64,000 bases of DNA from Heteronotia binoei. Taxonomy: Eukaryota. The translations under genes and the position numbers were made by a program. Numbering within the stretch: position 1 is the first letter of the stretch; each line of letters opens with the position of its first letter. The stretch covers positions 34,100,001 through 34,164,000 of the forward strand of contig NC_083241.1 in assembly GCF_032191835.1 (NCBI RefSeq). The letters run 5' to 3'. Shown here in pieces: positions 1 through 64,000 of the stretch. The notes under the pieces were generated by a model. It saw only the letters and a list, made by a program, of their open reading frames with translations, made no database searches and had not been told where the DNA came from.

Positions 1-277
1 ACGGAGTGGAAAAAGTTTAGAAGATACGTAGAAAAAGAGTGGAAAATAAAAGGACATTGGACAATTTTTGATAATGATAAAGTTTTAGAAAGAAGAAGAA
101 TATAAGTTTTTTGTTTTAATAGTTAAGGGTACCTTTAAATATTAGCATTTTAAGTAAATAACACCGGAGGGGGTCAAGTAAGGGAGGGGAGGGGTGGGTA
201 GAAAGTAATAAATGGGGTAGATAAAAGACGTTATTAAGATGTAAGAAATAGATTTGTTACCAACTGAAAAAAAAAAG
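1..277 (+). mobile_element. LINE-1-like 3' end (ORF2 C-terminus, 3' UTR, poly-A)
   Basis: Open frame from base 1 (TEWKKFRRYVEKEWKIKGHW...) resembles squamate L1 ORF2 ends. An A-rich UTR follows, ending in an A-run near 267-277. Confidence 0.45.
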
Positions 278-488
278 TCCTGCCCACATCCCCCCTCCCA
301 GCCCCACCAAAGAACACGCTGCTGTTCCAGATCCAGCCTCCTTTCTCCGAATGTGGACTCTGTGCCTTCCCTCCCAGAAGTATTTAAAAAGTTACAGATC
401 ACATTTGAAAGTCCTCCGTTTTATCTCCACGGAGCAATAGGAAGTCAGCAATGTGGATTCCTCTGTTTAAAGAATCGCATCATCTAAC

Positions 489-990
489 CAGATAGATCCA
501 GGCGGGCAGCCATGTTGGTCTGAAGTGGTAGAACAAGGCAGGAGTCAAGTGGCACCTTTAAGACCAACCAAGTTTTATTAAGAATGGAAGCTTTCGTGTG
601 CTCTAAAGCACACTTCACCAGATGAGGAATGAGGTGCAGTGAGCAGAGCTACGTATAGCTGGTAGGCAGTGATTTAGAATGCGAAATGGTACAGATTTAA
701 GATCCAATGACAGAATAGTAAAATTAACAACTTAAGCAAACCTTTGATCTGGGTAACATGAGTGTGAGAAACCAATAAACCAGTAACATGTCAAAACGCG
801 AGAAGGTCTGTTAATCACTCTATTGTTATAAGCCTGGGCATTTTTCTTTTCAGAAGTTTTCCCCATCCAACTAATTTACCTTTTAACACATACATATAGT
901 TTGCTAGTAGAAGAAAAATACATTAAAGTATAGCAGGAAATGGGTTTAGTATATGTAATGAGATAAACAGCCAATATCCCTACCTGAGTA
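489..990 (-). mobile_element. Penelope-like element end with degenerate hammerhead motif
   Basis: The reverse complement matches the 46495-46736 copy over about 230 bp and contains CTGGTGA-stem-GAAAGCT. The extent beyond about 720 is uncertain. Confidence 0.55.
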
Positions 991-2056
991 TGTCAATACA
1001 GCTAAAAGAAACATACATTGGATAGTGATGTCCACCTAATTTACTTTTTAACATGTAAACTTCTAACCATGTTTGAGCCCCTCCCCCAACTGAGTTTTAT
1101 ACTAGATGGAGGAATAAGGAGCTGAGACTCAGCTTCAAGCTTCCTTTTCCTGAACAGCATGGGATTCTCTGGGACTGTGCAACCCTGTGCACACTTACTC
1201 CAGAGGAGATCCATTGAGCAGTAGAAGGACTCGCTGAGGGCAGCGTGGCCGGATCGCCTCCTGGAGAGGACTGGACAAGACGCCTTTTCCCTTTTCCTGC
1301 AGCCCTGAAAGGGTTAAAGGGACAGAGCTGTTTGCTAGAGAGGCCAACCTAAGAGGGGGGCAGAGAAGAGGAGGATGAGGGTTTGCTTCTGAATGGGGAG
1401 AGAACAGGAAGGGCTGCAGATGTGCAACAGCTGGGGAAAACCCTGCAACTGCATCCAGGGAAGGTTTACCTGGAAGTAAGGCATTACATGATAAACTTTT
1501 AGATCTTCCAAGGAGGGATGGATTAGGCTCCTGCTCTGAGCTGGGATCATTCTCAGCCATGGTTTTGGGTGTGGAGGGTGGATTCTTGGAAAGGTCCAGT
1601 TTGGGGACTGGAGAGACTCAGATGGGAGCAAGACCATAGAGCCCTCCCACCCACCCCCTACCCCCCAGTACAATCATTTTCTCCAGGGGACCTGATGTCA
1701 GCTAGTGTCAGGTCGGCTGGCTGTAATTCCAGGAGAACTTCAGGCCCCACCTGGAGGTTGACAACCCTGTTAGGCACCAGTTTTGCACCCCTCTGGAAGC
1801 AGAGCTTAGTTTCAGGGGGAGGGGCTGATAATGTCTTTCGGTACAAAGAAGTCTGAATGAACAAAAGGATGTTGTTTTGCAGGTCATTTTAATCCCCAAA
1901 CAAAGCTGGTCTTTTCTCCTTGGATGAGAAGGAAAGGGCTTGGTGGGGGAGGGGAAAGAGAGAACACGCCCGTCTTGGAATCAACTGCAGCCCTATGCTA
2001 AGACCCTGATGCCCTCCACTGTGGGGCCGGGGCTGCCAGCTGGTGTCCAAGGCCTA

Positions 2057-2134
2057 CCAGAATCGAACTCAGGTCGTGAGCAGAGCTTAGGACTGCAGTA
2101 CTGCAGCTTTAACATTCTGCGCCACGGGGCTCTT
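2057..2134 (-). mobile_element. tRNA-derived SINE head (same family as 18471-18778)
   Basis: Reverse complement AAGAGCCCCGTGGCGCAGAATG...GAGTTCGATTC carries A and B boxes and matches the 52762-52979 copy. Confidence 0.65.
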
Positions 2135-2353
2135 AAGAACCAAAGAGGCCTATCTAAAATAGCTTGGTATGTAATCCAAAAATGATATTAAAGTGTTCTA
2201 CAAACTGCAAGAAGTACTTTTGTTCTGATCCACTAGGGCAGTTCTCACTTGTCTCCTGAGCATATGAAGGTTTGTGATGTTCAGTGGTGTGTCTCCGTTC
2301 TTTTTTATTTTCCTTTTGTCACGTTGCTGTCTGTATCTCTCTGCCCTTCCCAG

Positions 2354-3334
2354 GAAGAAGCCTCTCTTCCTATCCAAGTTAATACAGGCATCTTTTCACA
2401 ATATGAGGTGACACAAGAGAAGGAGATAAAAGAAGAGGGCCCAGGAGGACCTGGGACTGGCAAGACAGCAAGCAAAGGCTCCCATTCCATCCAGGCTGGG
2501 AGTGCTGTTGAATTCTGGGGAAACCCTGTGCCCAGTAGGGTTGCCAAGTCCGATTCAAGAAATATCTGGGGACTTTGGGGGTGGAGCCAGGAGACATTGG
2601 GGGGTGGAGCCAGGAGCAAGGTTGTGACAAGCATAAGTGAACTCCAAAGGGAGTTCTGGCCATCACATTGAAAGGGACCGCACACCTTTTAAATGCCTTC
2701 CTTCCATGGGAAATAATAGATAGGGGCACCTTCTTTTGGGGCACAGAGAATTGGACCCCCTGGTCCAATCTTTTTGAAACTTGGAGGGTATTTTGGGGAG
2801 AGGCACCAGATGCTACGCTGCAAATTTGGGGCCTTTACCTCAAACAACAGCCTCCTCAGAGCCCCAGATACCCATGGATCCATTCTCCATTATTTCCTAT
2901 GGGAATACATCTCCATACGGAATAATAAAGTTCGCAGCTGACATTTCCCTCCCCCCGCTTACTGATGACCCTGAAGTGGGGAGAGGGCCTCCAAACCAGG
3001 GGTTCCCCTGCCCCCACCTGGGGATTGGCAACCCTATGTGCCAGTGATCCCCCATCAGGTCACAGTGATCTCAGATTTCCAATGCTTCTGGCTGTTCCGC
3101 AACCAAGAGGTTGATGGGCTCCGAGAGGTTTGCAGCCAGCTGCATCGACTTTGCAACCAGTGGCTGAAGCCAGAGAGGCGCACCAAGAAGCAAATGGCGG
3201 ACCTGGTGATCCTGGAGCCGTTCCTGATTCTCCTGCCCCAGGAAATGCAGCGCTGGGTCAGAGGATGTGGGCCGGAGAGCAGTTCCCAGGCAGTGGCCTT
3301 GGCAGAAGATTTCCTCCTGAGTCAGGCAGAACAG
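2354..3334 (+). pseudogene. SCAN-domain exon of a ZSCAN-like gene, interrupted by a MITE
   Basis: Polypyrimidine acceptor ...CCTTCCCAG at 2353. The frame gives ...GPGTGKTASKGSHSIQAGSAVEFWG, then after the insert FRNQEVDGLREVCSQLHRLCNQWLKPERRTKKQMADLVILEPFLILLPQEMQRWVRGCGPESSSQAVALAEDFLLSQAEQ (SCAN). Donor GTGTGG at 3335. Conserved positions are altered (GPRE>GLRE, LEQF>LEPF). Confidence 0.75.
2536..3036. mobile_element. hAT-type MITE (TIR TAGGGTTGCCA) inside the SCAN exon
   Basis: TIRs TAGGGTTGCCA/TGGCAACCCTA. Flanks TGTGCCCAG and TGTGCCAG form an 8-bp TSD with a 1-nt indel. Confidence 0.85.
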
Positions 3335-3960
3335 GTGTGGGGATTTCCTCCAGGCGTGTCCGATTCAAGCAACGCTATCTGGCCTTATCCTAAACAGTTT
3401 CCCTGCCAGACTTCTGTCCCAGTGTCAATCACCCAAACGAGAGATTTTAACAGCTTCCTTCAGCAGCCTCTTCTACAAGAAAATTTCCTATCCCGCCAGA
3501 TATTTTGATAGAAGGGTGCAGAGCTGGGAGCAGGGCAGGACCCATCGCTTCGAGTCATGATCCTAGGCCTAGTGCGACCTACAGGCCTGGAGAAGCCTAT
3601 GTAGGAGTGGTTAGGGGGGCCTACATTCCCCAGCATCCCTCCTCTTCCTCTGATTGGGTGAAAGCAGTTTTGGAGGGAAAACTTGCCCAGTGGGGGGTGG
3701 GATGTGGGGGATGCATAAAAGGCCAAGCCACAGACAGGGTGTATTCTCTCTGGAAAAGGCCACAGGATAGAAGGCAGCTAGAGAGGGATCCCGTATCCAA
3801 GGAGGGTGAGTGACTCTCTTGAGGTTACAGGGCCAGCCTTGGGCTGTCTGGCACCCTCCCCCATGCACTGATAACGTCATCGAGTCACATGGGGGGCACC
3901 CAGTCAGTCTCCCAGAAGGCTGGTGCCTGGGCTATTTCCTAGTGGGAGGGCAGGCCCTAT

Positions 3961-4446
3961 TAGGGTTGCCAAGTCCAATTCAAGAAATATCTGGGGACTT
4001 TGGGGGTGGAGCCAGGAGCAAGGTTGAGACAAGCACAATTGAACTCTAAAGGGAGTTCTGGCCATCGCACTGAAAGGGACCACGCACTTTTGAAATGCCT
4101 TCCTTCCGTAGGAAATCATGAAGGATAGGGGCACCTTCTTTGGTGGCTCATAGAATTGGACCCTCTGGTCCAATCTTTTTGAAACTTGGCGGGTACTTTG
4201 GGGAGAGGCACTAGATGCTATACTGAAAATCTGGTGCCTCTACCTCAAAAAACAGCTCTCCCAGAGCCCCAGATACCCGTGGATCAATTCTCTATTATTC
4301 TCTATGGGAATAAATCTCCATAGGGAATAATGGGGTTCCCAGCAGACATTTCCCTCCCCTCCCCCCGCTTTCTGATGACCCTGAAGCGGGAGGAGGGCCT
4401 CCAAACCGGGGGATCCCCTGCCCCCACCTGGGGGTTGGCAACCCTA
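3961..4446. mobile_element. hAT-type MITE, same family as 2536-3036
   Basis: Same TIRs, perfect 8-bp TSD GGCCCTAT at 3953-3960 and 4447-4454. Confidence 0.9.
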
Positions 4447-5015
4447 GGCCCTATGAGGTTAGAAGGGAACGTCTAGTTGGTTGCATCAGGGCCGTTTATT
4501 TCTTTGCACCGGCGTTTACTGCTTCTTTATTCACTGCTGCGCTAAATGTTTTCATACCCACTTGTCGTTCTAGAGCACTTATATACTCAAGACGTTTTTT
4601 GTAAAAAAAACACAAGCCCAGCATATTAGGCCACACCCCGTGACGTCACCGTTGTTTCACACAGGGCAGAAAAAGCCCAGCAGGAATTCATTTGCATATT
4701 AGGCCACACCCCTTGATGCCAAGCCGGCCAGAACTGTGTCCCTGTGCATTCCTGCTAAAAAAAAAAAGAAAAGAAAAAGCTTTGCTTACAATAAACCTGT
4801 CGTTGTACTGCTTGGGTCCTCACATCTCTTTGGTCACAGATAAAAAGTTTTGTTAAGAAGGAGGACACAAGGGTTGGGGTGGTCTCTGGAGCCTCCCGGA
4901 CAGACCCTTGCCAGAGTGGTGGCAGCCAGGAGAAGGCCTTTCGTGATCCCCTGCTGTGTGACACTTGGTCTCTCTTCCATCCCATCTCTTCTCCTCTTCC
5001 TTGCTGCTATTTCAG

Positions 5016-5760
5016 ATGTCAGGACCATCCATGAAGACAGAAGATACAATCCAGGAGGCAGAGGAGCTCCTTCCGAGGAAGGGCAAAGGACACAGGCAGG
5101 GCCGGCTCACCTACTAGGCAAACTAGGCGGCTGCCTAGGGCGCCGGGAGGGAGGGTGCGCCAAATTCGGCTTCCCCCCCTTGCGGTGCCCAAGAGAACAG
5201 CCTAATTTGCCTCTACCGCCCCCACCGCTGCAGCCAGCGCCTGCCCACCCGAGCTCGTCCTGCCGCAGCCACCAGTTCCCCCCCGCTCGCCCTGCCACAG
5301 CTGCTGCCGACTCCTGCTCGCCCTCCCCGCCAGCTCGTGCTGCCGCCAGATCCCACTCGCCCTCCCCCATTTGCCCTGCTGCCGCCAGCTGCCGCCACCC
5401 CCTCGCCCTGCCGCCGCCAGCTCCCGCCTCCTACTCGCCTCCCCCTGCACTCGCCCTGCCACTGCCAGATCCTGGCTGCTCGCCCTTCCCCCCCAGCCAC
5501 CCTACCATCTCCCACCTCCGGCTCGCCCTTCCACCTTGCCCTGCCGCCACCGCCAGATCCCACTTGCCCTTCTCCCCGCCCCCTGCTCACCCTGCCACTG
5601 CTGCCAAATCCCGTTCACCATCCCCCTTACTTGCGGGGCTACTTGCGAGTAGGCGACAGGCACGAGAGCGGAGCTGTGCTGCCCTGCCTAGGGCGCGAGA
5701 AAGGCTTGGGCCGGCCCTGGCCACAGGCTGTAGATTGTACCCAAGATGGTCTCTCCTGTG
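5016..5760 (+). pseudogene. Post-SCAN linker exon of the ZSCAN-like gene, frameshifted and MITE-interrupted
   Basis: Acceptor TTTCAG at 5015 and donor GTAAGG at 5761. MSGPSMKTEDTIQEAE lies in one frame and GAPSEEGQRTQA...DCTQDGLSCG in another, implying an apparent 1-nt deletion near 5063. Similarity to squamate ZSCAN linker exons is from recall. Confidence 0.55.
5097..5719. mobile_element. hAT-type MITE (TIR CAGGGCCGGC) with GC-rich repetitive interior
   Basis: TIRs CAGGGCCGGC/GCCGGCCCTG; TSD GACACAGG/GCCACAGG (7/8). Confidence 0.8.
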
Positions 5761-8050
5761 GTAAGGACTCGTTGTGCCTGGACACGATTGGGGCACCCTG
5801 TGAATTTGATGGGAACTGATGGGAACAGGTTAGGAACAAAATTAAATACTTCTTCTCACAATGCAGAGCTAATTTGTGGCACCCAGCATCCACTAACTTC
5901 GATGCCTCTCAAAGGAGATTAGAGAAATTAGTGGAGGACAATCCCTTCCATTAATTTAAACATTCCTATCCCACCTTCCAAAAGAGGAACTGAAGGTGGC
6001 TCAAAAGAGAAAAGGTAGACAAATCTCAACAAAGCTATTCAGCCTGGCACATAAAGGGAGCCTCCACCGTCTGAGGCAGCAGAGCTCAAAAAACCATTTC
6101 CTAGATCGTGAAAAAATTTGCCTTCTGTGCCCATGCTTAAAAGGGGCATCTGGTGGGTTGTGGTGGGAAATGTGGCCTAATATGCAAAGGAGTTCTTGCT
6201 ACAAAAAAAAAAAAAAATCCCTGGGCAAATTACAAATGCTAGGATTTCAGTGTGAAATAGGCAACAAGATAAAGAACCACCGAATGTCGAAGTGCAAATA
6301 AACCTCCGTGTCAATTTTAAGCATGCAAAAGCGTTTCAAATCTTAAGTATGTGTCTATTATTTACTGCGACGCCAAAATATTTAACAGGTATTACAAATC
6401 ACATTTCAAACATACATGCCCCTGCTGAACAATGCAGAAGAAATCACAGCATTACAGTTCCTTTCACCAAAGTAGGGTTTTGAGGACACAGTCTCTCTTG
6501 CCCCCACGGTGACTTGTTTCTTGTACTCAGTTGGTCCCGTAGGTACCAAAAATGACAAGGGCACTTCTTTAAAGCCAAAGGAAGTTAGGAGACTGCAGTA
6601 ACAACAAGAAATTGGCCCATTTTCCAGTACAGGTGGTTTCATTATTTTTTTAGTGTTTGCTTAGAATTCTTATGGGGAGCTATAAGAAGAGATTCCGCTT
6701 AGATCAACATTTCCTTTTCTACTTGTAAGTTTCCATTCTCAAGTCCCGTTTGTTGTTATTGTCATTTCTGTATTGTTCTGTATTGTGAAATGTGATATGT
6801 AATACTTGCTAAATATTTTGGTATTACAGTAAATAGTTGACACATTCTTAACATTTAAAATGCTTTTGTGTGCTTAAAACTGACATGGAGGCTTATTTGC
6901 TCTCCGACATTCAGTGTGTGGCAAGAGCTTGAGGCACAGATCCGATTTGCGTGTTCTTAAGAGAATCCATACGAAGGTGAGAGATTCCTATAGCTGGTTC
7001 TGATGAGGGTCTTCTTCAGACACCCAGGTATTGGAGGTTCAGAATGGGTCAGAAAGTAGTTATACAAAGGAGGGCCTTTTTAGTGGTTGCCCTCCTCTGT
7101 GAAACACACTATTTCAGGTTATCTGCCAATCTAACTCTTCCTAACTTCTACAAAGCTGGCAAAAACATTTCCTTTCCCAAATCCTGAGAAGAAATAGATA
7201 AGTTGAGGATAACCGATATCTACTCTGCTACTCTGCTACTGTCATAAATATGGCGTGACCAGCCGTCATCCTTAGTTCACATATGTTGTTATCTGACAAG
7301 CCGTTCTACAGAGGGATTACTCAACCCTAATCTCTCCCCTGTCCAGCCTGCTGTGATCTTTTTGGGGGGAGCTTTTCTTGAGAGGTGTCACCACCCTGAA
7401 GCCCAAAGAGTTCTGGCAATAGAATTTATTTGGGTTGAAAGGAAAAACTTATGCCCCCCAAAACTTCAACTCAGTAAGTTTTAAGGGGTCAGAGCCTCCA
7501 ATAACCAGTACTGTGAAAACGGACTGGCATCCGTGGAGCTGGCAGGTGAACTTTCTGGGACAAAATTCTGCCATTTCATTTGTCTTCCCCACCCACCCCC
7601 AGATTCTCCCAGAGAGAACCAGGAAAGAGAAGTAAGATTCCCTCCTCCTGCTCTGACCACCACCACCCCACTCCATGAGCCAGAAATAACCTGGAGTAAT
7701 ACCCAGTTTGCTCCTTTTGAATTCCCCCTTGGAGACTGTGCCTTTATGTAGCAGGCTGAGAAATTTCATTTCACTTCTATAATTTGGAAAGGTATCTGCC
7801 TGAAGAGAAGAGGCTTATTGTATTGAAATGGGCGCCTGAAGAGATAAATAGCACCCCATAATGCCTCTGAAAGGGAGAGAACACTTTTTTCCATCCAAGC
7901 AGTTGGCACCCCTAGATTAAGTATTCCTTTATGAAACAAAACAAAACTCATTTTATGAAGGTTCATAGCTCATTAAAGAGATTATTATTTGTATTGGGTA
8001 AATCAGAATTTGTGTTTTCTGTGCGTTGCAGGGGTTTTTTTTTTTTAATG

Positions 8051-8283
8051 AACATAACATAAGAGAAGCCATGTTGGATTAGGCCAATGGCCCATCCAGT
8101 CCAACACTTTGTGTCACATAAGAACATAAGAGAAGCCATGTTGGATCAGGCCAGTGGCCCATCCAGTCCAACACTCTGAGTCACATAAGAATATAAGAGA
8201 AGCCATGTTGGATCAGGCCAATGGCCCATCCAGTCCAACACTCTGTGTCACACAGTGACCAATATATGTGTATGTGTGTATAT

Positions 8284-8314
<31 letters not shown>

Positions 8315-8670
8315 TATATATATACTGTGGCTAATAGCCACTGATGGACCTCTGCTCCATATTTTTATCCGATCCCCTCTTAAAGCTGGCTATGCTTGTA
8401 GCCGCCACCACCACCTCCTGTGGCAGTGAATTCCACATGTTAATCACCCTTTGGGTGAAGAAGTACTTCCTTTTATCCGTTTTAACCTGACTGCTCAGCA
8501 ATTTCATTGAATGCCCACGAGTTCTTGTATTGTGAGAAAGGGAGAAAAGTACTTCTTTCTCTACTTTCTCCATCCCATGCAGAATCTTGTAAACCTCTAT
8601 CATGTCACCCCGCAGTCGAAGTTTCTCCAAGCTAAAGAGCCCCAAGCGTTTTAACCTTTCTTCATAGGGA
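8051..8670 (-). mobile_element. CR1 LINE 3' fragment with triplicated tail
   Basis: ORF 8331-8693 ([26 protein letters not shown]...RTRGH...FFTQRVIN.WNSLP) is the CR1 RT C-terminus. The tail unit of about 68 bp occurs three times. Confidence 0.9.
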
Positions 8671-9000
8671 AGAATGAGTTGGGCATTTGTCAAAGCTTAG
8701 TGTGGCACATCTTTTCAATTGTGTATACAGTTCTAAATGAGAAATCCTCTTGCAAACGCTTGAGACTTGCACCTGGAACCATGACTGATTCCCCAGGAAT
8801 TAACCTGATGTGGGTCTGTTAAGCTGAAGAGCCAGAGGGTTGATTTATGATTAGGTGGATCTGGGTTCAAATTCACAGTAGGCTTGGAAGATCTTTGGAT
8901 GCCTTTTTTCTGTCACATTTTCAAGCTAACAGAACTAACAAAGTGGTTGTTGTAAGAATGAAATATTTTTGTTGTGGGGGGATGACTTCTTCAAAGATTT

Positions 9001-9007
9001 TATTTAT

Positions 9008-9040
<33 letters not shown>

Positions 9041-10835
9041 TTTTATTTATATCCCGCCCTCCCCGCCGCAGCAGGCTCAGGGCAGCTCACATAAAACATA
9101 AAACAGATGCATAATTACAATATAAAACATATCAATACAATTCATAATATATAATTCATAATAGTTGCTATTTAAAACCATTGTAATTAAAACCATCAAA
9201 GTTAAAAAAATAACATTTACAGGTGCTATGTTCTAGATGTTCTCCTCTTGTAATTTATGATGGCCGTATGTAAAATCCACATTAAGAGAAGGCCAGTCGG
9301 AAAAGGGTAGTCTTGCAGGCCCTACGGAATTGAACAAGACTCCGCAGGACCCGTACTTCATCCGGTAGTTGGTCCCACCAGTGTGGAGCTGCGATCGAAA
9401 AAGCCCTTTCTCTCGTAGTCTTCAATTTGGCCTCCTTCGGCCCGGGGATTGTCGAAAGATTCTGTGCACCTGATCTCAGCACTCTCTGGGGCACATATGG
9501 GAAGAGACGGTCCCTAAGGTAGGCAGGTCCTCGGCCATATAGGGTTTTAAAGGTAATGACCAGCACTTTGTAACCAATCCGGTATACAATTGGCAGCCAG
9601 TGCAGTTCGCGCAGCCCCGGTTGTATGTGCTCCCACCTCGGGAGCCCTAGTAACAGCCTGGCTGCCGCAACAATCAAACTTATATCCCGCCCTCTCCTAA
9701 TGGACTCAAGGCAGCTCACAACAGTTAAAACAACATAAAATTTAAAAACAAGATATAGAATGAAATCATTTCCATACATTTTAAAATCATTCCGTTCAAG
9801 ATGTACATTGATATTCTAATTATCCCAATTTTTTTGGGTTCAGTTTTTACAGTTCAGTGAGATTGCCAGTGCTGTGGCATATAGCCACCTCCCCTTAACT
9901 GCTGAAGGCAAGTTTAAACAATTCGGTCTTACAGGCCCTGCGGAACTGTGGCAGGTCCCTGATGTTTTCGGGGAGGGCATTCCACAGAGCGCAGCTATTA
10001 CTGAGAATGCTCTGGCTCTGGTGATGGGTAATCAAACTTCTCTTGGTCCAGCGATCTTAAGAAGATTTTGGGACCCCGAATGTAGTGCTCTCTGGGGTAC
10101 GTATGGGGAGAGGTGGTCCCAAAGATAGACAGGTCCCAGGCCATATAGGGCTTTATATAGGCACCTTGAAAGGAATCTGGAACGCCACAGGCAGCCAGGG
10201 TAACGTTTCCAGCACAGGTTGAATGTGCTCCCGTATAGCGAGCTCCATTAACAACCTGGCTGACATATTTTGCACTAGCTGCAGCCTCCAAATCTGAGTC
10301 AGGGGCAGCCCCATGTAGAGGGCGTCGGAGTAGTCTATTCTCGAGGTGACCGTCGCATGGATCACTGCTTCTAAGTCACTGCGCTGCAGGTATGCAACCA
10401 ACTGCCTTATCCGCCTGAGATGCTAAAATGAGGATTTGGCAGTGGCTGCTACCGGGGCCTTCATTGTCAGCAAAGGCTCCAGGAGCACCCCATAGCTCTT
10501 AACCTTTGAAGCTGGAGCTAATGGCATCCTATCAAAGGCCGGCAGAGGGATCTCCCTACCCAGCTGCTGCGACTTAGGAACAGGACCTCTGTCTTCACTG
10601 GATTCAGTTTCAGTCGACTCTGAGCCACTTCACTACGGCTTGCAATGCCAGGTCCAGATCTTCCAGGGCGCAGTTGGACTGACCCTCCCATCAATAGATA
10701 GAGCTGGGTGTCATCTGCATACTGGCGACAACCCAGCCCATATCTCTGGACAATCTGGGCAAGAGGGTGAACGTGGATGTTAACATCGGGGAGAGAACCG
10801 CCCCCTGAGGCACACCACCTACAAGTGTGTGCCTC
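9001..10835 (-). mobile_element. L2-clade LINE fragments (RT and C-terminus) with (TAA)n tail
   Basis: YADDTQLYL, VTSRIDY..ALYMGLP...LQLVQN..ARLL and LHWLP...YKVL...RAFS.AAP.WW..LP motifs in broken frames; (TAA)n near 9009-9040. Confidence 0.85.
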
Positions 10836-11154
10836 TGTGACGATTGCTCCCCTATGGCCACTCTTTGTCCCCGACCTTGGAGAAAAGAGGTAAGTCACTG
10901 AAGGGCAGGCCCCTGAATCCCCACGCCGGCATGTGTTTGATAGGTGCTGAAATCTCAAGAGTGCTGTATTTCGAAGTGAGAACCGGCAAGGACTTGTGGG
11001 ATGTATCTCATTTCCCTCTTCCCCACTATATCATTTCCTTTTCCTGAAAGTCCCCATAGCACCTCTTGTTTTCATGCTTCCTTCTCTCCTTCCAACCCTG
11101 CAACCAATCTATATATTTTTTCAAAGATTTCAGGTTTTTACGGCTGGTAACATC

Positions 11155-11388
11155 ATTAGGGTTTGTAGAATCTTTCGGGATCAAGTGCCGTGTTCTACTG
11201 GAGAAAGTTTTCCTTCCAGACGTTTCGTTCTCAGCTGCAAATGCACAGCAGCCAAGAAGGTCAGAGCGCCTTCTCCGGCAGCAACGCCACTGAGGATGTT
11301 CTCCGCAGCTGAGAACGAAACGTCTGGAAGGAAAACTTTCTCCAGGAGAACACGGCACTTGAGCCCGAAAGATTCTACAAACCCTAAT
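11155..11388. mobile_element. PLE-derived inverted-repeat element (84-bp arms, 66-nt spacer)
   Basis: 11155-11238 is the reverse complement of 11305-11388 with 2 mismatches. It contains the hammerhead motif listed next. Confidence 0.75.
11287..11327 (+). ncRNA. Minimal type I hammerhead ribozyme motif (intact core)
   Basis: CCA CTGAGGA T GTTCTC-CGCAGCT-GAGAAC GAAA CGT C TGG. Stem I is CCA/TGG, stem II is 6 bp, stem III is the palindrome ACGU, and the GUC cleavage triplet ends at 11324. Confidence 0.7.
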
Positions 11389-11747
11389 ATATATTTTTTG
11401 TCCGTCTGTCTTCAGATTTCCCTCTCTCCCCCTCCTAGGAAAACTACAGCCCAGTTCTGTGATGCCAGGCACTGAGCCAAGCTAACTTGCATAGTACGGA
11501 GTCCTGAACGACTTTTCCCTCAGCCCCCCTCCACAACTATTTCCTCTTTCCCTCCTGTTGGCAACCCCCAAACCTTCTCCCCTTTCTGCACCTCATTCTT
11601 TCCTCAGCCATTATCAACCCACCTACCTTTTATCCGCTTTCATCGTCAGCAATATTTATTGTTCATTTATTTATACCCTGGCTTACTTCACATTGGGGAC
11701 CAAAGGAATCATTCTCTGGTCCTTTTTAGTCTCACGCCAACCCTGTG

Positions 11748-12256
11748 AACAAAAAACCTCAGCTTGAGACCCTGGAGAGCCGCTGCCAGTCTGAGTAGAC
11801 AATACTGACCTTGATATTGGAGGGACGGTGGCTCAGTGGCAGAGCATCTGCTTGGTAAGATGAAGGTCCCAGGTTCAATCGGCGGCATCTCCATCTAAAA
11901 TGGGTCCAGGCAAGTAGGCGTGAAAAACCTCAGCTTGAGACTCTGGAGAGCCGCTGCCATTCTGAGTAGGCAAGACTGACTTTGATAGACTGAAGGTCTG
12001 ATTCAGAATAAGGTAGCTTCATATGTCCATATGATCTTTAAGGGGAGGGATGGTGGCTCAGTGGTAGAGCATCTGCTTGGTAAGCAGAAGGTCCCAAGTT
12101 CAACCCCCGGCATCTCCAACTCAAAAGGGTCCAGGCAAATAGGTGTGAAAAACCTCAGCTTGAGATCTTGGAGAGCTGCTGCCAGTCTGAGTAGACAATA
12201 CTGGCTTTGATGGACTGAGGGTCTGATTCAGTATAAGGCAGCTTCATATGTTCAAG
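11748..12256 (+). mobile_element. Three tandem tRNA(Ala)-like SINEs with CR1-type tail (one partial, two full)
   Basis: GGTGGCTCAGTGG.AGAGCATCTGCTTGG...GGTTCAA heads with A and B boxes, a shared body, and ...ATAAGG(C/T)AGCTTCATATG tails. Confidence 0.85.
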
Positions 12257-12329
12257 ATCACAACATTATTTCCTTATCAATCTGAGATCCAGCCGGCTTT
12301 ATTGCCTTCCTAAGACGCCCTAAGACTGC

Positions 12330-12681
12330 CAGTTTTCACTGATTGACAGCCCAGCTGTGAGGGGAGGGGAGGGGAGGACAGAAACGCCGGGCGAAGCTCG
12401 GCCAAAGAACGAGCGAGAGACTGGCAAAAGCCTAGAAGGGCCGTTTCCTGGCAAGACCTCATCCCTTCCCCGTTTCCATAGGAAGAAGAGGGACTGGTTA
12501 GGTGCCTCAGATGGGGAGGGAACCACGAATCAAGCAGCCAATAGGCGCAGCCAATTGAGCATCGAAGGCGGGACTCGGATGGCTTGAGCGATCGCCTGAA
12601 GCTTCGGGCCTCGATTGTGATTGGTGGGCTGGGCAGTGAAGCTCAAGAGAGAGGCGTGGCGTGGCGGGCAGCGGAGGGAGG
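12330..12681 (+). promoter_or_regulatory. FAM219B: FAM219B CpG-rich promoter and 5' UTR with CCAAT boxes
   Basis: CpG-rich. CCAAT at 12538 and 12551, ATTGG at 12620. ATG at 12682 in a strong Kozak context (AGGATGG). Confidence 0.6.
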
Positions 12682-12753
12682 ATGGCGGAGGGCGAGGAGG
12701 GGCCGTCGAGGCGGAGGGAGGCCGGGGCTCCGCCTGGGCCCAGCGGCGACACG
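12682..12753 (+). CDS. FAM219B: FAM219B exon 1 (MAEGEEGPSRRREAGAPPGPSGDT); join 12682-12753,17844-17934,18324-18414,20847-20924,22533-22581,24552-24707 = 537 nt, 178 aa
   Basis: Kozak ATG in a CpG island, donor ACG|GTGAGG, and phase 0 matches the next exon. The peptide itself is poorly conserved, so support is positional. Confidence 0.65.
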
Positions 12754-15700
12754 GTGAGGGGCGAGGCCTCCTGGTCCCCCCAGAGGGGAAGGGGTCAGTG
12801 TGGGTTGGGGGCTGGCCTGGTGGGGAGGAAGGGGGTGGTGATGTGGGGAGGGGTTCTCTGTGGGGTGCGCCAGAAGGATCCCAGCAGGGGGGCAACAGGA
12901 AGCCTCCCCAGGCAGGAATTCAGAGCAGGAGTCGTTCCCCGTGGCAACAGGTAGACTGCCTCTGGATATAGAGGCTCCACTAACCTGCCCTGGTTAATGG
13001 CCTGTATCAGGGGTAGGCAAACGTGCTTAATGCAAGAGCAAAATAGAATAAACGTCTGACGTTTGAGAGCCACAAGGAAGAAAGGAAGGAAATAGGGGGG
13101 AGGAGGTGGAAAGAACGCAACTTTAAATGCATCCCCCAAGCCAGCTAACGGGGCATTGGGAGCTTTGAGAGCAACACAATATGTGTGAAAGAGCCACACG
13201 CGGCTCCTGAGCTGCAGTTTGGCCACCCGTGTCCTAGCATATGTGGCGACAGGCAGGCTGTCGTGGGTAATGGCATGTATCAGGGGTGGCCAAACCTGCC
13301 TAATGTAAGAGCGACGTAGAATAATCGTCAGATGTTTGAGAGCTACAATACAGGAAGGAGGGAAGGCAACTCATGGGGTGGATGGAGAGGTGGAAAGAAA
13401 GCAACTTTAACTTTAAATGCATTCTCCAAGCCAGCTGTTGGGGCTGGGGGAGCTTCGAGAGCCACGTGAGGCTCCTGAGCTGCAGTTTGGCCACCCCTGC
13501 CCTAGCGCGCGCGTGTGTGTGTTGCTGTCAAGCCACAGCCAAGTTGTGTGACCCCTCATGGGGTTTTCAAGTCCCCTTTCCACTCAGCCCACTGCCCTGT
13601 TTCCAGCATTCACAGTTCGATGGTGTGAGCAGTGGGCTGATGGTATCTGTTGCCCCAGTCTTTTGCCATTGTAGTATTTTGGATGCAGTACCTTGGGTTA
13701 TGGCGGATTCACTGAGCAATCGGGGCAAATAGCAAATTGTACTGCCTTTAACCACATAGATTCAGAGTCCTGATTCTCATAATTAACAGCTGGGTGACAG
13801 AAGTTTCTCTAACTCTTTATGATAAAATCAGAGCTGCCCTGCTGGATTGGATTTAGGATTTATATCGCACCCTATACTCTGAATCTCAGAGTGGTCACAC
13901 CCTCCTTTACCTCCCCTGCCCCCCCACAACAGACACCCTGTGAGGTAGGTGGGGCTGAAAGAGCTCTGACAGAAGCTACCCTTTTAAGGACAGCTCTGCG
14001 AGAGCTATGGTTGACCCAAGGCCATTCCAACAGCTGTAAGTGGAGGAGTGGGGAATCAAACTCGGTTCTCCCAGATAAGAGCCCGCACTACAACATACAG
14101 GCTCAGAGCCAATGTCCATTTAACCCAGCATCCTGTTTCCAATGGACGTCAGCTTACTGCTTCTGCAAATTGGCATGGACCATGACAGCCAGGCAGGGGA
14201 GTGATCCTAAGAGCAGAAGACAGGCTCTTTCTTCCACTGTCCTTCAGCAAATACCTTCCCTGTTTGCACCTCCCAACTGGTACATGGCAGCACACTGCTT
14301 CTGAACATGGAGATTCCATTCAGACATCATAGCTGATAGCTTTGGGGAGACCTGTTAGCTGGATGAGTGAAAAGAGTCGGTGAATATCTGGCAGTGAGAG
14401 TGGAGGACCCATGTTTTGTAGCTTTCGAGGACTGCTGTGATAGAAGGGTTTTGGATGGGGGTGGGTGCTGAAGTCTAGGTGTTGTAGGTCAGGGATCCTC
14501 AACCTTTTTGAGCCTCTGGACACCTTTGCATTTCAGATATTTTATTGACGTTTCAGAAATGAAGTTAGGGAGAAGAGAAAGGGACAAAGGGTAAAATAGC
14601 ATCAACGAAATATTTTTTCTAGGGCCCGTTGTATTTCTTCCTACAACAGGCTTTACTGCTAGTCTGACATAAAACACATAATAGTCAAGTCCACGGATTT
14701 TCTTTGTAGCAGGAACTCATTTACATATTAGGCCACACACTCCTGATGTAGTCAATCCTCTTGGAACTTTCACTAGACCCTGACCTAAGAGCCCTGTAAG
14801 CTCTTGGCTCCATCAAGGGTGTGTGTCCTAATATGCAAAGGAGCCCCTGCTAGAATTCTATCTCTGGACTCTGTACTAAGCTCTTGGAGGGTTGGCTCCA
14901 TCAGGGGTGTGTGGCCTAATATGCAAAGGAGCCCCTGCTAGAATTCTATCTTGCCTGCTTCGGCGGGGAGGGCGGGATACAAATAAAATTTGTTGTTGTT
15001 GTTGTATCTCTGGACCCTGTACTAAGAGCCCTGTAAGCTCTTGGAGGACTGGCTCCATCAAGGGTGTGTGTCCTAATATGCAAAGGAGTTCCTGTTACAA
15101 AAAAAGCTCTGATCATCCATACACAAAGAAAAATGTTTCTCTATAAGCATTAAAATACATTGATATTATTAACATGCCAGAATAGCTCATATAAAGCTTT
15201 GAGTTTCATTCCCCTACAGAATTTTTAAATATCCCATGTGAGATTTAAAAAACTGAATTCTGGCACAGGGTGTCGGGCACAGCCAGAAAATGGCTGCTGT
15301 GGGAGTTGGTGCCGCACACCCAGAGGAAGTCCAAGTCTGAGAGAGAAAAGAGGTAATTGAAAATATGCTGGGAAAACAGGGCTGGAGAAAATGAAACAAA
15401 CCCTGTGAGGTCAGCTGTAATTTGAATCTGTAGCTCATCAGAACGTGTGGGGGGGGGGGATCATAAATCCTGCATGAGAGCCTCATCTGGCCCCACCCAA
15501 TTTCTAAAAACAGCTGTGGGCATAAAGAAAGGTATTGGCGGGTGCTATGTTGCCCACTGGCACCACCTTGGGAACCTCTGGCCATTAAGAATGACAGGGC
15601 AGTCAAACTGTGTCCGACAGAAGTGCTCAGAAGTAAAATGTCAGGCAGAAGGCTGGCTCGCCCTGCTGCTACAGCCTGTCTGGCAACTCCTCTTCCTTCC

Positions 15701-17843
15701 TAGGTTGCTGCACTCTCACCTCCAAGCATGCGGAACGCATTCAGGACACTCAATTTAAATCGCTCACACCCACTTAGAAACAGCTCAGTGGCACGATCAA
15801 TATGCACACTTGAAATTCCTCTTTCTTCTTATAGTTTCAGAGGGTAACTGTAAAATCATAGAATCCTAGAGTCTGATGGGACCTCCAGGTTCATCTAGCC
15901 CAGGGGTAGGGAACGTTGGCTCTTCAGATGTTTTTTTGCCTACAACTCCCATCAGCCCCAGCCAGCATGGCCAATGGCGGGGGTTGATGGGAGTTGTAGG
16001 CAAAAAAACATCTGGAGAGCCAACGTTCCCTACCCCTGGCCTAGCCCAACCCCCTGCACGATGCAGGAAACTCACAAATACCTCCCCCTAAATGCACAGG
16101 ATCCTCATTGCTGTTAGATGGCCATCCAGCCTCTGTTTAAAAACTTCCAAGGAAGGAGAGCCCACCACCTCCCGAGGAAACCGGTTCCACTGGGGAACCG
16201 CTCTAACGGTCAGGAAGTTCTTCCTAATACTCAGCCAGAAACTCTTTTTGATTTAATTTCAACCCATTGGCTCTCAAAACATGTTCGTCTGTGTTGGTCT
16301 GCAGTAGAACAGTGAAATTTGAGTCCAGTAGGACTTTTGAGTCCGACAAGAGTTTCAGGGTAGAAGTTTTTGAGAACCAAAGCTCCCTTCATTGGGCACA
16401 AGTACACGTGAAGCTGCCTTCTCCAGAACCGGACCCGTGGCCCATCAGAGTCAGAACTGTCTACTCAGACTGGCAGCAGCTATCAAGGGTCTCAAGAATG
16501 TTGTGTGCGTTAAACAGAGATGAAAGGAAACAGCCATGTTTGTCTTTGCAGCAAAGATGAAGTAGGATCTCGTGTTAGTGTGTGTGTGTGTGTCTGTATC
16601 CTGATGCTGAAATATAATTTTATTAGCCTTTAAACTCTAGTAAACTCTAGTCAGAAGTATCTAGAGAGGCCCTCAGAAGGCAGATTTTGTACATAAGTGG
16701 GTTTTTTTTTCAAAAAACCAAACCTGAACCACATAGTTTAAAGGACCATGCCATTGCGAGCAAGCACAAGGCGAGATGTGATTAGGTAACGCTCAAATGC
16801 AATTGAGAAAAGTGGAGACGCCATTAACAATAGCAATAAATGGGGATAGAGGCTATATCCCTAGTGTTACTAGGTCAGTTGATGCACGCAGTGACTGAGA
16901 AAAGTGGACTCTTTGTTGAGTCCACCGGAGATGTTATCAAACTTCCTCTTGAATTTTTAATTCAGCGTCACACTGGAGTGTCCCTTGACCGTTCCTTTGC
17001 TGGAAAATGAGGCCAACAGAGGGCATATCCTGGGATGCTGGAATGTTCTGCTGGCTCCCAGTATGGCCATTGAGAACCAGCTTGATGTACTGGTTAAGTG
17101 TGTTGGACTGGTAGCTGGAAGACCCAGGTTCAAATCCCCACTCGTGCCATGGAAGCTTGCTGGGTGACCTTGAGACAGTCACATTTCTTTCAGACCTAAC
17201 CTCCCTTGCAGGGTTGTTGTGAGGACAAACTGGAAGAGAGGAGAACCCTGCAAGCAGCTTCAATCGGGAGAAAAGCAGGGGATATAATGAATAAATAAAA
17301 CAGAAAAAAATGGTGTTATTTTTGTGTCTGTATTTTAGTCCTGGAACTACTTGAAAAAAAATATGCAGAAGTGGGTTAGTTGCAGCTGGTTCTGTGGCTA
17401 GAGTAAGGATGGCCAAAGTGCAGCTTGGAAATCACACGTGGCTCTTTCACACATAGTGTGTGGCTCACAAAGCCCCCACTGCCATGTTGGCTGGCTTAGA
17501 GAAGGCGCTTGTCTCTTTAAATCACTTAACCAAGCCAGCTTGGGGACTGCATTTAAAGTAGTTTTCTTTCTACCTCTCCCTCCCCATCTATTTCCTTCCT
17601 TCCTTCCCCTCCCCTCCAACTTCTATGTGACTCTTACATCAAGCAAGTTTGGCCACCCCTGGACTAAAGCATGCAAAGGGATAAGGAGTAAGCTTTTGGA
17701 GGACTGGCTTCATCAGGGGGTTGTGGCGTAATGTGCAAAGGAATCCCTGCTACACAAACAAACACACAAGCCCTGATCTCAGTATTCTCTTAAGGGGTCT
17801 TCAGCTGGAGTTTCCATTGAACTTGTAACTTCCTTCCTCGCAG

Positions 17844-17934
17844 GGGCAGAGGGACAAGAAGAGAAGCAGGGAAGCCTCGCTGGAGAAACGGCCGTACATC
17901 ATGAGCAAAACGCCATCCATTCAAGACAAGCTAC
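17844..17934 (+). CDS. FAM219B: FAM219B exon 2
   Basis: TTCCTCGCAG| GQRDKKRSREASLEKRPYIMSKTPSIQDKL C|GTAAGT; resembles human EKRGPYMVTRAPSIQAKL. Confidence 0.9.
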
Positions 17935-18323
17935 GTAAGTCAGGGTGCGCACGTTGTCTCAGCCTCAGCTGGGACCTTGTCCGGGTGGGACGCCTTCAGC
18001 TTTGTGAGCTGGTAAGGGAACGGAATTTTTCGGATATCGGTCTGGTTCCCCAGTCTCCGTGCCAAGGGAGCTGTGGCCAGTCGACTCTTTAAATAAAGAT
18101 AAGCGTGACTTGCCCTACAGAGGACAGAGGTTGTTTATACAGAGCAGCTGGCCTTGCCAGGTCTGGGGTGGGAAATACCTGGAGATTTTGGGGGTGGAGC
18201 CCAAGGGGGGCGGGGTCTGATCTCTGCAGTCTGCAGGTCAGTTGTAATAAGAGGGAGATTTCCTGGGGGTTGGCGACCCTAATAGCAGTTCTTCACACGT
18301 CGTGCTGCTGTTTTGGGTTGCAG

Positions 18324-18414
18324 AGAAGCATCGGGAGATGGCGAAGGCGATGCTGCGGAGGAAAGGTGTGCTCGGGGGGACCATCCGGCAGCAACCCAAA
18401 CTTGCAGGCAAGAG
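18324..18414 (+). CDS. FAM219B: FAM219B exon 3
   Basis: TTGCAG| (Q)KHREMAKAMLRRKGVLGGTIRQQPKLAGK(R) |GTCCGA; human has QKHRDLAKAVLRRKGMLG. Confidence 0.9.
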
Positions 18415-18470
18415 GTCCGAGTCATCCTTTCTCGTTATGCTTTGAATGGGAGGGCAGGGTTGGCTTTTGA

Positions 18471-18778
18471 GAGGAGCCCCGTGGCACAGAGGGGTAAAGC
18501 TGCACTACTGCAGCCCTAAGCTCTGCTCATGACTTGAGTTCAATCCCCGGTAAAAGCTGGGCTTTCAGGTAGCCGCCTCGAGGTTGACTCAGCCTTCTAT
18601 CCTTCCAAGATTGGTAAAATGAGTCCCCAGCCTGCTGGGGAGGGGGAGGGAGAGGAGATGACTGGGGAAGGCAATGGCAAACCACCCCGTAAAAAGTCTG
18701 CCGTGAAGACGCTGTGAAAGCGATGTCACCCCAGAGTCGGAAACAACTGGTGCTTGCACAGGGGACTACCTTTTTTTA
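18471..18778 (+). mobile_element. tRNA-derived SINE with GGTTGACTCAGCCTT central domain and RTE/BovB-like tail
   Basis: A and B boxes, central domain GGTTGACTCAGCCTTC.ATCCTTCC, tail GGGGAAGGCAATGGCAAACCAC...ACCTTT. Further copies near 19830-20095 (+) and 52762-52979 (-). Confidence 0.8.
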
Positions 18779-20846
18779 GGCTTTTGAGAGCTGCCCAGGT
18801 ATTCTTCTCAGGAGGACCTAGGAATGAAGTACAAAATCTCTGGCTGTCGAATGACCAAAGCTCATCACCGTCAGGAGGCAGACTGCCACAGAAATTGATG
18901 CCATTTAAAAATATTTATTTCCCTTCATTATATTCTGCCTTTTCCTCCCTAGGGCCCAAAGAAACTTGCATTGGTTTTCTTTTCTTTTTCTTTTTTAAAA
19001 ATTATTCGTTTATTCATTTTTATGCTGCGGCTTCCACCGTTCTCTCACTCCGTTTTTATCCTCCCAGCAACCCTGCGGGGTAGGTCAGGGCGAGAGAGCG
19101 TGACTGGCCCCAGGTCACCCAGCGAGCCCCAGGTCACCCAGCGAAGTGGGGATTCGAATCCGGGTCTCTCAGATACTAGCCTGGCACTCTTAACCACTAT
19201 ACCACACTGGAAAACTCCCCCCCCCCTCATTTCCTTCCCAACAGAATGCAGGAGCCACATGTGGCTCTTTCACACATATTGTGTGGCTCTTGAAGCCCCC
19301 ATCCCCCTGTCAGCTGGCTTGGAGAAGGCTTTTCTCTCCTTAAATCACTCCTCCAAGCCAAGCCAGCTGGCAGTTTGGAAAACACATTTAAAGTTAAAGT
19401 TTCCTCCCTTCCCTTCCCTTCCCTTCCCTCTTAAACATCTGATGTTCCACCCCTGCATTAGATGAAAACTGCAAAGCATCTCTGTTGGTTGAGGTGATGC
19501 TACGTGGGCTTTGTGCCCTTCGTTACCGCATCGTACTGCTGTAGAAATTGCAGGAGCGAATGTCCTGTTAATCTCTGCTTCTGCCTTTTAAAAAGTGCTA
19601 GTGAGATGGTGCGGAATGCGTGAGTGCTTCTCACCCTTTTTGAAACTTGAATGCTCTCTGAAGTTTATACAGCTCTACGCAGACATGCTTTTTTTTAAAA
19701 AAAAATCACACTTTTGATACAGTCAGGGCTTTTTGGGAGCAGGAACACACAGGAATGTAGCTCCAGGGGTGCGGCCAAATAGGCAAACGAGTTCCTGCTG
19801 GGCTTTTTCGACCAAAAAAGCCCTGGATATAGAGTGGTAAGCTGCAGTATTGCAGTGCAAGCTCTGCTCACGACCTGAGTTTGATCCCAGCAGAAGCTGG
19901 TTCAGGTAGCCGGCTCAAGGTTGACTCAGCCTTCCATCCTTCTGAGGTTGGTAAAAGTGAGTCCCTAGCTTGCTGGGGGGAAAGCAATGGCAAACCACCC
20001 CGTAAAAAGTCTGCCGTGAAAACGTCTTGATGTGACGTCACCCCAGAGTCGTTAATGACTGGTGCTTGCACAGGGGGACTACCTTTACCTTTTTATCGTG
20101 TTCTGCAGTTCTTATCATGTGATATCCCAAGGCCTTTGCGGTATATTACACAGTTGCTTGATTTGTCTTGCAATAAGCTAAGCGAAAGAGAAGCCATGTT
20201 TGATTTCTTTGTGTCACACAGTGACCAAAACCCAGGTGCTGTCAGGAGGTCCACCAGTAGGGCCAGAATTCCAGAAGTCCTCCCACTGTTGTTCCCCCCA
20301 CCCCCAAGCACCAAGAATACAGAGCATCATTGTTGCAGACACAGTGTTCCATCTATACCTTATGGCCAATAGCTACTGATGGACATAAGAACATCAGTGA
20401 AGCCATGCTGGATCAGGCCAATGGTCCATCCAGTGTCACCACTGTGCATCACACAGTAGCCAAAATCCAGGGGTCATCAGGAGGTCCATCAGTGGGGCCA
20501 GAACTCCAAAAGCCCTCCCACTGTTGCCCTCCAAGCACCAAGAAGACAGAGCATCACTGCCCCAGACAGAATGTTCCATCTGTAACTAGTGGCTGATAGC
20601 CAGTGAAGAACTTTTGCCCCATATGTTTCTCCAGTCTCCTCTGGAACTATCCATACTTGGCCATCACCGTATCTTGTAGCAGGCTCGGATTAGAACGTCA
20701 GCCTTTTCCATCCAAAGATGGCATATTTGGACCACACCATTCTCCGAACTCCTTGCTCAGCTGCACCTTCCCGCTATTGCATTCTCTTCCTGCCCTCCCA
20801 GCCCCACCTGGCTGCTTCACGTTGACTTCTGCTTCTCTTCCTCCAG

Positions 20847-20924
20847 GTCGGTGAAGTTCAATAAGGGCTACGCTGCTCTCAGTCAGATCTCGGATGAAAC
20901 CCTGGTGTCCTTGGAGTCAGACAG
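20847..20924 (+). CDS. FAM219B: FAM219B exon 4
   Basis: CTCCAG| [25 protein letters not shown](S) |GTGAGG. Confidence 0.95.
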
Positions 20925-21041
20925 GTGAGGACTGAGCTGGGACCTCCTGGGAGCACTGAGGTGGGAAAAGCCAAGAAGTTCCCATTTAGGGGTGTTCCCT
21001 GGTCCTCTAACTTATTGACAGATTGGGTAGCAGTGAGGTGA

Positions 21042-21625
21042 GGGGCCGTGGTTCAGTGGTAGAGCATCTGCTTGGTATGGAGAAGGTCCCAGGTTCAATC
21101 CCTGAATCTTCAGTTAAAAGGGACCGAGCAGGAGGGGATGTGGAAGATCTCGATCTGGTAGAGCATCTGCTTGGCATGCAGAAGGTCCCAGGTTCAATCC
21201 CTGAATCTTCAGTTAAAAGGGACCGGGCAGGAGGGGATGTGGAAGTTCTTCATCTGGCTCAGCAGTAGAGCATCTGCTTGGCATGCAGAAGGTCCCAGGT
21301 TCAATCCCCAGCATCTCCAGTTAAAAGGGACTGGGCAGGAGGGGATGTGGAAGATCTCGATCCGGTAGAGCATCTGCTTGGCATGCAGAAGGTCCCAAAT
21401 TCAATCCCCTGCATCTCCAGTTAAAAGGGACCGAGCAGGAGGGGATGTGGAAGTTCTTGATCTGGCTCAGCAGTAGAGCATCTGCTCGGCATGCAGAAAT
21501 TCCCAAATTCAATCCCCGGCATTTCCAGTTTAAAAGACCCTGGAGAGCTAATGCCAGTCTGCACAGACAATACTGACTTTGATGGGCCATTGACCTGTTT
21601 TGGTATAAGGCAGCCTCATGTGTTC
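21042..21625 (+). repeat. Tandem array of five tRNA-like SINE heads, the last with a full SINE body
   Basis: GTAGAGCATCTGCT recurs at about 21059, 21158, 21265, 21365 and 21474, each followed by a B-box-like motif. Confidence 0.85.
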
Positions 21626-21660
21626 CAAGATGCTAAGGGCCCTAAACCGGATGGGCTGTA

Positions 21661-21810
21661 CCAGCCCAATCTCAGAAACTAAGCAGGGTCAGCCCTGGTC
21701 CATGTTTGGATGGGAGACCACCAAGGAAATCCAGGGTTACTACGCATAGGCAGGCAGTGGCAAACCACCTCTTCGTGTCTCCTGCCTTGAAAACCCTATG
21801 GAGTCATGGA
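21661..21810 (+). mobile_element. 5S rRNA-derived SINE with RTE/BovB-like tail (5S-Sauria-like)
   Basis: CTAAGCAGGGTCAG.CCTGG...TTTGGATGGGAGACC (5S A and C boxes) followed by GGCAAACCACCTC...GCCTTGAAAACCCTA. Confidence 0.75.
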
Positions 21811-22090
21811 TATCAAGCTGGCCACAGCCAGGGTCAGGGCCTTCTCTACCGTGGCCCCAGCGTGGTGGTACTCTCTGCCGAGTGACATCCATGCCCTGGC
21901 TGATCCGCTAAAGTTTTGCAGGGCATGTAAGGCAGAGATGTTCCACCGGGCCTTTTTTTCACATCTTCCTGGCACCTTCTCGTGACTGAATGCCAGCACT
22001 GCCATCTTGTTTTTCAAATGTTTAGATATTGGGAATGGTTTAAATACTATGTTTTTATGGTTTTACCTCATCCTGTATTCTATTGGATCA

Positions 22091-22359
22091 AGAAGAAGAA
22101 GATGATGATACTGGATTTATATATTTCAGAGTCTCAGAGCGGCTCGCAATCTCCTTTATCTTCCTCCCCCACAACAGACACCCTGTGAGGTGGGTGGGGC
22201 TGAGAGGGCTCTCACAGCAGCTGCCCTTTCAAGGACAGCTGCAATAGCTATGGTTAACCCAAGGCCGTTCCAGCAGGTGCAAGTGGAGGAGCGGGGAATC
22301 AAACCCGGTTCTTCCAGATAAGAGTCCACACACTTAACCACTACACCAAACTGGCTCTC
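22091..22359 (-). mobile_element. Squam3-like (MIR/Ther1-derived) SINE
   Basis: Reverse complement begins GAGAGCCAGTTTGGTGTAGTGGTTAAG and ends in a (CTT)n tail. About 16 copies in the window. Confidence 0.85.
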
Positions 22360-22532
22360 AAATCGTTGTGAACTGTCCTGAACGCTGCGTAAGCAAGGAA
22401 AGGGCGGTAAAAGTTTTGTTTCTAATTTAACAAACAAGTAATAAAATAAGTCAGCTGCCACTTGGTGGCATTTTCCATTACTACTGAGATACAAGAAATG
22501 TCTCGTGGCTCTGACTCTCACTCTCCTTCTAG

Positions 22533-22581
22533 TGACGGGGAGCTGGAATCCCGATGTTCTTCTGGCTACTGCTCTGCAGAG
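22533..22581 (+). CDS. FAM219B: FAM219B exon 5
   Basis: CCTTCTAG| DGELESRCSSGYCSAE |GTAAGC; human has DGELGSRYSSGYSSAE. Confidence 0.95.
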
Positions 22582-23801
22582 GTAAGCCTGAAGCTTTTTT
22601 TGTCGGTTGGCTGGGAAAACTTCCCAGTTCATATTTAAATGTTACTGCCGTTTAAATGCTGTTAGCTAAGGAAGGGAAATCCGCCACGGGGTTTGTCCGT
22701 GCTTCAGATCCTTCGTCAGGGGTGGCCAAACTGCGGTTCGGGAGCCACCTGCGGCTCTTTCACACATATTGTGTGGCTCTTGAAGCCCCCACTGCCTCTT
22801 GGCTGGCGTGGTGAAGGCATTTCTCTCTTTAAATCGTTTTGCCAAGCTAGCTGGCGGCTTGGAGAATGCATTTACAGTTGCTTTCTTTCCACCTCTCCCT
22901 CTCCGTCTATTTACCTGCCTGTCCTCCTTCCTTTCTTGATTAGCAAACAGGTTGAGGGCATCTGAGCGTGAAGCATATCACTCAGCCCAATCAATGACAG
23001 AATTCCTGTCGCATATGGGCTTTTTTTAAAAAAAGGGGAAGCCGCTTTGAGAATCCCTTGGAGCCGAAGGACGGCCTACGCAAATCTGAACGCATCGAGG
23101 CAAAATGAAGCAGCATCCTGTTGAAAGCCCCTCAACGCAAACACGCACTCATTCTTGAGCAGTATTTTGCAGGCTGCTGAATTTCACATCAGATTGTAGA
23201 ATCCGTGGAAGGTGCGGAATGTGCTCTGTCCTGCCCAGCTGCGATGGACCGGCTGTTGCCAGTCGCTTTGTGTTTTCATCAGAAGATTCTGGGTCATGGT
23301 TCAAACTCTGTGAGAAGCGGTCAGGCCATTTCAAGAAATGCTTGCCTGCATTTGGATTTGGAACTATGTGGGGAGGGGAGAGATGGTTTGATGCTGAATG
23401 TGGGAACTACCTCCTCTTGGAGACAGGGAAGTGGGGAGACGCGGGGGTCTCAGCAGTGGGAAGGTAGAATCAGTGGCAGTTGCTCCCCCCCTCCAAACTC
23501 TGATGTCCTCAGTTTTAGGAATGTGGTTGGATACCCTAGGTCAGGGGTGGCCAAACTTGCTTAATGTAAGAGCCACATACAATAAATGTCAGATGTTTGA
23601 GAGCTGCGAGACGTGAACATCAGATGTTTGAGAGCTGCAAAAGAAGGAAGGTAGGTAGAAAGATAGATGGGGAGAGAGAGAGCTGTAAAGAAAGCAACTT
23701 TAAATGCATTTTCCAAGCTGCCAGCTGGCTTGGCTTGGAGAAGTGATTTAAAGAGAGCAATGATTTAAAGTGATTGAAAGCAGTGATTGAAAGAGAGCAA
23801 T

Positions 23802-24090
23802 GGCCAGTTTGGTGTAGTGGTTGAGTGTGCGGACTCTTATCTGAGAGAACCGGATTGATTCCCCACTTCTCCACTTGCACCTGCCGGAATGGCTTTGGGT
23901 CAGCCATAGCTCTGGCAGAGGTTGTCCTTGAAAGGGCAGCTGCTGTGAGAGCCCTCTCAGCCCCCCCCCACCTCACAGGGTGTCTGTTGTGGGGGCAGAA
24001 GATATAGGCGATTGTGAGCCGCTCTGACTCTCTGATTCAGAGAGAAGGGTGGGGTATAAATCTGCAGTTGTCGTCATTGTCTTCTTCTTC
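23802..24090 (+). mobile_element. Squam3-like SINE
   Basis: Full head, body and (CTT)n tail. Confidence 0.85.
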
Positions 24091-24265
24091 AATCCAGCCT
24101 TTTCTAGATTATTTTGCGTGTGGTGTTTTTGGACAGGGCACATCTCATTCTAGTTTATTGGTTTGGCGTTAAAATGTACCAGTTATTTCTATATCTTACA
24201 TTACCGTGCAACGATCTATTTGTAAACTGTCAATTTTGGCTTTGTATAGTTGTTATCTTGTATAT

Positions 24266-24387
24266 TGGGGTGGCCAACGGTAGCTCTCCAGATGTTTTTT
24301 GCCTACAACTCCCATTGGCTATGCTGGCTGGGGCTGATGGGAGTTGTAGGCAAAAAACATCAGGAGAGCTACCGTTGGCCACCCCTG
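24266..24387. mobile_element. Palindromic hAT MITE (hairpin)
   Basis: Near-perfect inverted repeat; TSD TTGTATAT on both sides. Confidence 0.9.
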
Positions 24388-24551
24388 TTGTATATGATTT
24401 CTGGAATAAAATTATTCTGAACTTTAAAAAATAAATAAAGAGGCATTTAAAAAAAAAAGCTGTCGGGCAGATCCAGGTACAGCCCGGTCTGCCACAAACA
24501 GCGAATTTTTGTTGCCAGCAGATGGCCTTCACCTTTCCTTCCGTTTCCCAG

Positions 24552-24707
24552 GTGAACCAGGACCTCAGCCGCCAGCTGCTGCAGGACGGATATCACCTGG
24601 ACGAAGTCCCGGACGATGAGGACCTCGACCTGATTCCTCCCAAGCCCGTCTCGTCCTCGCCTTGCTCCTGTTGCTTCGGGGAATCCGCCTCTTGCTCCAT
24701 CCAGTGA
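24552..24707 (+). CDS. FAM219B: FAM219B exon 6 (terminal coding exon)
   Basis: TTTCCCAG| VNQDLSRQLLQDGYHLDEVPDDEDLDLIPPKPVSSSPCSCCFGESASCSIQ*; the FAM219 C-terminal signature. Confidence 0.95.
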   Translation: MNQDLSRQLLQDGYHLDEVPDDEDLDLIPPKPVSSSPCSCCFGESASCSIQ

Positions 24708-26327
24708 AGGGCAGTCCGGAAGGGCGACGTGGCACAGGGTCAAGACACCAGCACTTTTTTATTTGGGGGAAGAGTGGGGGGGGGGGCCTGTGGATCCCCG
24801 ACAGAAGTAGCTGAGCCCGCCGTCGAAACACGGGTCAAAGCAATTGAGCGGGCCGGTGGAACAGGGCACTCTGTCACATCCTCTGGGTCTTCTTGGAAAC
24901 GCCGAGCATTTTCTCCCAAAAACGATTTCTGCAGCGCACACTCGGGACGGCTGGGGAAAACAGCTTGCCGGTTATCTTGCCGAGGCGCGTGTCTCGGTGG
25001 GAAGGAGCCGCGCGGCCGGCGGGAGAAACGATCCGGGTCCGATCTTTCGGAGGCAAGCTGCTGAACTCTCATTTTGCGAAAGGAGATACGAAGTGAAGGC
25101 AGCCTGGGACTCTCTTTGATTTATAAATCTTTGGAGTTGTGAGAAAGACCGTGGAGGATCCGAGTAAGCAGTTTTTTCCCTTTCCCTTTGCACTTTCAAA
25201 CCTTACAAGGGAACGATACAGGTGCTGAAGTAATTGCAAGGCAATGTGTCTTCATAGGGTGGGGCAGGACGGGAGCAGAGGAGACTCTGCAAATGGAACT
25301 TGGACAGCTCACCGGTGAACCAGATTCTGGAGCCTCACCTCTTAATCTGGTGGCTTTCCTGGTTTTTGTTTTTACCCCCACCCTCTTCCTCATCCAGAGG
25401 TATTTGAGGGGGCCAGGAGCACAGTCTCGAGCATAAGTATCAGGCCTTGTAAGAGACTTCCCCCCGACCTCTGGAGGTTGTATGGGTTTTGTTTGGGAAA
25501 GGGGCTTTGGTTTACACTTCCAAGGCTGATCTTTTCAGACAGGCCCAGAAGATGGTGTCAAGAGTCTGGCCTGGAGCCCCTTAGTTTGTAGCTGTTACTT
25601 TTGCATGCTTTGGTAGCAGGCTGAGCAGGTTCAAGACAAGCCGGTCTCCTTCCCCCTTCAGAAGCAAAAAGGAATTCCCAGAATCTTGGGGATCAAGTCC
25701 TTCCGCACATTTGCACTAGACTGAATCATCTGCTGTCTAGCCTGGCAGGATCTCCATAGGGCCCGCTTGGCTGGAGGGGACGTTAACCAGCTCACTTCAC
25801 AACTCAGTCGCAGCTCACCCCCACCTTCCTGCATGGGGGCCAATCGTAAAAAGGCCATTTCTCGTTTTCATATTAACTCCAGGAAGCTTTATGCAAGGGT
25901 AACTATTTCATGTGAAGTTAGTGATCCTTGAGGTCAAAATAGCCTAGATTTGCTTTTAACCCCTCCCCCCCCCTGGTTTGTCTAGGTTGCTTTTACATAG
26001 CAATTATAGAAGGATGTTACCAGCATGACAGACCGGTTCTTTCCTAATTGATGAAGGATTGTGTTTTGGAGCGAGCTTTGCTAGCCACTGAGGCCGCTGG
26101 CTCTCTCCCCTTTTCGTAGTGACTTGCCGTGTGTAAAACTTGGGCGGTCTTATACTGGGCGGGTTGGGGGCGGAGATAGAAAAAAGGGAACGAACGCTTC
26201 AAAAGGTCATTGAACAAAGTTTGAGCCCAGCGGCACTTCCATCAGATACACACGAAAGCTGACGAGCAGAATTACTTAGTTGGTCTTCAAGGTACCACTG
26301 GTCTCAAAAGTTTTTTCTGTCGCTTCA

Positions 26328-26831
26328 GATCAACCCAACTGAACGTAACCTAAAAGTTCATGTTTACTTGCCCGCCGTTCAGGTTGCAGTGCTGGATATC
26401 GCCTCTGCAGTTGACACTACAGCGTCCGTATTTGCTAGAAACGCTTTCTTTTTTTTCTATTTTCACTAACGTGGATTCTCCAAATCCCTCCTCAATGCTG
26501 GTTTCTCCAAGCATTCCAAAATAACCTTTTTCTGCCCCGGGCCATCTCCATTAGATGTATCTTGCCGAAAGCTGCTGTGAGATCAACCCACCTGAATGTA
26601 ACTTAAAAGTTCATGTTTACTTGCCCGCCGTTCAGGTTGCACTGCTGGATATCGCCTCTGCAAATGACACTACAGCTTCCATATTTGCTAGAAACACTTT
26701 CTTTTTTTTTTTCAATTTTTAATAACATGTGGATTCTCCAAACGCCCCCCTGTATGCTGTGTTTCTCAAAGCATTCCAAAAGAACCTTCTTCTGCCCCAG
26801 GCCATCCCCATTAGCCGTATCTTGCCGAAAG
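26328..26831. repeat. Tandem duplication, period 253 bp, two copies
   Basis: 26328-26571 aligns with 26581-26831 (GATCAACCCA...CTTGCCGAAAG). Confidence 0.9.
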
Positions 26832-27840
26832 AAAAGCCTGCCCCTTTTCTGGTTGTGAGATCCCCAAAAGGACATCCTTGCCCGGGCCAGCTCTGCAAGA
26901 GGATTCCTGGTGGGACGCTGAAGATTCCCTTTGGGGTGCTGCGCTCCTACTTAACCAAAGGTCAGAACGTACCCTGGGGGCTGCCCCACAGACGTATCCT
27001 TGCTTCGTTGCTCTGCTGGGAAATAAAGTCGCGAGCGAGTGAAGGACAGGGAGAAACTGCCTTTGCAACCCGTAAAGGCATGGCATATTTTGCAGGGCAG
27101 GTCCCTGGTGGAGCCGGCTTCCTTATGAAGGCAGCTTTCTTTACTGACCTTTGGTTTTCTTATTTGGGTGCTGGGTGCAGTGTTTTCTCCTGGTGGCGAA
27201 AGGCAGAAGACGTGCAGCTGGCCTTTTGGAAGCTTCGGTGTAATAAGCTTTTAACGGATCCGGATTTGGGGGGGGGGGGGGCGGAAGTACATAGCAGGTG
27301 GGTAGAGACAACAAGCCCCCTCCCCCTCCACAAGCTCAGCAGGTGAAGGTGGAAATCCCAAGGTGGAGACGGTCGACTCTCCGTCCCTTCCAGGAGGGAC
27401 TGCGAAAGCTGCCTTAAATATACTGACATGCACAGAGGACAATCTTACTGAATATTTAATAGTATTATATATTAGAGGATTATCAGTTTTGTAGATGGCG
27501 ATCAAGGGAAGTATAGCAATAAAACTCCGCCTTGTACCGCACCGCCTCCTGTCTTCCCTGTTGTCCTGAAGAGTCATTGGATTGGGGTGAACCGAGTCAA
27601 AACGGAAGGGTTTCAAACGATTTGAGGCCGTTGTGTTCTATCTGCCCCCCCCCCCCAAAGCATCTTTCCTGATCTTTGAGAACTGCCACATCTGTGCCCA
27701 TTCTTTACGGGTCACCATAAAAGTCAGCTGTGACTTGAAAGCACTTGATGCACACACAGAGAGAGCTCTTATTTCCAACGAGCACATTTTCCTCCACGGC
27801 CCGTCCTGTTATCTTTTGCCCTCTGCTTCGAACCCTGAAT

Positions 27841-28392
27841 TAAGAACATAAGAGAAGCCATGTTGGATCAGGCCAATGGCCCATCCAGTCCAACACTCTG
27901 TATCACACAGTGGCCAAAATATATATTCCACATGTGAATTCCACATGTTAATCACCCTTTGGGTGAAGAAGTACTTCCTTTTATCCATTTTAATCCGACT
28001 GCTCAGCAATTTCATTGAATGCCCACGAGTTCTTGTATTGTGAGAAAGGGAGAAAAGTACTTCTTTCTCTACTTTCTCCATCCCATGTAGAATCTTGTAA
28101 ACCTCTATCATGTCACCCTGCAGTCAATGTTTCTCCAAGCTAAAGAGCCCCAAGCGTTTTAACCTTGCTTCATAGGGAAAGTGTTCCAACCCTTTAATCA
28201 TTCTAGTTGCCCTTTTCTGGACTTTTTCCAATGCTATAATATCCTTTTTGAGGTGCAGTGACCAGAATTGCGCACACTACTCCAAATGAGGCCAGACCAT
28301 CGATTTATACAGGGGCATTATGATACTGGCTGATTTGTTTTCAATTCCCTTCCTAATAATTCCCAGCATGGCGTTGGCCTTTTTTATTGTAC
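27841..28392 (-). mobile_element. CR1 LINE 3' fragment
   Basis: ORF 27809-28111 MIEVYKILHGMEKVEK...RTRGH...FFTQRVIN plus the CR1 tail. Confidence 0.9.
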
Positions 28393-29451
28393 TAATTATC
28401 TGTACTAAGCCCACTCTAGAAGTTGGGTAACCCATGTAACCCTATAGGGTCCCTTTTCTGAAACTGCGAAAGTTCAAGACGACACACCAGACATGTGGTT
28501 CGAAGGGCGGCAAATCCTTTTTATTGAATCATGTTTCACTCCTCCCGACAGCTGTACTCTAGGGAGAGGATTTGGGTTATTTTCCTTCCCATTTCTGCTT
28601 CCTAGAGAATATATAAGCCCTCAGTAAGGACTTTTTTTTTGGGGGGGGGGGGACACTGGGAATTGCCATGTGACCACTTGGGTCCAAAATGAAGAGGTTT
28701 TCCCATACAAGTATACTACTAGGTTCTGTTTCCTGTTTCTGTTTGATTAAAGGTGCTGAACGGATGTAGTTTGGAAGGTTGCCCCGCAACTAAAGTCTGG
28801 CACCTGATCACACTCTTGTGCCAAAAGCTGTGGCCCCCTCTGTTTCTGAAGCTGGAAAACTGAAACACTTTCTGAACTCAGGGTAGCTGTTCGTCCGTCC
28901 ATCGCAGTAGAGTAAAGCAAGAGTCCAATAGCGCCTTGAAGACTTAACAAAATTTGTGGCAGGCTGTGAGATTTTGTGAGCCATTACTTCGTCAGGTACA
29001 GCTAGAATGTGGGTCCCTCTGTCCTTATATCTTGGAGAGAGGAGCGATTTCAGATACCAAATGACAATTGCAGGTGTGACTGGATTAGATGCGATCTGCC
29101 AGTGTTCCCTCTAAGCTGTGGAGTCTTGTGAGCAAAAATGCTACTTTGTGAGCTCCTGGCCTTAAAGTTGTGAGTTCCTGCATCAATTAGTGTGCTCTAG
29201 GGCAGGGGTGGCCCACGGTAGCTCTCCAGATGTTTTTTGCCTACAACTCCCATCAGCCCCACCCCTGCTCTAGGGCCTTCCTTCCTGAGCAGACTGAGCT
29301 AAAACAAAAACGTATGAGCCAGAGGCTAAAAAACTGAGCTCACATGAACTCAGCTTAGAGGGAATACTGATGCCGGCTACCCCTCTGCTTATCACACCTG
29401 TGATTGTCATTTGGCATCTGGAATCACTCCAGTCTCCAAGATATAAGGATA

Positions 29452-29715
29452 GAGAGCCAGTTTGGTATAGTGATTAAGCGAGTGGACTCTTATCTGGGAG
29501 AAGCGAGTTTGATTCTCCACTCCTCCACTTGCACCTGCTGGAATGGCCTTGGGTCAGCCATAGCTCTTGCAGAGTTGTCCTTGAAAGGGCAGCTGCTGTG
29601 AGAGCCCTCTCCAGCCCCACCCACCTCACAGGGTGTCTGTTGTGGGGGAGGGAGATTGTGAGCCGCTCTGAGACTCTTGAGTGGAGGGCGGAATATAAAT
29701 CCAATGTCGTCTTCT
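29452..29715 (+). mobile_element. Squam3-like SINE
   Basis: Full-length match to the other copies. Confidence 0.85.
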
Positions 29716-30219
29716 AGGTGCATCTGAAAAAGTGAACTCATAAGAGCTCACACCTTGCTGTAAATTTAATTTTGTTAGTCTTCAAAGTGCAATAGGACTC
29801 TTGCTCTTTTCTGAACTTAAATCTTGGTGCTGGGCCTCTAAACGGCTGTACGTCTCTTGCCCACATCCCTTCAAGTCTGGTTCTGCAACCTTGCAGCCTG
29901 ACGATGGAATATTTTCCCTTCAAACACAAAACCGGCAACATTCAGCTATTGCGTTCATGCCTGAACCCTCTCCTCGGAGACCGTCTTTTTCCTACGTGAG
30001 CACGGAACATATCAACGGAACTTCTTCTGCCAATCAAATGAATGCAACATGCCTGACAGCATGAAGTGGGAACTTGGGTGTGAAATCAAACCAGCCATTT
30101 GTTCAGCTCTGGTCCCTTTTGAAGAGGTACAGGACCCCTACAGATTTTAACTTGTTGACGGAAGGTGCAGTGTGGCTCCTTCCCCCCCGAAACCTAAGCA
30201 TGGAGCAGATTCTAGGATG

Positions 30220-30696
30220 ACTGAGGGGTGACATGATCGAAGTTTACAAGATTATGCATGGGATAGAGAAGGTAGAGAAAGAAGTCCTTTTCTCTTTTTC
30301 ACAATATGTGGACATTCAATGAGGTTACTGAGCAGTCGAGTTAGAATGGATAAAAGGAAGTACTTCGTCAACGAAAGGGTGATTAACATGTGGAACTCTG
30401 CCACAGGAGGTGGTGGCAGCTACATGCATAGACAGCTTCAAGAGGGGGTTAGATAAAAATATGGAGCAGAGGTCCATCAGTGGCTATTAGCCACAGCGTA
30501 TTTGTTGGAACTCTGGCACAGTGATGCTCTATATTCTTGGTGCTGGGGGACGGGGGAGCACAGTGGGAAGGCTTCTAGTGTCGTGGCCCCCACTGGTGGA
30601 CCTCCTGATGGCACCTGGGGTTTTTCTGGCCACTGTGTGACAAAGAGTTTTGGACTGGATGGGCCACTGGCCTGATCTAACATGGCTTCTCTTATG
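30220..30696 (+). mobile_element. CR1 LINE 3' fragment
   Basis: GGTGACATGATCGAAGTTTACAAG... through ...CATGGCTTCTCTTATG. Confidence 0.85.
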
Positions 30697-30810
30697 AACT
30701 GATATTCCTTTGATCTTTGCAGGAAATCTGTTGCTGCAAATTTATAATGTGGCTACAGAAAGGGATAGAATGTTCACCTTTTGAGAAAGTATGCTTGCGA
30801 GAGAGATACA

Positions 30811-31640
30811 AACAACATATGAAGAGCCCTGCTGGCTGAGGCCTGTGGTCCATCTAGTCCAGCATCCTCTCGCACAGTGGCCAACCAGTTCCTCTGGAAG
30901 GCCAGCAACAGGGTGCATGGAGGCTGAGGCCTTCCCGATAAGAACATCAGAAGAGCCCTGCTGGATCAAACAAATAGTCCACCTAGTCCAGCATCTTGCC
31001 TCACTCAGTGGCCGACCAGTTCCTCTGGAGGGCCACCTACAAGGCAGAGAGGCCGAGGCCTTCATAGGAACATCAGAAGAGCCCTGTTGGATCAAACCAA
31101 TAGTCTACCTAGACAAGCATCCTGCCTCACACACAGTGGCCATCCAGTTCCTCTGGAGGGTCAACAACAGAGCAGAGAGGCTGAGGCCTTCATAGGAACA
31201 TCAGAAGAGCCCTGCTGGATCAGACCAGTGGTCCATATAGTCAAGCATCCTGTCTCACACAGTAGCTAACCAGGATCTCTGGATGGCCAACAACAGGGCA
31301 TGGAGGCTGAGGCCTTCATAAGAACATCAGAAGAGCCCTGCCAGATCAAACCAGTGGTCCATCTAGTCCAGCATCCTGTCTCACACAGTAGCCAACCCGT
31401 TCCTCTGGAGGGTCAACAACAGGCAGAGGCTGAGGCCTTCATAAGAACATCAGAAGAGCCCTGCTGGATCAGACCAGTGGTCCATCTAGTCCAGCATCCT
31501 ATCTCACACAGGGGCCAATCAGTTCCTCTGGAGGGCCAACAGCAGGGCACAGAGGCCGAGGCCTTCATAAGAACATCAGAAGAGCCCTGCTGGAGGAGAC
31601 CAGTGGTCCATCTAGTCCAGCACCCTGTCTCACACAGTGG
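30811..31640 (-). repeat. Tandem array of about seven 126-bp CR1 3'-end units
   Basis: Units start near 30811, 30940, 31066, 31194, 31320, 31443 and 31569; further CR1 3' UTR sequence follows. Confidence 0.85.
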
Positions 31641-33670
31641 CCAAGGCCATCTCCTGATGTTGCCTCATGGCACTGGGATTCACAGGATGACTAGGATTCA
31701 CTGATAGATCTCATCGCCGTGAATCTCCCTAATCCCCTTTTAAAGCCATTGATGCCTGTGGCCATCACCACATCCATTGGCAATAAATTCCGCGTTTTAA
31801 TCACTTGTTGCATAAAGAATTTCCTCTTGTCCGTCCTGAATCTATTGCCCATCAGCTTCCCTCAACACCCTGATTTTTCTACTCTTTGGGGAGAGGGGGA
31901 AAAAAGTTCCCCTTGTCAGCTCTCTCCACCCTGTGCATATTGTTATAAACGGGTCGTTTAGTAGAAAAATAGGTGGAGCTCATTAGCATAACTCATTAGC
32001 ATATGTCGCCAGCCCCCCACCAGCCAAAATCAACCAAATGCAAGAAAGGAGAGCCCCGGCCGAGCGAGGCCTGCTTGGGCTGGCTAGAGATCCAGCCAGC
32101 CCAAGCAGGTCTCGCTCACCTGGGGCTCTCCTTGGCCATTACCCCTCCAATAGTCAAAAGGCCAGCAAGCCACCCGCTGTCCAAAATCACATAAGAAGTG
32201 GAGAAAGGGTGGTGCGGGCTTCTCCAGGGGTCAATGAGGGCTGCTGGGGGCATGGCAAAGCCCCTGGTGGCTGGCTGGCTGCTCTCCTAATCCAGGGAAT
32301 GTTATACAGCTGCACCTACTAGTCAATGGACAAGGTAGGTGGGGGAGGAGGAGGAGGAACCCTCATAAAGGTTCAGGAGCTGTGCTCCTGGGAGCTCCTG
32401 CTGAATCTAAGGCCTGTTTATAAACAGAAGCGGGCAGTTTTTCAGATGATTACTTTTCCAAGCCAGTGTTGGCCAAACTTTAGAACTTGGAAACTTGTGT
32501 CTAAATACGATCCCCAACCATTAAACACGTACACGCGCACTCTGAAGGAACAATACTCTGTGTTGGTGTAATAGGATATCCAAGCACTAAATTTTACTCC
32601 GAGCTTATGCTACACCCACCGTAGCTGGGGTAAGGGCCGAGATGTAGACTGCAGGGCAGGACGTGGCAGAGCGGAGCAGACAATGAGATAACACAAGCCA
32701 ACTTGCTTTCCTGGCCTGGTAAGAGCAACAAGGAGAGGATGAGCACTGGCCTCTCTCCACAGGTCCCCCAAAATATCACCCGCAGCTCGGCACTGTTTTA
32801 GCAGCTTGGCTTAGAAAGGTATTCCTGTTAACCAGCGAGTTTCTTCATTGTTGGCAGGTATGGGCTTCAACGGAAGGACACCCACTAGACCAGGGGCGGC
32901 CAAATTGTGCCTCAGCAGCCACATGCGGCTCTTTCACCCCGCCACCCCAGGAGAAGGCTTTTGTCTCTTTAAACCACTTCTCCAAGCCAAGCCAGTGGCT
33001 TGGAGAATGAATTTGAAATTAAAGTTGCTTTCTTTACACCTTTCTCTCCCTCCTCCGTCTATTTTCCTTCCCTCCTTGTGGCTTTCAAGCATTTGATGTT
33101 TAGTCTATGTGGCTCTTTCATTAAGCAAGTTTGGCCACCCCTGCACTAAACAGAAATCTTTGGCCTGTTTCAGCAGGAACAGCTTATGTCAAATCCAACC
33201 CAAAGACACTAGAGGCCTGTAAGAAGAGTGGTCTCAGCCTAAGTGGCAGTCTATAGTGGGGGTCTCGTTGTTGTAAATGGGTCCCCGCCCCCCAAGTGGA
33301 TCAGGAGGTGCTTCCTGTGTTACAGCTGTGAAGCTACCGTAACACTATAGCACTCTGGACGGTGATTAATGACCTGAGCAGGCTGAAGATGCTACGACAG
33401 CAGGCCCGTGTAGCTCCTATGAGGTAGCACTAGGAGAACGGAGCGACACAGTACTGTTTTTGGCCAATCCCAAGGGCAGGCAGCAGAGGGCGACAAAGCA
33501 GCAGAGGGCGAAAGAGCAGCGGTCTTTAGCCTTTCTGGCTCCAGGACCCCATCATGTGACAGGAAGAGGTGGGGCAAAATTTATGACCTCACTATTTAAA
33601 AGGCCAGGACCATGAATAGAGAGAGACGGGGATGGAAACACAAACTGAGCACCAGGAGGTAGAATGGAGT

Positions 33671-33884
33671 ACATATGAACATATGAAGCTGCCTTATACT
33701 GAATCAGACACTTGGTCCATCAAAGTCGGTATTGTCTTCTCAGACTGGCAGCGGCTCTCCAGGGTCTCAAGCTGAGGTTTTTCACACCTGTTTGCCTGGA
33801 CCCTTTTTTGGAGATGCCCGGGATTGAACCTCGGACCTTCTGTTTACCAAGCAGATGCTCTACCACTGAGCCACCATCCCTCCC
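33671..33884 (-). mobile_element. tRNA(Ala)-like SINE with CR1-type tail
   Basis: Reverse complement of the 12041-12256 copy. Confidence 0.85.
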
Positions 33885-34547
33885 TTTTTGAGTAAGGTAA
33901 TGACCAGGGACCACTGTCCTGTTATCCCACTGGGGCTGTCAAGAGAGCAGGGGGCACCCTGGCTCCCCACGCATGCACTCTAGCTGCCATTCTTTCCCAA
34001 AACGAGGGGCTCTGATGCCCTCCTGAGGGTCCCAACCCAGCTGAGGAAGACTCTGGGGCCCAGCTAGTCCCCTGCTGGAGGGTTGCTAGCGACGGGGACG
34101 TAATGCAAAACAGCCTTTTGATTTTCACGCCTCGGAGGGCCTTTCGGAGACAGCCAGGAAGGACTGGCGCAGGCACTGAGCTGAACGGCACCAGGGGTTT
34201 GGTCTGAACCTTCCATCCCTCTCGCGGGTGAGTCGTAGAAGGCAGGAGTCGCCTAACCCCTCGGCATGCTAGTTTCCAAAACGGAAGTCGTAGGGCAGAT
34301 CTCCCCCTTACAAAGCACCAGGAAGAAAACATGAAGAGGATAAAACCTATCCTAAAGCTGAAACTTTGGCATTCTACAAGCCAGGAAGAATACTCAGCTA
34401 TGAAGGGGGGGGGGGAATTAAGTCTCTTTCCACTTAAGAAGGAGATTCTATCATCTTAAAATCGCGCAGCTGTCGCAATGAACAAACCTGGCCTGCTTGG
34501 GAATCAGAAGGTAGGGAAACAGCCGTTGGTCAAGGAAGAGCCAGCTT

Positions 34548-35159
34548 AGAAGAAGACTGCAGATTTATACCCCGCCCTTCTCTCTGAATCAGAGACTCAA
34601 GAGCGGCTTACAATCTCCTCTACCTTCCCCCCACCCCCACACACAACAGACACCCTGTGAGGTAGGTGAGACTAAGAGAGCTTTTTACAGCAGCTGCCTT
34701 TTCAAGGACAACTCCTGTGAAAGCTCTGGCTGACCCAAGGCCATTCCAGCAGGTGCAAGTGGAGGAGTGGGGAATCAAACCCAGTTCTCCCAGATAAGAA
34801 TCTGCGCACTTAACCACTACACCAAACTGGCTCTCTTAATGAGCTTAATGCTCAGAGTTTTGGATGTGGCAAGCAGAGAAGAAGAAGAAGAAGATGATAT
34901 TGGATTTATATCCTGCCCTCCACTCCGAAGAGTCTCAGAGCGGCTCACAATCTCCTTTCCCTTCCTCCTCCACAACAGACACCCTGTGAGGTGGGTGGGC
35001 TGAGAGGGCTCTCACAGCAGCTGCCCTTTCAAGGACAACCTCTGCCAGAGCTATGGCTGGCCCAAGGTCATTCCAGCAGGTGCAAGTGGAGGAGTGGGGA
35101 ATCAAACCCGGTTCTCCCAGATAATAGTCCACGCACTTAACCACTACACCAAACTAGCT
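34548..35159 (-). mobile_element. Two Squam3-like SINEs (34548-34835, 34877-35159) just 3' of the MPI stop
   Basis: Both are reverse-complement full copies; a third lies at 35763-36028. Confidence 0.85.
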
Positions 35160-35282
35160 AGAGGGACAGGAAGCCTCAGAGGAGGCAGGTAGAAGGGCAG
35201 AAAGCCTCGAGAAGAGGCAGGCGGTTTCTCTATCGGTTCTAAAATCGAGTCACACCAGGTCAGAGGGTTAAAGCATCCCATG

Positions 35283-35501
35283 TTATACAAGGCAACAGGC
35301 TCGGAACATCAGCATCCCGTCTGACGCAGAGAGCCGCAAGGAGATGCTCTCGTTAGCGGAGATGAAGAGCACGATGCCCGGGCGGAGGGCCATCTCTGAG
35401 GGGGTGGCAGTGGAGGTGCCCACAGCCGTTCCCTTGATCACCAGCAGGATGCTGGCGGAGTCGATGGCCGAAACGAGGTACAGCTTGACAGGGGAAGGTA
35501 T
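35283..35501 (-). CDS. MPI: MPI exon 8 (terminal)
   Basis: TTGCAG| IPSPVKLYLVSAIDSASILLVIKG...GIVLFISANESISLRL...MFRACCLV*. Confidence 0.95.
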   Translation of the reverse strand: MPSPVKLYLVSAIDSASILLVIKGTAVGTSTATPSEMALRPGIVLFISANESISLRLSASDGMLMFRACCLV

Positions 35502-36922
35502 CTGCAAGGGGAGGGGAGAGATGGTGTCAGGAGAGGTAATGGGGAACTTTGCTTCCAGCTCAAGGATTCTGGCCCACCCTCCCCCTGGCTACCAGAAAGT
35601 AAAACCAAAAGACTTAAACATACAGAGTAAAAAAAAATAAAGAAACAGATATGGCAATCTGGTTCCCCATAATGGAATATTTATGAAAACATAATGATAT
35701 TCCCAATTTGATTGATACACAGTGTTTATAGTAAACTTACTGGATTTTAAATTCCTTAGACTAGAAGATGATGATGGTATTGGATTTATATCCCGCCCTC
35801 CACTATGTGTCTCAGTGGCTCACAATCTCCTTTACCTTCCCCCCTCCCCCTGTGAGGTGGGTGAGGCTGAGAGAGCTCTCCCAGAAGCTGCCCTTTCAAG
35901 GATGGCTCTGCAAGAGCTATGGCTGGCCCAAGGCCATTCCAGCAGCTGCAAGTGGAGGAATGGGGAATCAAACCCGGTTCTCCCAGATAAGAGTCCACGC
36001 ACTTCACCACTATACCATACTGGCTCTCTATAGACTCTGTATTCAGAGAAAGTGTTTGAAACGACTAAATATTGAAAATTTCCAGTATACGTTTAAAACA
36101 GACATATGTTTCTTAAAATGCTGTATTTTTATTAATATCTGACTACAGCCATTGTACTGTACTATATTATTTTGTCACATTTATATTTTGAAAATACAAT
36201 GAATTGCTAATTAAAAAAAATAGTGAGGATGTGCTAAGCAACGTTCCCGCTAAGCAGTGGAGTCTTGTATGCAAAAATCCTACTTTGTGAGCTCCCGGCA
36301 CTAAAGTTGTGAGCTACTGCAGAAATTAGTTTGCTCTGGGGCCATTTTTCCTGAGCTGAGACAAAAATGTGTGAGCTGGAGGCTAAAAACTTGTGAGCTA
36401 GCTCACGCTAGCTCAGCTTAGAGGGAACATTGGTTCTGACGCTCTAGGAGTTCACTGCCATAGGAAGTGGTGGCATCGACGAGCAGAGGTAGCTTCAAGA
36501 GGGGACTGGAGAAACATGGAGCAGAGGCACATCAGTGGCTATTAGCCACACGGCATAGATGGAACACAGTTTCACATGTGCTAAAATGATGTGTGTAAAA
36601 GTTTCCATCCACTTCAATGACCGTTTGCTGGTGGATTCTGCCATTTGACAAAGCAGAATCCAATTGCAAAGTGAATTGAAAGTGTGCTATTCAGTGTGTG
36701 TGAATCGCCCTGTCTGGGGTAGTGACGTCTGCATTCTTAGTGCTTGGAGGGCCAACCGTGGGGGGATTCTGGAGTTCTGGGCCCATTAGTGGACCTCCTG
36801 ATGATACCTGGATTTTGGCTACCGTGTAACAGACAGTGTTGGGCTGCATGGGCCATTGGCCTGATCCAACATGGTTTCTCTCATGTTCTTACTAAATCTA
36901 GAGATTCAGGAAATCCCTAGAA

Positions 36923-37061
36923 CAGGGGTGGCCAATGGTAGCTCTCCAGATGTTTTTTGCCTACAACTCTCAATCAGCCCCAGCCAACATGGCCAATGGC
37001 TGGGGCTGATGGGAGTTGTAGGCAAAAAAAACATCTGAAGAGCTACCGTTGGCCACCCCTG
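36923..37061. mobile_element. Palindromic hAT MITE (hairpin)
   Basis: TIR CAGGGGTGGCCAA; TSD CCCTAGAA on both sides. Confidence 0.9.
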
Positions 37062-38012
37062 CCCTAGAATGTTGCTGCAACATCACTTGCAGTGATGTCA
37101 CTTCCTGCCTGGCCCCTAAAAGCTCACAGGGGTGGCCAGCAGATGACCGGCAACCCTAAAAAGGAGAAGTGAGTGCAAAAAGCTCCAACCCTCCTGCACT
37201 TTCCTTGCCCCTTGTGGCGGACCGGTCCTGCGTCTGTCAGCTGGTCCCGATCCTGCCCAGCCCTTCCTGGTATACTGACCTGAAAGGGCTGTTCCACTTT
37301 GCTGCCTCAGCTGCCACCACTGTCCCTCTCTGGGCTCTGGTTAGGCGGGACGGCCTCCTAACCTCCCTCTGGACTCACTAGGAACTCTGTTCAGGGTTTC
37401 CCATGGAACTTTGGGGCTCCCCTGGAGAGTTGGCAACCAGCTATTCCACTTCTCTCCTCCTTAGGGATTCCCCAACCCACTCCTAGCATTCCAAGCGGTT
37501 GGGGGAACTATGTGGTACACAAACGTAACATTTATTTAAAGTATACAACTATTTACAGGCATTTTTTAAAAAGTGAACAGAAGAAACAAATGGAAGTAGG
37601 GAAAAAAATGCTCCTTCTCTCCCTGTTATAATACTTGCCCTAAACGGATGTCATGCAGGGCAGGCACCTCACTTATATTGTTGCAAGCCTGACCATACCT
37701 TCTGAACTAACTGAACTCCAGGATTAAACTGCCTGCTTCCTGCCCAAAATCTCCAATATAAATTGCAATTCACGCCCAGGAATTGGTTTGCCTCTCTTGC
37801 AGCATTTTGGGAGACAGGCCTCAAGGACTTCCTGTCTCTAGGAGGTCCCCCCCCCCCGAATTGCTGGTTCCAGGCAGGAGGGGAGGGGGCAGGAGGAAGA
37901 GACTAGGCCAAAGCCTGACTCGAGTTTGATGGCCTCTTCCTGCCAACTTCCAGATAACCATAGCCTAAAATGGCGTTTCTCCACACCCCTCTTCAAAGAC
38001 GTCCACACTTAC

Positions 38013-38221
38013 CTCTATTTTCATGACGGCAAAATCTGGGACTGGAGGATCGTAGATGGAGACGCAAGGGTCCAAGCGGCTCTGGGTGGGCGTCAGCACC
38101 TTGGAACTGCTCGGGGCTGGAGTGTAATTCAGCATCTCGCACAGGGTGTGGACGTCGATGAACTTGGGCGTGAGGCCCGCCCGCACCGTGTTGTCCGAAC
38201 AGGCCATGCACTCAATGCAGT
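38013..38221 (-). CDS. MPI: MPI exon 7
   Basis: CTGCAG| (D)[30 protein letters not shown]...[14 protein letters not shown] |GTAAGT; 209 nt. Confidence 0.97.
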
Positions 38222-38526
38222 CTGCAGGATTGAAAGCCAAGGGGGGAGGGAACCAATGGTCAGTGTGTGCACAACCCTTCCTGGTCCCATTCAGCATTCC
38301 CTCTAAGCTGCAGAGTCTTGTGAGCAAAAATTCTACTATGTGAGCTACTGGCATTAAAGTTGGGAACTACTGCATTAATTAGTTTGCCATGGGGTCATCC
38401 TTCCTGAAATAAGACAAAAATGTGTGAGCTGGAGGCTAAAAATCTGTGAGCTAGCTCACACTAACTCAGCTTAGAGCTGGGGTGGCCAAACTTGCTTAAC
38501 GTAAGAGCCACAGAGTAAATGTCAGA

Positions 38527-38701
38527 NNNNNNNNNNNNNNNNNNNNNNNNNNNNNNNNNNNNNNNNNNNNNNNNNNNNNNNNNNNNNNNNNNNNNNNNNN
38601 NNNNNNNNNNNNNNNNNNNNNNNNNNNNNNNNNNNNNNNNNNNNNNNNNNNNNNNNNNNNNNNNNNNNNNNNNNNNNNNNNNNNNNNNNNNNNNNNNNNN
38701 N
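38527..38701. other. Assembly gap (175 N) inside a hAT MITE
   Basis: Run of N. Confidence 1.
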
Positions 38702-38744
38702 TTTAACTTTAAATGCACTCTCCAGGGCACAGACAAACACAATT

Positions 38745-39186
38745 AAAAACTTAAACATGGTTAAAAGATTAGCATTCTTGCAGTATTTTGTTAATTTAAC
38801 AGTTTCTGATAACTGACACCTCTTGCTCTGAATTATTGCATCAAAATCTGGAGACGTCTGTGTGGCAGCAATCTTGAGTATGCTGTTCAGGAGTTGTTCC
38901 TGGGTCAATCAATGCTTTGAACCTAAGACCTTGGGGAAAATATGAAATGATTGGGCATTGCAAGCTTTTGTACAGAAGCTGCTTCATGTGCTGGTCAGCC
39001 AATATAGAAAATACAGGTTTTGCTCTGTAGCTCCTCTGCGATTGAGCAAGCCTAGCAAAGCAAGCTATGATGCAGAAGGAAGCAAGAGAGAGAGAAGGAA
39101 GCAGATGACAGTGAGTTGCTTGTGGGCCTGATAGCAGCTCTCCAGGGGCCTGATTTGGCCCTCAGGCTGCGTGTCTGACATCCCTT
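38745..39186 (-). mobile_element. hAT (Charlie/SPIN-like) deletion derivative with transposase C-terminal remnant
   Basis: LTQEQLLNSILKIAATQTSPDFDAIIQSKRCQLS resembles hAT-Charlie transposase C-termini (recall). TIR-like end GTGTCTGACATCCCT. Confidence 0.55.
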
Positions 39187-39540
39187 AACTATGCAGATTA
39201 AAATAACATTTCAACAGCAGCTACCGCTGCAGCATTTCTTTTATTCTCTCTTGCTCTTCTTCCCCAGCGCATTTTTAAAAATCACCTCTCTTCTCCCTGG
39301 AACTTGGCCTTCCTTTGTGTGTGTGGCTCCGCCTCCTGCAGCAGCCATTTTTATTGGCTCCACCTCCTGAGGCTGCCATTTTATGGTTGCACTCACCACC
39401 CTGTGTCGGGATTCTAAAGGTGCCCACAGGCTCCAAAAGGTTGGGGACCCCTGGAGCAGAGTGATAAGTGAATAGATCTCCCCAGTCCTGACGGGACACA
39501 GCAGCTGCTATGTCACACGATGCTCAGTGCGGACACTCAC

Positions 39541-39705
39541 CTCCGTAGAGATAGGCGTGCGGCTCATTGGCTCCAAGGAACATGGACTCTCCCGGCTTCA
39601 TTCTCACCAGGTTCAGGAAATAGATGGCGAAGCAGCCGATGTCTCCAGGGAACTGCGAGTGAAGCTGGAGAAGAAGGGCCCCGAGGCTGGCTGAAGTGTC
39701 TTCCC
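39541..39705 (-). CDS. MPI: MPI exon 6
   Basis: CTTTAG| [54 protein letters not shown] |GTGAGT; includes the PHAY His ligand. Confidence 0.97.
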
Positions 39706-39785
39706 CTAAAGCAGCTGAGGAAAGAGAGGCACAGAAACCCCTGAAGAGCGAGCAGCAGAGGCCTCTCCATAGGGTCCATCACCTT

Positions 39786-40220
39786 AGAGCCAGTTTGGTG
39801 TAGTGCTTAAGTGCATGGACTTTTATCTGGGAGAACCAGGTTTGATTCCCCACTCCTCCACTTACAGCTGCTGGAATGGGCTTAGGTCAGCCATAGCTGT
39901 TATAGGAGTTGTCCTTGAAAGGGCAGTTGCTGTGGGAGCCCTCTCAGCCCCACCCACCTCACAGGGTGTCTGTTGTGGGGGGAGGAAGATATAGGACCGT
40001 GGTGGCCAACGGTAGCTCTCCAGATGTTTTTTTTTTGCCTACAACTCCCATCAGCCCCAGCCATTGGCCATGCTGGCCAGGGCTGATGGGAGTTGTAGGC
40101 AAAAAAAAAAAACATTTGGAGAGCTACCGTTGGCCACCCCTGATATAGGAGATTGTGAGCCGCTCTGAGTGTCTGATTCAGAGAGAAGGAGGGGTATAAA
40201 TCTTCAGTCGTCTTCTTCTT
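39786..40220 (+). mobile_element. Squam3-like SINE with a nested hairpin MITE (39997-40142)
   Basis: The MITE is flanked by TSD ATATAGGA at 39989-39996 and 40143-40150. Confidence 0.9.
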
Positions 40221-40686
40221 AGCAAGGCTCCGTTCCAGAGATCAGCAGCCTTTTGTAATGAAAGAGCCCAATGACATCAAAACTCAAGAGATTGACGAGA
40301 CTCAAGAAGAGCATGGTGGGAAACTATACATCTTCACAACAAAGTCTGAGTCCAGTGGCCCCTTTAAGACCCAACAGGGCTGGCCTTAGACTGTCTGGCA
40401 CCCTAGGCTAACTTCTGGCGTCCCCCCCCCCTCCGCACTGATAATGTCACCAAGTCACAATTAAAAGCTCCCAGAAGTCTGGGTGCCCTAGGCAACTGCC
40501 TAGTTTGCCTAGCGGCAGGGCCAGATGTGAGACCCAAGCTAAAGAGCCCCAATAAAGTTTGATGTCAATGCTTGGGCTGTTGTCTGGCTACGGCGGGAAA
40601 TGGCCCCAAGGTACAGTCAATTGCTCCATCGAGCTCATGCTAAAAGGTCACAAAGGTGCTTTACGAAACCGTCCCCCCCCGCTCAC

Positions 40687-40869
40687 CTTTCTCGGTCATC
40701 CGCTTCACCAACAGGCTGAGCTGCTCCGTGTAGACTTTCTTCTCACTCTTCATCATCCTGGTGAAGCAGACGCGCAGCGCGGCCGACACTCCCCGGGGGT
40801 CGTCCCTCACGCTGCGCTCCAGCTGCTCGGCGGCCACATTCCCAATCAGGGCTCGGAATTCAGGAATCT
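40687..40869 (-). CDS. MPI: MPI exon 5
   Basis: CCACAG| (K)IPEFRALIGNVAAEQLERSV...FTRMMKSEKKVYTEQLSLLVKRMTEK(G) |GTGAGC; 183 nt. Confidence 0.95.
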
Positions 40870-41021
40870 CTGTGGGGAAAAACAGATGCACGCACTGTCA
40901 ACAAGGACCGCAACGCACCCGCAGGTCCAATGCAGTGAGAGGGGAATCCGCTGAATCACTGGCAATGTCTTGGGAAGAGAAGAAGAAATTGGATATTGAG
41001 ATATAAGAGAAGAAGAAATTG

Positions 41022-41547
41022 GAGAGCCAATTTGGTGTAGTGGTTAAGTGTGCGGACTCTTATCTGGGAGAACCGGGTTTGATTCCCCACTCCTCCTCTT
41101 GCACCTGCTGGAATGGCCTTGGGTCAGCCATAGCTCTGGCAGAGGTTGTCCTTGAAAGGGCAGCTGCTGTGAGAGTCCTCTCCAGCCCCACCCACCTCAC
41201 AGGATGTCTGTTGTGGGGGAGGAAGGTAAAGGAGATTGTGAGCCGCTCTGAGACTCTTCGGAATGGAGGGCGGGATATAAATCCAATATCTTCTTCATCC
41301 CGCCCTATACTCTGAATCTCAGAGCGGTCACAATCTCCTTTACCTCCCCTCCACCCACAACAGACATCCTGTGAGGTGAATGGGGCTGAGAGGGCTCTTA
41401 CAGCAGCTGCCCTTTCAAGGACAACTCCTACAAAAGCATGGCTGACCCACTCCTCCACTATTCCAGCAGCTGCTAGTGGAGGAGTGGGGAATCAAACCTG
41501 GTTCTCCCAGGTAAGAGTTCGCCCACTTAACCACAACACCAAACTGT
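41022..41547. mobile_element. Tail-to-tail inverted pair of Squam3-like SINEs
   Basis: The + copy 41022-41297 abuts the - copy 41297-41547. Confidence 0.85.
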
Positions 41548-42102
41548 CAACCCCCAACTCTCCCAAACCTTAATCCCACTCTCTAAATGCTATTTGCATG
41601 GATTTTTCTTTTTTGGTATTTGTTTATATCCCACTGGTCTTCCCATAGTTGGGACTGACGCTCCTTCTAAGCTGTGAGCGTCTTGTGAGCAAAAATTCTG
41701 CTTTCTGAGCTACTGGCATTCAAGTTGAGAAAGTCTGCATAAACACGTTTGCCCTGGGGCCATTTTTCTTGGGCGAAGACCAAAACGTGTGGATTGGAGG
41801 CTAAAAAGCTGTGAGCTAGCTCATACTAACTCAGCTCAGAGGGAAGAAGAAGAAGAAGAAGAAGATGATATTAGATTTATATCCCGCCCTATACTCTGAA
41901 TCTCAGAGTCTCAGAGCGGTCACAATCTCCTCCACCTTCCCTCCCCCCTCCACCCCCCCACAACAGACACCCTGTAAGAGTTTTTCGCCCTGGCCTTTGG
42001 CAACCAGCAATTAGAGGTAGACTGCCTCTGCTCACGGAGGTTCCATTCAGGCCTCTGCTGCTTCCCCCCCTCCTTGTTTTAAAGGCCCCGCCATTCACTT
42101 AC

Positions 42103-42244
42103 TTTGAAGAAAGGTCACAATCTCTTCAACAGGACGGAAGCCGCATAGACCGTCAAAGGTGGACAGGGCGATGGCCATCTCTGGCTTGTGGTTGGCGTCG
42201 GGGTAGTTCTCTGGGTGCTTGGCGTGAAGCTTCATCGCCAGTTC
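42103..42244 (-). CDS. MPI: MPI exon 4
   Basis: TGCCAG| [47 protein letters not shown] |GTAAGT; 142 nt; includes the HKPE Glu ligand. Confidence 0.97.
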
Positions 42245-42759
42245 CTGGCAAAAGAGCAGGGACAGAGTTCAGAGGTGGCCCTCACCTACGGCAGCAACAA
42301 GGGACCTTTTCAAAGATTCCTCTAAACTGCGGAGTCTTGTGAGCAAAAATTTGACTTTGTGAGTTACTGGCATTAAAGTCGTGAGCTGCTGCGTAAATCA
42401 GTTTGCTCTGGGGTCATTTTTCCTAAGCTAAGACAAAAATTAGCTGGAGGCTAAAATCTGTGAGCTAGCTCACACTAACTCAGCTTAGAGGGAACACAGG
42501 CCTTGACCCTTAGATCTTTATTATGTAGTCCATTTAGTCCCTTTCTTCTCTCTTTTGTTTTACCCCCACAGCAACCCTGGGAGGTAGGAGAGAGTGTGAC
42601 AGGCCAAGTGTCACCCAGCGAGCTTCAGTGACAAAGCAAGGATTTTAACTCGGGTCTCCCTGATCCTAGTCTGACACTCTTACCCACTACGCCACCATGG
42701 CTCCATTAGGAAATGACAGGTCATAGCTTATGAAGCTATGAAGGAAGGTTAAAATGCTT

Positions 42760-43275
42760 GGGGCTCTTTAGCTTGGAGAAACGTCGACTGCGGGATGACA
42801 CGACAGCAGTCTACAAGATTATGCATGGGATAGAGAAGGTAGAGAAAGTAGGACTTTTCTCCCTTTCTCACAATACAAGAACTCGTGGGCAATGAAACTG
42901 CTGAGCAGTCAAGTTAGAACGGATAAAAGGAAGTACTTCTTCACCCAAAGGGGGATTAACACTTGGAATTCACTGCCACAGGAGGTGGTGGCAGCTACAA
43001 GCATAGCCAGCTTCAAGAGGGGATTGGATAAGCATATGGAGCAGAGGTCCATCAGTGGCTATTAGCCACAGGGTATTGTTGGAACCTTCTGTCTGGGGCA
43101 GTGATGCTCTGTATTCTGTGTGCTTGGAGGGGCAGCACAATGGGATGGCTTCTAGCGTTCTGGCCCCACTGGTGGACCTCCTGATGGCACTTGAGTTTTT
43201 TTGGCCACTGTGTGACACAGAGTGTTGGACTGGATGGGCCATTGTTCTGATTCAACATGGCTTCTCTGTTCTTAT
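42760..43275 (+). mobile_element. CR1 LINE 3' fragment
   Basis: CTCTTTAGCTTGGAGAAACGTCGACTGCGGG... through CATGGCTTCTCTGTTCTTATG. Confidence 0.85.
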
Positions 43276-44035
43276 GTTCTTCAACAGGCCGCCGATGAGG
43301 GTCTGCATGATGCAAGCATGGAGGGAAGCAGGGTGGATGGATCTCAAGTGATCCATTAACCAAAAATGTTATTAAATATTACAAAAGCCAAAAGTTGTAT
43401 AAAGGTTAGAGTCTGAGACTAGGAGCTGGGAGACCCAGGTTCACTCTGACATCGAAGTTCACTCGGTGACCTGGGGACGGTCATCCTCTCAGGCTGATTT
43501 ACCTCAAGGGGCTGTTGTGAGGATAAACTGGAAAACAGGAGAAGCTACTGGGGGGGGGGGACAGTGAGATACACAGTAATGAAAACAAACAAATTGAAAA
43601 CTGTGGAGTCTACAGTGAAACTTAATAAATATTCAACCCGATTCATTGTGAACGAAGTGGTTATTATTAGAAATCTTATAATATTAGGAAAGGTCACAAC
43701 CGTTACACAGAAACAGCGCTGTGAACAAAAGCGAACCACTCTTCTGAGACAGAGATCAATCCAGAAAGCTTTTGTGAAACAAAGAACCAACAGAATGTTA
43801 ATTGGTATGTTCAGGGTCACAATGAAGTCGAGAAGACCAAAATTCTTCATTTCAAGCGGACAATAGATAGAAAGATGATCCAGTGACGCTGACCCCGGCC
43901 TCTAACGGGCAAGCCAGCTGAGAAGGGCTGCGTTTCAAGAGAACCTTTATCAAAGTGGGAACTGATCTGCCACCCTAGGTAACCATCTCACCTTTGGGTT
44001 CTAGGATGAAACCCACTCCCCCCCCCCCCCACTGA

Positions 44036-44167
44036 TTCCTTGTTTAAAGGCCCCACTGTTCACTCACTCTGAAGAAAGGTCACAATTCTCTTTGTGCACA
44101 GAGGTCTAAAACCACGAAATCTGCAACTGGAGGACAGGATCAGTCTTCCCAAAGAACAAGCCCGCTG
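44036..44167 (-). other. MPI: Diverged partial duplicate of MPI exon 4 plus donor (candidate alternative or pseudo-exon)
   Basis: ATTGTGACCTTTCTTCAGA|GTGAGTGAACAGTGGGGCCTTTAAACAAGGA versus true exon 4 ATTGTGACCTTTCTTCAAA|GTAAGTGAATGGCGGGGCCTTTAAAACAAGGA. Confidence 0.8.
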
Positions 44168-44283
44168 CTGAACGGACAGTCCTGAGAGAGGAGGCCATGA
44201 GAAGGCTGCTCGAATGGCACAGGTCGCATTTGAGAGCAGGTAGTGAGACGCCGTTTGCTTTGCCTGCACCAAGAAAGTCTCAC

Positions 44284-44484
44284 CTTGTTAGGATGCGCCT
44301 GGATGGACAAGGCCGTGTTGACCGAGAGCACCTTGAACAGGAAGGGCAGCTGCCCGTGAAACATCTCTTTGACCTTTGAACCCAAACACCCAGGATTCTC
44401 CGCAATCCACTGCCCTAAGGTCTTCTGGGGGATGCGGTTGTCCAGAATGGGGGAGTCGCCTTTGGGATGCGTGCCCATCCAGAG
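44284..44484 (-). CDS. MPI: MPI exon 3
   Basis: GCCTAG| [67 protein letters not shown] |GTGAGA; includes the SIQAHP ligands. Confidence 0.97.
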
Positions 44485-44557
44485 CTAGGCCAGGAGAGGG
44501 GAGAGAAGGAAGGGGGGGGAGAGAGGTTAGACATACAGTAAGTTCACATGGATTTGT

Positions 44558-45140
44558 AAGAAGAGTTGGATTTATACCCTGGCCTTCACTTGGAGGCTCA
44601 GAGCAGCTTACTATCCCCTTCCCTTCCCCTCCCCACAACAGGCACCCTGTGAGGCAGGTGGGGCTAAGAGAGAACTGCTCTTGAAAGAACAGCTCTGAGA
44701 GAAGTATGACTGAACCAGGGTCACCCAGCTGGCTGTACGTTGAAGAGTGGGGATCAAACCTGGTTCTCCAGATTAGAGTCCACTGCTCTTAACCACCACA
44801 CCAAACTGGTTCTCAGGAAAACAGTTGCCTAGGAAGATGTAAAAAGAAATCTAAAAGCCAGTTTGGTGTAGTGGTTAAGTGTGTAGACTCTTACCTGGGA
44901 AAACCGGGTTTGATTCCCCACTCCTCCACTTGCAGCTGCTGGAATGGCCTTGGGTCAGCCATAGCTCTGGCAGAGGTTGTCCTTGAAAGGGCAGCTTCTG
45001 GGAGAGCTCTCTCAGCCCCACCCACCTCACAAGGTGTTTGTTGTGGGGGGAGAAGATACAGGAGACTGTAAGCCTTTCTGAGTCTCTGATTCAGAGAGAA
45101 GGGTGGGGTATAAATCTGCAGTCATCGTCTTCTTCTTCTT
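44558..45140. mobile_element. Head-to-head inverted SINE pair (- 44558-44814, MIR/Squam3-like; + 44856-45140, Squam3-like)
   Basis: Both carry a GCCAGTTTGGTG-type head in opposite orientations about 40 bp apart. Confidence 0.8.
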
Positions 45141-46494
45141 AAAAATGCCACACTGCATTTCCCTCTTCCAGATAGGGTGTCACTAGCAGTCTAGTGTGGG
45201 TTGGACTAAAATCCTGCACAGTTGCTTTCCACACTGGTACAATGGTGGGAAATGGTGGACGGGAGACCTGACTTCAAATCCTCATACTACAATGCAGCTT
45301 ATTTGAAAGAGAGAGAGAAAGACTGAAGACACCCCAGTAAACTTTGGAACACTGTGGGGACTTGAACCTGTATCTCAGCCCTCATGCCAAACCACTCTTA
45401 CAATGGTCTTTAGCATCTGTCACATTTTCATCCCAGGTTGTGCACACATCTCTCTCCTCCACGTTGTCTTCACGTTATCTTCACAACAACCGTGGGAAAG
45501 AGTTACCAGTGAGAGGGAATTTGAACCCAGATCCTAGTCAGTCCCTCTGTCCTGCACACTACACTGGCACTCAGATGTCATAAGGTAGTGAAGTCCACCA
45601 CTGTTAAATGGTGAACTCCACCGCTCTTGACCACTACACCACGTTGGCAATCAACAAAGGTCCTTCCCAGATGCCAAGAATCAAATCCAGAACCTTTTGC
45701 ATGCCAGACACCCTGTGAAGTAGGTGGGGCTGAGAGAGCTTTTACAGCAGCTGCCCTTTCAAGGACAACTCCTGCAAGAGCTCTGGCTGACCCAAGGCCA
45801 TTCCAGCAGCTGCAAGTGGAGGAGAAGGGAATCAAACCCGGTTCTCCCAGATAAGAGTCCGTGCACTTAACCGCTACACCAAACCGGCTCTCAAAGTACC
45901 AAAAATCTCAGAAAACCCAAGGGCTCTCCAAAGAATGCAGGGGTGACCAAAGGTTTTATTCCTTTTGCGACATAAGCAAATTATTCAAGACATACATTAC
46001 TGGATAATCAGAGAACGATTCTACATGACTTGGCATCATTCCATTGGAGCATCCCAATTTTGGGATGGAGCTCAATAAATTAGCAGCTGTTTACATTTCA
46101 AAGAACGCATCACTGCAAGCTGGTACCTCTTGGCAACAGTAAAACAATTCTTCTCCCAGAGATGTATCCATTTCAAGGCCATTTCTGTTTTTCTTAGGCT
46201 TGTTGTGTTATCAGGACATTCAAAATAACAGGCCTCTCTTGTAAATCAACCTCCCTGCAACTGTATCAGTCTATGGGCCTTCAAAGAGATGCTAACTTTG
46301 CCCTCCTCTCCACGTTGGGCCTCCTTCCGGAGCTAAATTACCCCTCTGCCCACGGATGGGAGGCCAAATGTTGCTGCTTAGATGGGTCATTAAGGGCAAG
46401 CTGCTAGATTGGAATGTGCTTTCGGTTTTGCGGCCAAGTCAAGCCTCCACAGAAATGCAGACTGAAATGTACTTTTTAAAATAAATTCCTTTCC

Positions 46495-47140
46495 GAATTT
46501 GTTAATTTTACTGTTCTGCTATTGGATTTTAACTTTGTACCACTTTGCATCCTAAACCTCACCAACTATATGCAGCTCTGCTTACTGTGCCTTATTCCTC
46601 GTCTGAAGAAGTCTGCATGCACACGAAAGCTTACGTTCTGAATAAAAGTTTGTCGGTCTTAAAGGCGCTACTGGGCTCCTGCTTTGTTCTACTGCTTCAG
46701 ACTGACACGGCTGCCCACCGGGATCTTTTTAAAATCAGTCTCTACACGCGACTATTTTATTATATTTCTAGAGTTTGCTCCCCACGTTATTTGGGCCTCT
46801 TTTTCACACAAGATTCTATGGCTCAGTCTTTTTCTAACCCAATAAGTCCTTTAGATTGCAGAGCCTTTATGCTAGCCAGACGTAACCTTTTCCCTTCAGC
46901 TGTCTTGAAAGACAGATAAGGCTAATCCTTATAAGGAATTTTGCCATTGCATTCTAACTTTATACTACTTTGCATTAACCGCTGCCCACCACTATATGTA
47001 GCTCTGCTCACTGTACCCCATTCCATTGTCTGAACACGAAAGCTTACATTCTGAATAAAACTTTGTTGGTCTTAAAGGCGCTACTGGACTCCTACTTTAG
47101 TTCTATTGCTCCAGATCAACACGGTCGCCCACCTGGATCT
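46495..47140 (+). mobile_element. Two direct copies of a PLE end (46495-46736, 46940-47140) with hammerhead motifs
   Basis: Shared ...CTGAA...CACGAAAGCTTAC.TTCTGAATAAAA...GGTCTTAAAGGCGCTACTGG...GGATCT. Confidence 0.7.
46600..46635 (+). ncRNA. Minimal hammerhead ribozyme motif (near-intact)
   Basis: CGT CTGAAGA A GTCTGCATGCACAC GAAA GCT T ACG. Stem I CGT/ACG, stem II with one C-C mismatch, AGCU palindrome, CUU triplet. Confidence 0.55.
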
Positions 47141-47939
47141 ATTCTTCTCTGCGCTGCTGCTAGATTCGCCCACGTCTCCCTTCTGTAAAACCTATGACCA
47201 ATAATGATTGAGCCTTTCTGTTATCTGTCAAATCCCTCGAAATCACTGCATCTGTGGCTGAGTTTCTGCCACGTTTATGGAAGTTAAGGACTAGAGAATA
47301 TGATACATAGATCCAAAAGTGGAATTCTAGCAGGAGCTCCTTTGCATATTAGGCCACACCCCGCGGATGTAGCCAATCCTCTAAGAGCTTACAAGGCTCT
47401 TTTTTGTAAGCTCTTGGAGGATTGGCTACATCAGTGGGGTGTGGCCTAATATGCAAAGGCGCTCCTGCTAGAATTCCACCCCTGTATAGATCTATTCTGT
47501 CTGCCTGTTTTGCCTTTTTAATTTCAGTGGGTTCTGGTTCTGGCAACCAATACTCCCTCTAAGTTTTGAAGTCTTGTGAGCAAAAATTCTACTAAGTTAG
47601 CTACTGGCATTAAAGTTGTGAGCTCCTGCATAAATTAGTTTGCTCTGGGGCCATCCTTCCTAAAACAAAAATGTGTGAGCCAGAGGCTAAAAAACTGTGA
47701 ACCAGCTCACACCAACTCAGCTTAGAAGGAACACTGGTGGCAACCTTCTTTCATATTTTTAGGCATCTAGTTTTTGTACTGTTTACTCCTGTTTTATTGT
47801 ATTATCATGCCATCAAAGGTTTGTTTGATTGTATTGTCCAATTTTGGAATAAAAGATTGCTAGAGAAAATACTAAAATGTGCCGTGTGTATCACAATGCA
47901 GAGGGCTCTTCTGATGTTCCTATGTTCTTCCCTACCATC

Positions 47940-48222
47940 AGAGATCCAGTTTGGTGTACTGGTGAAGTGTGCGGGACGCTTATCTGGGAGAACTGGGTTT
48001 GATTCCCCACTCCTCCACTTGCAGCTGCTGGAATGGCCTTGGGTCAGCCGTAGCTCTCGCAGGAGTTGTCCTTGAAATGGCAGCTGCTGCAAGAGCTCTC
48101 TCAGTCCCACCCAGCTCACAGGGTGTCTGTTGTGGGTGGGGGGTGGAAGGTTAAGGAGATTGTGACTGCTCTGAGATTCAGAGTATAGGGCGGGATATAA
48201 ATCCAGTATCATCTTCTTCTTC
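47940..48222 (+). mobile_element. Squam3-like SINE
   Basis: Full-length copy. Confidence 0.85.
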
Positions 48223-48369
48223 CTTTAAGTGGAACTGCATCCAGGACCTTCTGCAAGCTAAACAGGATTCCCCCCACCAGCCCCTTCCCCAGTGTCTGGA
48301 TGCAGGAGAGGTCCAAGAAGGGGAAGACTGACAGGGGGGCAGCCCCTAGGGAATAGGACGAACACTTAC

Positions 48370-48497
48370 TTCCGCGTAGGGCTTCTCCAACTCAATCCGC
48401 ATAATGGGTTCGCTGCTGGCCAAGAGTCGTGCCACTTCGCTGTCCCGGCCAGACTTGCCCCAGGCGTAGTTCTGGATCACGCAGGCCAGGGGAAAGA
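48370..48497 (-). CDS. MPI: MPI exon 2
   Basis: CTTCAG| (V)[42 protein letters not shown] |GTAAGT; 128 nt. Confidence 0.97.
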
Positions 48498-49475
48498 CTG
48501 AAGTAGCAAGGAAGAAGAGGGGGGGGAAAGCCTTTATGGAAGGACACCCCCGGAGCGAGCTAGCCCTGGCCTCAAGCATCAGCCTGACACGCTTCACAAT
48601 CTGCAGTGCGTTTGAGTCTCCTGAATGATAACCAGTGTTTCCGTTCTCTTTGCAAACCCCATTGCTGCCTCTTCGTTTGGCAACCCAGGGCACGATCCAA
48701 AAGCCCTGCCGAAGTGAAGCTGGGCAGTCTCTGACCAGGCCCTGGGTGAGGAGCAAAAATTTTGTACTGAATGCACTCAATAAATTTAGCAAAAATATAA
48801 AGTGTGCTGTGTCTTGTTATTCATGCCCTTGGCAATTTGCCGATGGAACCTTTGTTCTGGAACTTCAGAACGCTCAGAAGGCAGTCCACCTAGTTTGGAC
48901 TTGCAAGGACTCCGATTTGTAATTCCTCAATTGTGTTTACTATCTGTGTTTGTCGAAGGACACGCTATTACGAAGAAGCTGATAATACCACGTCTTGTAT
49001 ATTGCATAGTACTATGATTTTGAACGGTTTGAATACGTAACCATTCTTTTTGTTGGTAACAGGAGCTTCATTTTGTTGGTTTAATCTTTAAAAAGTTTTT
49101 TTGGAATAAGAAGGCACAACACACTTTGTAATTTTGTTAATTGTGTACTCAGTCCAGAATCATTTGCAAATAAAACATATCCCAGGCAATCCCCAAAGTA
49201 TGGATATTTTTAGCATCAAAGAGAAAACTTTTGACAGAAGGCACGGGGTGGGGTGGGGGGACAGAATTTAGCAGTTGAACCCTCCAGAGAAGCTCTTGAT
49301 TTCAAAGCAAAAATTTCCCCAGGGGTTATTTTTCTTTGTGTTTTTATGTTGTTTTGTCCTCATCATGATCTGCTTTGTGTTGCAGTGACCGGGGAGAAAG
49401 GCTGGATACATATTGCCAAGATTTCCTTCCCAAGTGAAAACGGCTTGCTCAAAAAGGATCCCCTGTGAAGATCTA

Positions 49476-49946
49476 GCCCAGTCTCATTAGATCCCAGAAG
49501 CTAAGCAGGGTCAGCCCTGGCATTTAGATGGGAGACCTCCAAAAGAATACCAGGGTTGTGATGAAGAGGCAGGCAACTGCAAACCACCTCTGAACGCCTC
49601 TTGCCTTGAAAACCCTACAGCAGGGGTGGGCAAACTTGCTTAACGTAAGAGCCGCACAGAATAAATGCCAGATGTTTGAGAGCTGCAAAAGAAGGAAGGA
49701 AGGAAAATAGATGGGGGATGGAGAGGTGGAAAGAAAGCAACTTTAATTAAATGCCTTCTCCAAGCTGCCAGCTGGCTTGGCGAAGCGATTTAAAGAGACC
49801 AAGGCCTTCTCCAAGCTAGCCGATGGGGTGAACTTTGTGAGCTACACACTATGTGTGAAAGAGCCACATGTGGCTCCTGAGCTGTAGTTTGGCTACCGCT
49901 GCCCCACAGGGTGACCATAACTCAGCTGTGACTTGATGGCTCTTTT
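49476..49946 (+). mobile_element. 5S-derived SINE with a nested hAT MITE (49621-49901)
   Basis: 5S A and C boxes plus RTE tail, split by the MITE; TSD CCCTACAG/CCCCACAG. Confidence 0.8.
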
Positions 49947-50679
49947 CACCACCACGCTGAGATCCTCAGATTCTGAAGGCCGGGCTTGGACGAGCAATTT
50001 GAAAATAATGAACAATTTTACATTCTATAAGGCAGTATATATACATACACATATATACATACATATATTCAGGGGTGCATAAGGCTTTCATGCCCACATC
50101 CCATCCTAAAAAAGAATCCAATGGTACCTTAAGGGTGACCCTTATGTCGACCAGGGAACAGTGTATCAAACAGAAGGCAAAAACAAGCCAAAGGGGGTTT
50201 TTATCCCTGGATCAGTGAACTGTACAATGAGACCCCTCAAGCCGTTGTTCATATTCTAGCGGGAGGTGGGGGAGAACGATGAGAGATTATTTTAGCGAGG
50301 CTCCCGCAGGCTGAAGGCACTTTGGCCCCTATAAATAGCCACAGCACTTTGAAAAGCTATCGTCACGTGCCTGAGACGGGCTGTGTGTCTAACTTGAGAC
50401 CGTCAAGAAGAGTTTGAGCAGGCCGCTGTACCCTGGGAGGCATCATCCAGACCCTGCTGGCATTACAAATAACCTTTCCGCATCTCTTGGCTTTGGTTAA
50501 CGCACTGTCCACAGCAGTTCCGAGTTCTGCAATTGGCACTGGCTGCATCTATAAATATGCATTTGTGCCACTTTGCATCGGTTATCGAGAGGGCAATTCT
50601 CCACCCGTCTAGCCACCTCCTGCTGCAGCTCAGTTTGGGTCTAAGGTCACAGTAAATTCTGACACATTCAGTCTCTCAT

Positions 50680-51310
50680 AAGAACATCAGAACAAATACT
50701 GCTGGATGAAGCCAGTGTTCCATCCAGTCCAGCCTCCTGTCTCACACAGGGGCCAACCAGCTCTTCTGTAGGGCTAAAAACAGGGCATAGAGACTGAGGT
50801 CTTCATAAGCATATAAGAAGAGCCCTGCTGGATCAGACCAGTGGTCCTTCTAGTCCAGCCTCCTGTCTCACACAGTGGCCCCAACCAGTTCCTCTGGAGG
50901 GCCAACAGCAGGGCATAGAGGCTGAGGCCTTCATAAGAACTTCAGAAGAGCCCTGCTGGATCAAACCAGTGTCCGTCTAGTCCAGCCTCCTGTCTCACAC
51001 AGTGGTCAACCAGTTCCTCTGAAGGGCTAACAAAAGGGCATGGAGGCTGAGGCTTTCCCTTGACATGAACATCAGAAGAGCCCTGCTGGATCAGACCAGT
51101 GTTCCATCCAGACCAGCCTCCTGTCTCAAACAGTGGCCAACCAGCTCCTCTGGAGGGCGAGCAGCAGGGCAGAGAGACTGGGGCTATCGCAGGAGCCTTG
51201 CTGGATCAGACCAGTGAGGGCCCATCTAGTCCAGCATCCTGTCTCACACAGTGGCCAACAGGTTCCTCTGAAGGGCCAGCAACAGGGCACAGAGGTCGTG
51301 GCCTTCCTGA
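50680..51310 (-). repeat. Second tandem array of about five CR1 3'-end units
   Basis: Same unit as 30811-31640, followed by the same CCTGATGTTGCCTCC upstream UTR. Confidence 0.85.
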
Positions 51311-52362
51311 TGTTGCCTCCTGACTCCAGGATTCAGAGGTTGCCTGCCTACCTGCTTTTGAACACAGAGGCTCTCTTTAGAGGTTGACTACCTCTGAACA
51401 TGGAGGTTCTGTCTAGTAGCCACTAGCAGATTTCCCCTCCATGAACCTGTCTAATCCCCTTTCAAAGTCCTCTACGCCTCCGGCCATCCCTACAGTCCTC
51501 CCACAATTGAATTGCTCTCTGCCTCAAGAAGGGTTTCCCTTTTTGCCCCTCCTGAACCGACTTGCCATCTGCTTCAGCTTTTAAAATAAGGCCCATCTCG
51601 CTTCAAGCCGTCCTTGTTGTTGCAGACCTAACCCAGTGCCGTTTCCAGCAGGGGTCGGCTGCGTGCCTCCAGGACAGTGGCGGACTGGCCAGGGCGTCAG
51701 CTTGCCCAATGGCAAATGGACCCCCTTAAACATTAGGCAATATGTTCAAAATGTTAATGACCTTTTAGTAGCTTGAAAATATAACAGAAGTTCTAGTGTT
51801 ATTACTGTAATGCAACTAACATTTACATTGTATTTCAGGTTGCCAGCCTCCAGGTGGGGCCTGGGGATCTCCCACTTTTACAACTGATCTCCAGGTGGCA
51901 GAGATGGACTCCCCTGGAAAAAATGCAATCTGACTTTGCATTTAGTATCTACCGTATACTGCCAGGGATAAGTAAAATGTATGCACACTGTAATTGCTAA
52001 GATGCATATATTTATTTTGCAAAAGTTTCAGTTGTACCTTTTCCCCACTTATGTGTTTTTTTGAACATTTTATTTATTTCGTACAAAAATTAAATGATAG
52101 CCTTAGAGTTGTGGGCGGGCCCCCTATGTCTCTCCTGGCAACCAATATTTTTAGACCCAGTGCGCCACTGCTCCAGGAAGTAGCCAGCCAGAGAAAGAAA
52201 AGGCATCTCCATCTCCTGGTGCATTGCTCCCAAAGCTATGGGGCTGAAGCCCTCCAAGGCATGGCGGCCCCGGAGGATCGTGCCTCCGCCCTGGACTTAC
52301 TCCCGAGGAGACCCGGGCCCGCCCCCTTTTTCCCACGCAGCGCAGGGCTTTGAATCACTCAC

Positions 52363-52378
52363 CTCTCACCTCTGCCAT
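52363..52378 (-). CDS. MPI: MPI (mannose-6-phosphate isomerase) exon 1, MAEVR; full join 16+128+201+142+183+165+209+219 = 1263 nt, 420 aa
   Basis: GGAGCGATGG Kozak, ATGGCAGAGGTGAGAG|GTGAGT. Phase 1 completes G|TC (Val) with exon 2, and all phases are consistent. Confidence 0.9.
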
Positions 52379-53754
52379 CGCTCCGAAGCTGCCCGGCCTC
52401 ATTTCCCAGCCGGCCAAAGGAGGCGAGAAGCGCCGCCTCTTCCAGGAGTCGGGGGGCCGTGCACGCCGGGAAAGGTAGTTTCCCCGCTTCGGATTCTCAA
52501 CCCGTGGCAGGAGGCTGCAAAATGTTGGATTGTGCAAAAGGGAGTTAGATCCAGAGCAGTTCTCGAGCCCCAGAGCCGTATTCAGGCGCCGGTCCTTTGG
52601 GTTTGCGGAGCAGGGCTGTTGGGGCGGGGGCAGGCAGGGATTCAACCGGCGCAGCAGGTGGGTGGAAGGGGCGAGGCTGCACCTGTGGAATGTGGGCGGA
52701 TGCTTTTGCACCAGAAAGCCTTGAAGGCAGGAAAGGAAAGGTCCCCTGTGCAAGCACCAGTCATTCCGACTCTGGGGTTTGCCATTGCCTTCCCCAGTCA
52801 TCTACACTTTCTCCCCAGCAAGCTGGGTACTCATTTGACCGACCTCGGAAGGATGGAAGGCTGAGTCAACCTCGAGCTGGCTACCTGAAAACCCAGCTTC
52901 CGCCGGGGATCGAACTCAGGTCGTGAGCAGAGTTTAGGACTGCAATACTGCAGCTCTAACACTGCGCCACGGGGCTCTTCTCGGAGGTAGACCGGGATAC
53001 AAAAAGGGGAGGCGAGCGCCCCTTTGAAACGGCAGCCTTTTTTGGCATCGGGTTTCCCCAAAAGCGTTTGCAAAAAAGATTCTAGTGAAGTTTAATCCAA
53101 ATCTGCAACGCTGTTGTTTGGCATCGGGACAGATGATTAGGAATTAGTATTGTTTAAGAAGCAACATTTCGTAAGCTTGCATAGACGCCCAGCAGAGTAA
53201 GTTATTAACCTGCATTATTGATTCTGTTCATTTTCTAAAAAAAATGGTTTTTAAACAGTTAAAATGGACAATTATTAAACAAGTATTAAATAATTAACCG
53301 GAATTAATAATTATTAAGTAATTAACCGGAAGCAGCAATTAAAAAGCCAATTAACCACTAATACAATTCATGAATTCACCTCTGCTAACTGCAAGCGGGT
53401 AGAATGAATACACTGTAGCCGAGCCAGTCCTTAGTGCGCATGCTCAGAAAGCATCGGTCCCTGTCGAGCGCCCTGCCAGGGCCGAAAGAACCGAGCCAGA
53501 AAGGCTTTTCCCTGTTGCGCATGCGCCCTCCGTATCGCTCCTTTTCCCCTCCCCTGCTCGCTGAAGTCACAAGCTCTGCTTTATCACGTGGCACCGAACG
53601 CTCGGCAGCTGGCGGAGCAACGCGCATGCGCATCGGAGGCGGAGCCGTCCTGCCGGAAGTGGCTCTCTTGTCTGGTTTCTAGGGAGCAGGAAGCGGACCG
53701 GATTGAGAGCAGGTGCGGTGGCAGGAGGTGGCCTGACCGAGCCCGGAACCGGCC
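52379..53754. promoter_or_regulatory. MPI/SCAMP2 divergent CpG-island promoter
   Basis: NRF1-type TGCGCATGCGC 53516-53526 and GCGCATGCGCA 53622-53632, E-box CACGTG 53585, ETS/GABPA CCGGAAGT 53653. Confidence 0.75.
52762..52979 (-). mobile_element. tRNA-derived SINE (central GGTTGACTCAGCC domain, RTE tail) inside the divergent promoter
   Basis: Reverse complement matches 18471-18778. Confidence 0.85.
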
Positions 53755-53811
53755 ATGTCGGCCTTCGACACGAACCCTTTCGCGGACCCGGTGGACGTGA
53801 ATCCCTTCCAG
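53755..53811 (+). CDS. SCAMP2: SCAMP2 exon 1 (MSAFDTNPFADPVDVNPFQ); remaining exons not found in the window
   Basis: Matches the recalled human SCAMP2 N-terminus (NPF motifs). Donor CAG|GTGAGG. Head-to-head with MPI as in human. Confidence 0.95.
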
Positions 53812-54698
53812 GTGAGGGGGCTGCAGCGAAACGGTCGTCCTTTCCCCGGTCTACTACGCTTGGGGTTGGGAAGGGGGGATTGTTTAGAGTTGAGAGGGGG
53901 CTGCGCGCGCAGCCTCCCCCTGTGGTTGGGAGGGGCGAAGCCACGCCCTAAATAAGGGGAGGAGACTGAAGACTCCTTGCCACGCTCCCTGATTGACTGT
54001 GGCGCTTGAAGGGGGTTGGGAAGAAGGATAAAGGTGCCTTCTGTCAACCATAGGTAGATAAGAAGGGCTGATTTGCTATATAAAAGTCTAGCTCTGGAGC
54101 AGTTGGTGAGTCTAAGCTGAGTTGGTGTGAGCTAGCTCACAGTTTTTAAGCCTCTGCTTTTGTCATAGCTCAGAGAAAATGGACCCAGAGCAAACTAATT
54201 TATGCAGGAGCTCACAACTTTCATGTCAGCAGCTCACAAAGTAGAATTTTTGCACACAAGATTCCACAGCTTAGAGGGAGTATTGCACCTGGAGGTGACT
54301 GATTCGGGATAAAGGTTTATCTTGAACTGATCCTTTCATTGCCTTAAACAAGATGCATATTGGCATGCCTGACCCTGGACCCCACCTTTACAGCCCTGCT
54401 TCCCAGGAATCTTAGTTAAGACCTAGATGTCATCATATCTTGTGATCTGCTTGGTGATTGATTGCAAAGGTTGTTTCTCATGCTTGTAATCTGCCTACGG
54501 TCCAGGTGAGAAATGCAGGCTGCAAGTGATGATACAGCTCTAGTATCTTGTGCGTGAGGAGGAAGCAAATAGAAGAGAAGGTTTGTGCTAGGCGCAGAGT
54601 TTCTCTTTCCTTATGGGAAATCCAGCAGGTAGTTTTCTACCCTCGCTTTACCCTGTGTGGCAACCTGCACTTTGTAATCTTAGGTGGGTCTGAAGCAA

Positions 54699-54862
54699 CA
54701 GAACAAAGTTTGAGTCCAGGGTCACCTTTAAGACCAACACACTTTTATCCAAGGTATGAGCTTTTGTGTGTGTGTCTGAAGAAGTGAGTGCATATGAAAG
54801 CTCATACCTAGAATTAAACTTTGTGGGCCTTAAAGGTGCCACTGGACTCAAACTTTCTTCTG
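54699..54862. mobile_element. PLE-derived inverted repeat with a decayed hammerhead (54772-54807, +)
   Basis: Arms 54699-54765 and 54796-54862 are inverted. Core GTGT CTGAAGA A GTGAGTGCATAT GAAA GCT C ATAC. Confidence 0.65.
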
Positions 54863-56374
54863 TACTTTATAGTTTCAGAGGGTAACCATGATGGTCTGCA
54901 GTAGAACAGCTAAATTTGAGTCTGGTGTCACCATAAAACAAGATTTTGGGATATAAGCTTTAGAGCAGGGGTGTCAAACTCATTTGTTATGAGGGCTGGA
55001 TCTGACATAAATGAGACCTTGTCAGGCCGGGCCATGTGTGTCATAAAATGTAATGCCAGGCAGCGGAGGGCGGGATATAAATCCAATATCATCTTCTTCT
55101 TCTACATCTGGAATGGTGGCGGCGGCAGAGCCTTCAGGGCAGAGGCTGCCGCTTCTAAGAAGTATCATTCCTTACTGCAACTGAACAGCAATGTGAAAAA
55201 AACATGGGAATTCGGCCTTCAGAGAAGAAAGCAACATTCTGCAATTTGCAAGCAGCAAGCTCTTTTGAGCTGCTCTCACGGGTAGGGAACAGTGGCTCTC
55301 TGGATGTTTTTTGCCTACAACTCCCATCAGCCCCAGCCAGCATGGCCAACTTCTGGAGAGCCACTGTTCCCTAGCCCTGTGCTAGAGACTTTCTGTCTTC
55401 TTGCAAAGAGAACGAAGAAAAGTAGCGGGACGACAATCGCTGTAAATGTGCGGGGAGCTGCTCTCTCAAACAGCGTTCTGTCTTCGGCAGCCTCTATGCC
55501 AGGGATAGCCAAACTTGCTTGACATAAGAGCCACATAGAATAAACATCAGATGCTTGAGAGCCGCAAGACATGAACGGCAGATGTTTCAGAGCTGCAAGA
55601 CTGGAAGGAAGGGAGGAAGAGAGGGAGAGGTGGGGGGAGGGAGAGGTGGAAAGAAAGCAACTTTAAATGCATTCTCCAAGCTGCTGGCTGGCTTGGCTTG
55701 GAGAATGCATTTAATGAGACAAATGCCTCCTCCAAGCCGGCCAACAGGGCAGTGGGGGCTTCGAGAGCCACACAATTTGTGTGAAAGAGCCACATGTGGC
55801 TCCCGAGCCACAGTTTGGCCACCCCTGCTCTCTGCAATCACATTCCCGCAAAGCTTCTGCCCTGCTGGCGACATGTGAATCCATTCGGAGAAAGGCACTC
55901 TTTCCAAATAATTCTTGCGGGTACGCACGTGACTTCTGTTTTTGCTACGGTGGGTTCAGAGGAAGTGGCTGAAATTGCCAAAGGGGTGACATCGCTGTGG
56001 CAACTGCACAAAGGCAATGAGCACATCTGATGCAAAACACCTTGCATTTGCCGGTTTCAACAGTTTTAACTCTGATGTGGTGCCTGCATTCTTCGACTAT
56101 CATAACTTCTCTCTGCTGTGACAGTTTGGATACAGTGTTCAGGAGGTGTGGGCATTGTCCTTTCTTGGCAGCTGGGAGGGGAATGAAGCGTTCTGGGATC
56201 TTGCCTGTTCTCGGCGTAAGGCTTTGCCGTTTGAGTCAGCTGCCTTGGCAGCTCCGTGCATCTTTGAAACATGCCATTGTTTACCGAGGGAGTTAGCCGG
56301 CAGCTCCCAAACCAGCCTCATAATCTTGATGGCCTGAGTCAGGCACTGATGGGCGTCTGTCATGGTGCAGTGCA

Positions 56375-57093
56375 GGAGTGGCCAGACAGTGGCTCTTGAA
56401 GCCCCCACAGCCCTGTCAGCCAGCTTGGAGAGGGCATTTCTCTCTCTAAATCACTTCACCAAGCCAGCCGGCGACTTTGAGAATGCATGCAAAGTTAAAG
56501 TTTCCTTCCCTTCCTCCCTCCGGCTCTCAAACATCTAACTTTGAACATATGAAGAACATATGAAGCTGCCTTATACTGAATCAGACCCTCGGTCCATCAA
56601 AGTCGGTCTTGTCTACTCAGACTGGCAGCTGCTCTCCAGGGTCTTTAGCTGAGGGTTTTTTCACGCCTACTTGCCTGGACCCTTTTTAGTTGGAGATGCC
56701 AGGGATTGAACTTGGGACCTTCTGTTTACCAAGCAGATGCTCTACCACTGAGCCACTGTCCCCCCTCCTCCTCCTCCTCCTCTTCTTCTTACATATGAAC
56801 ATATGAAGCTGCCTTCTACTGAATCAGACCCTCAGTCCATCAAAGACAGTCTTGTCTACTCAGACTGGCAGCGGCTCTCCAGGGTCTCAAGCTGAGGTTT
56901 TTTTCACGCCTACTTGTCTGGACCCTTTTTAGTTGGAGATGCCAGGGGATTGAACTTGGGACCTTCTGCTTACCAAGCGGATGCTCTACCACTGAGCCAC
57001 TGTCTCTCCCCTGAACATTCATGTCTTGCAGCTCTCAAACATCTGATGTTTTTTCTATGTGGCTCTTACACTAAGCAAGTTTGGCCAGCCCTG
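56375..57093. mobile_element. hAT MITE split by two tRNA(Ala)-like SINEs (56542-56764, 56790-57010, both -)
   Basis: MITE sequence GGCTCTCAAACATCT resumes after the SINEs. The same MITE family occurs near 13008-13499, 17405, 22719, 23541, 32890, 38478, 49621, 55500, 58965 and 62640. Confidence 0.8.
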
Positions 57094-57513
57094 GTGCAGG
57101 AGCACCACGGAGAACTGCTCTGTGGGGTGCAGCTGTCCGTTCCAATCCTAGTTCCTCATGTAGAACTCAGGTTTAAATCTCTCTTCAGTGTAAACTGATG
57201 GTGTAATTTGTGACCAGGGTTCCCTTTAGTGTGAGCACGTGAGCAGATAGGCACAGATTTTCACTGGTCTGCTCACAGAGATTCAGTCTAAACGCACGGA
57301 TGCTTCCTCTAGGCTAGGTTTACATGATAGTCAAATGTAGGCTTGCTCTCAACTTTAATGCTAGCTGCTCACACGGTAGAATTTTTGCCCACAAGAATCC
57401 CCAGCTTGGAGAGAACATTGAACCAAGGATTTCCAGGCACATGCAAATCCAGAATGCTTTCCTGTTCTAACTCTCTAAAGGAGGTGTTCAGAGATCTTCT
57501 AAAGATGGTGTTA

Positions 57514-57965
57514 AGAACATCAAAAGAGCCCTGCTGGATCAGACCAATAGTCCATCAAGTCCAGCATCCTGTCTCACACGGTGGCCAACCAGTTCCCCTG
57601 AAGTTCCAGCAACAGGACATAGAGGCCAAGACTTTCCCCTGATAAGAACATCAGAAGAGCACTTCTGGATCAGATGAGTGGTCCATCTAGTCGAGCACCC
57701 TGTCTCACACAGCGGCCTACCAGCAACTGGGCAGAGAGGTCGAGGCCTTCACAAGAACCTCAGAAGAGCCCTGCTGGATCATAGCAGTGGTCCGTCTAGT
57801 CCAGCATCCTGTCTCACATGGTGGCCAACCAGTTCCTCTGGAGGGTCAACAACAGGGCATAGGGGCCAAGGCCTTCCCCTGATGTTGCCTCCTGGTTCTA
57901 GGAGTCAGAGGATTAGTGTCTCTCAATGTGGAGGTTCCCCTCAGTCACCATGGCTAGTAGCCATT
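57514..57965 (-). repeat. Third CR1 3'-end array (three units)
   Basis: Units near 57514, 57643 and 57753, then CCTGATGTTGCCTCC. Confidence 0.8.
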
Positions 57966-58279
57966 TAACTTTTTTTAAATGGCTGTTTTTAAATGGCTAG
58001 TAGCCATTTAAACTATTTTTTAACTTGTTATTTGAATTTGTATGTTGGGAATGTTGTCCCCTGCCCTGAGCCTTGTTGCACAGAGGAGGGCGGGTTATGA
58101 ATCAGTCAGATAAATAGACTTATCCTTCATGAATCTATCCAATTGCCTTTTAGAGCTGTTCGTTCCTGTGGCCATCGCTACATCCTCTGACAGCAGATTC
58201 CACACTTGAATCCCTCTCTGAGCAAAGAAGTATTTCCTTTCGACAGTTCTGAACCTCCTGCCCATCAGCTTCAGAGCCA

Positions 58280-58564
58280 GAGAGCCAGTTTGGTGTAGTG
58301 GTTAAGTGTGTGGACTTTTATCTGGAAGAACCGGGTTTGATTCCCCACTCCTCCACTTGCACCTGCTGGATTGGCCTTGGGTTCACCATTAGCTCTGGCA
58401 GAGGTTGTCCTTGAAAGGGCAGCTGCTGTGAGAGCCCTCTCAGCCCCATCCACCTCACAGGATGTCTGTTGTGGGGGGAGAAGATACAGGAGATTGTAAG
58501 CCGCTCTGAGTCTTTGATTCAGAGAGAAGGGCGGGGTATAAATCTGCAATTCTTCTTCTTCTTC
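58280..58564 (+). mobile_element. Squam3-like SINE
   Basis: Full-length copy. Another copy with an internal duplication lies at 59788-60145 (-). Confidence 0.85.
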
Positions 58565-61321
58565 ATTGGAGGCCCTGGAGTTCTGGTCTTGGGAGGGGGA
58601 GAAAAAAGTTCTCTTTGTCAGTTCTCTCTACTCCTTTCATGATGTTATAAACCTCCATCTTGTCCCCTCTTAGTCTTCTTTTTTAAAGCCTCTTCTCCTA
58701 GGGAAGGTGCTCCAACCCCCTTATCATTTGGCGTTAAGGCTGCCTTCAGTTACAGATGCTCTGTCAGCTCTTTCTCCTGCTTACAATAGAAATCCATCTG
58801 CTGTTTGCAGACCTGCTGACACTTGGAACTGAAATGTAATGCAAGCTTTAACCTCATTTGGCCCACTTTTTCAGCCCTAGTAAGGAGCCTAATGTGTTTT
58901 AAACTTTCGAGGTTGATTCATCCTTTCTCACAGGGCTCAGATCCTTAGTTGTCTGTCTAGTGCAGGGATCATCAGATTGTGGCTCGGTAGCTGCATGTGG
59001 CTCTTCCACGCAATATTGTATGGCTCTCAAAGCCCCCACCACCCCGTCAGCTGGCTTGGAGGAGAAGGCAGTTCTCTCTTTAAATGACTTCTCCAAGCTA
59101 AGCCAGCTGGCAGCTTGGAGAATGCTTCTAAAGTTAAAGTAGCTTTCTTTCCACCTCTCCCTCCCCCCCAATCTATTTGCCTCCCTCCCTCCAACATCTG
59201 ACGTTTATCCTATGTGGCTCTTACATTAAGCAAGGTTGACCAGCTGCGATCTAGTAGAAGTCAAATTGTTCCATTGCATGTTTTAAAAAAGCAGGACCTG
59301 CAGTTTATCGGTGGTGTTGGCATGAACTCTCTGCATCTACTTTTGGCAGAAAGTAGATACCCAGTGTGTTGTCCTGAAAGCAAATCAAGGAGGGGGAGGG
59401 AAACCCTTACCTTTGCTTAAACAGAACAAAATCAACCCTACTTTAGAATCCTTCGATGTCGAAGATTAACCTGCAGTCCCAGCCATGATCGTCTGCCCAA
59501 ATGAGTCTTCTGCTTTTATGTTTGGGACCGTAAGGGTGTGTGGCGTTGCATCCCAAAAAAGTTTGCTTGCTTCCCTTTTCCAGACTTGCAGAAAAATCCT
59601 GGGAAGATACTTAGGGGCTTTTGCCATAATCCTGATTGAGCTCTCTCTATAACAAATGTCTGTGGCCTTTTCTGCTCTGACCTGTAGCGGCTCTCGAGGC
59701 TCATAGACCAAAGTCCTTCACATCACCTACTACCTGGTCCTTTCAACAGGAGATGCTGGGGACTGAACCTCGGACCTCCTGAATGCCAAGAAGAAGAAGA
59801 TATCAGATTTATATCTCGCCCTATACTCTGAATCTCAGAGCAGTCACAATCTCCTTTACCTCCCCCCCCCCCCCACGACAGACACCCTGTGAGGTAGGTG
59901 GGGCTGAGAGAGCTCTTGCAGCAGCTGCCCTTTTGAGCACAACTCCTACGAGAGCTATGGCTGACCCAAGGCCATTCCAGCAGGTGCAAGTGGAGGAGTG
60001 GGGAATCAAACCCGGTTCTCCCAGATAAGAGAGCTATGGCTGACCCAAGGCCATTCCAGCAGGTGCAGGTGGAGGAGTGGGGAATCAAACCCGGTTCTCC
60101 CAGATAAGAGTCCGCACACTTAACCACTACACCAAACTGGCTCTCCCACCCAGCCGCAGCCCCTCCCATTGATGTCTGGTATTTGGGTCCTTAAAGGACT
60201 CATGTCCATAACAGGGTTCCTGGCCCCCAAGTCCTCCCAAGTTTCGGGGATTTCTCTCCACTGCAGGACCAGCCGGTTGGTGGGAGAACCCCCTCCCCTA
60301 AACAGGGGCATTGTGCGGGGAACACTCGGGTTTTTGGGCAAGCTCTATGATTTAAGCCCAATTTAACCACAGTTTGCCCAAAAAACAGAGCATCCCTCAT
60401 GTAACATCTCTGCCCGCCCTCCCCCCCCGAATGCCTCCCGAATCCCCCTGCTGCACGGGCGAGGGGACTTGACAACCCTAGGCCATAAACACATTTAGCC
60501 TGCTTTACGTAATGTTATTGCAATCAGGCCTCAGATTCAGCAGGAGCTCACGTGAGCGCAGCTCCTGAACCTTTCTGACAGTTCCCCTCCTTCTTCCCCA
60601 CTTACCTTGTTCATTGAATAGTACGTGCAGCTGCATAACAATCCCTGGATTAGGAGAACAGGCAGCCAGCCAGCCACTAGGAGCTTTGCCACACCCAGCA
60701 GCCCTCATTAACCCTTGGAGAAGCCCGTGCCACCATTTCTCCTCTTCTTATGTGATTTTGGGAAGTGGGTGGTTTGCTGGCCTTTTGACTGGGGCGGAGA
60801 CCAGGAAAGCCCCAGGCGAGCGAGGCCTGCTTGGGCTGGCTGGATCTCTAGCCAGCCCAAGCAGGTCTCGCTTGCCTGGGGCTCTCCTTTCTTGCATCGG
60901 GTTGCTTTTGGCTTGGGGGGGGGGTAGCATCTGCTAATGAGTTACGCTAATGAGCTCCGCCACCTATTTTTCTACAAACGATCCCCGAGTACAATTAGTT
61001 AATATTTTAACTTTTCCCCCCATCATCATCTTCTGCAGCTGCTCACAGGAGGCACCCAAACATTGGCATCAGTGGTCACAGAAGGTCTTTGTCCTCTTTT
61101 TAAAACTAAACTTGTTCTTTCTCCACTGTTGACTTTTCTGCAAGCTGTAATTAGTCTAGCACGAAACGCAGGTCTGCAATACGAACTTGGTGACATCTGT
61201 CATATGAACTTGGTGACATCTGAGTAAACTTTGGGGGAAATTGCCGCTGGGGCCCCCCCCCCATTTCTTAAAAATGGATTGCTTCACAAAAGCTTGTGTT
61301 GTAATGAATGGATACCATGAG

Positions 61322-61500
61322 CAATGTTCCCTCTAAGCTGCAGAGTCTTGTGAGCAAGAATTCTACTTTACGAGCTACCGGTATTAAAGTTGGGAGCTGC
61401 TGCATAAAAGATTGTGTCCTGGGGCCATATTTCCTGAGCTAAGGCAGAGGCTAAAAATCTGTGAGCTAGCTCACACGAACTCAGCTTAGAGGGAACACTG
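61322..61500. mobile_element. hAT MITE of about 180 bp (TIR CA(G/A)TGTTCCCTCTAAGCTG)
   Basis: Clear TIRs. Family copies near 29100, 36241, 38293, 41660, 42320, 47553, 54110 and 63812. Confidence 0.85.
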
Positions 61501-64000
61501 GCCACGAGCAGTCAATTTGAGGAGTTTGATTTTGACTCAGCATTGGGACGGGGGTGCGAGAGACAGCGCAGCCCTATGCCAGTCGATGCTTGTTGAAATC
61601 TGTAATTTATTTATTTTATTTATTTAGCGAATGTATATTCCGCCCTTTCCCCTAACAGGCTCAGGGTGGAACGCAGCGTAGATTAGACAATTAAAAAAAC
61701 CCAACAAGTCGAATTTAAAGGGCACCAGCAGAAAGGGCACATTTCACAAAGTGCAGTTTTTGGCCCAAGAAGAAGTGACGGTGTTAAAAGATCAGATTCA
61801 GCACCTCAGTGAGGCTATAAAGCGTGATGTCACAACACGGGATGGTTGGTGGGATAGGACGCCCCGCTGCCTCAACCAAAAGCCCGGCGGAACAGCTCCG
61901 TTTTACAAGCCCTACTGGATTGAGAAGGAAGTAACTCGACATAGGATTGCCCTATAAAGCCCTCTGGTCCTGCAATGTGCACAAACCGCCTTTACCAAGC
62001 TGAGTACTTGCGACTGCAGCAAGGCGGTCGCTTATTGCCTCTTTCATTGCCTTTTGCAACCGGGGGCGAATGCTATTTCCCTTTGCGGCAAAGCCTAGGT
62101 TTTTCACTGTCTCGTGTCACATTGGACTTCTGCCACCAGTCCTGACCCTGAGGCTGTTGTGCCGGGGATCAGTCCGGTTCGCTTTATGTGGGCGGGGGAA
62201 CCTTTGCAAGGAGACGCCCTCCCCTCTCTCGCTCTTTACATTCCTGGCCACCTCCGGCAAGACTGCCAAGAACCCGGTCAGTTCCTTAATTCGTTTCCAA
62301 GCACATCCATTTGCCCCACCGCCTTAATTCTACAAGGTATAAAGGAGTCTTTTTTCCTCCCCAGCTTCTTTTACTTGCTTCCTGGTTCACCGACTCATGC
62401 TGATGGGAGCAGGGAGTGTCGGAATTCAGCCTGTTTGGCCAAAGTTATTCATTAAATGGGAGCTTGGTCACATGTGCCAAGACATGAAAGCGGAGATGAC
62501 ACTCCCCCAGCCCCCTCCAGGGTGGATCCTGCTCCTAGAATTAAAGCCATAGCTCTTCTCCCTCGCCCAGCCCCGTCAGGTTTTGTTTGCTGGGTGCAGG
62601 GCCATAGCCAGCGGGGGGGGGGGGGGGGCGCACAGGGGCGGTACTCCCCATAGCAAACTTGCTTAACGCAAGAGCCACGTAGAATAAACGTCAGATGTTT
62701 GAGAGCCACAAGACACGAGCGTCGGATGTTTGAGAGCTGCAAGACGAGGGAGGGAGCAAATAGACGGAGGGGAGGGAGAGAGGAGGGAGAGGTGGAAAGA
62801 AAGCAACTTTAACTTGGCTTGGAGAAGTGATCTAAAGAGAGCAACGCTTTCTCCAAGCTTGTTAGTATTGGGATATTCCACACACATATATTCGCCACTG
62901 TGTGACACAGAGTGTTGGACTGGAGGGGCCATTGGTCTGATCCAACATGGCTTCTCTTATGTTCATATGTTCAAGCTGGCCAACCAAGCAGTGGGGGCTT
63001 TGAGAGACACACAATATGTGTCAAAGAGCCACATGTGGCTCCCGAGCCACAGTTTGGCCACCCCTGCCCTATAGAATTTGCAGCACCCCCAACCAGCCTT
63101 CCCCAATCTTTCCTTTCACTGACTTGTTGGGGGTGCTGCAGATTCTATATGGGGCACTTGCCCCCCCGTGGGCCCCCCCAGCTACGGCCCTGGCTGGACG
63201 GAAAGGCCAAGGACCTTGGGTGCGTTTGGGTTTCCTCGGCAGGGTGTGGAACATGCAGAAATAAAGAGCTTTCTCTTATAAAGGTGAGGGTGGGGGCTGT
63301 CTTCAGCCTGTCCCCTGCCAGATAACCTAAAGATGGCCATTTGTGATAGGGGAAAATGCTCTTTCGATTAGGCTGCTTTCTCTCCTTTTAACTGCGACCT
63401 GAACGTGAGCTGGATCTACTTTTGAATAAATGTCCTTTTTTTTACAATATACTCCTTGGGAAACTTATTTACTGCAGTCAGAGAATCCCGCCTCTGTGAT
63501 TGGGCTGAACTCTGCTGCGTTAACTGAATATCACAATACTAACAAAGCACTGTATTCATTCCAGGCTGCGTGTCACAGCCTCTCAGCCCCAGGCATGGAC
63601 TCAGCCCAGGGCGTGGACTTCCTTATCTCCCTGGGCTTGGTAGCCGCTGCCTTTGGCCCCACAGAGAGCAAGCCCCGCCCTTTCTTTAAAACCAAAGTCA
63701 GCTGAGTCTCTTCCTGAAAGCCGATCCGTTGGGTGGTCAGCCCCATCCTTGCGACCTCCTTTTTCTGACAGCGCTCTGTACACGCGTTGTCCGTGTTTCA
63801 CATAGTTTCAGCCAGGGTTTCCTCCGAGCTGAGTTAGTGTGAGCTAGTTCAGTTTTTTAGCCTCCGGCTCACACATTTTTTGCCTTAACTCGGGAAGAAT
63901 GACCCCAGGGCACACTAACTGATGCTGTAGCTCGCGGCTTCAATGCTAGTAGCTCGCGAAGTAGAATTTTTGCTCACAAGACTCCACAGCTTATTATTTA

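Follow-up and report, generated by a model that had tools for sequence, protein, structure and literature searches.

The window analysed here, the whole 64,000-nucleotide stretch from the gecko Heteronotia binoei, carries an inverted repeat whose arms (11155–11238 and 11305–11388, 84 nt each, placed by a repeat finder) are complementary at 82 of 84 positions (98%) and lie 66 nt apart. Sequence reading and self-BLAST also revealed a perfect 12-bp direct repeat, TATATATTTTTT, at 11110–11121 and 11388–11399. The two copies bracket an insertion of 266 bp (11122–11387/8) as a target-site duplication. A stretch of 33 nt (11122–11154) separates the left arm from the left duplication, and the right side has no counterpart. 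A sequence-only reading of this DNA had described the inverted repeat, correctly on the count of complementary positions given above; it had missed both the 12-bp duplication and the 33 nt at 11122–11154. From left to right, the locus comprises the following features.

11110–11121, no strand: left target-site duplication, TATATATTTTTT; an exact 12-nt match to 11388–11399, with the loose ends of family reads just before 11122.
11122–11154, minus strand: 33-nt tail, an extra 3' extension of the minus copy only, covering about +94 to +126 of the open reading frame (ORF); its read depth equals that of the arm, and the frame is open.
11155–11238, minus strand: left arm, a 5'-truncated element end with the 3' half of the hammerhead (antisense on the plus strand) and ORF codons 4–31; from the repeat finder and an in-frame minus-strand translation.
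11239–11304, plus strand: spacer without a counterpart in the inverted copy, made of 57 nt of pLTR that precede the ATG and then the 5' half of the hammerhead; marked by the continuation of reads at 11240.
11287–11327, plus strand: minimal type-I hammerhead of the kind found in Penelope-like elements (PLEs), with a predicted cut after C 11324; from the sequence, a descriptor search and alignment to Poseidon_Ac.
11296–11388, plus strand: start of the ORF, its ATG at ribozyme positions A9, extra U and G10.1, with 31 codons to the end of the insertion; from translation.
11305–11388, plus strand: right arm, the terminal 3' 84 nt of the plus copy, ending CTACAAACCCTAAT; from the repeat finder, with read depth of about 3 or less beyond 11392.
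11388–11399, no strand: right target-site duplication, TATATATTTTTT, whose first T is common to the arm (an ambiguity of 1 nt); an exact repeat.

The insertion resolves into two copies of one element end, joined at their truncated 5' ends at 11238–11240. The plus copy (11239–11388, 150 nt) ends at about +93 of the ORF, and the minus copy (11122–11238, 117 nt) ends 33 nt further, at about +126, with the reading frame uninterrupted through the 33-nt tail on translation. The right arm starts inside loop II of the hammerhead, and the antisense arm thus covers the 3' half of the motif only. This half includes GAAACGUC, in agreement with what had been claimed from the letters alone. The youth of the insertion, which had been claimed on the same basis, we also judge to be right. 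Self-BLAST found no second copy of the element in the 64-kb window.

This anatomy is that of a PLE insertion. PLEs usually insert with strong 5' truncation; an inverted 5'-truncated copy often adjoins and gives rise to inverted repeats, and in many cases one end alone carries the tail of 30–40 bp (Craig et al. 2021, PMC8557442). The gecko locus likewise has a 5'-truncated copy next to an inverted 5'-truncated copy, a one-sided tail of 33 nt and a target-site duplication, TATATATTTTTT, that is AT-rich.

A complete hammerhead motif occupies 11287–11327 of the plus copy. Stem I has 3 bp (CCA at 11287–89 with UGG at 11325–27). CUGAGGA follows at 11290–96 and then one extra U at 11297. Helix II pairs GUUCUC (11298–303) with GAGAAC (11311–16) over 6 bp with a 7-nt loop, and the motif continues with GAAA (11317–20), CG (11321–22) and U-C (11323–24), cleavage being predicted after 11324. 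The core boxes CUGANGA, GAAA and UH stand in type-I order, as in the minimal hammerhead ribozymes (min-HHRs), and the unpaired U at 11297, followed by a G (11298) paired with a C (11316), is also a min-HHR trait (PMC4209133). The motif has no loop 3 and carries a palindromic A-C-G-U at 11320–11323, the min-HHR arrangement in which helix III is formable only between two motifs.

We searched both strands of the 64-kb window with a descriptor that called for at least 3 bp in stem I and at least 4 bp in helix II, allowed an extra nucleotide and further required a palindromic 15.2/16.2 followed by U and H. It matched once, at 11287–11327, compared with a mean of 0.003 matches in 300 Markov-shuffled windows. 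The letters and this single match bear out the intact minimal core reported by the sequence-only reading. Its description of the motif as one of the dimer type stands as well, the minimal form being one that would depend on a dimer or a helper. The Rfam hammerhead models (Hammerhead_1, _3, _II, HH9 and HH10) gave no match at E<=10 on 10900–11700, and at gathering score the whole window yielded no hammerhead family; tRNA heads of SINEs were returned. The gecko motif is without the helix III/loop 3 and the loop–loop contacts of the canonical Rfam hammerheads.

The motif sits where PLEs carry their hammerhead, that is, where the pLTR meets the ORF and the start codon falls at stem II. The ATG (11296–98) coincides with A9, the extra U and G10.1, and the cut site lies 26 nt after the start codon. 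Judged by its sequence, the motif is an inherited part of the element, the pLTR/ORF-start hammerhead known for the family. In every family member it spans the boundary between pLTR and ORF and contains the ATG; at this locus the plus copy alone has the length to include the whole motif.

The closest point of comparison is Poseidon_Ac (PAc), a PLE of the Penelope/Poseidon clade in Anolis carolinensis whose Repbase consensus is given in a published supplement (Frangieh et al. 2024, PMC11167929). Positions 11287–11327 align to its hammerhead without gaps, with 29 of 41 nucleotides identical and all core letters the same. In stem I and helix II together, 9 of 9 pairs are standard in both gecko and Poseidon_Ac (18 of 18 cells), and 4 of the 9 are changed on both sides. 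When the 3' partners were slid by 1–3 columns as a control, 33–50% of cells were paired. A conserved RNA structure would be expected to show such compensatory changes; coming from two sequences, they suggest one with modest support.

The biochemistry of PAc is known in some detail (PMC11167929). Its hammerhead was shown to cleave, the C3G and G8C mutants were dead, and the double mutant was partly rescued; without the element's protein there was no cleavage. AT-rich DNA was cut, with a preference for sites with ATT, and both top and bottom strands were extended. Reverse transcription began at two neighbouring sites inside the RNA, slightly more than 100 nt into the ORF, and the interval between them is the tail. 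In Anolis RNA, Frangieh et al. (PMC11167929), like us, saw no read-end sign of cleavage.

The coding sequence says less about the family. The copy retains 31–42 codons of the ORF (codons 1–42; the two copies are 5'-truncated to 150 and 117 nt) and has no reverse transcriptase or GIY-YIG coding sequence, and neither phmmer nor BLASTP linked the family to one. A phmmer search with the 39 codons on the minus strand (11122–11238) against 1.84 billion representatives returned five matches, all of them spurious (PD40-type or other repeat proteins); it was uninformative because the query is too short and the start of the ORF too variable. The same 39 codons, compared by BLASTP with residues 1–45 of Poseidon_Ac, gave no alignment, the peptides being too diverged. 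By eye, ETSG, H-SPKD and P-D are common to both N-terminal peptides; we do not count them as evidence. Because BLASTP found no alignment, the link to Poseidon rests on the 41-nt motif, the ATG register, a few short DNA words and the insertion anatomy.

The extreme end of the copy shows one further peculiarity. If the final T, which also belongs to the duplication, is set aside, the last letters of the plus copy (11383–11388; inversely 11155–11160) are CCCTAA, a single unit of the vertebrate telomere, at what would be the start site of reverse transcription. The counterpart in Poseidon_Ac is ACAACAACCCTG. The reverse transcriptases of PLEs are relatives of telomerase; the presence of the hexamer at the copy end may well be chance.

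RNA reads provide a view of the family beyond this copy. Contigs from two RNA sets, together with reads from two raw RNA-seq runs (about 6% of either run; species coded), were placed on 10500–11900 at 90% likeness. Depth is in the hundreds over 11111–11392 and 0–3 over the unique flanks at 10923–11110 and 11393–11721. About 80% of the placed reads run on into sequence unlike the window and are therefore derived from other copies. Loose read ends just before 11122 have heterogeneous AT-rich continuations and mark the terminus of the family, followed by differing insertion sites. Those just before 11240 continue fairly uniformly (agreement 0.73), into the family's own upstream sequence, which is absent from this copy, and family reads pass 11240 in plus orientation only. 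The two boundaries, 11121/11122 and 11240, are those predicted from the anatomy of the insertion. With depth confined to 11111–11392 and heterogeneous left flanks, the reads describe a dispersed multi-copy family, as is expected of a PLE. At the two arm mismatches, 11180 (left arm) and 11346 (right arm) each differ from the family majority, and further differences lie at 11139, 11272 and 11280; none of the differences listed falls within 11287–11327.

We conclude, with a probability of about 90%, that the feature is a dead, 5'-truncated Penelope-like insertion of the Penelope/Poseidon clade, with two element ends head to head. Its anatomy, the homology of its motif to that of Poseidon_Ac and a multi-copy family with matching boundaries are direct observations. 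The steps of integration that we propose for the gecko locus are modelled on PAc in vitro. The element's GIY-YIG endonuclease would have cut both strands of the AT-rich target TATATATTTTTT, 12 bp apart, and each free 3' end would then have primed reverse transcription of the element RNA, from a start site at about +93 or about +126 of the ORF. Both cDNAs would have stopped early, at 150 nt and 117 nt, and would have been joined at 11238–11240. The expected outcome is an 84-nt inverted repeat, a one-sided 33-nt tail and a 12-bp target-site duplication. With both strands cut and extended, such a course would leave two 5'-truncated copies head to head and a tail of 30–40 bp at one end only.

The source may have differed from an autonomous Poseidon. 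It could have been a non-autonomous PLE derivative, of the non-LTR 'retrozyme' type or SINE-like, that shares only the PLE end. The terminal 150 nt alone are present and the body of the source is not visible, nor did phmmer or BLASTP tie the family to an RT/GIY-YIG ORF. The majority of family reads stop at the tail, where varied AT-rich flanks follow, and thus stem from short dispersed copies; animal retrozymes are reported to be related to PLE pLTRs (Li et al. 2026 preprint, bioRxiv 10.64898/2026.07.22.740005). However, the locus has no tandem array and a single hammerhead, and its ATG and open frame keep the register of the Poseidon_Ac ORF start, with the frame open through the tail. We therefore regard a non-autonomous source as unlikely. 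A non-LTR retrozyme as such was rejected, there being one hammerhead and no direct repeat of a unit.

A working switch is the idea that the sequence-only account had raised. A long plus-strand transcript would form a hairpin, with the ribozyme off and double-stranded RNA produced; a transcript initiated in the spacer, or paired in trans, would self-cleave at 11324/11325 and affect the downstream gene or the production of small RNA. Folding agrees with part of this. The RNA of 11122–11400 is predicted to form a single extended hairpin, which at –174.2 kcal/mol (z = –20.5 relative to shuffled sequences) is very stable. The core is intact, and helix II reaches a probability of about 0.77 in model transcripts that lack the left arm. 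With both arms present, helix II and stem I are both at 0, and the claim that the antisense arm would switch the ribozyme off is thus supported by the model. A GC-rich, promoter-like island also lies 1.3 kb downstream.

The same calculations give little to an active state. The ribozyme-competent secondary structure of 11287–11327 is predicted at –6.5 kcal/mol, of which stem I, with its 3 bp, contributes 0.2 kcal/mol; the probability of stem I is about 0 in every construct, including those that lack the left arm. The 56-nt construct put forward earlier for cleavage assays (11280–11335) folds no better than shuffles. The descriptor found no second hammerhead in the 64-kb window that could serve as a dimer partner, and the inverted copy, cut short within loop II, cannot supply one. 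Even in dimeric form, metazoan min-HHRs show poor cleavage (PMC4209133), and the homologous PAc ribozyme needs the element's protein.

The RNA reads point the same way. Molecule ends at 11325 had been suggested as a sign of cleavage; in the two raw RNA runs none accumulate at 11324/11325, and read starts and ends are in excess nowhere in the stretch, ordinary RNA-seq being a weak cleavage assay. The unique flanks, at a depth of 0–3 against hundreds over the repeat, are weak evidence that the locus is not appreciably transcribed. As PLE integration fully accounts for the arrangement, we consider a switch very improbable: the proposed switch-like function is not borne out, the arrangement being a standard by-product of PLE integration with nearly silent flanks.

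Little more can be said for two related proposals. In one, the hairpin would be transcribed in some tissue as a source of double-stranded RNA (endo-siRNA, piRNA or a substrate of ADAR) against a Penelope family that is still expressed; in the other, the antisense arm would be a built-in off-switch of the hammerhead. Either seems to us a long shot. Nothing suggests an 'on' state or any use of the ribozyme at this locus. We take it that the motif plays no part in anything here, because it has no dimer partner, its 3' half would be held in an 84-bp duplex when both arms are present and the reads show no appreciable transcription.

Two further readings, a DNA transposon (MITE or another kind) whose terminal inverted repeats are long and a local duplication in inverted orientation with hammerhead letters by chance, have almost nothing left to recommend them: the long inverted repeat flanked by a direct repeat is MITE-like at first sight, the Rfam hammerhead models are unmatched and a gigabase genome would hold some chance descriptor matches (extrapolated from the shuffles), but the arms are not flush with the duplication, 33 extra nt lie on one side only, the motif is homologous to a biochemically tested PLE hammerhead in sequence, length and ATG register, with compensatory helix changes, and reads pass 11240 in one orientation only and so reveal a longer linear parent, not a hairpin-shaped unit. 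A duplication of 12 bp is also long for a DNA transposon. A MITE or TIR transposon was rejected on the 33 unpaired nt to the left of the arm, with none on the right. So was a microRNA precursor. Models of mir-8515, mir-542 and mir-1467, together with that of an Enterococcus sRNA, match 11155–11398 with small E-values and far below gathering scores (41.3, 23.3 and 19.3 bits for the three microRNAs, against thresholds of 100, 70 and 90); these matches are no evidence of a microRNA, because any long perfect hairpin yields them.

The surroundings of the insertion hold other repeats. Two tandem copies of a 225-nt tRNA-derived SINE occupy 11819–12251, with a tRNA-Thr-like head at 12046–12118 and further heads at 21141, 33809, 56691 and 56934; it looks like an ordinary abundant SINE. 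RNA depth over 11722–11900 is the highest of 10500–11900, and reads there whose joints go back 142–150 come from tandem copies elsewhere. At 10688–10734, all four RNA runs show very deep coverage with several majority differences, from another expressed repeat family. An island of 71% GC at 12600–12899, about 1.3 kb downstream of the insertion, is consistent with a CpG-island promoter, possibly that of the gene named FAM219B in the sequence-only reading.

The truncated Penelope-like insertion thus belongs to two known kinds, a PLE with a minimal hammerhead and a head-to-head truncated PLE insertion with a tail. Both the motif type and the anatomy of the insertion are already described in the literature, and the locus is ordinary because the motif is inherited, already described and locked shut in this copy. 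As a discovery it carries little weight: PLE hammerheads were described in 2014, the tail and inverted-copy anatomy is textbook, and the Anolis relative has been reconstituted in vitro. It is a clean small example, with a 12-bp duplication, termini 33 nt apart and a head-to-head joint, and it fits the in vitro result that priming by the enzyme takes place on both DNA strands, from two internal start sites. In squamate, amphibian and fish genomes, palindromes with CUGANGA...GAAACGUC are scars of Penelope and call for filtering on that basis.

Of the known systems, Poseidon_Ac is the nearest. Both elements have a 41-nt hammerhead of the same plan (3-bp stem I, CUGAGGA, extra U, 6-bp helix II, 7-nt loop and GAAA-CG-UC), an ATG where stem II starts, and a cut 26 nt after the start codon. 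Both use an AT-rich target and two alternative 3' termini about 30–40 nt apart (the tail), and the priming on both DNA strands seen for Poseidon_Ac would account for the head-to-head copies of the gecko. By eye, CGAAACGTC lies at the same distance from the ATG in the two, followed by AGCCCGAAAGA and an AC-rich ACAA..CCCT stretch. They differ in their helix sequences, with 4 pairs changed on both sides, and in the length of the coding region that separates the cut site from CCCGAAAGA, with 6 nt more in the gecko. Upstream, their pLTR sequences show no relation by eye. Termini in the gecko are placed at about +93 and +126, whereas the main PAc start is at +111–118, and the gecko copy is a 266-bp fragment without reverse transcriptase or endonuclease.

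The min-HHRs of metazoan PLEs occur mostly as single dispersed copies, with some close pairs on opposite strands, and are present in reptiles (Cervera and De la Pena 2014, PMC4209133). The gecko motif resembles them (PMC4209133) in its type-I topology without loop 3, the palindromic ACGU that replaces helix III, the unpaired nucleotide between A9 and G10.1, the G10.1–C11.1 pair, the long helix II and the short helix I. Its stem I has 3 bp, compared with the 4–5 bp typical of the Schistosoma families, and the locus holds one complete motif, the inverted copy being truncated inside loop II; the gecko motif is known from sequence.

Non-LTR retrozymes (Cervera and De la Pena 2020; Li et al. 2026) are likewise hammerhead-bearing, non-coding and related to PLE pLTRs. 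They are, however, tandem head-to-tail repeats that give circular RNAs by means of canonical type-I hammerheads, whereas the gecko locus lacks tandem units and consists of two copies head to head that carry one minimal motif between them.

In L1 twin priming, the segment that is inverted derives from an upstream portion of the same RNA. That process is like the one proposed here in its inverted and 5'-truncated product, the priming by both target strands and the target-site duplication. It differs in that both arms of the gecko insertion are the same 3' terminal segment, which therefore points to two initiations at the element's own start sites.
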